The position numbers and the translations under genes were made by a program. A DNA stretch of 64,000 nucleotides from the human T2T-CHM13v2.0 reference genome, Homo sapiens, in the NCBI RefSeq assembly GCF_009914755.1, contig NC_060925.1; one strand, written 5' to 3'. Below the pieces are notes generated by a model. The model was not told where the DNA came from. It saw only the letters and a list, made by a program, of their open reading frames with translations, and ran no database searches. Numbering within the stretch: position 1 is the stretch's first letter; each line of letters begins with the position of its first letter. This document shows, piece after piece, positions 1 through 64,000 of this stretch.

Positions 1-1110
1 GATTTTGAAATGCACAGTACACTATTATTAAATATATTCACCATGCTGTGCAATGCATCTCAAAAAAAAAAACCAACAACAACACACAAATCTTACTCCT
101 CCCATCTGAGGCTTTGCACCCTTTGACCATCATTCCATTTCCCCCACCCATAGCCTTTAGTAAACACCATTCTACTCTCTTCTTTTATGAATTCCACTGT
201 TTGAGATACTACATGTAATTGAGAACATGTGATATTTGTCTTTCTGTGCCTTGCTGTGCCTAGCTTATTTTATTTAGCATGTCTTCCAGTTGCATCCATA
301 TTGACACAAATGACAGAATGAATTTCTTTTTTAAAGCTGAATAGTATTTTATTGTGTACATATACTACATTTTATTTGTCCATTCATCTGTTGATAGACA
401 CATAGTGTCCACAATTGTCCATAAGTGAATAGTGCTAAAAGGAACATGGAAGTGCAGACATCTCTGACATACTTATTTCAGATCTTTTGGGTAAATACCC
501 AGAAGTGAGATTGTTGGATCATGTGGTAATTCTATTTTTAGTTTTTTGAGGAACCTCCATACAGTTTTCCAAAAGGGCAGTATGAAATTATATTCCAAAC
601 AACAGTGTTCAACTGTCCTTCTTTCTCCAAATCCTTGCCACATGTACTTTCATCATTTTGATAATAACTATTCTGACAGGTGTGAGGTGATGACTCACTG
701 TGATTTTAACTTGAATTTCCCTAGTGATTAGTGATATTGAGCATTTTTTTCATATATCTGTTGGCCATTTGTATGTCTCCTTTTGAGACATATCTACTTT
801 TTATTGGATTGTTTGTTTTCTTTCTGTAAAGGTATTTGAGTTGCTTATAAATTATCCCCTTATCAGATGTATAGCTTGCAAAATATTTTCTCCAAATTCA
901 TAGGTTGTCCCTTCAGTCTGTGAATTGTTTCCTTTGGTTTGCAGAAGATTTTTAGTTTGATGTAATCCTATTCATCTCATTTTGCTTTTGTTGCTTGTGT
1001 TTTCAGGGTCATATCCAAGAAATCATTTTTTAGGCCAACATCATGGAGCTTTGCCCCTGTCTTCTTCTAGAAGTTTTACAGTTTTCAGTCTTCATTTTTA
1101 AATTTTTAAT
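1..1110 (-). mobile_element. Old L1 (L1MA/MB-type) 3' UTR and ORF2 end, fragment
   Basis: Antisense L1 3' motifs (tccattcatctgttgatagacac, tttttgaggaacctccatac, tttgcagaagatttttagtttgatg); highly diverged. Confidence 0.75.
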
Positions 1111-1595
1111 TTATTTTTATTATGTATTTTTATTTCGATAGTTTTGGGGGTACAAGTGGTTATTGGTTACATGGATAAGTTCTTTAGTGGTGATTTCTGA
1201 AATTTTGGTGCACCTGTCAACTGAGCTGTATACACTGTACCCAATATGTAGTCTTTTATCTCACACCCCCCTCCCACCCTTCCCACCTGAGTCCCAAAGT
1301 TTATTATATTGTTCTTACGCCTTTGCATCCTTATAGCTTAGCTCCCACTTATAAGTGAGAACATATGATATTTGGTTTTCCATTCCTGGGTTACTTCACT
1401 TAGAATAATGGCCTCCAGTTCCATCCAAGTTTCTGCAAAAGACATTATTTTGCTGCTTTTTATGGTTGAGTATTATTCCATGGTGTGTGTATACCACATT
1501 TAATTTACCCACTCATTGGTTGATGGGCACTTAGATTGTTTCCATATTTCTGCAATTGTAAAATGTGCTGCTATAAACGTGTGTACATGTGTCTT
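1111..1595 (-). mobile_element. L1PA16/L1PB-type 3' end fragment
   Basis: T-rich tail then gttttgggggtacaagtggttattggttacatggataagttctttagtggtgatttctga, a recognisable older primate L1 3' UTR. Confidence 0.7.
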
Positions 1596-4500
1596 TTTTT
1601 ACTTTTAAGTTCAGGGGAACATGTGCAGAATGTGCAGGTTTGTTACATAGGTAAACATGTGTCAAAGGAGTTTGTTATATGGATTATTTCATCAGCCAGG
1701 TATTAATCCATTAGTTATTTTTCCTCTCTCCCTCATCCCACTCTCCACCCTCCAGTAGGCCCCAGTGTGTGTTGTTCCCCTCTATGTGTCCATGTGCTCT
1801 CATCATTTAGCTCCTGCTTATAAGTGAGAACATGTGGTATTTGGTTTTCTATTCCTGCATTAATTTGCTAAGGACAATGGCCTCCAGCTTCATCCATGTC
1901 CCTGCACAGAACATGATCTCATTCTTTTTATGGCTGCATAATATTCCATAGTGTATACATACCATATTTTCTTTATCTAGTCTATCATTGATGGGCATTT
2001 AGGTTGATTCCATGTCTTTACTATTGTGAGCAGTGCTGCAATGGATATATGTATGCATGTGTCTTTATAATAGAATGATTTATATTCCTTTGCGCATATA
2101 CCCAGTAATGGCATTGCTGGGTCAAATGGTAGTTTCATCTTTAGGTCTTTGAGGAATCGCCACGCTGTCTTCTACAATGGCTGAACTAATTTACACTCTC
2201 ATCAACAGTGTATAAGTGTTCCTTTTTCTCCACAACCTCACCAGCATCGGTTATTTTTTGACTCTTTAGTAATAGCCATCCTGACTGGTGTTAGATGGTA
2301 GCTCATTGTGGTTTTGATTTGCATTTCTCTAATGATCAGTGATGTTGAGCTTTTTTTTCATGTGATTGTCGGCTGCATGTAGTGACTGTTGATGTCCTTT
2401 ACCCACTTTTTTATTGAGTTGTTTGATTTTTCTTGTAAATTTGTTTACATTCCTTATAGATGCTGGATATTAGATCTCTGTTAGATGACTAGTTTGCAAA
2501 AATTTTCTCCCATTCTCTGGGCTGTTTACTCTGTTGATAGTCTCTTTTGCTGTGCAGAAGCTCTTTAGTTTAATTAGATTCCATTTGTCAATTTTTGCTT
2601 TTATTGCAATTGCTTTTGGCATCTTCATCATGAAATCTTTGCCCATGCCTATGTCCTGAATGGTATTGCCTAGGTCATCTTCCAGGGCTTTTATAGTTTG
2701 GGGTTTTACATTTAAGTCTTTAATTCATCTTGAGAAAATTTTTGTATATGGTATAAGGAAGGGGTTCAATTTCAATCTTCAGCATATGGCTAGCCAGTTA
2801 TCCCAGCATCATTTATTGAATAGGGATTCCTTTCCCCATTGCTTGTCTTTGTCAGGTTTGTTGAAGATCTGATAGTTGTAGGTGTGTGGTCCTATTTCTG
2901 GGCTTTCTGTTCTGTTCCCTTGGTCTATGTGCCTTTTCTTGTACCAGTACCTTGCTGTTTTGGTTAGTGTAGCCCTGTAGTGTAGTATGAAGATGGGTAG
3001 TGTGATGCCTCCAGCTTTGTTCTCTTTGAGTTGGATTGTCTTGGCTATTTGGGTTCTTTTTCTGGTTTCACTTGAATCTTTAAATAGTTTTCTCTAGTTC
3101 TGTGAAGAATGTCAATGGTAGTTTAATGGAAATAGCATTGAATCTAAAATTGCTTTGGGCAGTATAGCCATTTTCACAATACTGATTCTTCCTATCCATG
3201 AGCATGGAATGTTTCTCCATTTGTTTGTATCCTCTCTGATTTCCCTGAGCAGTGGTTTGTAGTTCTCCTTGTAGAGATCTTTTACCTCCCTAGTTAACTG
3301 TATTCCTAGGTATTTTATTCCTTTTGTGGCAATTGTGAATGGTAGTTCATTTATGATTTGGCTATCAGCTTGATTGTTGTTGGTGTATAGGAATGCTAGT
3401 TATTTTTGCACGTTGATTTTCTATTCTGAGACTTTGCTGAAATTATCAGCTTAAGAAGCTTTTGGGCCAAGACAGTGGAGTTTTCTAAATATAGGATCAT
3501 GCCATCTGCAAACAGGGATACTTTGACTTCATATGTGGATGCCCTTTATTTTTTTCTCTTGCTCAGTTGCCCTGGTCAGAACTTGCAATACTGTGTTGAA
3601 TAGGAGTGGTGAAAGAGTACATCCTTTTCTTCTGCCAGTTTTTAAGGGGAATGCTTCCTGCTTTTGCCCATTCAGTATAATGTTGGCTGCGGGTTTGTCA
3701 GAGATGGCTCTTATTATTTTGAGATATGTTCCTTCAATACCTAATTTATTGAGAGTTTTTAACATGAAGGATGTTGAATCGCATTAAAGGCATTTTCTGC
3801 ATCTCTTAGATAATCCTGTGGTTTTTGTCTTTAGTTCTGTTTATGTGATGAGTCACATGTATTGATTTGTGTATATTGAACCAACTTTGCATCTTGGGGA
3901 TGAAGCCTACTTGATCATGGTGGATAAGCCTTTTCAGCCCAGTGCTGCTGGATTCAGTTTCCTGGTATTTTGTTGAGGACTTTTGCACTGGTGTTCATCA
4001 AGGATACTGGCCTGAAGTTTCCTTTTTTGGTTGTATCTCTGCCAGGTTTTGGTATCAGGATGATGCTGGCCTCATAGAATGACTTAGGGAGGAGTCCTTC
4101 ATTTTTAAGTTTTTGGATTAGTTTCAGCAGGAATGGTACCAGCCCTTCTTTGTTCATCTGGTAGAATTCAACTGTGAATCCATCTGGTCCTGGGGTTTTT
4201 TTGGATGATAGACTTAATTACTGCCTCAATTTTAGAACTCATTTTTGGTCTGTTCAGGGATTCAATTTCTTCCTGGTTTAATCTTGGGAGGGTGTGTGTA
4301 TCCAGGAATGTATCCATTTCTTCTAGATTTTCTAGCTTATGTCTGTAGAGGTATTCATAATGTTTTCTGATAGTTGTTTGTATTTCTGTGGGGTCAGTGA
4401 TAGTATCTCACTTGTTATTTCTGATTGCATTTATTTGAATACTCTCCCTTTTCTACTTTATTCGTCTAGCTAGCAGTGTCTCTTTTATTAATTTTTTTCA

Positions 4501-5954
4501 AAAAACCCAGCTCCTGGATTCATTGGTCTTTTGAATGGTTTTTCATGTCTCTTTCTCCTTCAGTTCACTCTGATTTTGGTTATTTCTTGTCTCCTGCTAA
4601 CTTTGGGATTTGTTTACTCTTAGTTCTCTAGGTCTTTTAGTTGTGATGTTAGGTTGTTAACTTGAGATCTTTCTAGCTTTTTGATGTGGGCATTTAGTGC
4701 TATAAATTTTCCTCTTAATACTGCCTTAGCTATGTCTCAGAGATTCTGGTACATTGTATATTTGTCCTCATTAATTTCAAAAAACTTCTTGATTTCTGCC
4801 TTAATTTCATTATTTACCCAAAAGTCATTCAGGAGCAGCTTATTCCATTTCAGTGTCATTGTATGGATTTGAGTGAATTTCTTGGTTTTGATTGTGGATT
4901 TCATTTTGCTGTGTTGTGAAAGACAGTTTGTTATGATTTCAGGTCTTTTGCATTTGCTGAGGAGTGTTTTACTCCTGATTATGTGATCTATTTTAGAGTA
5001 AGTGCCATGCGGTGATGAAAAGAAGTATATTCTATTGTTTTTGTGTGGAGAGTTCTGTGGGTATGTCTCAGGTCCATTTGATCCAGTGCTGGGCTCGGGT
5101 TGTGAATATCTTTGTTAACTTTCTGTCTATTAGACATATTGTCAGTGGGGTGTTAAAGTTTCCCACTATTATTGTGGCAAGGTCTCTAGAAACTTTCTTT
5201 ATAAATCTAGGTGCTCCAGTCTTGGGTGCACATATATTTAGGATAGTTAGGTTTTCTTGTTGAATTGAACCCTTTAACATTATGTAATGTCCTTCTTTGT
5301 CTTTTTTATCTTTGTTGGTTTAAAGTCTGTTTTGTCAGAAGCTAGGATTGCAACCCCTGCTATTTTCTGTTTTCCATTTGCTTCGTAGATTTTCTTTCAT
5401 CCTTTTATTTTTAGCCTATGTGTGTCATTGCATGTGAGATGGGTCTCTTGAAGACAGCATACCAATGGGTCTTGACTCTTTATCCCAGCTTACCACTCTG
5501 TGTTTTTTAATTGGGACACTTAGTCCATTTACATTTAAGGTTAGTATTGGTATGTGTGGATTTGAACCTATCATCATGATGTTAGCTGGTTATTTTGCAG
5601 ACTTGTTAATGTGGTTGCCATATAGTGTCACTGGTCTGTGTACTTCAGTGTGTTTTTACAGTAGTTGGTAATGGTCTTTCATTTTTATATTAATGCTTCC
5701 TTTAGGAGCTCCTATAAGGCAGGTCTGGTGGTAACAAATTCTCTGAGCATTTGCTTGTCTGAAAAGGGTCTTATTTCTCCTTCACCTATGAAGCTTAGTT
5801 TGGCCAGATATGAAATTCTGGGTTGGAACTTTTTTTCTTCAAGTATGTTGAATATTGGCCTCCAATCTCTTTTGATTTGTAGGATTTCCACTGAGAGCTC
5901 CACTGTTAATCTGATGTGTTTCCCTTTGTGGGTGACCTGGCCTTTCTAGCTGCC

Positions 5955-6319
5955 TGTATGAGTTCATTCTCACACTGCTAATAAAGACATACCTAAGATT
6001 GGGTAATTTATAAAGGAAAGAGATTTAATTCACTCACAGTTCAGCATGACTGTGAAGGCCTCAGGAAACTTACAATCATGGTAGAAGGGGAAGCAAGCAT
6101 GTTTGTCTTCACATGGTGACAGGAAGGAGAAGTGCCAAACAAAAGGCAGGAAAGCCCCTTTTGAAACCATCAAATCTCGTGAGAACTTACTCACTACCAC
6201 AAGAACAGCAGCATAGGGGTAACTGCCCCCATGATTCAATCACTTCCCACGACATGTGGGGATTATGGGAACTACAATTCAAGGTGAGATTTGGGTGGGG
6301 ACACAGCCAAACCATATCA
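5955..6319 (-). mobile_element. THE1 (THE1C-like) MaLR solo LTR
   Basis: tgt...accatatca termini, 365 bp, 5-bp TSD ctgcc/ccgcc; L1 ORF1 resumes on both sides. Confidence 0.9.
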
Positions 6320-7925
6320 CCGCCTTTAACATTTTTTCTTTCATTTTGACCTTGAAGAATCTGATGATGTGTCTTGGGGATGATCTTCTCGTGGATCTTA
6401 CTAGGGTTCTCTGAATTTCCTGAATTTTAATGTTGGCTTCTCTAGCTAGGTTGGGGAAGTTCTCATGGATGATATTCTGAGATATGTTTTTCAAGTTGGC
6501 TCCATTCTCTCCATCTCTTTCAGGTACACCAATCAGTCATAGATTCAGTCTCTTTACATAATCCCATATTTCTCAGATATTTTGTTCTTTTCTTTAATTC
6601 TCTTTATTCTTGTCTGCTTGTTTTATTTCAGAAAGGCAGTCTTCAAGCTCTGAGATTTTTTTCTCTGCTTGGTTTATTCTGCTATTAATACTTGTGATTG
6701 CATTATGAAATTCTTCTAGTGTGTCTTTCAACTCTATCAGGTCGTTACATTCTTCTCTTTACTGGCTATTTTGTCTGTCAGCTCCTGCAATGTTTTATGA
6801 TGATTTTTAGCTTCCTTTCATTGGGTTACAATGTACTTCTTTAGCTCAGTGATCTTTGTTCCTGTCCATATTCTGAATTCTACTTCAGCCATCTCAGCCT
6901 CAGTCTGGTTCCAGAGTCTTGCTGGAGAGGTATTGCAGTCATTTGGAAGAAAGAGCGCATTCTGGCTTTTTGAGTTTTTAGCATTCTAGAACCATCATTT
7001 AACTGATGCTTTCTCATCTTTGTGTGCTTATCTACATTCAGTTTTTGAGGTTGCTGACCTTTGGATGGTTTTTATTTTTCCTTAACAGTCTGGCCACTTT
7101 TCTGTAGGTCTGCTTGTGGTATGCTGGGGGTCCACTGCAGTTTCTAGTTGCCTTGGATTTTCCAGTATTTGGAGTTATCGTCAGTGAAGTCTGTGAAGCA
7201 GCTAAGATGCCAGCCTGCCCCTTCTCCTGGGAGTGCCATCCCAGGGAGGTAAGGACCAGCTGCCAGCCTGAATGCACCTGCAGGACATGGCTGGAGACCC
7301 TAATTTGGTGGTCTCATCCAGTCATGAGGAATGGGATTGGGAACCCACTTAACAAAGTAGTCTGGCCATGTTTTCATAGAGTAGCCATCCTGTGCTGGGG
7401 AGTCCACTTCAGCCCCTTGTTGCCTCAGACATGGCAAGGATATGTTGCCAAAACCTCTGTCAGCCAGAGAACACCAGTGGTGGTAGCCAGAGACCCCAGT
7501 TGGGAGGCCCCACAGGATGAATAGGAATGGGGTTGGGGACACGCTTAAAAAAGCAGTCTGACCATGTTTTTGTGGGGGTGTTGTGCTGTGCTGGGGTACC
7601 ACTTTTACCCCCAGTCAGCTGGGGCTCTCTAAAGCCCGAAGGCTGGTACTGCTAAGTTGCCCAAGCAGCAAAGATGGCAGCCTGCCCCTCCCTCTGGGAG
7701 TACCATCTCAGGGAGTTTTCAAATCTGTGTAGGCCAGAGAACACTGATGGGGGTGGCTGGAGGCCCTGGTTGGGAGGTTCCATCCAACGACAAGGAACAG
7801 GATTGGGAACCCACTTAAAGAAGCAGTCTGGCCATGGTTTTGTAGAGCGGATGTATTGTGCTGGGGTGCCACCTCTGCCCCTGGTCAGCTTGGGCTATCC
7901 AGAGCCCAGAGGATGGAATGACTAA

Positions 7926-8649
<724 letters not shown>

Positions 8650-9799
8650 TGTCTTGGGAAGTTTTTAAACCTCTGTCCGCTGGAGAACACTGGTGGGATT
8701 GGCTGGAGAACCTGGTTTGGAGAGTCCACCCAGTGAGGAGGAACAGATACGGGACCTACTTAATGAAGCAGTCTGGTCATGCTTTTGTAGAGAAGCTGTG
8801 CTGTGCTGTGCTTCTGCCTCTGCCCCCGATTGGCTTGGGCTCTCCAAAGCCAGTAGGCTGGAATGGCTAAGGGGCCCAAACAGCAAAGATGGTGGCCCAC
8901 CCTTCCCTTTGGGAGCTCTCTCCCAGGGAGTTTTCTAATCTCTATCACATGGAGAACACCAGCGGGGTGGCTGGAGGCCCCAGTTTGGAGGTCTTGCCAA
9001 ATGAGGAGGAACAGATAAGGGACCTGCTTAAGCAGTCTGGCCACCCTTTGGTAGGGTAGCTGTGCTGTGCTGGGGAACCCCTTCCACCTCCAGTCAGTTT
9101 GGAATCTCCAAAGCCGCAGGCTATAGTAGCTAAGTTGCCCAAACAGCAAACATAGTGGCCTGCCCCTCCTTCCAAGAGCTTCATCTCAGGTGCAACACTG
9201 CTACCTGTGGCTGGCTGGAATTCCAAGCCACTGGATGTTATCCTGTGAGGCATCGTGAAAGTAGCACCCCCAGACTATCACTGCTTGGTGCCCTGGATTC
9301 AGCTTCTTTCCTAGGGGTATATATGGGGGTCTAACCTCCCACTTTGCCAGCATTGCAGTTACTTTTGCTGGAAAGCCTGGAGCTGGACTATCTAAAGCTC
9401 CTGGGTTTCTGTGCATACCTGAGTGACTACTCTGCCAAGACTCCATGTAGCTCTGTGTGTCAGACTGAAGGCCCTGGTGAAGTGGGTTCACAAGGGGTTC
9501 TCCTGCCCCAAGGGTTGCAAAGATCCATGGGAGAAGTGTGGTTTCCTGTGGTCACACATTCACTCACCACTTCCCTGGGTGGGGGAGGTTCACTTGGCTC
9601 TGTGTCACTCCTGGGTGGACCATTGTCCTTCCTTGCTTTTCTCTGTTCTCCGTGGGTCGAGTTGTTTCCTTTATTAGTCCCAATGCAAGTACCTGGATGT
9701 TTCAATTGAAGGTACTGTATTTACTCACCCTTTTCATACCTCTCTGTGAGAGCAATGCATTCTAGCTGCTTCTAGTCAGCCATCTTGGCCACTCCCTCC

Positions 9800-10927
9800 A
9801 AATTCTTAAAAATTATTTAAATCTCTTTGTTAAATTTCTAAATTTAGTCATTTATTATTTTCTATATGTTGTTGAGTTGTTCCTGTGTAATCTTATGAAG
9901 TTTGCTAAGCTTCCTTAAAATAATTATTTTTAACCTGGGTGTGGTGGTGTTTACCTGTAGTCCCAGCTACTCAGGAAATTAAGGTGTTGTTATTGAGTCC
10001 AGGAGTTCAGAGGCAACATAGTGGGACCCTACCTCTAAAAAAAAAGTTATTGTGAATTATTTCTCAGTCAGTTCATACAACTCTATTTCTTTAGGGTCAG
10101 GGATGGGTGCTTTATTTTGTTCCTTTGGTGATGTCATGTTTTCCTAATGATTTTTTATCCTTGTGGCCATGCTTTGGTGTCTGTGCATTTGAAGAAGTAG
10201 GTAATTATTAATTACATACTTTGCAGACTGGCTTTGTCTGGGAAAGCCCTTTACTAGTCAGCCTATCCAGATATTCTGGTGAGACCATCTGGAATAGTTC
10301 ATGGGCCAGCTTGCTGCTACAGCACTTAGGCTGGCTGGTCTGCAGCCTGGGTCAACAGATGGGAAGGCCTAGGGCCTGGATCCACTTGGGTGAACCTGTT
10401 GACTGGGTCTGCTGGCATCTGCCTTGAGCTTGTATCCCTGGGGGCCAGCCTAATGCTTGTGACTACCAAGGGTAGTGTGGTGCTAGGTGGGCTTAAAGCC
10501 TGGGGTCACTGGGCTTAGTCTTCCACGGAGGGCTGTCTGGAACCCAAGGCCACTGAAGGTGGCATGGTAGTGGGGAGAACCAGAGACTGAGTCCAACATG
10601 TAGGCCTCAAAACATGGGACTGTGGGGTATAGTCTGGTGCCAGGGTGGGTCTGGAGGCTCAATCTGTGAGGACCAGCTTGGAGTTGGGTTATAGGTCCCT
10701 GCCTGGTGCTGAATTTTACTGTGATGGGCCTGGTATTGGAATAAAATTGTCCTTCCTTCTGTCTTCAGTGTGCCTTTTCTTATTTCTATGCTACATGCAG
10801 ATATTGTCATCTCTCACTTGATTTCCTTAGCACTTGTGAAGGTACTTTTGTACATGGATAATTGTTATAGTTGATGTTTCTACAGGGATATGATTGCTGG
10901 AGAGTACGATTCCACCGTCTTGCTCCC
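9800..10927 (-). mobile_element. Old L1M 5' region (ORF1 start/5' UTR), containing an Alu monomer at about 9932-10045 (+)
   Basis: L1M-like T-rich ORF1 antisense; ends in caccgtcttgctcc, resembling the reverse complement of GGAGCAAGATGG; short Alu-monomer-like insert with an A tail. Confidence 0.6.
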
Positions 10928-11173
10928 TGTTATTATCTGCAAAGCACTTAAACAGTTCTTGACCCACATAGTGACACTATGAACCAAATTTCTATAGTAA
11001 GAAAAATGATAAGTTTTGGTTCCAGAAGGTTGTTTCTGAGCTGTTTTTCAAAGAATCTGTTCTGAAAGTTCTGTTTATTCATCCTCTTTCTGGCTGCTCT
11101 TTGTCCTGGGTGTATTTATATTTCCTGAGGGTTTTGGTAGCTTCCCTTTGTAAGGTTAAATAAAATACCTTCT

Positions 11174-11460
11174 TTTTTTTTTATTATACTTTAAGTTCTA
11201 GGGTACATGTGCACAATGTGCAGGTTTGATACATAGGTATAAATGTTCCATGTTGGTTTGCTGCACCCATAAACTCATCATTTACATTAAGTATTTCTCC
11301 TAATGCTATCCCTCCCCCAGCCCCCAACACCCAACAGGCCCCGGTGTGTGATGTTCCCCGCCCTGTGTCCAAGCTGGAAACCATCATTCTCAGCAAACTG
11401 TCAAAAGGACAGAAAACCAAACACCACATGTTCTCACTCATAGGTGGGAATTGAACAATA
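11174..11460 (-). mobile_element. Short 5'-inverted L1PA (L1PA6-8-like) 3' end
   Basis: Poly-T plus antisense 3' UTR to about 11373, then a sense-oriented L1 segment to 11460; TSD aaaatac(c/t)ttct. Confidence 0.85.
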
Positions 11461-11949
11461 AGAAAATACTTTCTATTTTTAGTTTGATAAGAGTTTTTAT
11501 TATAAATGAATTTTATCAAATGCTTATTCATTACATCTATTGAGATAATCTTGCAGTTGTTTTCCTTTAATCTTTTTCTGTGGGGAGTTATATTAATTGA
11601 CTTTCTAAGGGTAATCTCACATCCAAATTGATAGATTTACCTTACCAGCATGTGCATACACAAGCTTACATATTATTTTTAAGATTTTTGTGTTTATGTT
11701 TATAAGTGAAAATAGTCTATAATTTTCTTTTACCATCCTTATCTGGTTTTGGTATCAATATGTTACTAGTGTCATAAATGAAGTTTGGGTATATTTTACC
11801 TTTTTATATTCTCTTGGTTTATATGAGATTGGAATTATTTGGTTGTTTGTGATATAAATGTGTATTTCAAAATTTTGGGGCATTTAATTAGTATTTGTAT
11901 TGGAGTCTAAATAGTTATGTTTACTCAGTCTACTGACACGATCATTCTT

Positions 11950-12750
11950 GGTGCACTTTCCATATGCCAGGTACATTGTAAGTCTATTACTAAATTATTT
12001 TATTTGATCTCCAAAGTACAGATGAGGACAATAAGTTTATCAGAATAAAGCTATTTGCTTAGGTTCACACAGTTAGTAAATACTGAGGCTGGGATCGAAA
12101 ATAAGTTTCTCTGATTTTAAGGCCTCTTAATATAAACTCTGTGGCAAAGAGACACACACATGCCCCATAATAAAATTTCTGATGGATTAACAATGGTAAT
12201 CTCTGGGTAATGGAATAATAGTTGACCATCTGATAAACTTTTCCATCTTATAAACTTTTTTGTATTGTGATTTTTGCATGAACATTTATTTTAATATCAA
12301 ATTAGACACACACATATGTGAAATTAATTCAAGGCTGTAAAGATTAAAAATTGAACTGACTTTCATACCAAAATTACATAAAATTATGCAGGCATACTCC
12401 TTAAGAACCCTTGAAACATGAAAAAATATGAAAAAATTTTAGTTCCAGCACAGAAATGCAATTACTTCAAGCATTTTATGGAGTAATTTATATACACTTT
12501 TGAAAAGTATGGTTATAAATATAATAGATATAAGTATGGTGGAAAATAATGGGACGTGGAATCAATTTGGGTTTGAATCACAGTTGTATAACTTGCTACA
12601 TTTCTGATCTTGGTACAATAAACCCTCTGAGACTCAGTTTCCTCCTGTGCAATTAGAAAAAATACCTAATTAGCAAATATACTATCTGAATAAAGTATGA
12701 TCATGTACGTAAAGAACCTATCACATACATGCCCAAAAAGTTGTAGCATT
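11950..12750. mobile_element. MIR fragments
   Basis: acagatgaggacaat...ggttcacacagttagtaa and ctctgagactcagtttcctcctgt cores. Confidence 0.55.
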
Positions 12751-12958
12751 TATTATGCACCGTTCACATTTCAGTCATAATTTGCCATTTGTATTACATT
12801 TCTTGAAAATTGTTATTCATAACTTACTTATTTTATGTCTTAATAGCATCTATTTTATATGTGGGATACATTCAAGTGTCTTTTGTTAACAGTAGAAGGA
12901 TTTGGTCATGTTAATGCCCCAGTACTTAAATAACACTTAGAATTATGTCTAGATTATG

Positions 12959-13139
12959 TGATATGGTTTGGCTCTGTGTCCCCAACCAAATCTCATGTCA
13001 AATTGTAATCCCCACATGTTAAGGGGGGTCACTGGTGAGAGGTGATTGAATCATGGGGGTGGACTTCCCCCTTGCTGTTCTCGTGATAGAGTTCTCAGGA
13101 GGTCTGGTTGTTTGAAAGTGTGTAGCACTCCCCCATTCT

Positions 13140-13176
<37 letters not shown>

Positions 13177-13177
13177 C

Positions 13178-13216
<39 letters not shown>

Positions 13217-13402
13217 CGCTTTTCTGCCTTGGTAAGATGTGCTTGCTTCCCTTTCACCTTCTGCCATGATTGTAGATTTCCTGAGGCCTCCCAGCCATGC
13301 TTCTTCTACAGCCTATGGAACTGAGTCAATTAAACCTCTTTTCTTCACAAATTACCCAGTCTCAAGTAGTTCTTTATAGCAGTGTGAGAACAGACTAATA
13401 CA
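12959..13402 (+). mobile_element. MSTA-like MaLR solo LTR with an internal (CT)n microsatellite (about 13143-13213)
   Basis: tgatatggtttggctctgtgtcccc...gaacagactaataca; TSD ttatg/tgatg. Confidence 0.85.
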
Positions 13403-13522
13403 TGATGTTTTAATTATTTTCTGAAATTAGACTTATATAAGTCAGAGAAATTAAAAAGAGTAATTAGTCTTCCAAAATGATGAAAAGTCATTACACAATT
13501 ATAATTGACATGTTGATTTCAG

Positions 13523-13864
13523 GTTGTGGAATCATCATTGCAGCAGCTGGAATGTGATCCCACTGAAATAGAAGAATTTGTGGAGCATTTTATTTTTTTG
13601 AATGCAATTTCCTCAAAAATATCTAAATTAGAAAAAGAGTTCTTAACAATGTCTCAGCTATATTCTGTTGCAAAGCATCACCAGATCCATATTTCAGAAG
13701 AGCAAATTGCCATATTCCAAGTTCTTCTTCTTAAGTTTAGTCAACTAAAATCATCTATGAAGTTAAGTAAAATAAATAAAGACACTGCTATAACTAAATT
13801 CAGAGATAACTTGGAAGCATGTATCAGTGGTCTACATGTTGATGTTGGCAATTTAAAAGCCAAG
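13523..13864 (+). CDS. DNAH14: Axonemal dynein heavy chain coding exon A (342 nt, phase 0/0; VVESSLQQ...GNLKAK)
   Basis: tttcag| acceptor, AAG|gtaagt donor, open frame. Confidence 0.85.
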
Positions 13865-13925
13865 GTAAGTTTTTAGGGTTTTTTTGGATTTTTTTTTTAT
13901 TAAAAACTTGATCTTAGTCTCGTAA

Positions 13926-14290
<365 letters not shown>

Positions 14291-14696
14291 AATACAAGTA
14301 TTCTTCAACTGGAATTCACAGACAGAATTTTGGTGATTTGTGAACCTGAAAGGGAAGTAAAATTACATTTCTATTTTCACTAATTTCTAACTGGAACTTA
14401 GCATTTTCTCAACTATGAATGAATGTAGGCAACAAACAGCAGCATGGCTGGTGACTTTTACCATAGGCTTCAAGAGACTGCCAAATGGGCTCATGGCATA
14501 AAAGGGACTAAAACCCCCTGAAATCTTTCTGGGCCAATCTTTATCTTTGTCTGGGCCAAATGGTAATGATAGTTCCAGTTTCACTCACTTATCAGGTAAA
14601 AGCCTAGATTATATACTAAAATGCTTTCACTGCCAGTAAAACAGTACGTTCTAGACATACTGATTTCTCTTAGAAAGTCCTACTCTTATTTTTTAG

Positions 14697-15066
14697 ATAA
14701 GAACTCCTCTTCTGTTATGTGATGGTACTCAAGTGTCAACAGCAATGGAAATGATCCAGACTCTCTCAGGGGAAGCTGCAAGTTTAACTAACAAAGCTAA
14801 AGCATATTCACATTATCAGGATTGTTTCAGTGATTCTCAATCTCATATGCATTCTGTTAATGTGGAAGAAATTACACAGATTGTGCTTTCAGAGATCTCT
14901 GACATTGAAGGTGACTTGACTTTGAGGAAAAAACTATGGGAAGCACAAGAGGAGTGGAGGCAAGCCTCTTGGGAATGGAGGAATAGTTCTCTTCAAAGTA
15001 TTGATGTAGAATCAGTACAGAGAAATGTTTCAAAACTGATGCACATAATCTCGGTACTAGAAAAAG
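14697..15066 (+). CDS. DNAH14: Dynein heavy chain exon B (370 nt, phase 0/1; IRTPLLLC...ISVLEK)
   Basis: tttttag| acceptor, AAG|gtaaaa donor; KLWEAQEEW typical of the start of DHC_N2. Confidence 0.88.
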
Positions 15067-16306
15067 GTAAAAATGTGTTTCTCAAATTTTCCCACCTAGG
15101 TCTATATACCAAATGGCCTTTGGACATCAAGAGCATTGTCCTTGGCTTGTTTCTTTACCCATTCTCAGGTTGACCATTATGGCTAGAGCTACAATACAGG
15201 AGTATAGGTAGGAATTTCACTCAGGCAAAAAAGAGATTAAGTCCTTGTCAAAAAAGTTTTGTTAAGAAATTAACAATTTTTATGTCCTTTAAAAGTTGGT
15301 TCCCTGCATAGAACCCCAGCTACCTCACCCTGAGTATGGCCCTTCTTAGGGCACTGGTCAGAGATGTTTTGATGATAAAGGACCATCTGCATAATCATTC
15401 ATTATCTTTTGGGCAGTGGGTAAACAGCTTAAAGAGTAATTTTTAGAGGTTTATTTTATTTTAATTATCAAATTTGAAATCTTGCCAATGCAAAGATACT
15501 GTTTTTGTGAGAGCATTTCTATAAGATCAAATCCTTTCCAAAAGGGATATTTTGTTTCACCTGGCCAAGAGAATATCTTTGCTTTTTTTAAAGACTCCTC
15601 CCCTATCACTCAGCTATACCTTAAGCTAAAATTTCTTCTCCAGAAAAGCCAGACAAACACTTTATTTCACGTGTTTTAAAATTATATAAGAAATATAACA
15701 GTAGCACAAAAGTTTAGAAAAGAGAACAATTGGGGGCAAATCATAGTCTCAAGGCTTTAACATAACACTGATTGTGTGCATCCCCTCTCAATATTTTGTT
15801 ATATACGTGCTTCGGAGAACAGTAAAGTAACAACTAGACGACACCTTCTTTTACCCATGGTTCCCCAGTTAAAATCTTGCTGTTTGCCAAAGTCTAGACT
15901 GGCAAAAACTAAAGTTACACTCTTGACCTTCTATTAATCAGGTCTTAAAAACATATTACTATTTAATATGGCTTTATAAAAGAAGCCCCATATATACAAA
16001 TTGGTTTTTTGAGTGTATGGGTGAAGTTTTCAGTTCTCTTGAGTCCCTAACTTTGGCCCCTCCTCTTTATTTTATAAGTTGAGTAAAAAGGTTGTAAGAG
16101 TTGAACCTTCCACTCCATAGGTTTTGAATCCTGTACTTCAGTGGTTTGTCAATGCCAGAGGACAGACTAGTGCTGGTCTGTGGCAAAGCTGTCACCTACA
16201 TTTCCTACATTTTGGTGTTAAAGTATTTTTTAATGAAATTGTAGTGATGGTATATTTTTTCCCTTGATGTTCTTCCATATTTACCAAAATTTAAAAAACC
16301 CAAACC

Positions 16307-16455
16307 AGCTGAGTACTGTGTCTCATGCCTGTAATCACAGCACTTGGGGAGGCTGAGGTGGGCGGATCATTCGAGGCCAGGAGTTTGAGACCAGCCTGGG
16401 CAACATAGCAAGACCTCATCTTGCTATGTTAAGATGTTAATTAAATAAATAAATA
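16307..16455 (+). mobile_element. Alu monomer (FLAM_C-like)
   Basis: Left-arm Alu sequence only, with an A-rich tail. Confidence 0.75.
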
Positions 16456-16488
16456 CCCAGAATCTGTGACAGTCTTCTGAATGTTTGT

Positions 16489-16530
<42 letters not shown>
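16489..16530. repeat. (TG)n microsatellite
   Basis: About 20 GT units. Confidence 0.95.
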
Positions 16531-16531
<1 letters not shown>

Positions 16532-16880
16532 ACATGCGCATGTACCCATTTGTCTGTATATTTATCATGTCAGTGAAAATCTGGGAAACCTGTGGTAGCT
16601 GGCCACTCCTGGTATCAAATTTTCTAAGATGATTTGGTTGTGATAGTTGGGCTTTAGTCACCTGTCCTTATAACTATTTCTCTTATTTTAATGTATAGTT
16701 GATTCTCATGGAAGGGTAATGTTAATAAAGCTCACTGCTTCATGTTATTTTAATGTAGTTTAATAATTGATAAAGTAGTTTTTAACAAATTTTAAAGAAA
16801 AAAATCTTATTTTCTCAATTTTTTTGGTTAAAAAATATAATGAACATATTATAAGCCTACTGACCCATTGTTATTTATAG

Positions 16881-17071
16881 GTTTACCTAAAAGCGATATG
16901 GTAACACATCTTAAGCAAGTGGTAACAGAGTTTAAACAAGAGCTGCCTATCATTATAGCTCTGGGAAATCCCTGTCTCAAGCCAAGGCATTGGGAGGCTC
17001 TCCAGGAGATTATTGGGAAGTCAGTTCCGCTTGATAAATACTGTAAAGTAGAGAATCTTCTAGCTCTCAAG
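16881..17071 (+). CDS. DNAH14: Dynein heavy chain exon C (191 nt, phase 1/0; GLPKSD...LGNPCLKPRHW...LLALK)
   Basis: ttatag| acceptor, AAG|gtaaat donor; conserved L.NP.L..RHW motif. Confidence 0.9.
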
Positions 17072-17769
17072 GTAAATAAAAATGGTTTTTTAAAAAAATA
17101 GGTTGAAATACCAGATGGGCCAATTTTAAATAGGCGAGTAAATATACAATGGATAGGAATTAGGAAAGGAAGTTTATAAGAGTGCCTGGGAAAATAATAG
17201 TACATTTGTAGAATAATAGGTGATAGGAAATTATTTAATTGGAGATATTGGGTAAGCTATTAATTATTCCATTATTATTTAGGTGATTAAACAGTAATAC
17301 TGGTTTTCATGTATGACAGATAAAATTAGTGTTTCATTATTTAACAGTGCTATTTATACAGAATACATTTTATAGGAATGGAAATATCAAAACTATTGTA
17401 TTCATTATATGTAAAATGAAAATATATTAAGAGCATGTAAGAATTGCCCTACCTTAACATATATATAACTTGACATTATATTTAAAATGCATAATAAACA
17501 ACTATTTGACTTTCCATGTAAGTTTTATTATAAAAATATACTTTTTTCAATTTTTCCATGATTAAAAACTTTCTATTTTTATGTCTAACTTACAATAAGC
17601 TTCATTTATGTCTAATGTTTCATGGCTGACAACATATAATATAATCAAAACACATATTTTATACCTATAATTCTCTGCTAAATGATCTGTTGTAATGAGG
17701 AACATGAGCACCTTTTTTAAGAATTTAAAAAGAATTTTTTAAAAAACAACTTTTGTTTGTAAAACTTAG

Positions 17770-18064
17770 ATTATTTTATATCGCCAGCCCTAATCTCAAC
17801 TTTCTCGTGAACTCCAAATTCACATATGTAATCTCCTATTCAATATCTCTACTTATATGTCTAAGAAATACCTCAAAATTAACATGTCAAAAACATTCAC
17901 CTTTCATTCTCCATCTCCCAAATTCTGCTCTTCCTCTGTGTTTCTTATCTCAGTTGATGGTAGCTCCATTCTTCCAATTGTTTACACTAAAAATCATGAA
18001 ATAATTCTGAATCTTCTCTTTCATAATCCTCATCGTATCTAAATATCTCATCTTAGAGCCTCCT
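17770..18064 (+). mobile_element. L2 fragment
   Basis: ctcaaaattaacatgtcaaaaac / ctcagttgatggtagctccattcttcc L2-like segments. Confidence 0.55.
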
Positions 18065-19138
18065 AACTGATATACATGCCCAACTGATATACATGCCCAA
18101 GAGGAATTCAGCAAGATAGCTAGGTGATGTCAGAGCATAAGAGCAAATACCAACAGATGAATTTATTTCAAATCAGCATGCATAAAATCTAGCACAATTT
18201 TAGTGATATTTTTATATCCAGTCTTGGGTTATTGGAACTATTCTTGGGTAAGTTAGATAAAGGGTGAGAATTTTGCAGACTAAATGTAGCAGCAAGCTAT
18301 AAAAGTTAGGGTAGATAGGTACATATGATAGCAGCTGGTGGCCTACATGGGGTGGTGGCCTGTAATAACTCAAAGGGTTCCAATGAGCTATTACATGTCT
18401 AACATGAATAGATAGTTTAAAAAGGAAGTCCCATGCATTTTTTAGAGGTTCCCAATTAGGACAGTTTGACATGTGAACAAAAGTGAACAAGGTCTTCAGC
18501 CTTTGAAATACTGTAGTGAGGAGTTAGAGGAACCCCTTCTTCTTCTTGAAGATAATTATAATAATAGAAGGGATAAGGAGGCAATCAGCTGGTAATTTCA
18601 AGTGAACTCTAAGAGTTCCTGGATGATTTTGGCCATCCTGTAGAAATTTGACAATGTATCCAATATAATGTAGATGCCAAAATGGACAGGATTTGGCACA
18701 GAAACTCAGCCTTCATTTATTAAAACTTGCATTTTGGAGGATTGACCCAGAGGTGGTGGTCATGCTGCAAAACTTTCCAAGATAGGTCGTATTAGAAGTT
18801 CTATTAAATGAATAAAGTATGATGGCTTGCAGTTATATGACAACTATTTTGTCCAAGATGTTGTGCAGGCTCTGAAAAACCTACCACATGAAAAGCATTT
18901 CATGAAGTAAATTAAGAGCAAGAGCTCAATGGTATGCATATGATGAACACTATCATTTTATGGTTGATAATTTTCACTTTGGAAAGCCATATGCTTTATA
19001 ATAAAGTTAGATAATTAACTACAATCATCAAGATTCAGCTGAAACCACCCAGCTATTATCAAGTCAGTTGGAAGATCTGACTATTTGTCAGTCAGGTCCC
19101 ATACTTTAACCATAAAGACTTGACAAGGCTAGATTCAC

Positions 19139-19230
19139 ACTTAGAGTATAATAAAAAAAAAAAATTAAAAAATAAATAAATAAATAAATAAAATAAAATA
19201 AAATAAAATAAAATTAAATTAAAAAAAAAA
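19139..19230 (+). mobile_element. Extremely 5'-truncated L1 3' end (ACTTAGAGTATAAT) plus patterned A-tail, L1HS-like
   Basis: Matches the last 14 nt of the L1HS consensus, followed by about 78 nt of A/TAAA/TAAAA tail. Confidence 0.65.
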
Positions 19231-19959
19231 TTTTGCTTTACACATTATCAGTGTCTGCTGGATTGAATTTTTAGCAATCTCAGAATGTTAGCATTAGGCA
19301 CGAACTTTGATGGTTCTATAGTTCCTTATCTGCCTTTGGCTGAATAATCTATGTCAAAAGGTAGGCTTCTTTCCCAAAGCTGTTGCTTAAGGCCATAAGA
19401 AGTAACTGATCCCACCATCCTTAATAATTCATCTTTGGGAAGCATATAAGAGAAATGATGAAAACTAGTCATATCTGTTCATAATCCCCACTGAGTTGAA
19501 TTACTAAAACATAGGGATTGGGCATTATTCTTTAACACCATCGAGATGACATATAGGAATGGTGGTAGAGTCTTATCTACCAGGGATAAAACAATAAGTA
19601 AAAGCGTGTCACAAAGTAATTAAGCAGTTGGCATTAGGGCAGAGGAAAGAATGCTGAAGGAAATAATACCATCTACACATATACAGAAGGTGTATACTCT
19701 TTATAACTGGCTAGAATCAGAGGAAAGTTGGAAATTTTCACTGATTATGAAAAACGTGAAATAGGATGATTTTAAAGTGCAAAGGGATATGTCATGAAGG
19801 TTAGACCATGAAGTTGCTGGTAAGGATATAAACCTAACTGGAATTAGATCTTCAATATTTTTGATGTGCCTTTCAAAACTTGCATTTAAAATTTCCATTT
19901 TGGACATATCAGGAATTATTTGCTATACTGGATACTAAAGAATACTTTGTTCATTTTAG

Positions 19960-20205
19960 ATTTTTCAGTATGAAAATGAAATAAATGATATGTCAACCTC
20001 AGCAACTAATGAAGCTGCTCTTGAAAAAATGCTATTTAAGATTATTGATTTTTGGAACACTACTCCTTTGCCTTTAATTCTTCACCACACAGAGATTTAC
20101 TCTATCTTCATAATTCCATCTATAGATGACATATCAGCTCAGTTAGAAGAGTCTCAAGTCATACTTGCAACAATTAAAGGATCTCCCCACATTGGGCCCA
20201 TTAAG
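19960..20205 (+). CDS. DNAH14: Dynein heavy chain exon D (246 nt, phase 0/0; IFQYENEI...ATNEAALE...SPHIGPIK)
   Basis: ttttag| acceptor, AAG|gtaagt donor; A..E..LE and SP motifs of DHC_N2. Confidence 0.9.
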
Positions 20206-20435
20206 GTAAGTATTATGGCAAAGGAAAAATGTTTTCTTTTTCTGTAGTTTTATTTATTATTTCAATCTTTTGCGGTCTACAGTTTGCCTTTGAATTGTAT
20301 AAATCATTCATATACTTATATAAAAATTACAATGAATATTTACTAGATTGAATACCAAAAATAACTTTTTGTAGAAGCCTTAATTGTTCATGAGAAAATG
20401 TCAAAGTTTAATTTTGGCAGAAAAGATAAATTTAG

Positions 20436-20850
<415 letters not shown>

Positions 20851-21405
20851 CCTAATAATTATTTTAAAATGTCAAGAAACTCAACATGACATGTGATAAT
20901 ATAGAGATAGTAAGTAGCAAAATTAACATAATCATATACACACACATATATATACATGCATCTATATAAATAGATGGGGAGAGAGAGAAAGTATATACAC
21001 AACCAAGGGAACTCACATTATTTGTAATATTTAGGGAAAATGTCAGTTAATTGAAATTTTGAGGGAAAAAACTCAATAAATTACAGAAAAAAATAAACCA
21101 AATGGACTTTATTCTTTAATCACATGCAGTACAAAAAAAATGAACAGCAGAAAAACAGCAAAAAGGGCAGACAAAATAAAACACCCACAATAGAAATTTA
21201 AAAGCAACCATCAGAATATACAGGAAATGTAAGCTAATTTTTTAAAATTTAGAAGTAAGGAACAGGAGAAAATCACATTTCAAACCTGTCACAATTGGCT
21301 AAAGCCCTATGAAAATGAATATTTAAGCATTAAATGCCTTCATTAAAAATGAAAAGTGAATTTAATAAATGATAAATTAAGCACATTCAAGAAGCTGAAA
21401 AGAAC

Positions 21406-21406
21406 A

Positions 21407-21444
<38 letters not shown>
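21406..21444. repeat. (CA)n microsatellite
   Basis: About 18 CA units. Confidence 0.95.
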
Positions 21445-21448
<4 letters not shown>

Positions 21449-21495
21449 CCTTCTACTTCTAAGCAAGATGGAGTTTGGGGACCAGATTTACCATC

Positions 21496-21868
21496 TGTCT
21501 TAGTCCACTTAGTGTTGCCTTAACAATACCACACACTGGATGACGTATAAATAAAAGAAATGTATTTGGCTTATGGTTCTGGAGGCTGGGAAGTCCAAGA
21601 GCATGGGGCTGGCATCTGGCCAGGGCCTTTGTGCTACATTATTATCCTATGGTGGAGGCAGAAGGGCAAGTGAAAGCACAAGATGGATAGAGAAAGGGGG
21701 CTGAATTCCCACAATAACTAATCCACCCCTGTGATCATGGCACTAATCTATTCATTAGGGCAGAGCCCTCATGATCTAATAACCTCTTAAAGGCCCCACA
21801 TGTCACCATTGTTACAATGGCACTTGAGTTTCAATATGGGTTTTGGAGGGGACATTCAAACCACAGCA
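21496..21868 (-). mobile_element. MST-type (MSTB/C-like) MaLR solo LTR
   Basis: tgtcttagtcc...ggttctggaggctgggaagtccaag...acattcaaaccacagca; TSD ccatc/ccagc. Confidence 0.8.
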
Positions 21869-23562
21869 CCAGCTTGCCTGAAGTAGCCAAATCAGACTAG
21901 ACAAAATATATGGAACAATGGTTTTCGGGACACTGGACATCAGGTAATGAAGGACAAGGATCCCTGAGAGATGAGAAACAAACAAGGTAAGCCCTGTGAT
22001 TCTACCAACTTATTTCCTTGAGTTTCCAGACCTTGGAGAAGGAAGATGGGGAGGAGTACAGGCAGAGCCTGGCAGACTTCTGATATGAGGAGATGATGTT
22101 GAAGGTCTGGAGAACCAATGGAGGCTACAGTATTTAGGATAAACCACCAGGAAAGATAAAGCTGCGGAGACAGAGATCTTCATAGATTTGTGGCAGGCCC
22201 CTACACAAGCATTCAGCAGACCCAATCAATGACACGTGAAACTGCCAGAGGTCAGGGAAACAACCACTTGAGAAAATTAGAGGGAACAATGCCTGGTGCT
22301 CACACAGGGCTGGGAATAGTGCCTATATGCATGGTCAGAACAGAAAACCTCCTAATTCATAAGCACTCAGAGTCTTGCCACAGTAATATGGAATAACCAG
22401 TCCTGAATTAAATGTTGCTCCTGTCTTCCCTAACAGATCTTAAAAGCAAGACCTAAAATGATGAAACTGTAAGTGATTTAACTGCACCCAGAACAAAGCT
22501 CAAGACTATAGGAATATAATAATATCCAGTACGCAATAAGGTAAAATGTACAATTTCTAGAATGCCATCAAAGATTAGTAGACATGCAAAAAAGAACCAA
22601 AAATAGAACTCATGATGAAAACTTAACCAATGGAAATTGAATCTGAACTGACACAGTTATTAAAATTAGAGAAAAGGACATTAAAATGGTTATAAATTTA
22701 TTCCATATGTTAAAAAGTTAAGTAGAGAGGTAAAAATATAAAAAAGACCAAAATTAAACTTCTAGAGATGAAAACTACAATGTCTGAAGTGAAAAATACA
22801 TTGGATGAAATTAACACAGATTAAACAGGGCAGAAGAAAAGATTGGTGAATTTAAAAATATAACATTGGAAATGATTCCATATGAAACATAGGTAGAAAG
22901 AGAAATGTTAAAAATGAAAAGAGCATCAGTGAGCTGTGGGAAAGCTTCAGACAACCTACTAGACAAATAATTGGAGTTCCCCAAGAGGAGGAGTGAGAGG
23001 GAGAAACAGAAAAAAATACTGAGAAAATAATGATCAGAAATTTTCCAAATGTTTTGAAAACCATAAAGACATAGATTTACACTCAATACATTCTAAGCCC
23101 AAGAAACATCATAATTTCTCAAAACCAGTGGGGAAAATAGACAAATGACCAATACTAGGAATAGAAGAGATGACATTACTACAGATTCTGTAGATATAAA
23201 ATGTAAACTGGAATATTAAAAACAACTTTAAGTTAATTAAGTACTTAGATGAAATGGACAAATTCCTTAAAATACGCAAATTACTAAAGCTTACTCAAGA
23301 AGAAATGGATAACTGGAATAACCATAATATGTACTAAAGATATTTAACTGGTAGTTAAAAACAGTTTAAAACTTTCCTACAAGGAATAGTCTTGACCCAG
23401 ATGGCTTGTGCTATTTCTTTTTAAGGAATTTAATTTCATTTAAGGAAGAAATAATACCAGTTATGCACCAACTTTTTCAGAAAAGTGTAGAGAAAGGAAT
23501 CCTCCCTAACACATTCTATGAGGCCAGTATTACCCTGATACCAAAGCAAGACAAAGATATTA

Positions 23563-23943
<381 letters not shown>

Positions 23944-25520
23944 TTAAAAACTAGAAATCAATAGCCCTCTTAAATATAGATGCAAACATTCTAAAAAAAT
24001 ATTTCCAAATCAAGTCCGTCAATATACAGAGAATGTTGTATTATTACCAAGAGAGATTAATTTGAGAAATGCAAGGTTGGTTTAACATTCAAAAATCAAT
24101 CTACAATTTGCCATATTAAACATAAACAGGAAAAACAGAAGATATTCTCAGTACATTTTAAAAAATTTTTTACAGAATTCAACATTCATTCCTGATTAAA
24201 ATATGTCTCAACAAATTAAGAATAGAAGATAACATCCTGAATAAAGAACATCTATGAAAAACATTTTGTCCTTAATAGTGAAAGACTGAACGCTTTTCCC
24301 CTAAGATCAAGAATAAGGATGTTCTCCCTTACCAATTCTATTCTACATTTTACTGGAGTTTCCAGCCAGTGTACTGAAGTAAGAAAGAGAAATAAAAAAT
24401 GTCCAGATTGAAAAAGAAGAAGTAAAATATCATTTGTATTCCGATGACATGATTACCTATGTAAAAAAATCAAACAAAATTTACAAACTAAATAAAACTT
24501 ATTTTAGCAAGTTTGCAGGATACATGATTAGTATACAAAGTCAAATTCATTATATATACTGGCATTGAGAAATAGCATAAAAATAAGATATATAAACCTG
24601 AGAAAAATGTATAAGATCTGCACACAAAAAACTTCAAAACCCTGCAGAGAGAAAGAAGACTTAAAAAATGGAAGATACATTGTGTTCATCCATTGAAAGA
24701 CCTAATAAAGATGTCAAATATCACCAAATGGATCTCTAGATTCAACACAATCCTAATCAGAATCCTAGCAGACTACTTGTAGAAATTGACAAGCTGATTC
24801 TACAATTCTTGTGGAAATGTAAAAGTCCTAGAATAGTGTAAACAATTTTACAAAAGAAGAACAAAGTTGGAGCATTAAAACTACCTATTCAGAGGCTCAT
24901 TATAAGGCCACAGTTATCAAAACAGTATTTTTTGGTTTAAAGATAGACAAGAAAGAGAGAGTACAGAAATAGACCCACATACGTATGGACAACTGATTTT
25001 CAACAAATATGCAAAGATAATTCAGAGAAAAAACAGCCAATTTTTAAAGAAATTGTGCTAGCATAATTGAACAATCATATGCAAAACAAACAAAAAACTC
25101 TTAAGCCACATCTTACAACATACACAAACATTTAACACATAAAAGGATTATGGACCTAAATGCAAAACCTAAAACTATAAAACTTTGAGAAAAAACATAA
25201 GAGATATTTTTGTGACCTTGCTTTAGGCAGATTTCTTCAATATGGCACCAAAAGCACTATCCATAGAAGGAAAATTTATGTATTAGATTTCATCAAAATT
25301 AAAAATTCGTGCTCCTATAAAGACACTTTTAAGTGAATACAAATATAAACCAGAGACTGGGAGAAAATATTTGTAAAGCATACATCTGATAAAGGACTTG
25401 TATCCAGAATATATAAAGAACTCTCAAAATTCATTGATAAGAAAACAAAACAATCCTGTAAAGAGATGGGCAAAATATTAAAATAGAGACTTTACCAAAG
25501 TGGATATATGAATGGATCTA

Positions 25521-28500
25521 TGATTCATTGGTTTTCCTGAAAGAGAGGGAGAGAAAGAAAACAACTTAGAAAACGTATTTCAGGATATTGTTCATGAAAA
25601 TTTCTTCAACTTTACTAGAGGCCAACACTCAAATTCAGGAAACACAGAGAACCCCTGTGAGGTACACTACAAGATGACCATTTCCAAGACACATAATCGT
25701 CAGATTCTCCAAGTTGGAAAAAAGGAAAAATAAAGGCAGCTAGAGAGAAGGGGCAGCTCTACAAAGGAAACCCTATCAGGTTAAGAGCAGACCTTTCAGT
25801 AGAAACCCTACAAGCCAAAAGAGATTGGGGCCTATATTCAGAATTCTTACAAAATAGAAATTCCAACCAATATTTTCATATCCAGCCAAATTAGATTTCA
25901 TAAGCAAAGGAGAAATAAGATCATTTTCGGACAAGCAAATGCTGAGGGAATTTGTTACCACCAAACCTGCCTTAAAAGAGATCCTGAAGGGAGTGCTAAA
26001 TAAGAAAAGGAAAGACTACTACTGATCATTAAAATACACACTTAAATACATAGACCATTGACACTATAAAGCAACTACACAATCAAGTCTGAATAATACC
26101 CGGCCAACAACACAATGACAGAATCAAATATACACATATCACTACTAACCTTGAATGTAAACAGTCTACCCCTATTAAAAGGCAAAGAGTGGCAAGTTGG
26201 ATAAATAAGACCCAATAACATACTGTCTTCAAGAGACCCATCTTAACTGCAAGGACATCATAGGGTCAAAGAAAAGGATGGAGAAAAATCTACCAAGAAA
26301 ACAGGAAACAGAAAAAAGCAGGGGTTGCTATTCTAATTTCAGAAAAAAGCAACTTTAAAAACCAACAAAGATCAAAAAAGACAAAGAAGGGCTTTACATA
26401 ATGGTAAAGGGTTCAATTCAACAAGAAGATCTAACTATTGTAAATATATACACACCCAACACAGGAGCACCCAGATTTATAAAGCAAGTTCTTAAAGACC
26501 TAGGAAGAGACTTAGATAATGACACAATAATAGTGAGAGAATTCAATGCCCTGCTGACAGTATTAGACTATTGAGGCAGAAAATAAACAAAGATATTCAG
26601 GACCTGAACTTTACACTTGATCAAATGGACCTAATAGAAATCTACAGAACTTTTCACCCCAAAACAACAGAATCTTCTCATATGAACATGGCACATAAAA
26701 CAATTCTCAGCAAATTTAAAATAGTTAAATCATACCAACCACACTCAGTCCACAGTGCAATAAAAATAGAAATCAATACTAAGAAAATTTCTCAAAACCA
26801 TACAATTACATGGAAATTGAATAACCTGATCCTGAATGACTATTGGGTAAATAATGAAATTAAGAGATAAATCAAGAAATTCTTTGAAACTAATGAGAAC
26901 AAATATACAACATACCAGAATCTCTGGGATACAGCTAATGCAGTGTTAACAGGGAAGTTTATAGCACTAAACTCCCACATGAAAAAGAAAGAGCTCAAAT
27001 TAACAACCTAACAACACAACTAGAGGAATTAGAGAAACAAGAGCAAACCAACCCCAAAGCGAGGAGAAGATAATAAATAACCAAAATCAGAGCTGAACTG
27101 AAGGAAATTGAGATGTGGAAAGCCATACAAAAGACTGAGTTGAGGAGTTGGTAATTTGAAAAAATTAAGATACATAGACTTCTAGCTACAATCATAAGAA
27201 AAAAAAATAGAGAAGATCCAAATAAACGCAATTATAAATGACAAAGGGGACATTGCCACTGATCTGACAGAAATACAAGAAACCTTCAGAGACTACTATG
27301 AACACCGCTATGCACACAGACTAGAAACACTAGAAGAAAGAGATGAATTTCTGAGTGCATACAACCTCCAAAGACTGATCTAGGAAGAAATTGAATAATT
27401 GAACAGACCAGTAATGAGTTCCAAAATTGAATCTGTAATAAAAAGCTCAAGAATAGATCACAGCCAAATTCTACCAGATGTATAAAGGAGCTGGTACCAT
27501 TCCTACTGAAATGATTCCAAAAAGTTCAGGAGGAGGGACTCCTCCCTGACTCATTCTGTGATGCCAGAATCATCCTGATACCAAAACCTGGCAGAACACA
27601 ATGAAGAAAAACTTCAGGCCAATATCCTTGACAAACATGCACATAAAAATACTAGCAAACTGAACCCAGCAGCACATCAAAAAATCTAAGCCACTCTGAT
27701 GAAGCAGACTTTATCCTGGGATGCAAAGTTGGTTCAACATACACAAATGAATAAATGGGATTCATTACATAAACAGAACTAAAAACAAAAATCACATGAT
27801 TATCTCAATAGATGCAGAAAAAGCTTTCAATAAAATTCAACATTGCTTTATGTTAAAAACCCTCAACAAACTAGGCTTTCAAGGAACATACTTCAAAATG
27901 ATAAAAGCCATATATGACAAACCCGCAGCCAACATCATACTGTATAAGCAAAAGCTGGAAGAATTCCCCTTGAAGACCAGAAGAAGACAAGGATGCCATC
28001 TCTCATCACTCCTATTCAACATAGTGCTGGAAGTTCTAGCCAGAGTAATTAGGGAAGAGAAAGAAATGAAAGACATCCAAATAGGAAAAAAGGAAGTCAA
28101 ACTGTCTCTGTTTGTAGACCATATGATTCTATACCTAGAAAATGCCACAATTTCTGCACAAAAGCTCCTAGATCTGATAAACAACTTCAGCAAAGTTTCA
28201 GGATACAAAATTAATGTACAAAAATCAGTAGCATTTCTATACACCAACAACATCCAACCTGAGAGCCAAATCAAGAATGCAGTCCCATTCACAATAGTCA
28301 CAAAAAGAGTATGATACTAGGAATGCAGCAAACCAGGAAAGTGAAATATCTTTACAAGAATTACAAAGCATTGCTCAAAGAAATCAGAGATGACACAAAC
28401 AAAAGAGAAAACCATTCCATGCTCATGGATAGGAAGAATCAATATTACTAAAACAGCCATACTGCCCAAAGCGTTTTACAGATTCAGTGCTGTTCTTATC

Positions 28501-30065
28501 ATGCTACCAATGACATTCTTCACAGAATTAGAAAAATGTTTTAAAATTCATATGGAACCAAAAAAGAGCCCAAATAGCCAAGTCAATACTAAGCAAAAGA
28601 ACAAAGCTGGAGGCATTACATCACCTAACTTCAAACTATACTTCAAGGCTACAGTAACCAAAACAGCATGGTACTGGTACAAAAGCAGACACATAGAACA
28701 GTGGAACAGAATAGAGAGCCCAGAAATAAAGCCGCATACCTACGACCATCTGATCTTTGACAAAGTTGACAAAAACAAGGCATAGGGGAAGAATTTTATA
28801 TTCTATGGAATAACTGGAATAACTGGCTAGCCATATGCAGAAGATTGAAACTGGAACCCTTCCTTTCAACATATACAAAAATCAACTAAGCATGGATTAA
28901 AGACTTAACTGTAAAACCTAAACCTGTAAAAACCCTGGAAAATAACCTAGGAAATACCATTCTAGGGGCCAAGGCAAAGATTTCATAACAAAGTCACCAA
29001 AAGCAATTGTAATGTAAACAAAAATTGACAAATGGGACCTAATTAAACTAGAAAGCTTCTGCACAGCAAAAAAAAAAAAAAAAAAAAAACAACAAAACAA
29101 ACAAACAAAAAAACGCTATCAACAGAGTAAACAGACAACCTATAGCATGGGAGAAAATTTTTGCAAACTATGCGTCTGATGAAGGTATAATATCCAGAAT
29201 CTATAAGGAACTTAAACACATTTACAGGCAAAAAAAAAAAAAAAAAACAACCCCATTAAAAAGTGGGTAAAGGACACAAACAGACACTTTTCAAAAGAAG
29301 ACATACACATGGCCAACAAGCATATGAAAAATTTCTCATCACTAATCATGAGAGAAATACAAATCAAAACCACAATAAGATACCACCTCACACCAGTCAG
29401 AATGTCCATTATTAAAAGGTCAAAAAATAACAGATGCCAGTGAGGTTGCAGAGAAAAGGGAATACTTATACATTGCTGCTGGGGATGTAAATTAGTGTGG
29501 TGATTTCTCAAAGTACCTAAAACAGAACTACCATTCAACCTAGCAATCCCATTATTGAGTATATACCCAAAGGAATATAAAATTGTTCTATCATAAAGAC
29601 ACATGCACGCTTATGTTCATCACAGCACTATTCACAATAGCAAAGACGTGGAATTAACCTAAATGCCCATCAACAGTAGACTGGATAAAGAAAATGTGGT
29701 ACATATACCCCAAGGGATATATGCAGCCATAAAAGAAGAATGAGATCATGTTCTTTGTAGCATCTTGGATGGAGATGGAGGTCATTTTCCTAAGCAAACT
29801 AAGACAGGAACAGTAAACCAAATATTGCATGTTCTCACTCATAAATGGGAGCTAAACATTGAGTACACATGGACACGAAGAATGGAACAACAGACACCGG
29901 GGCGTACTTGAAGGTGGAGGGTGGGAGAAGGGTGAGGATAAAAAAGCTACCTATTGTGTGCTATGTTATTACCTGGGTAACAAAATAATCTGTATACCAA
30001 ATCCCTGTGACACGCAATTTACTTGTATAACCTGCACATGTACTCCTGAACCTAAAAGTTATACA
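25521..30065 (+). mobile_element. 5'-truncated older primate L1 (L1PA13-16/PB-like), ORF1 end to 3' UTR
   Basis: ORF2 fragments 26571-26870, 27796-28314 and 28390-28785; 3' end gaacctaaaagtt. Confidence 0.85.
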
Positions 30066-30765
30066 GAAAAAGGGAATGAACTATTGATATATGTAACAAT
30101 ACGGATCAATCTCAAAATAATTATGCTAAGTGAAAGAAGTCAGAGCAAAGTGAATACATGTTGTATGATTCTGTTTATATAAAATTCTGGAAAATACAAA
30201 CTATAGTTTCAGAAAGTAGATCAGTGGTTGCCTGGTGGTAGGGTAGGGAGGGATAGGAGGAAGTAATTCCAACAGGACACAAAGAACACTTTCAGGGTAA
30301 TGGATATGTTTGTTATCTTGATTGTGGTGATGATTTCACAGGTAGAACATGTTAAAATTCATAAAATTGTATACTTTAATTAATTAATTTATTTTTGAGA
30401 TGGTGTCTTGCTTTGTCACCCAGGCTGGAGTGCCGTGGTGCAGTCTCCACCCACTGCAAACTCCACCTCCTGGGTTCAGGCATTTCCCCTGCCTCTGCCT
30501 CCGGAGTATCTGGGATTACCGGCACCGCCACCATGCCTGACTAATTTGTTGTTGTTGTTGTTGTTGTGTTTTTAGTGGAGACGGGGTTTCACCATGTTGG
30601 CCAGGCTGGTCTCAAACTCCTGACCTCAAGTGACCTGCACGCCTCAGCCTCCCAAAGTGCTGGGATTACAGGTGTGAGCCACCGTGCCTGGCCAAAATTG
30701 TATAATTTAAATATGTGCAGTTTCTTGTGTATCAGTGATACCTTAATAAAGCTATTGAAATATAA
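30066..30765 (+). mobile_element. Old L1M 3' UTR, split by an Alu
   Basis: gctaagtgaaagaagtcag...agtagatcagtggttgcctgg...cttaataaagct. Confidence 0.65.
30380..30693 (-). mobile_element. AluS
   Basis: TSD aaaattgtata(c/a)tttaa. Confidence 0.9.
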
Positions 30766-31529
30766 AATAAAGTTAAGAAGTAAAAAATATGGAGGTAAGT
30801 ACCAGAAGTCAAATATAAATGAGTTATAAATGGTTCCCCATGAGGAACCAGAGAGTTAGGGGATGGACAAGTCCACTGGTTTCCAAATAAGCCTTTTAGT
30901 ATTAATTTATTTTTAACCATTTTCCTATTACTTTAATAAGCATAGCAGTTGGAAAAAGACATTATAGGCATACAATGGAATTTCCTGAAATCATTAAAAT
31001 ACTGAAGAAGACGTATAAGTACTGACATAAAACCTCTCTAGAAGACATTATTTGTTATGAAATGCAAGTTATAAAACAATGTATATAATATGGTTGTATT
31101 TATATTTATGTAATACATTAAGGATATTATATGTGCATCTATATGTGAAATTATGCTTAAAGAAAGGACTGAAATAATATGCATATCACATTTCTGGTTA
31201 TGTTTCCTCTGTGATAAGAAGTAGGAAATAAGTGTTAAGTGCTAGACATTCATGTTAATTTCTACATATATATGTGTGTTACTCAAATCTTTTACAAAAA
31301 GATTTGCATGTTGTATAATAAATATGACAGAAAATGGATGAACAGGACATCTTAAACCTCTCCTAAAACTAAATACAATTAGATCTGTATTCATTTATGT
31401 GACTTTCTATTAATTATTTTCTGTATGTCAATGACTGATAATCACCTTTGATCTGTTTCTGTTATGTAACTCTTAAAGAATAATTTTATATATTTAGATT
31501 TGTATGTGTATATGTTTTTATCATTGTAG

Positions 31530-31651
31530 GATCTTGTGAATGAATGGGATCAAAACTTGACTCTCTTCTCTTACACCCTTGAGGAATGGATGAATTGTCA
31601 AAGAAATTGGCTTTATCTTGAACCAGTCTTTCATTCTTCAGAAATACGAAG
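31530..31651 (+). CDS. DNAH14: Dynein heavy chain exon E (122 nt, phase 0/2; DLVNEW...QRNWLYLEPVF...EIR)
   Basis: ttgtag| acceptor, AG|gtaaaa donor; hallmark Q..W.YLEPxF motif; absent from the ORF track. Confidence 0.92.
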
Positions 31652-31890
31652 GTAAAATACCTAAAATATACCATATACAGGTTCAAAATGCATTGTGAGT
31701 AATTTATTTTCTTTAATTCTTGAGAAATCATTTCTTCAATGAACAAACTATCTTATCCTACCTACAGACATAGGGGTATAATTTGCTGAATCATTATTTT
31801 TCTTTCATAAAAGATTATGAACATCATTTTTGTAAGCCTTATTACTTGACTATTGGTATAAAAATATAAAGAGCTAAGAAAGAAGTGTTA

Positions 31891-32196
<306 letters not shown>

Positions 32197-32328
32197 GTGT
32201 CAGATACATCATTATAATCCCAAAACTACAATATTATGTGTTTCTTTCGTTCTGGAATATTAGTGTGGTTTTGATGTGAATAATAAACATGTTTTTAGTA
32301 GCATTCATACATTAATAAGAATTTCTTA

Positions 32329-32627
32329 GGCTGAGTGTGGTGGCTTATGCCTGTAATCCCAACACTTTGGGAGCCCAAGATCACCTGAGCACAGGAGTTT
32401 GAGGCCATCTTGGGCAACACAGGGAAACCTCATGTCTTAAAAACAAACAAACAAAACCGCCAGGTTTAGTAGCACATGCCTGTGGTCCCACCCAGCTACT
32501 TGGGAGGTTGAGGTGAGAGGACGGCTTGGATCCAGAAGGCCATGGCTGCAATAAGCCGTGACTGCACGATGGCACTCCAGCCTGAACCATACCACAGAGA
32601 GAGACTGTTTCAAGAAAAAAAAAAAAC
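32329..32627 (+). mobile_element. AluJ (degenerate)
   Basis: Diverged dimer with an A tail. Confidence 0.8.
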
Positions 32628-33791
32628 CAATTTATTACTATTACTTTGAGCCAGATGGAAGAATAGAGGGCCTGGGCAGTTGTTAAAAAATTCTACCTTT
32701 AAAAAACACCATACCATTCAAATTCATTGACCTCTAACTTTGTAAAGTGATTGGCCTTAAGGGTGCTCAAGTTGAGACAAATAAATTAGGCAGAATTTAA
32801 ACTATTGACAGCAAATCATACAAGCTAGTTTAGGAGCCATTCTGAAATAAGGTAGGAAAACATTGGGTGTGTATTTGAAAGGCCTATTATAGCAATGGAA
32901 AATCTTGAATAATATGTCAAGTATTTTGTATTTTATTTTGGAGACAAAGGGAAGCCGTTAGATTACAAAAGGGAACTGTTTAAATTTAAGTATTGCTTTG
33001 TGGGGAACAATATCCATTTGTGTTATACATGTATATTTCTTATCATATGAATGCTTGGGTTTATTCTATTTGATTGATCGGTAGTTATTCTGAAAGTTCT
33101 CAAAGGTGAAACCACATACCTAAGGTGTATGTCCTTATGGATACAACAACTTTGAGCCTTAAGTTTAAACTTTAATACTACCTTTTACTAAAGATTAGAA
33201 TTCTAGGCAAGAGAGTTCAAAGTGTCACTAAATTGTTCCTTTATAGGATTTTCTGAAGTTGAAAAAGATGTTTTCAACTATGGATTCTGAAGGCATCTAT
33301 CTAATAGGTCTAAAGAAAAGAAAAAGTGGGTCTATAGTGGATCTGCCTTTGAGTAATGGAGCAGGATGATGAGCCCTGATACCAGGGAGAAAGCATGAAG
33401 GAGAAGAATGGGACAAGAGATTCATTAAAGGGGCAGACTCTCTAACGGGAATATATGAGAGTATAGAATGCAGTGCCATTTACCAGAGCTCCAAACTAAC
33501 TATGAGGGCTGTGCTAGGACATCCCAGAGATATTGGAAGGGTGCTTAAGAGAAGGTGAGACTGAAGTCTCCTCCTTGACAGGATTTTTGCTGAGCTACAG
33601 AAAACTTTTAGGTCCATCACGCAAGATAGAGAATGAGATAATAGTGGAAGTGGTCTTGGGAAATCTTGACATGTATTTCCCTAGAGTGTAGGGACATTAG
33701 AAACTAGCGCTTGCCTCTTCTCTGGAGAATTCTAAAGCAGCCTTTAATAACAGGGCAAGGAAGAAGTGCAGGAATACATGGTTATCTTAGA

Positions 33792-34023
33792 CCAGTGATT
33801 TTCAACCAGCGGTAATTTTTTTACCTCTGGGAGTCATTTCACAAAGTCTGGAAACATTTTTACTTGTCACAACTGAGGGGATACTACTGGCATCTAGTGG
33901 GTATAGGCCAGGATATTGTTAAACATTCTACAATGCACCAGAACTTCTCCCTACCCCCAGCCCCCACACCAACCAGAATTATGTAGTCCAAAATGTCAAC
34001 AGTGCAGAAACTGAGAAATCCTG
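33792..34023. mobile_element. MER20 hAT-derived element
   Basis: cagtgattttcaacc...tactggcatctagtgggta...ctgagaaatcctg. Confidence 0.8.
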
Positions 34024-35124
34024 ACAGACATAGTAGGGGTTTCCAAGCTAGAGCCATCTTGAAAGATCTCCACCCAAAAATGGCAGAACAAGGGAATCCC
34101 AGAAGTATACTACTTAGAGCAGGAGCTTAAGGAATGGTTGTAAGAGGTCAGCTGGCAAGAGCCAATGAATGGTGCAATATAGAGGTTCCTGTTGGGGTAC
34201 TCTGAAATCTCCAGCAATATACTTTATGGATACCTGCCATGACAGAGGGCATGCAAGAGGCAAAAGAGGATTCAAAGTAACACTAGCTGAGTGAAGAAAA
34301 AAAGTCCCTCTAAATTCCTCCCCTCTTCAACTTCAGAGCCAAGAGGAGTTTGAATCAGGTTGAGGCTAGGGTGGGAGAGGGGTGGGAAATATAGGTGAAC
34401 AGAAAAAAAAGAAATAATGCAACTGTATAATTATAGAAACTATTTCTCTCATTCAATTCCAACAACAACAGAAACAAAACTAAAATTAATATATTAATGG
34501 CTTATCACATCACATGTGGGTTTTGCTTCCCTTTTCCAAAGGGAGAAAATAATGATAATCTTCTGTAAAGGAAAATTTATACACCAAGGCTGACATGGCC
34601 CTTACATTTTCTTATCCTCTAAGATGAGATAACCGTTAATAGAACTTCAGTGTTTTTATACATACCTCTGTATTCTTGCTTCTAAGCTGAATGCCCCCTC
34701 TGTCTTCTATTCACATCAAAGCTCTACTCCTTTAAAACACAGATTAAATAACGTCTTCTCCAAGAAGCTCTTGACAGATCCCATTTCTGCTCTAGATCGT
34801 CAGTAACCCTTTGTTTTATTACATTTCTTAGGACACAGATTGTTTCTACTTACCTTATGCAGAATTTCTATACATCTGTCTTCCACTGTATACTAAGTAT
34901 AATCTTGTTAAATGATGGTTGTTGTGTCTAATTTATCCATTTCTTACCATGTGCATCACTTGTACATAATAGGCACTTAAAAAGTATCTTTGATGATTTA
35001 TCAAGAAAATTTAACATCAAATGTTTTATAACTCAAACAGTATTCCGTGGCAATGCATTACATTATAGATTTTAATCATAGTGCCTTAAAAAAAATAAAA
35101 TGACATCTAATTTTTTTTCTAAAG

Positions 35125-35296
35125 GCAACTCCCAGCAGAAACAGAACTTTTCTCTCAAGTGATTTCCATGTGGAAAAAAATAATGTCAAAAATACAAAAC
35201 AAACAGAATGCTTTGCAGATAACCACTTCTGCAGGAGTCCTTGAAATTCTGCAAAATTGTAATATACATCTTGAACATATAAAGAAAAGCCTTGAG
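35125..35296 (+). CDS. DNAH14: Dynein heavy chain exon F (172 nt, phase 2/0; RQLPAE...LEHIKKSLE)
   Basis: ttttctaaag| acceptor, GAG|gtaaaa donor; QLP.E..F motif; phase matches exon E. Confidence 0.9.
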
Positions 35297-36308
35297 GTAA
35301 AACTATAGCAATTCTAAAGCAGTGAATCATTTAACAAAAGTAAAGTAAAAGTGATATAATGTAATCTACTGCAGAAGCTAATTCCAGTGCAGATTTTCTT
35401 TATTCTAGCTGCCAACAATTTTTTAAACTCTCACTACCTATAGAGTTAATAAAAATATTGTCAAAAGGAAAAGTGTATGGACTAATCTAAATGACCATTG
35501 GTAAATTATCAAACTTTTGAGTGCCCAGGTTCCCTTACCTTTTATTTTTTAAAAGAGATATCCTATCTTTTTTTTTTAATATAAGAAATGACTTCTTTCA
35601 GGAGGTTAATACTTTTTTAAAATATTGTTAGTTTTTAATTTTTGTAGATAGATAGTAGATGTATATATTTATGGGGTACATGATATATTTTAAAGCAGGC
35701 ATACAATATAAAATAATCACATCAAGGTAAACGTATCCGTAGCCTCAAGCACTTATCCTTTGTGTTAAAAATAATCCAATGATAATCTTTTAGTTATTTT
35801 TAAATGTAAAATTAAATTATTGTTAGGTATGGTCACCCCATTCAGCTATCAAATACTAGACCTTATTCATTCTGTTTTTTGTACCCATCAACCACTTTTT
35901 CTCTCTCCCCCATTCTCTCCACTACTCCTCCTATCCTCTGGTTATTATCCTTCTACTGTCTATCTCCATGATTTCACTTGCTTCAAATGTTACCTCCCAC
36001 AAATAAATGAGAACATATGAACTTTGTGTTTTTGTGCCTGGTTTTTTTTACTTAACATAATGACCTGCAGTTCTATCCATGTTCTTGCAGATGACAAGAT
36101 CTCATTCTCTTTTATGGCCGAATAGTACTCCATTTTGTATATATACCACATTTTCTTTATCCATTCATCTGTTTACAGACACTTGGGTTGCTTCCAAATT
36201 TTGGTTATTGTGAATAGTGCTTCAATAAACACAGAGTGCAGATATGTCTTCAGTATACTGATTTCCTTTCTTTTGGGTATATACCTAACAGTGGAATTGC
36301 TGAATCTT

Positions 36309-41786
<5,478 letters not shown>

Positions 41787-41859
41787 CTTTAGTTTTTATG
41801 AACATGTGACTGAAACTGAGTTCCTTTTACCTAACATCTGGCTTTCAACAAAAACTTAT

Positions 41860-42075
41860 TGATATGGCTCCGATGAGTGGAGGAACACCAGGGTTCTTTG
41901 TCCTCATGCCGGCTTAGACAAAACGACATGGACATACATGGAGTGTTTTTAAGGAACCCAGAGTTTAGTAGGCAAGATAGAAGTGGGAAGAAAAAAGGAA
42001 GAAGCTCCCCTGTACGGAGACAGAGGCAGGGGCTCTCCAAAGCACAGGACAGGAACCCCACCTGCCATGGATACC
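41860..42075 (-). mobile_element. ERV1-type LTR 3' fragment (MER61-like) inside the L1 TSDs
   Basis: tgatatggctccgatgagtggaggaacaccaggg...gagtttagtaggcaag is an LTR terminus (CA on the - strand); family name is from memory. Confidence 0.6.
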
Positions 42076-42333
42076 GGAATTGCTGAATCTTATGGTAGCT
42101 CTATTTTTAGTTTTTTGAGGAACTTCCAAACTGTTCTCCATAGTGGTTGTACTAATTTACATTCCCACAAACAGTGTACAAGGGTTCCCTTTTCTCCATA
42201 TCCTTGCCAACATTTGTTATTGCCTGTCTTTTGGAAAAAAGCCATTTTAACTGAAGTGAGATGATATCTCATTGTCACTTTGATTTGCATTTCCCTGATG
42301 ATCAGTGATAATAAACACTTTTTCATATACCTG

Positions 42334-42883
42334 TGTGATGGTTAGTATTGAGTGTCAACTTTACTGGATTAAAGGATGCAAAGTATTGTTCCTGGGTGTG
42401 TCTGTGAGGTTGTTGCCGAAGGAGATTAACATTTGAGTCAGTGGACTGGGAGAGCCAGTCCCACCCTCAATCTGGGTAGACACCATCTAATCAGCTACCA
42501 GTGCTGCTAGGATAAAAACTGGCAGAGGAACGTGGAAGGACTAGACTGGCTGAATCTTCCAGCCTTTATCTTTCTCCCTTGCTGGATGCTTCCTGCCCTT
42601 GAACATCAGACTCCAAGTTCTTCAGCTTTTGGACTCTTGGACTTACACCAGTGGTTTGCCAGGGTTTCTCAGGCCTTCAGCCACAGACTGAAGGCTGCAT
42701 TGTTGGCTTCCCTACCTTTGAGTTTTTGGGACTCTAACTGGCTTCCTTGCTCCTCAGCTTGCAGAAGGCCTATTGTGGGACTTCACCTTGTGACCGTGTA
42801 AGTCAATACTCCTTAATAAACTCCCTTTCATATATACATCTATCCTATTAGTCCTGTCCCTCTAGAGAACCGTGACTAATACA
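42334..42883 (+). mobile_element. MLT2A (MLT2A2-like) HERV-L solo LTR
   Basis: tgtgatggttagtattgagtgtcaac...ctagagaaccgtgactaataca; perfect TSD acctg. Confidence 0.9.
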
Positions 42884-45800
42884 ACCTGGTTGCCATTTGT
42901 ATGTCTTCTTTTGAGAAATGTCTATTCAGATCTTTTGCCCATTTTAAAATCAGATTATTAAATTTTTATTGCATTTTTTCCTATAGAGCTGTTTGAACTC
43001 CATGTATATTCTATTAATAGTTATTAATCCCTTGTCAGATGGATAGTTTAAAAGTATTTTCTCCCATTCTGTGGGTTGTCTCTTCATTATTTTGTTGATT
43101 CCTTTGTTGTGCAAAAGCTTTTTAACTTGATATGATCCCATTTGTCCATTTTTCCTGTGGTTGTCTGTGCTCATAAGGTACTACTCAAGAAATCTTTGCC
43201 CAGTCTAATAAAATAGAGAATTTCCACAGCGTTTTCTTTTAGTAGTTTAATAGTTTGAGGTCTCAGATTTAAGTGTGAAATCCATTTTAATTTGATTTTT
43301 GTATATGGCGAAAGATAGGAGTCTAGTTTTATTCTTCTGCATATAGATATCCAATTTTTCCTGCATCATTTGTTGAGGAACCTGCCCTTTTTCCAATGTA
43401 TGTTCTTGGCACCTTGGTCAAAAATGAGTTCACTGTAGATGTACGGATTCGTTTCTGGATTTCTCATTCTGTTCCACTGGTCTATGTGTCTGTTTTTATG
43501 TGACTAGTTTGCTATTTTGGTTGCTGTAGTTCTGTGATACAGTTTAAAGTCAGGTAATGTGATTCTTCCAGCTTTGTTCTTTTTGCCCAGAATAGCTTTG
43601 GATATTCTGGGTCTTTTGTGGCTCAGTATAAATTTTAGGATAGTTTTTCTATTTCTGTGAAGAATGTCATTGGTACTCTGATAGGGACTGCATTGACTCT
43701 GTACATTGCTTTGAGTAGTGGGGACATTTTAACAATATTGATTCTTGCAATTCATGTAATATGGAATATCTTTCCATTTTTTGGTGTCCTCATCAATTTC
43801 TTGCATCAATGTTTTATATTTTTTATTATAGAGATCTTTCACTTCTTAGGTTGATTCCTAGATACTTAATTTTATGTGTAGCTGTTGTAAATGAGATTAC
43901 TTTCTTGATTTTTTTTCATATTGTTCACTCTTGGCATATAGAAATGCTACTGATTTTTGTATGTTGATTTTGTATTCTGTAACTTTACTTGTTTATCAGT
44001 TCTAATAGTTTTTTGGTGGAGTCTTTAGGTTTTCCCCTATATAAGATCATATCATCTGCAAACAAGGAGAGTTTGACTTCTGCTTTTCCAACTTGGATGC
44101 CCTTTGTTTCTTTCTCTTTTCTGATTGCTCCAGCTAGGACTTCCAGTGTTACATTGAATAACAGTGGGGAAACTGGGCACCCTTGGCCTCTATGACCTTC
44201 CAGATCTTAGAGGAAAGGCTTTCATTTTCTCCCCATTTAGTGTGATACTAGCTGTGAGTCTGTAATATGTGGCTTTTATTTTGTTGGATATGTTTCTTCT
44301 ATATTCAGTGTTGAATTTAATCAAATGCTTTATCAGCATCAATTGAAATGATCATATGGTTTTTGTTCTTTATTCTGTTGATATGATGTTTCACACTGAT
44401 TTATTTGCATATTTTGAACCATCATTGCATCACTGGGATGAATCCCACTTGGTCATGATAAATCACCTTTTAAATGTGTTGTTGACTTTGGTTTGCATGC
44501 ATTTTGTTGAGGATTTTTGCATCAATTTTCACCAGGGATATGGGCCTGTAGTTTTCTTTTTTAATGTGTCTTTGTCTGCTTTTAGTATCAGGGTAATACC
44601 GGCATCACAGAATGAGTTTGGAAGTATTCCTTTCTCTATTTTTTGGAAGACTTTATGAGGATTGGTATTAGTTCTTCTTTAAATATTTGGCAAAATTCAG
44701 CAGTGAAGCATCAGGTCCTAGGCTTTTCTTTGCTGGGGGACTTTATTACAGGTTTGATCTCATTACTTGTTATTAGTCTGTTCAGGTTTTATATTTCTTC
44801 ATGATTCCTTCTTGGTAGGTTGTATGTGTTTAGGAATTTATCCATTCCTACTAGATCTTCCAATTTATTGGCATATAGTTGCTCATAGTAGTCTCTAGTG
44901 ATCCTTTGAATTTCTGTGGTACTGGTTGTCATGTCTCCTTTTTTATCTCTGATTGTATTTATTTGGGTCTTCTTTCTTTTTTTTTCTTAGTCTGGCTAAA
45001 GGTTTGTCAGTTTTCTTTATGTTTTTTTCTAAAAACAACTTTTCATTTTATCTTTTCTATAGTGTAATTTCATTTATTTCAGTTCTGATCTTTATTTTCT
45101 TCTACTAATTTTGAGTTTAGTTTGCTCTTTTCTAATTCTTTAAGATGCGTTTTTAAGTTATTTGAAGTTTTTCTACTTTTTTGACATAGACACAGCTATA
45201 AACTCCCCTTTTGGTATATCCCATAAGTTTTGGTATGTTGTGTTTCTGTTATTATTTTCCAATTTTCTTCTTAATGTCTTCATTGACACTGACATGGTCA
45301 TTCAGGAGCATATGGTTTAAATTCCATGTGTTTATATAATTTCCATAATTCCTCTTGTAATTGAATTCTAGTTTTATTCCATTGTGGTCAGAAAAGATAC
45401 TTGGTATTATTTCAGTGTTTTTGAATGTTTTAAGACTTGTTTTGTGGCCTAACATATCATTCTTTGAAAATGATCCATGGGCTGAGTAGAATGTGCATCC
45501 TGCAACCATTGGATGAAATGTTCTGTAAATATCTATTAGGTCCATTTGGTCTATTGTGCAGATTAATTCCAATGTTTCTTTGTTGATTTTCTGTCTGGAT
45601 GATCTGTCCAGTGCTGAAAGTGGAGTATTGAAGTCTCCAACTATTGGATTGTGGTCTATCTCTCTCTTTAGCTTGAATAATATTTGCTTTATATATCTGG
45701 GCCCTTCAGGGTTGGGTGCATTTATATTTATATGCACCTTGCTGAATTGACCCTTCTTATCCTCTTGCTGAATTGACCCTTTTATCATTATGTAATGACT

Positions 45801-48800
45801 TTCTTTGTCTTTTTATGGTTTTTGTCATGAAATCTAATTTGTGTGATATAAATAGAGCTATTCTTGCTCTTTTTTGGTTTCCATTTGCATGGAATATCTT
45901 TTTCCACCCTTTTAGTTTCAGTCTATGTGTGCCTTTATAGGTGAAGTGTGTTTCTTATTGGGAGCAGATTGTTGAGTCTTTTTTTTTAATCTATTCAGCC
46001 ACTTTATGTCCTATTGGAGAGTTTGGTCCATTTACATTCAGTGTTATCATTCATAAGTAAGGACTTATGCTTGCCATTTTTAAAATTTGTTTTCTGGTTG
46101 TTTTGTGGTCTTCTCTTCCTTCTTTCCTTCCCTCCTGTCTTCTTTTTAGTAAAGGTGATTTTCTTTGGTGGCATTTTGTAATTTATTGCTTTTTCTTTTT
46201 TATGTATCTATTTTATCTTTTTGGATCTGAGGTTACCATGAGGCTTGCAAATAATATCATGTAACTGTTATTTTAAATTGGTGACAACTTAACACTGATT
46301 GCATAAACAAACAAATGAGCAAAAACAAAGCTAATAAAAACTCTGCAGTTTAACTTTGTCCCCCTTTTTAACTTTTTGGTTTTTTCTATTTATACCATAT
46401 TGTATGATCTATGTCTTGAAAAGTTGTTCTAGTTTTTTTTATTACTTTGTCTTTTAGCCTTTCTACTTAAGATATGAGTAGTTTACACACCACAATTACA
46501 GCATTACAATATTTTGTGTTTTTCTGATTGATGGACTCTCTTCAACATTTCTTGTATAACATGTGTCATCTTGGTGAAATCCCTCAGCTTTTATTTGTTT
46601 TGAAAATCTGTATGTCCCCTTCCTATTCGAAGGATATTTTGGACAGATATACTATACTAGGGTAAAAGCTTTTTTTCCTTCTGCACTTCAAGTAAGTCAT
46701 GCCACTCTCTTGGCCTATAAGGTTTCCACTGAAAAGTCTACTGCCAGATATATTGGAGTTCCATTGTGTTTTATTTGTTTCTTTCCTCTTGCTACTTTTA
46801 GGATCCTTTCTTTATCCTTGAATTTTGGAAGTTTGAATATTAAATGCCTTGAGGAAGTCTTCTTTGGGTTAAATCTGTTTGGTGTTCTATAACCTTCTTG
46901 TACTTCAATACTGATATCTTTCTCTAGGTTTGAGAAGTTTTCTGTTATTATTCATTTCAACCCCTGTCTTCATCTTTACCTTCTCTTTAAGGCCAGTAAC
47001 TCTTAGCTTTTCTATTTTTAGGCTATGTTTTATTTTTCTAGCTGCTATTTTCTAGATCTTGTAGTCATGCTTTATTCTTTTTTATTCTTTTTTTCTGATG
47101 CCTCATCTGTATTTTCAAATAGCCTGTCTTCAAGCTCACTAATTCTCTCTTCTGCTTGATCAATTCTGCTGCTAAGACACTCTGATGCAGTCTTCAGTAT
47201 GTCAATTGCATTTTTCAAATACAGAATTTCTGCTTGATTCTTTTCAGTTATATCAATTTCTTTGTTAAATTTTTCTGAAAGGATTCTGAATTCCTTTTCT
47301 TTGTTATCTTTAATTTCTTTGAGTTTTCTTAACATAGGTATTTTGAATTCTCTATCTGAAAAGTCACATATCTCTGTCACTTTGGGGTTGGTCCCTGGAG
47401 GCTTATTTAATTTATTTGGTAAGGTTTTGTTTTCCTGGGTGGTCTTGAGGCTTTGTTGGTGTTGGCATTGAAGAGTTATGTATTTATTGTAGTTTTGCAG
47501 TCTGGGCTTGTTTGAACTTATCGTTCTTGGGCAGGCCTTCCAGGTATTTTAAGAAACTTGGCTGTTACTATCTATGTTATTGCTCACTGCAGCTGTATTT
47601 TCATTAGGGAGTACCCAAAGCTCAGTAATGCTGTGGTTCTTGCAGACAAGGTACCACCTTGGTGGCCTTGGATAAGATTCAGAAGAATTCTCCAGATTAC
47701 CAAGCAGAGATTCTTGTTCTCTTCCCTTACTTTTTCCCAAACAATTGAGTCATTCTCTGTGTGCTGAGCTGCCTGGAACTGGTGGAGGGGTGACACAAGC
47801 ATGCATGTGGCCACCATCACTGGAGCCATGGTGGGTCAGACCTGAAGCCAGCACTGACTGAGGCTTGTGCAAGGTCCACTGTAATCACTACTTGGCTACC
47901 GCCTATGTTTGTTCAAGGCCCTAGGGCTGCATAATCAGCAGGTGGTGAAGCCAGCCAGGCTTGTGTTGTTCCCTTAAGAGTAGTGAGTTCCCCCTGGGCC
48001 CTGGGTGGTTCCAGAGATGCCATCTGGGAACCAGTATCTATAGTCAGAAACCTTAGAAATATACTTCTTTATTCTACTACACCTGAGCTGGCACTCAAAC
48101 CACAAGACACAGTCCTTCTCACTCTTCCCTTCCCTTTCCACAGGCAGAGGAGTCTTTCTCCATGGCCCTCACCACCACAAGTCCATAGGGAGTACTGCCG
48201 GGGTACCGCTGATGTTCACTAAAGCCCAAGGGCTCTTTAGTTACTTTGTAGTAAATGCTGCCAGGCTTTGGACTCACCCTTGAGGGTAATGGACTCCATT
48301 CTAGCCCAGGGCAGGTGCAGAAATGCCATCCAAGAGGCAAGGCCTGGAATCAGAGACCCCAAGTGCCTGCTTGGTGCTCTACCCCATTGTAGCCAAGCTG
48401 GTACCTAAGCTGTAAGGCAAAGTCCACTTTACACTTTACACTGTGCTTTTCTCAAGCAAAAGAAGTCTTCCCTCATAGCCAAAACAGCTGGGAACATGTT
48501 GGGTCACATATGAAGCCAGAATGTCTCAGAGTCTCACCCAAGGCCCATGGCATGTACTACCTGGCTACTGTTGCTGATTATTCGGGGCCCAAGGGCTGTT
48601 TAGTTAGCAGGTGATGAATCCTGCTAGGACTGGATCCTTCTGTTCAAGGCAGCAGGTTCCCTTCTGACCCAGAGTGTGTCTAGAAATGTCATACAAGATC
48701 TAGGGCCTAGAATGGGAGCCTCATGACCCTGCCAGGTGCCCTATCCTACTATGGCTGAGCCAGTATCCAAGTTGGAAGAAAAAGTCCTCTTTAGTCTTCC

Positions 48801-50189
48801 CTCTCCTGTCCTGAAGTGGAGGTAACAAGTCTCTTTTGGAGCTGGGAGCTGTGCTGCCTGGGGTTGGGGGAGAGGTGATGCAAGCTCTCCTTTAGTTGCT
48901 TCAGCTGGTGTCTCAATAGATCATGTGTCCCCCCAGTCCACTGGCTCTGAGCCCAGCACGGCACTAGGACTTGCCTAGGACTTGCAGTCTTTATGGCCTA
49001 TACTGCCTTTCAAGTTTGTTTAGAACCCTAGACCACTTTAGCCCACAGAAGCAAGGCTTACCAAAACTAAAGTTCTGACTGCTGGAATGGATGCTTACCC
49101 TCTGGCTAGGGCTGGTCTAAATGTTCCCTCTGTGGGCTTCAGCTGAGTTATGTCCAGTGTTGGCAGCACTGAGTTTCAATGCAAAATCCCACAGTCACTG
49201 TGCTCTCTCTCCCCCAAGCACACTCATTCTCTCTCTGTGCCACAAGTCCACCACAGGGGGTGGGGGAAGGGTGGCTTCAGCAATTCAAGACTGTTTTTCC
49301 TACTCTCTTAAGTGTCTCTTTCAGCAATATAAAGTTAAAACCAGGTACTATGAATGCTTACCTTTGTATGAAGATGCTTTTTTCATAGAGATAGTTGTTA
49401 AATTTGTTATATCTGTGGGGAGCACAATCAGTGGAGGAGTCTATTCAGCCATCTTGCCTTCCTTATCTTTAAGTTGAGAATAATGATAGTGCTACCTTGA
49501 GGGGTTTGTCACTGAGATGATGCATTTAAAGCATAAGTGCTGGCAAAAATAATTGCTTTTTCCCTAACAATGGAGTCTCTCTCTGTGTGCTAAGCTGCCT
49601 AGAGCTGGCGGAGGGGTGACACAAGCACCCTGTGGCCACCATCACTGGAGCTGTGGTGGGTCAGACGCGAAGCCAGCACAGCACTGAGTCTTGTGCAGGT
49701 TAACTATTTTTATTAGCACCATTAAGTTGATAAATTCTGCAAAAGTTGAAACAGAATGTTTTTATGAGTCTATAAATTACTGATTCCATATATTTATACA
49801 TTCTCAGAACATTAAAGTATAAACTAGACATGTATCCTAAAATACTACATTTTAATTTTTGAGATTTGTGGTGTACATATTCACTTTACTTCATGAACCA
49901 AGATTTTTATTCAGGCATTAATTGCTTTTGCTTACTGAACACAAGTAACAGTGGTTGTGATGAGCCCTCCAAAACAACTATAGGCAATCACAGCCTATAC
50001 AAAATTATCTGCCCATATAGGCCCTCTTCTATTGAAATCTGCACTCTGGAGCAAGCATAAGGGGCTGCAGCCAGATTGATTCTGGTTAATAATAGCCGGT
50101 TTACCAAGTCATCGTTGAGATAAGCCTTCCAAATATTTCCAGCACATCTTTAGACTATTACTGAGGATCATTACAAACCAATAGCTTTC

Positions 50190-51400
50190 CATTTATTCAT
50201 GTATTGAGCACCATTTTGTATCAGGCACTGCTGCTATGTGTTGGTACTACAAAGATAAAAGACATATTCCCTGCTATTACAGAACTCAAAATCTATTTTA
50301 GGAGACAAAAAAAGTAAGGAGATATTACAATGTGATGTATGCTATGATGGGTTGGATGGTATGACCATATAAAAGAGGACAAATTAACCCAGCCTGTAGG
50401 CAATGATAACTGGTCTTGAAAGAAATGTAGGTGTTAAATAGATAAAAGAGTTAGATTAGAGAAGGATGGGTAGGTGGGAAGAGTATTTTAGGCAAAGGTA
50501 AAAAGTACAAAGACATGGAGCCATGAGCAGGTATGGCACATTCTGGATTTGTAAGCAAGATGGTACAGATAAAACAGGTTGCAGATGGGAAAGTGGTGAG
50601 AGATGAGATTCTCCAGTCAGGCAGAGGACAGAGGGTGAAGGGCCTTGAATATCACAATGAGTTTTTACTTTTATAAGTAGCCACTGAAGGATTTTAAATA
50701 AGAGAGTGAAATAATTAAATCAGAAATATCTGTCTGGAAAGAAGCATAGAGTGGATTGGGGGCAATGAGAATAGATATTTAAAAATCAGTTAAAAGACTA
50801 GAAATATTGGGGGCTAAAGTAAGGCCATGAGGAAGATGAAAGAAGGTAGAGCTTGGAGCATCCGATAGGAAGTAGAGAATAAAAGAAAGAGGTCCCGGGT
50901 TATGCCTAGATACGTTTGGTTCATATTGAAAATCTAATACCTACAGGACATTCAAGTGAACATCTTCAGTTAGCAATTGGGTATGTAGATCCAGGGCAGA
51001 GAGAAGTGATCTGAGCTGAAGAGCAAGTATGTCTGTATCAAATAGCTCAAGAAGAGCATAATGAGTAGGAAAAGTGATGAGGTTGGAACTTAACAGATGT
51101 CAGCATTAAGATGTATGGGTCCAAGAGGGACTTTTGATGGAAAATAATAAGACGTAGCTTAGGGATGGAAGAGAGTGAAACTTTAGAAGTCAAAATGAAG
51201 GGCAGAGTCAACAGTATCAAATGCTATGAAAATGTCATGTAACACAAAGACTGAAAAGCTCTCAGTAAATTTGGTAATAGTCAGGGCCAGGTGGCAGAGC
51301 ACGAGACAACTGAGAGATACAAAGAATCTGACTTCACAAGTTCTTTTCAAGAACTTCGTGGAGAGAAGACAAGCAAGTAGACAGTAGCTAAAGGAGAACA
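50190..51400 (-). mobile_element. L2 fragments
   Basis: attcatgtattgagcaccattttgtatcaggcactg (L2 3' end, antisense) plus a purine-rich body. Confidence 0.6.
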
Positions 51401-52095
51401 AAGAGAGATGGAGGGCTTCTTATATTGTTATAATGAGAGAAATTTAGGGGGAGGCCTATTGCAAGGGAGAGATTGAAGTTACAAAAGAGTAATAAATAAA
51501 TCAAGAGTATCTTAGTCTGGCATAAGTTAATGGGTATCTCTTCCTCTGAAAAGAAGGAAAGGATTGAGACTAGTGTTAATGCCTCTAAGTTATAGAAAGG
51601 AGTGAGAAATATAGAAATTCTCTATACAGTGAATGTAAAGTTATCTGTGATATGGTAACTTAGTCTATAAAGTGATAACCACACCTATAGGGAAATAAGA
51701 GCAGAAAGTCAGAAGTATGGGAAAGCAATGTTGATAATACCAAAATACAATACTTTATTATTTTGATCAATAATAATAATAATTATTATTATTATTGCCT
51801 GCTCCCAGGCAATAATGACAAACTAGAATAAAATGGTATATGTGTGTCTAAGGGTGGGGTTTTCTTGTTTATTTTGATTTTGGTTTCATTTGTTTTAGTT
51901 TAGCTTTATTAAACTTTTTTTTAGCAATTTAAGTATCACTTTCATTAAGCATGGAATGTTATTTTAACTGATACTACTATATATACCATAACTAATATTG
52001 TGGCTTTTGTTTGTAAGTATAGGTCAAAATGAGGATGTAATTCATATCATAATTAAGCATATATTCTGAATTGCATTTCTTTTGATTCTGGACAG

Positions 52096-52200
52096 GATTA
52101 CCTTGAAGTTAAAAGATTAATTTTCCCAAGATTTTACTTTCTTAGCAATGCCGAGCTTCTTGATATTCTAGCTGATAGCAGAAATCCTGAGTCTGTACAG
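52096..52200 (+). CDS. DNAH14: Dynein heavy chain exon G (105 nt, phase 0/0; [35 protein letters not shown])
   Basis: gacag| acceptor, CAG|gtaata donor; highly conserved [18 protein letters not shown]. Confidence 0.95.
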
Positions 52201-52292
52201 GTAATAACATCTTTCTCTGCTCAGCAATATTATATTAGCGATATTCAGATCACAATTCAATAATATTACTGACATTTGTTTCTGGTTCACAG

Positions 52293-52411
52293 CCTCATCT
52301 TGTGAAATGCTTTGAAAATATAAAACAATTATTGATATGGAAACAAGACATTGGCCCTCCTGCTGTAAAAATGCTAATATCTGCTGAAGGGGAAGGTCTC
52401 GTGCTGCCAAA
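52293..52411 (+). CDS. DNAH14: Dynein heavy chain exon H (119 nt, phase 0/2; PHLVKCFENI...SAEGE...LP)
   Basis: ttcacag| acceptor after a 92-nt intron, AA|gtatga donor; PHL.KCF and S.EGE motifs. Confidence 0.92.
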
Positions 52412-52897
52412 GTATGATAAATGTTACAAACTGTTTAGATTCTGTACAACGTCATTATTTAAAATCTCTGCTTTGAAATTTTTGATATATTATAAAAGTG
52501 CGCTAAGCAAACTGTTTCTTCAAAGATTATATCCTTACGTAAATATACTTTTGCCTTTCCATATTCCCTACAATACATAATCTCACCTTTGCTCTAATTA
52601 AAAGTTGAGAAAGCAGTCTTCAAACTCCTGGGTGCATTCTAATTTGCACTTACATTTTGTTCTGTCATTAAATTCTGCCTTAAGTTTCCTACTCTCTTTT
52701 TAGTGCTTTTTCCCTTTTTGGTTTTAGTATATGAATATAGATAAGAAGAAAATTGGCTATTTGGAGTTGTTGATGCTACTCCCACTACTGCTTCTGCTGA
52801 TCTCTGGTTTCACTGTGGTTTGCTCCCAGGCAATAATGACAAACTAGGTCCTTCCATTACACTGGTTCAATTTGCCAGCCCCAGCAAGGGCTCTCTA

Positions 52898-53323
<426 letters not shown>

Positions 53324-53631
53324 AAAATTCCAGTGAGGAATCCAAAACTGTTTTATAACACAATTTGTTTATCTTGTAAATACCATTTTACATGAAACTT
53401 ATTTATTGTGTAAATTCATGATTTTGATATCAGAATTTCCTAAAGCATGTTCATATGTTTTCTGCATAGTTTTCAAAATTAAGATTTAGAAAAACCAAAA
53501 GGCAGTAGTAGTCCTTTGGCCCATGAATATTATTAAAGTATGTAGAAAATTTAGTCTACAGGCTTGTCAAAGGACTGAAACATGAATTAAAAAATAATTC
53601 TTCATGATATTATTTTTGAAACTAATTTTAG

Positions 53632-53706
53632 GAAAATTCGTGTAAGAAGTGCTGTAGAACAGTGGCTGGTAAATGTAGAAAAAAGCATGTTCGATGTGCT
53701 AAAAAA
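53632..53706 (+). CDS. DNAH14: Dynein heavy chain exon I (75 nt, phase 2/2; KIRVRSAVEQWLVNVEKSMFDVLK)
   Basis: ttttag| acceptor, AA|gtaagt donor; VE.WL..VE..M motif. Confidence 0.9.
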
Positions 53707-54384
53707 GTAAGTACAATTTTCAAATCCTAAAATTATATATTTTATATATATACTTGCACATATATATATACACACACATTTTTTAAAACTCACTTATCTA
53801 CTAATCTAAGTGAGAAATATCCAGAAAAGAATATGGAGTCAAATCTCTTATGAAATGGGTTTTAATGGAACATGATGACACATGATGACTAAATGGAAAA
53901 TAATCACTTTTACAGTGTAACTGTCAGTTTGAGAGTGTTTACATGCACAACCTTCAGATGGCTTTTGTGTACGTTGAGATTCAGCTGTATCAGAAAACTG
54001 TTCAGGATCTGAACTCTGCTCAGTAGGGCTCCCGTTTGAGCACACCTCACTACTTTGCATTTTGGTTCTACTTTTACTTCCTAGGATTGTTTACTTGGCT
54101 TACTCTTTCTAACGTTCTCCTTTTCATATTTAAGTCTATCATTGCATCTGTTTAGAATGAAGAAAAAAACCTCAGAGCGTGAACTTTCAAAACTAACTTG
54201 ACTAGAACTGTTATATTGTATTTCTAATTATTCATTGTTGGTAATAGAAAGGCTATTGACTTTTAGGTTTTTATATCTATAGTTGTTAATATTATTCTGA
54301 AGGCCAATACAAGGTTTCTAGAGCAGAGAAGATTATGATTTACTTACATAAATAACCATTCTGGCTCTCCTTTTCTTCAATTCT

Positions 54385-55111
54385 TGTAACCACCCAGTGG
54401 GTTCACCTTGCCTGCTGCCTAGACAGAGCCAATTTATCAAGACAGGGGAAATGCAGTGGAGAAAGAGTAATTCACACAAGCCAGCTGTATAGGAGACCAG
54501 TTTTATTATTACTCAACTCAGTCTCCTGGAGAATTCAGGGATCAGAGTTTTTAAGGATAATTTGGCAGGTAGGGGCTCCAGAAGTGGGGAGTACTGATTG
54601 GTCAGGTTGGAGATGGAATCATAGCGGGGGTCAAAGTGAGCTTTTCTTGCTGTCTTCTGTTCCTGGATGGGATCCCAGAACTGATTGAGCCAGATTACCA
54701 GACTGGGTGGTGTCAGCTGATCCATCAAGTGCAGGGCCAGCAAAATATCTCAAGCACTGATCTTAGGCTTCACAATAGTGATATTATTCCCAGGAAAAAT
54801 TTTGGGAGGTTCAGACTTGCAGCAAGAGGCTGCATGACCCCTAAACCGTAATTTCTAATCTTGTAGATAATTTGTTAATCCTACAAAGGCAGACTGGTCC
54901 CCAGGCAAGACAGGAGTCTTTTCAGGAAAGGGCTGTTGCCGGTTTTGTTTGAGTCAAATTGTAAACTAAATTCCTTCCCAAGGTTGGTTCAGCCTATACC
55001 CAGGAATGAAAAAGGACAGTTTAAAGGTTAGAAGCAAGATGAAGTTAGTTGCGTCTGATCTCTTTCAGTGTCATAATGTCCTAAGTTACAATTTTTGCAA
55101 ATGCAGTTTCA
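54385..55111 (-). mobile_element. LTR8-like ERV1 solo LTR
   Basis: tgtaaccacccagtgggttcaccttgcc...tttgcaaatgcagtttca; 4-bp TSD ttct/gtct. Confidence 0.8.
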
Positions 55112-55529
55112 GTCTTACCCCTGGGGTGATATGATAAGAACCAGAGTTACCTTGTATGTAAAGAGAGACTTCTGTAGGCAAGAAACCCTGAAAAAATGAA
55201 TCTGGGCATTTAAGCAAAAAAGACAAGCAGTTTTTCAATTGTTGTCCTGGGATTTTTCTGGTTAGACAATTATATCATTTGCTAACAATGATAGTCCTAT
55301 CTCTTCCTTTGCAATTCTTTTTAAAATGCCATTTTTTCATGTTATTTTAGATGCAAATTTTATTTAACATCGAAAAGTACAACTGACAGCATCCTTTTTT
55401 TGTTCTTAATTTTATTGGAAAAGCTTCTAGTGTTTGACCATAATGCATAGGTTTCTGGAATATACGCCTTATCCAACTAAAGATATTTCATCCTATTCAT
55501 AGTTTGCAGAGTTTTAAAGAGATTTAATT

Positions 55530-56338
<809 letters not shown>

Positions 56339-57938
56339 TCATCAAATGTAACAGATCGTTGGCAGTACTTTATCTTACCAGAAAACATCAATAGAAGATT
56401 TTTATACTCCTAAGTCATAGGTCTCACCTGGCTGAGTGATTGTCAGACATCATTAATTATAAGATGCTTTCTGATTCCAAAAAGATTAAAATGTAGAAAA
56501 AAAGTTCTGCCTTAGAATTGATGATGTAATTATTTTAAAGTTTTCTTCCCTCTCCTTTTATTTTAAAGTTAGTACCGCTTTATTTTAGTTTGGGGCTATG
56601 GACTTGTGTTCTTTTTGATGGTACTAGTTTTTCTAAAATAGCTGGTCATTCTTGGTTATCTTTTCATATTTATACTGGTGAGTCCCTCTTCTAAAAGCAA
56701 ATACTAGTTTCTAACTACAACAACCTATATGCCGTGGTTGCAACTGACAAGCAGGGCATGTGGAAGGACCTAGTCTGTGAGTAACTTGCCTTTTAGTGCA
56801 TGAAGTTCCTTCCCATTTCTCCTGGAGGTCACAAACTACTTGTGACACTCTACTGTGCCTCTAGGTCAGCACGTTTTAAGTATTCCATATACTTATAGTA
56901 TATCAATGCGAGTGTGCAGTAAGATCTTCATTAAAAGATTTTGTCAAAAGAGAAATGTAACTATATGTTGTTTGAGAGATGTATAGCAATGTGACAAAAA
57001 AGTTATGAATAAAAGTCATAAGGACTTTTCATGGAACTGCCAACAAAAAGTGTTTAAAAATAAAATTAAGTTCCAAAGGTATTAAATAAAATAAAGAATC
57101 ATTTGTAGTTGATGGAAGAGACATTTCACACTGATACTGCTTTGAAATGTATAAAAAGTTGTTATTGACATATTTCTCCTCATCAGCAATGATAAAAAAA
57201 CAAAAATAGATACCATTTGCAAGCACAACAAAAATTAAAAGGTTCAGTACTTCATTTCAAATATTCAAATACATTCTAAATGAATTTTAGAGTGATACCT
57301 AAGAAAGAAAGCCAAATTAGAAGAAAATAAAATGAAATTTAGTGTTGAGAATTTCTAAGAGATATAGTATCAATGATTTAAAAAAATGTATCATTGACCG
57401 ATTTGACTATAAGGAAACTTAAAACTCCATATGGAAAAAAATGACAACATTGAAACCTATACTGTTGGTGCACATTAACTGTTGTCTTAAATAAAATTGT
57501 CTGGATATTTTTCATGAATCCTATTCTGTCCATTATAATTAATTTTAAAAGCTACATGCAGGGCTTTACTGTTACTCATCTGGTAGTTTCAGCCCAGTAT
57601 TCCATTTTGTAGAAATTATTTCAAATATAGATTTTGTCATAAATACTATTAGCAATTCAGAGCTAATATGCGTCATCTCTTTTTATATATTTTTACCATC
57701 TCAGAAACTCAATGGCCTTATTAGAAAAGTACAGATAATCTCAAAAAGGAATTTAAGGAGTATGCATTATGCTTCGATTAAGGCTCTGTTACCTTTATTT
57801 GGTCTGATTTCTACGTTAGAACAAAGAAATCAGAGATCTTAAAGGAAAACTCCCCTGTGACCTCGTCATGCTTGGTCATTAAATGGCCACAATCAATGAT
57901 TAAGTATAAATAACATAAATAAATTTTTTAATTTGTAG

Positions 57939-58026
57939 ATTTTTAAGTCAAGGGATTGAAGACTGGAACTGCCAGATGTTTTCCCAATGGGTGTTATCTC
58001 ATCCAGGACAAGTGGTACTTACTGTG
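57939..58026 (+). CDS. DNAH14: Dynein heavy chain exon J (88 nt, phase 2/0; FLSQG...QWVLSHPGQVVLTV)
   Basis: tttgtag| acceptor, GTG|gtaagt donor; W....PGQVVL motif. Confidence 0.9.
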
Positions 58027-58056
58027 GTAAGTTAATGCTGCTTTGATGTATGTATA

Positions 58057-64000
<5,944 letters not shown>

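What the first reader, a model, noticed from the sequence alone, without database searches (positions are those of the whole stretch)
41761..42091. L1 whose promoter is replaced by an ERV LTR plus unique DNA inside its TSD: candidate LTR-driven, spliced chimeric retrotransposon
Seen: a perfect 16-bp TSD (36293-36308 / 42076-42091) encloses the L1PA4-like element plus about 290 bp of non-L1 DNA at its 5' end. On the element strand this is the 3' ~216 bp of an LTR, ending in its CA terminus at 41860, then ~73 bp of unique flank, then L1. The LTR is cut exactly at the TSD and has no second end or TSD of its own. The junction reads ...aactaaagCAG|tacgcagctggag. It coincides with L1 5' UTR ...ggttctcccAG|cacgcagctggag (pyrimidine run plus AG), and the foreign part ends in CAG like an exon before a donor. 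Established: L1 5' UTR splice acceptors produce spliced retrocopies (SpIREs), 5' transduction from upstream promoters occurs, and SVA_F1 arose by exon capture. Inference: a solo-LTR promoter elsewhere in the genome drove an RNA that spliced into an L1, bypassing the native YY1/CpG promoter, and this chimera retrotransposed. It may represent a small undescribed LTR-L1 family.
Basis: partly seen in the sequence, partly recalled or inferred. Interest (0 to 1): 0.82.

Follow-up and report, generated by a model that had tools for sequence, protein, structure and literature searches.

The report
Spliced LTR transcript fused to L1
An old, decayed L1 copy in a DNAH14 intron carries at its front the first two spliced exons of a chromosome-4 transcript that begins in a retroviral LTR; it is a single dead-end example of a kind of chimeric L1 insertion already in print.

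Summary
A perfect 16-bp target-site duplication (36293-36308 / 42076-42091) encloses a minus-strand L1PA4-like element plus a 292-nt non-L1 leader.

The leader has a source on chr4 of the same genome. Its first 260 nt are the last 216 nt of a ~623-bp LTR plus 44 nt of flank, ending at CAG|GTAAAC. Its last 32 nt lie 140 kb downstream on the same strand, directly after ttttcttttaag|. The leader is therefore a copy of a spliced, LTR-initiated RNA.

- The carried LTR piece lies downstream of the promoter motifs, so no promoter was transferred.
- No sibling copy exists in this genome.
- No same-strand full-length L1 lies within 200 kb downstream of the chr4 exon.

The L1 joint follows GGTTCTCCCAG (about L1.3 nt 649), 27 nt past the published 622 acceptor. 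The chr4 exon is not followed by GT today, and 5 nt at the joint fit both partners. Splicing (about 50%) and reverse-transcriptase template switching (about 40%) cannot be separated here.

The class is published (Cell Genomics 2026: 17 exon-L1 chimeras). This locus is not among them. It is a new member of a known kind.

The parts
36293..36308 (.). Target-site duplication, the copy next to the poly(A) end (GGAATTGCTGAATCTT). The inferred first-strand nick on the + strand is TCTT/AT.
36309..36318 (-). Short poly(A) tail of the element, seen as a T run on the + strand.
36319..41783 (-). L1PA4-like body running from about L1.3 nt 649 of the 5' UTR to the 3' end. The reading frames are decayed: the longest ATG ORF on the element strand is 186 aa.
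   Evidence: It is 93-95% identical to its best relatives. It carries the ~125-nt 5' UTR segment that the chr4 neighbour L057 lacks.
41782..41786 (-). Joint zone CAGTA. These 5 nt fit both the chr4 exon (CATTA today) and L1 (CAGCA in most copies, CAGTA in about 7%).
41784..41815 (-). Leader nt 261-292, a copy of a 32-nt chr4 exon piece (C4:139463437-139463468, minus strand) with 3 differences.
   Evidence: In chr4 the piece is preceded by ttttcttttaag|.
41816..41859 (-). Leader nt 217-260, a copy of the 44 nt of unique chr4 DNA that follow the LTR, ending at the donor CAG|GTAAAC.
41860..42075 (-). Leader nt 1-216, a copy of the 3' 216 nt (R-U5-like part) of the chr4 LTR (C4:139603687-139604309), ending in CA.
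42076..42091 (.). Target-site duplication, the copy at the 5' end of the element.

Best explanation
**One event.** About 19 million years ago a single L1 target-primed reverse transcription event inserted a chimeric copy into an older L1 inside a DNAH14 intron.

**The 5' part.** It copies a non-coding RNA from chr4. That RNA began inside an ERV LTR, just 3' of the LTR's TATA-like, octamer and CCAAT motifs. It was then spliced from a donor 44 nt beyond the LTR to an acceptor 140 kb downstream.

**The 3' part.** It is L1PA4 RNA from about nt 649 to the poly(A) tail.

**The joint.** The joint between the second exon and L1 is most likely spliceosomal. It would use a cryptic L1 5' UTR acceptor (GGTTCTCCCAG|), either in trans or from an intronic L1 allele since lost. 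I put this at about 50%. Template switching by the L1 reverse transcriptase is nearly as likely.

**Consequence.** The copy carried neither the LTR promoter region nor L1 nt 1-648. It left no progeny and has decayed.

**Shown:** one event, the source locus, and removal of the first intron. **Inferred:** the start site, the read-through, the age and the mechanism of the joint. The confidence given is for the core claim of a one-off chimeric retrocopy of a spliced LTR transcript plus L1.
For: **One insertion event**
- A perfect 16-bp duplication encloses everything.
- The flanks are colinear on paralogous old L1 copies.
- There is a poly(A) end with a TCTT/AT nick site.
- No poly(A) lies between the leader and the L1.

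**Source locus**
- The chr4 hit is 93% identical over leader nt 3-260.
- The LTR there is complete, at rc-L002 coordinates 1092-1714.
- The match ends at CAG|GTAAAC.
- The remaining 32 nt match once elsewhere in the genome, with 3 mismatches and 0 control hits. That place is 140 kb downstream on the same strand, directly after ttttcttttaag|.

**Age.** 23 differences in 292 nt with no gaps, JC distance 0.083.

**Where the leader starts.** It starts 8-15 nt 3' of an ATATAC-type motif kept in 11 of the 14 family copies that could be aligned there, out of 18 examined.

**Poly(A) hexamer.** ATTAAA is present in 14 of 18 copies. Both chr4 and the leader read ACTAAA.

**L1 side of the joint**
- The L1 joint sits directly after an AG preceded by 8 of 10 pyrimidines.
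- Only 23 of 520 AG sites in a 6,114-nt composite L1 are that strong.

**Published precedent.** 17 exon-L1 chimeras are in print, many without a source L1 in the gene.
Against: **Joint**
- chr4 has no GT after the 32-nt exon piece (AAAGCAT|TAAGAA). No register of the joint gives both GT and AG with the sequences as they are now.
- A GT donor (AATG|GTTAGT) lies 10 nt further on in chr4. The exon may therefore have been longer than the part that was copied.
- The first L1 base is T. Here 10 of 10 fetched relatives read C. Of the 39 best non-self hits, 38 do not reach query base 1.
- No other L1 with the exact 22-mer has foreign DNA at this point. There is 1 non-canonical copy against 2,492 canonical ones, and that one is a 12-nt internal deletion.

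**Start site.** The leader starts closer to the TATA-like motif than the usual ~30 nt. The exact start site is not established.

**Source L1.** None was found.
Confidence: 0.85

Rival explanations
1. The exon 2-L1 joint was made by template switching. During target-primed reverse transcription the L1 reverse transcriptase left the L1 RNA near nt 649 and carried on along an already spliced chr4 LTR transcript inside its second exon, guided by 1-5 nt of microhomology (CAGTA).
For: - Five nt at the joint fit both partners with one mismatch each.
- This reading needs only one later substitution, whereas every splicing register needs more.
- chr4 has no GT at the end of the copied exon piece but has a usable donor 10 nt further on.
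- No source L1 lies near the chr4 exons.
- The acceptor has no other user among about 2,700 L1 copies carrying the exact motif.
- The published table lists chimeras of undetermined joint type.
Against: - The L1 breakpoint falls exactly after one of the 23 most pyrimidine-rich AG sites out of 520 in 6.1 kb. Chance would give this about 0.4-1% of the time.
- The chr4 side (TTAAGA) is one base away from a GTAAGA donor core.
- From recall: known switches such as U6/L1 land on the 3' end of the second RNA, not inside an exon.
Confidence: 0.4
2. An L1PA4 that still lies downstream of the LTR on the same strand was transcribed from the LTR promoter and spliced in cis. The chimera then founded a small LTR-L1 family.
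For: - The LTR start, the GT after the flank and the AG-preceded L1 joint are present.
- One published case (RAP1GDS1) has a source L1 in the intron and two daughter copies.
Against: - No full-length minus-strand L1 lies in C4:139263001-139463000.
- In the part of the list that was shown, which covers chr4, no T-variant minus-strand L1 with the exact motif lies between 120.08 and 139.46 Mb.
- The only nearby same-strand L1 lies upstream of the LTR, lacks the ~125-nt segment and is 93.9% identical.
- There are no sibling copies.
- The carried LTR part lacks the promoter motifs.
Confidence: 0.05
3. Two unrelated events. An LTR fragment or processed pseudogene already lay at the site, or arrived later, next to a 5'-truncated L1.
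For: None beyond the fact that 5'-truncated L1s are common.
Against: - The duplication flanks the composite exactly.
- The empty site is continuous on paralogues.
- The leader has no poly(A) tail and no duplication of its own.
- The LTR piece is cut at the duplication.
Confidence: 0.01

Closest known systems
5' chimeric L1 insertions carrying mRNA or lncRNA exons (Cell Genomics 2026, PMC13174262; preprint 10.1101/2025.02.02.635956). I read the passages, preprint section 24 and the whole of Table S5.
   Same: - The first exons of a transcript, in sense, sit in front of a near full-length L1 inside one target-site duplication.
- The introns have been removed.
- A long intron or desert follows the last exon.
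- Usually no source L1 is found at the gene.
- Some joints lie at L1 5' UTR acceptors.
   Different: - This locus is not among the 17 rows. The two chr1 rows are at 68.68 and 121.3 Mb.
- The first exon here is mostly an ERV LTR.
- The L1 joint is 27 nt 3' of the 622 acceptor.
- No GT survives at the last exon.
SpIREs, spliced integrated retrotransposed elements (Larson 2018, PMC5860796; passages read).
   Same: Both are retrotransposed L1 RNAs that lost promoter sequence through use of an acceptor in the 5' UTR, and both are expected to be poor at further rounds.
   Different: - SpIREs use the L1's own donor G98U99 and keep nt 1-97.
- Their acceptors are A620G621, A788G789, A851G852 and A974G975.
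- This element has no L1 nt 1-648, and its joint follows A647G648.
SVA_F1 / MAST2 exon capture and other spliced 5' transductions of SVA (recalled; no paper read here).
   Same: An upstream exon is spliced onto a retrotransposon RNA and carried along.
   Different: SVA_F1 acquired a CpG-island promoter exon and spread as a subfamily. This element carries no promoter and has no progeny.
U6/L1 and other template-switch chimeras (mentioned; otherwise recalled).
   Same: A foreign RNA copy sits in front of a 5'-truncated L1 within one target-site duplication. This is a possible mechanism for the exon 2-L1 joint.
   Different: From recall, U6 chimeras join at the 3' end of a small RNA. Here the partner is a spliced Pol II transcript joined 32-35 nt into its second exon.

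Membership tests
L1 target-primed reverse transcription insertion | Target-site duplication flanking the whole insert. | tested here: met
   16 of 16 bp identical. Both copies map to one point on paralogous old L1s.
L1 target-primed reverse transcription insertion | Poly(A) tail at the 3' end and a T-rich endonuclease nick site. | tested here: met
   A 10-nt A run abuts the duplication. The inferred nick is TCTT/AT, against the recalled consensus TTTT/AA.
Exon-L1 5' chimera (Cell Genomics 2026 class) | The leader maps, in sense, to the first exons of a transcript elsewhere, with the intron removed. | tested here: met
   Pieces of 260 nt and 32 nt on chr4, on the same strand, 140,174 bp apart, with GT..AG at the edges. 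No annotation of a chr4 transcript could be consulted.
Exon-L1 5' chimera, splice-joined subtype | The last foreign exon ends exactly at a GT donor in the source locus. | tested here: not met
   chr4 reads AAAGCAT|TAAGAA, and the next GT donor is 10 nt further on. The ancestral state is not known.
Exon-L1 5' chimera, splice-joined subtype | The L1 part begins directly after an acceptor AG. | tested here: inconclusive
   - GGTTCTCCCAG precedes the joint in 10 of 10 relatives, and the site is among the 23 best of 520 AG sites.
- The register is ambiguous over 5 nt.
- The site is not among the published acceptors seen. The Belancio 2006 and 2008 papers could not be read.
SpIRE | Internal deletion between L1 donor G98U99 and an L1 acceptor, with L1 nt 1-97 kept. 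| tested here: not met
   No L1 sequence lies 5' of about nt 649. The leader is chr4 DNA.
Classical (unspliced) 5' transduction | The transduced DNA is contiguous with the 5' end of a source L1 in the genome. | tested here: not met
   - The leader comes from two chr4 places 140 kb apart.
- No L1 abuts either place.
- No L1 lies within 200 kb downstream.
   The 76-nt unique leader part and the 32-mer (up to 3 mismatches allowed) find only this locus and the chr4 source. Only one human genome was searched.
Solo LTR / provirus insertion | Both LTR ends (TG..CA) with a short duplication of its own. | tested here: not met
   Only the last 216 of ~623 nt are present, cut at the L1 duplication. The chr4 copy is complete. 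The LTR family name was not determined because no repeat library was at hand.

The most novel reading that the evidence does not exclude
The joint marks an L1 5' UTR splice acceptor (AG at L1.3 nt 647-648) that none of the papers I could read reports. It was used once to splice an LTR-initiated non-coding RNA onto L1 RNA, in trans or from an L1 allele since lost. This would show that LTR-driven transcripts, and not only gene mRNAs, can feed exons into retrotransposing L1 RNA.
Probability: 0.4. Interest if true: 0.4.

Novelty: new member of a known kind. Interest (0 to 1): 0.3.

Why it matters
The locus gives a fully traceable example of exon-L1 chimera formation: source LTR, both exons, a 140-kb intron, and the insertion site. 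The leader is itself mostly a repeat. My guess, not tested, is that screens aimed at non-repetitive 5' sequence may overlook cases like this, so such chimeras may be under-counted. The locus also offers one clean case on which to test trans-splicing against template switching, through the ancestral state of a single chr4 splice-site position. It has no evident effect on DNAH14: it is intronic, antisense and decayed.

Tried and rejected
- **Published 622 acceptor.** I first recalled the joint as the 622 acceptor. The SpIRE sequences in Table S5 (...CATCTGAG|CTTTGAAGAG) and the numbering check show it lies 27 nt further 3'. Rejected.
- **Cap-derived G residues.** I first read the leader's initial GG as untemplated. 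In fact 12 of 14 family copies that could be aligned there have GG at that place, while chr4 now has CA. The GG was probably templated. Rejected.
- **Source L1, 200 kb scan.** The 200 kb downstream of exon 2 holds only fragments and plus-strand pieces.
- **Source L1, upstream neighbour.** The same-strand L1 17.5 kb upstream of the LTR lacks the ~125-nt segment and is no closer than other copies. Rejected as the source.
- **Source L1, genome-wide.** The best genome-wide relatives of the L1 5' part are 93-95% identical, and none is near the chr4 exons. These were 39 non-self hits, with 40 of 4,378 candidates scored.
- **Recurrent use of the acceptor.** None was found.
- **Is the first-base T inherited?**
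  - 211 copies have a non-C base there, and 86 of the 100 listed have T.
  - Only 1 of the 39 best hits reaches base 1.
  - Undecided.
- **An L1 inserted directly at the chr4 exon end.** Rejected, because a duplication copy would then lie between exon and L1.
- **Unavailable sources.**
  - The Belancio 2006 and 2008 papers are not held.
  - Two literature searches for LTR-started L1 chimeras gave nothing beyond the papers cited.

Full report
**1. What is in the window**

GGAATTGCTGAATCTT occurs at 36293-36308 and again at 42076-42091. The DNA outside the two copies is one older plus-strand L1 3' region. On two paralogous old-L1 copies in the same window (1820-2343 and 324-761) the left and right flanks align colinearly. 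Both copies of the 16-mer fall on the same point. The 16-mer is therefore a true target-site duplication of a continuous empty site.

Between the copies, on the minus strand, lie three things:
- a 10-nt poly(A) at 36309-36318;
- an L1 body at 36319-41783;
- 292 nt of non-L1 DNA at 41784-42075.

The plus-strand nick inferred from the poly(A) end is TCTT/AT, close to the recalled TTTT/AA preference. The L1 reading frames are broken: the longest ATG ORF on the element strand is 186 aa.

**2. The leader has a source on chromosome 4**

A search of the window's own genome with the 5' 315 nt of the element gave one outstanding non-self hit: C4:139603643-139603900, minus strand, 93% identical over leader nt 3-260. 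All other listed hits (79-85%) stop at about nt 216, with a few running to nt 229. The first look found 374 candidates, of which 40 were scored.

On chr4 the LTR is complete. It aligns to 18 family copies over rc-L002 coordinates 1092-1714, about 623 bp, which is C4:139603687-139604309. The leader begins 407 nt into it.

After the LTR, chr4 and the leader share 44 more nt. The match stops at ...GGAACTCAG|GTAAACAGG, a GT donor.

The remaining 32 nt of the leader were searched as a pattern with up to 3 mismatches. They occur at only one other place in the genome: C4:139463437-139463468. The reversed-pattern control gave 0 hits. This place is on the same strand as the LTR and 140,174 bp downstream of the donor. 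There the 32 nt are directly preceded by tgttttcttttaag|.

The leader is therefore a copy of an RNA from which a 140-kb GT..AG intron had been removed.

**3. Age**

Leader and source differ at 23 of 292 positions with no gaps. Seven of the differences are of CpG type. The JC distance is 0.083. At a recalled neutral rate of 2.2e-9 per site per year this is about 19 million years. That fits an L1PA4-like element.

Three observations bear on the subfamily:
- The L1 part is 93-95% identical to its best relatives.
- It has GCAGCTGGAG, like the L1PA2 sequences in the published table, rather than the ACAGAGTTTGAG of the L1PA5 examples.
- It keeps the ~125-nt 5' UTR segment that a neighbouring chr4 L1 lacks.

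The subfamily name itself was not tested, because no repeat library was available.

**4. Where the RNA began, and why it left the LTR**

In chr4 the leader's first base lies:
- 8-15 nt 3' of TACATATA;
- 39-46 nt 3' of ATGCAAAT;
- 59-63 nt 3' of CCAAT.

An ATATAC-type motif is kept in 11 of the 14 family copies that could be aligned there. Eighteen copies were examined, and four of them are truncated. This places the 5' end in the promoter-proximal zone of the LTR. The spacing is shorter than the usual ~30 nt, so the exact start site is not established.

The leader's first two bases, GG, match 12 of 14 family copies, whereas chr4 now has CA. They were probably templated and are not cap-derived additions.

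At leader nt 107-112, 14 of 18 family copies read ATTAAA. Both the chr4 LTR and the leader read ACTAAA. The difference therefore predates the retrotransposition. I infer that a poor poly(A) hexamer let transcripts run out of the LTR to the flanking donor.

The 407 nt of the LTR that hold the promoter motifs were not copied. The element did not acquire an LTR promoter. It also lacks L1 nt 1-648, which is most of the 5' UTR that holds the L1's internal promoter.

**5. The exon 2-L1 joint**

The window reads ...CTAAAGCAG|TACGCAGCTGGAG. In 10 of 10 related copies where the motif was found (12 fetched), L1 reads GTGGTTCTCCCAG|CA(C/T)GCAGCTGGAG.

*Numbering.* Against a full-length relative the first L1 base is 650, which is 649 in L1.3 terms. 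The published acceptor A620G621 precedes CTTTGAAGAG, 27 nt upstream. This is not the 622 site, and it is not among the acceptors listed by Larson et al. (620/621, 788/789, 851/852, 974/975).

*For splicing.* The AG is preceded by 8 pyrimidines in 10. Only 23 of 520 AG sites in a 6,114-nt composite L1 are that strong. A random breakpoint would land there about 0.4% of the time.

*Against splicing.*
- chr4 reads AAAGCAT|TAAGAATG|GTTAGT. There is no GT at the end of the copied piece, while a usable donor lies 10 nt further on.
- The five bases CAGTA fit chr4 (CATTA) and L1 (CAGCA) with one mismatch each. No register gives GT and AG together.
- A splice at this AG needs a deletion, or two changes, in chr4 since the event. 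It also needs a T at the first L1 base.

*The T at the first L1 base.*
- It is found in roughly 7% of copies: 211 non-C copies, of which 86 of the 100 listed have T, against 2,492 with C.
- Only 1 of the 39 best-matching copies reaches that base.

*Other users of the site.* No other L1 with the exact 22-mer has foreign DNA at this point. The single non-canonical case is a 12-nt internal deletion.

*My weighting.*
- Spliceosomal joint: about 50%.
- Template switching guided by microhomology: about 40%.
- Something else: the remainder.

**6. No source L1 and no family**

- The 200 kb downstream of exon 2 (C4:139263001-139463000) hold no full-length minus-strand L1. A further 200 kb could not be fetched.
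- In the part of the list that was shown, which includes chr4, no minus-strand T-variant L1 with the exact motif lies between 120.08 and 139.46 Mb.
- A same-strand full-length L1 17.5 kb upstream of the LTR lacks the ~125-nt segment and is 93.9% identical. It is not the source.
- The unique 76 nt of the leader find only this locus and chr4. The 32-mer finds the same two places.

In this one genome the chimera is therefore a single copy.

**7. Comparison with what is known**

The class is in print. 'Comparative genomics reveals LINE-1 recombination with diverse RNAs' (Cell Genomics 2026, PMC13174262; preprint 10.1101/2025.02.02.635956) reports the following. I read passages, preprint section 24 and the whole of Table S5.
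- 17 hg38 insertions have mRNA or lncRNA exons in front of L1.
- Six end exactly at donors, and some join at the 622 acceptor.
- 15 of the source genes hold no intronic L1.
- The authors favour trans-splicing.

None of the 17 rows is this locus.

SpIREs (Larson 2018, PMC5860796; passages read) share the loss of promoter sequence through a 5' UTR acceptor. They use the L1's own donor at nt 97, which this element lacks. SVA_F1 exon capture and U6/L1 chimeras are recalled parallels.

**8. Verdict**

It is wrong or unsupported on promoter replacement, on a family, and on an L1 source in cis that is still present. The locus is a new member of a known kind, and interest is modest.

What remains open is how the exon 2-L1 joint was made. 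One outgroup alignment of the chr4 exon end would largely settle it.

Noticed in passing
window 324-761, 1820-2343 and 29316-29860: Three further fragments of old L1 3' regions, 73-75% identical to the L1 that hosts the insertion.
   Followed up: partly
L057 (C4:139615400-139622300, minus strand): A full-length L1 lies 17.5 kb upstream of the source LTR on the same strand. It lacks the ~125-nt 5' UTR segment and reads G at the position where the window's element has T.
   Followed up: yes
genome-wide pattern counts: At about L1.3 nt 649, 211 copies with the exact flanking motif carry a non-C base, and 86 of the 100 listed have T. Copies with C number 2,492. The T excess over A and G suggests a shared sub-lineage variant rather than independent mutation.
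   Followed up: partly
C7:32221440-32221468: One L1 copy has a 12-nt internal deletion (TGGTTCTCCCAG) between two CAG repeats, directly at the site of interest.
   Followed up: no
L003-L020 versus L002: The LTR family keeps an octamer-like ATGCAAAT, an ATATAC motif and an ATTAAA hexamer in most copies. Four of the 18 fetched copies are truncated and lack the upstream part.
   Followed up: partly
L022 (C4:139463400-139463440 region, minus strand): The chr4 second exon has a possible GT donor (AATG|GTTAGT) 10 nt beyond the part copied into the window. The present-day exon could therefore be 42 nt long.
   Followed up: no
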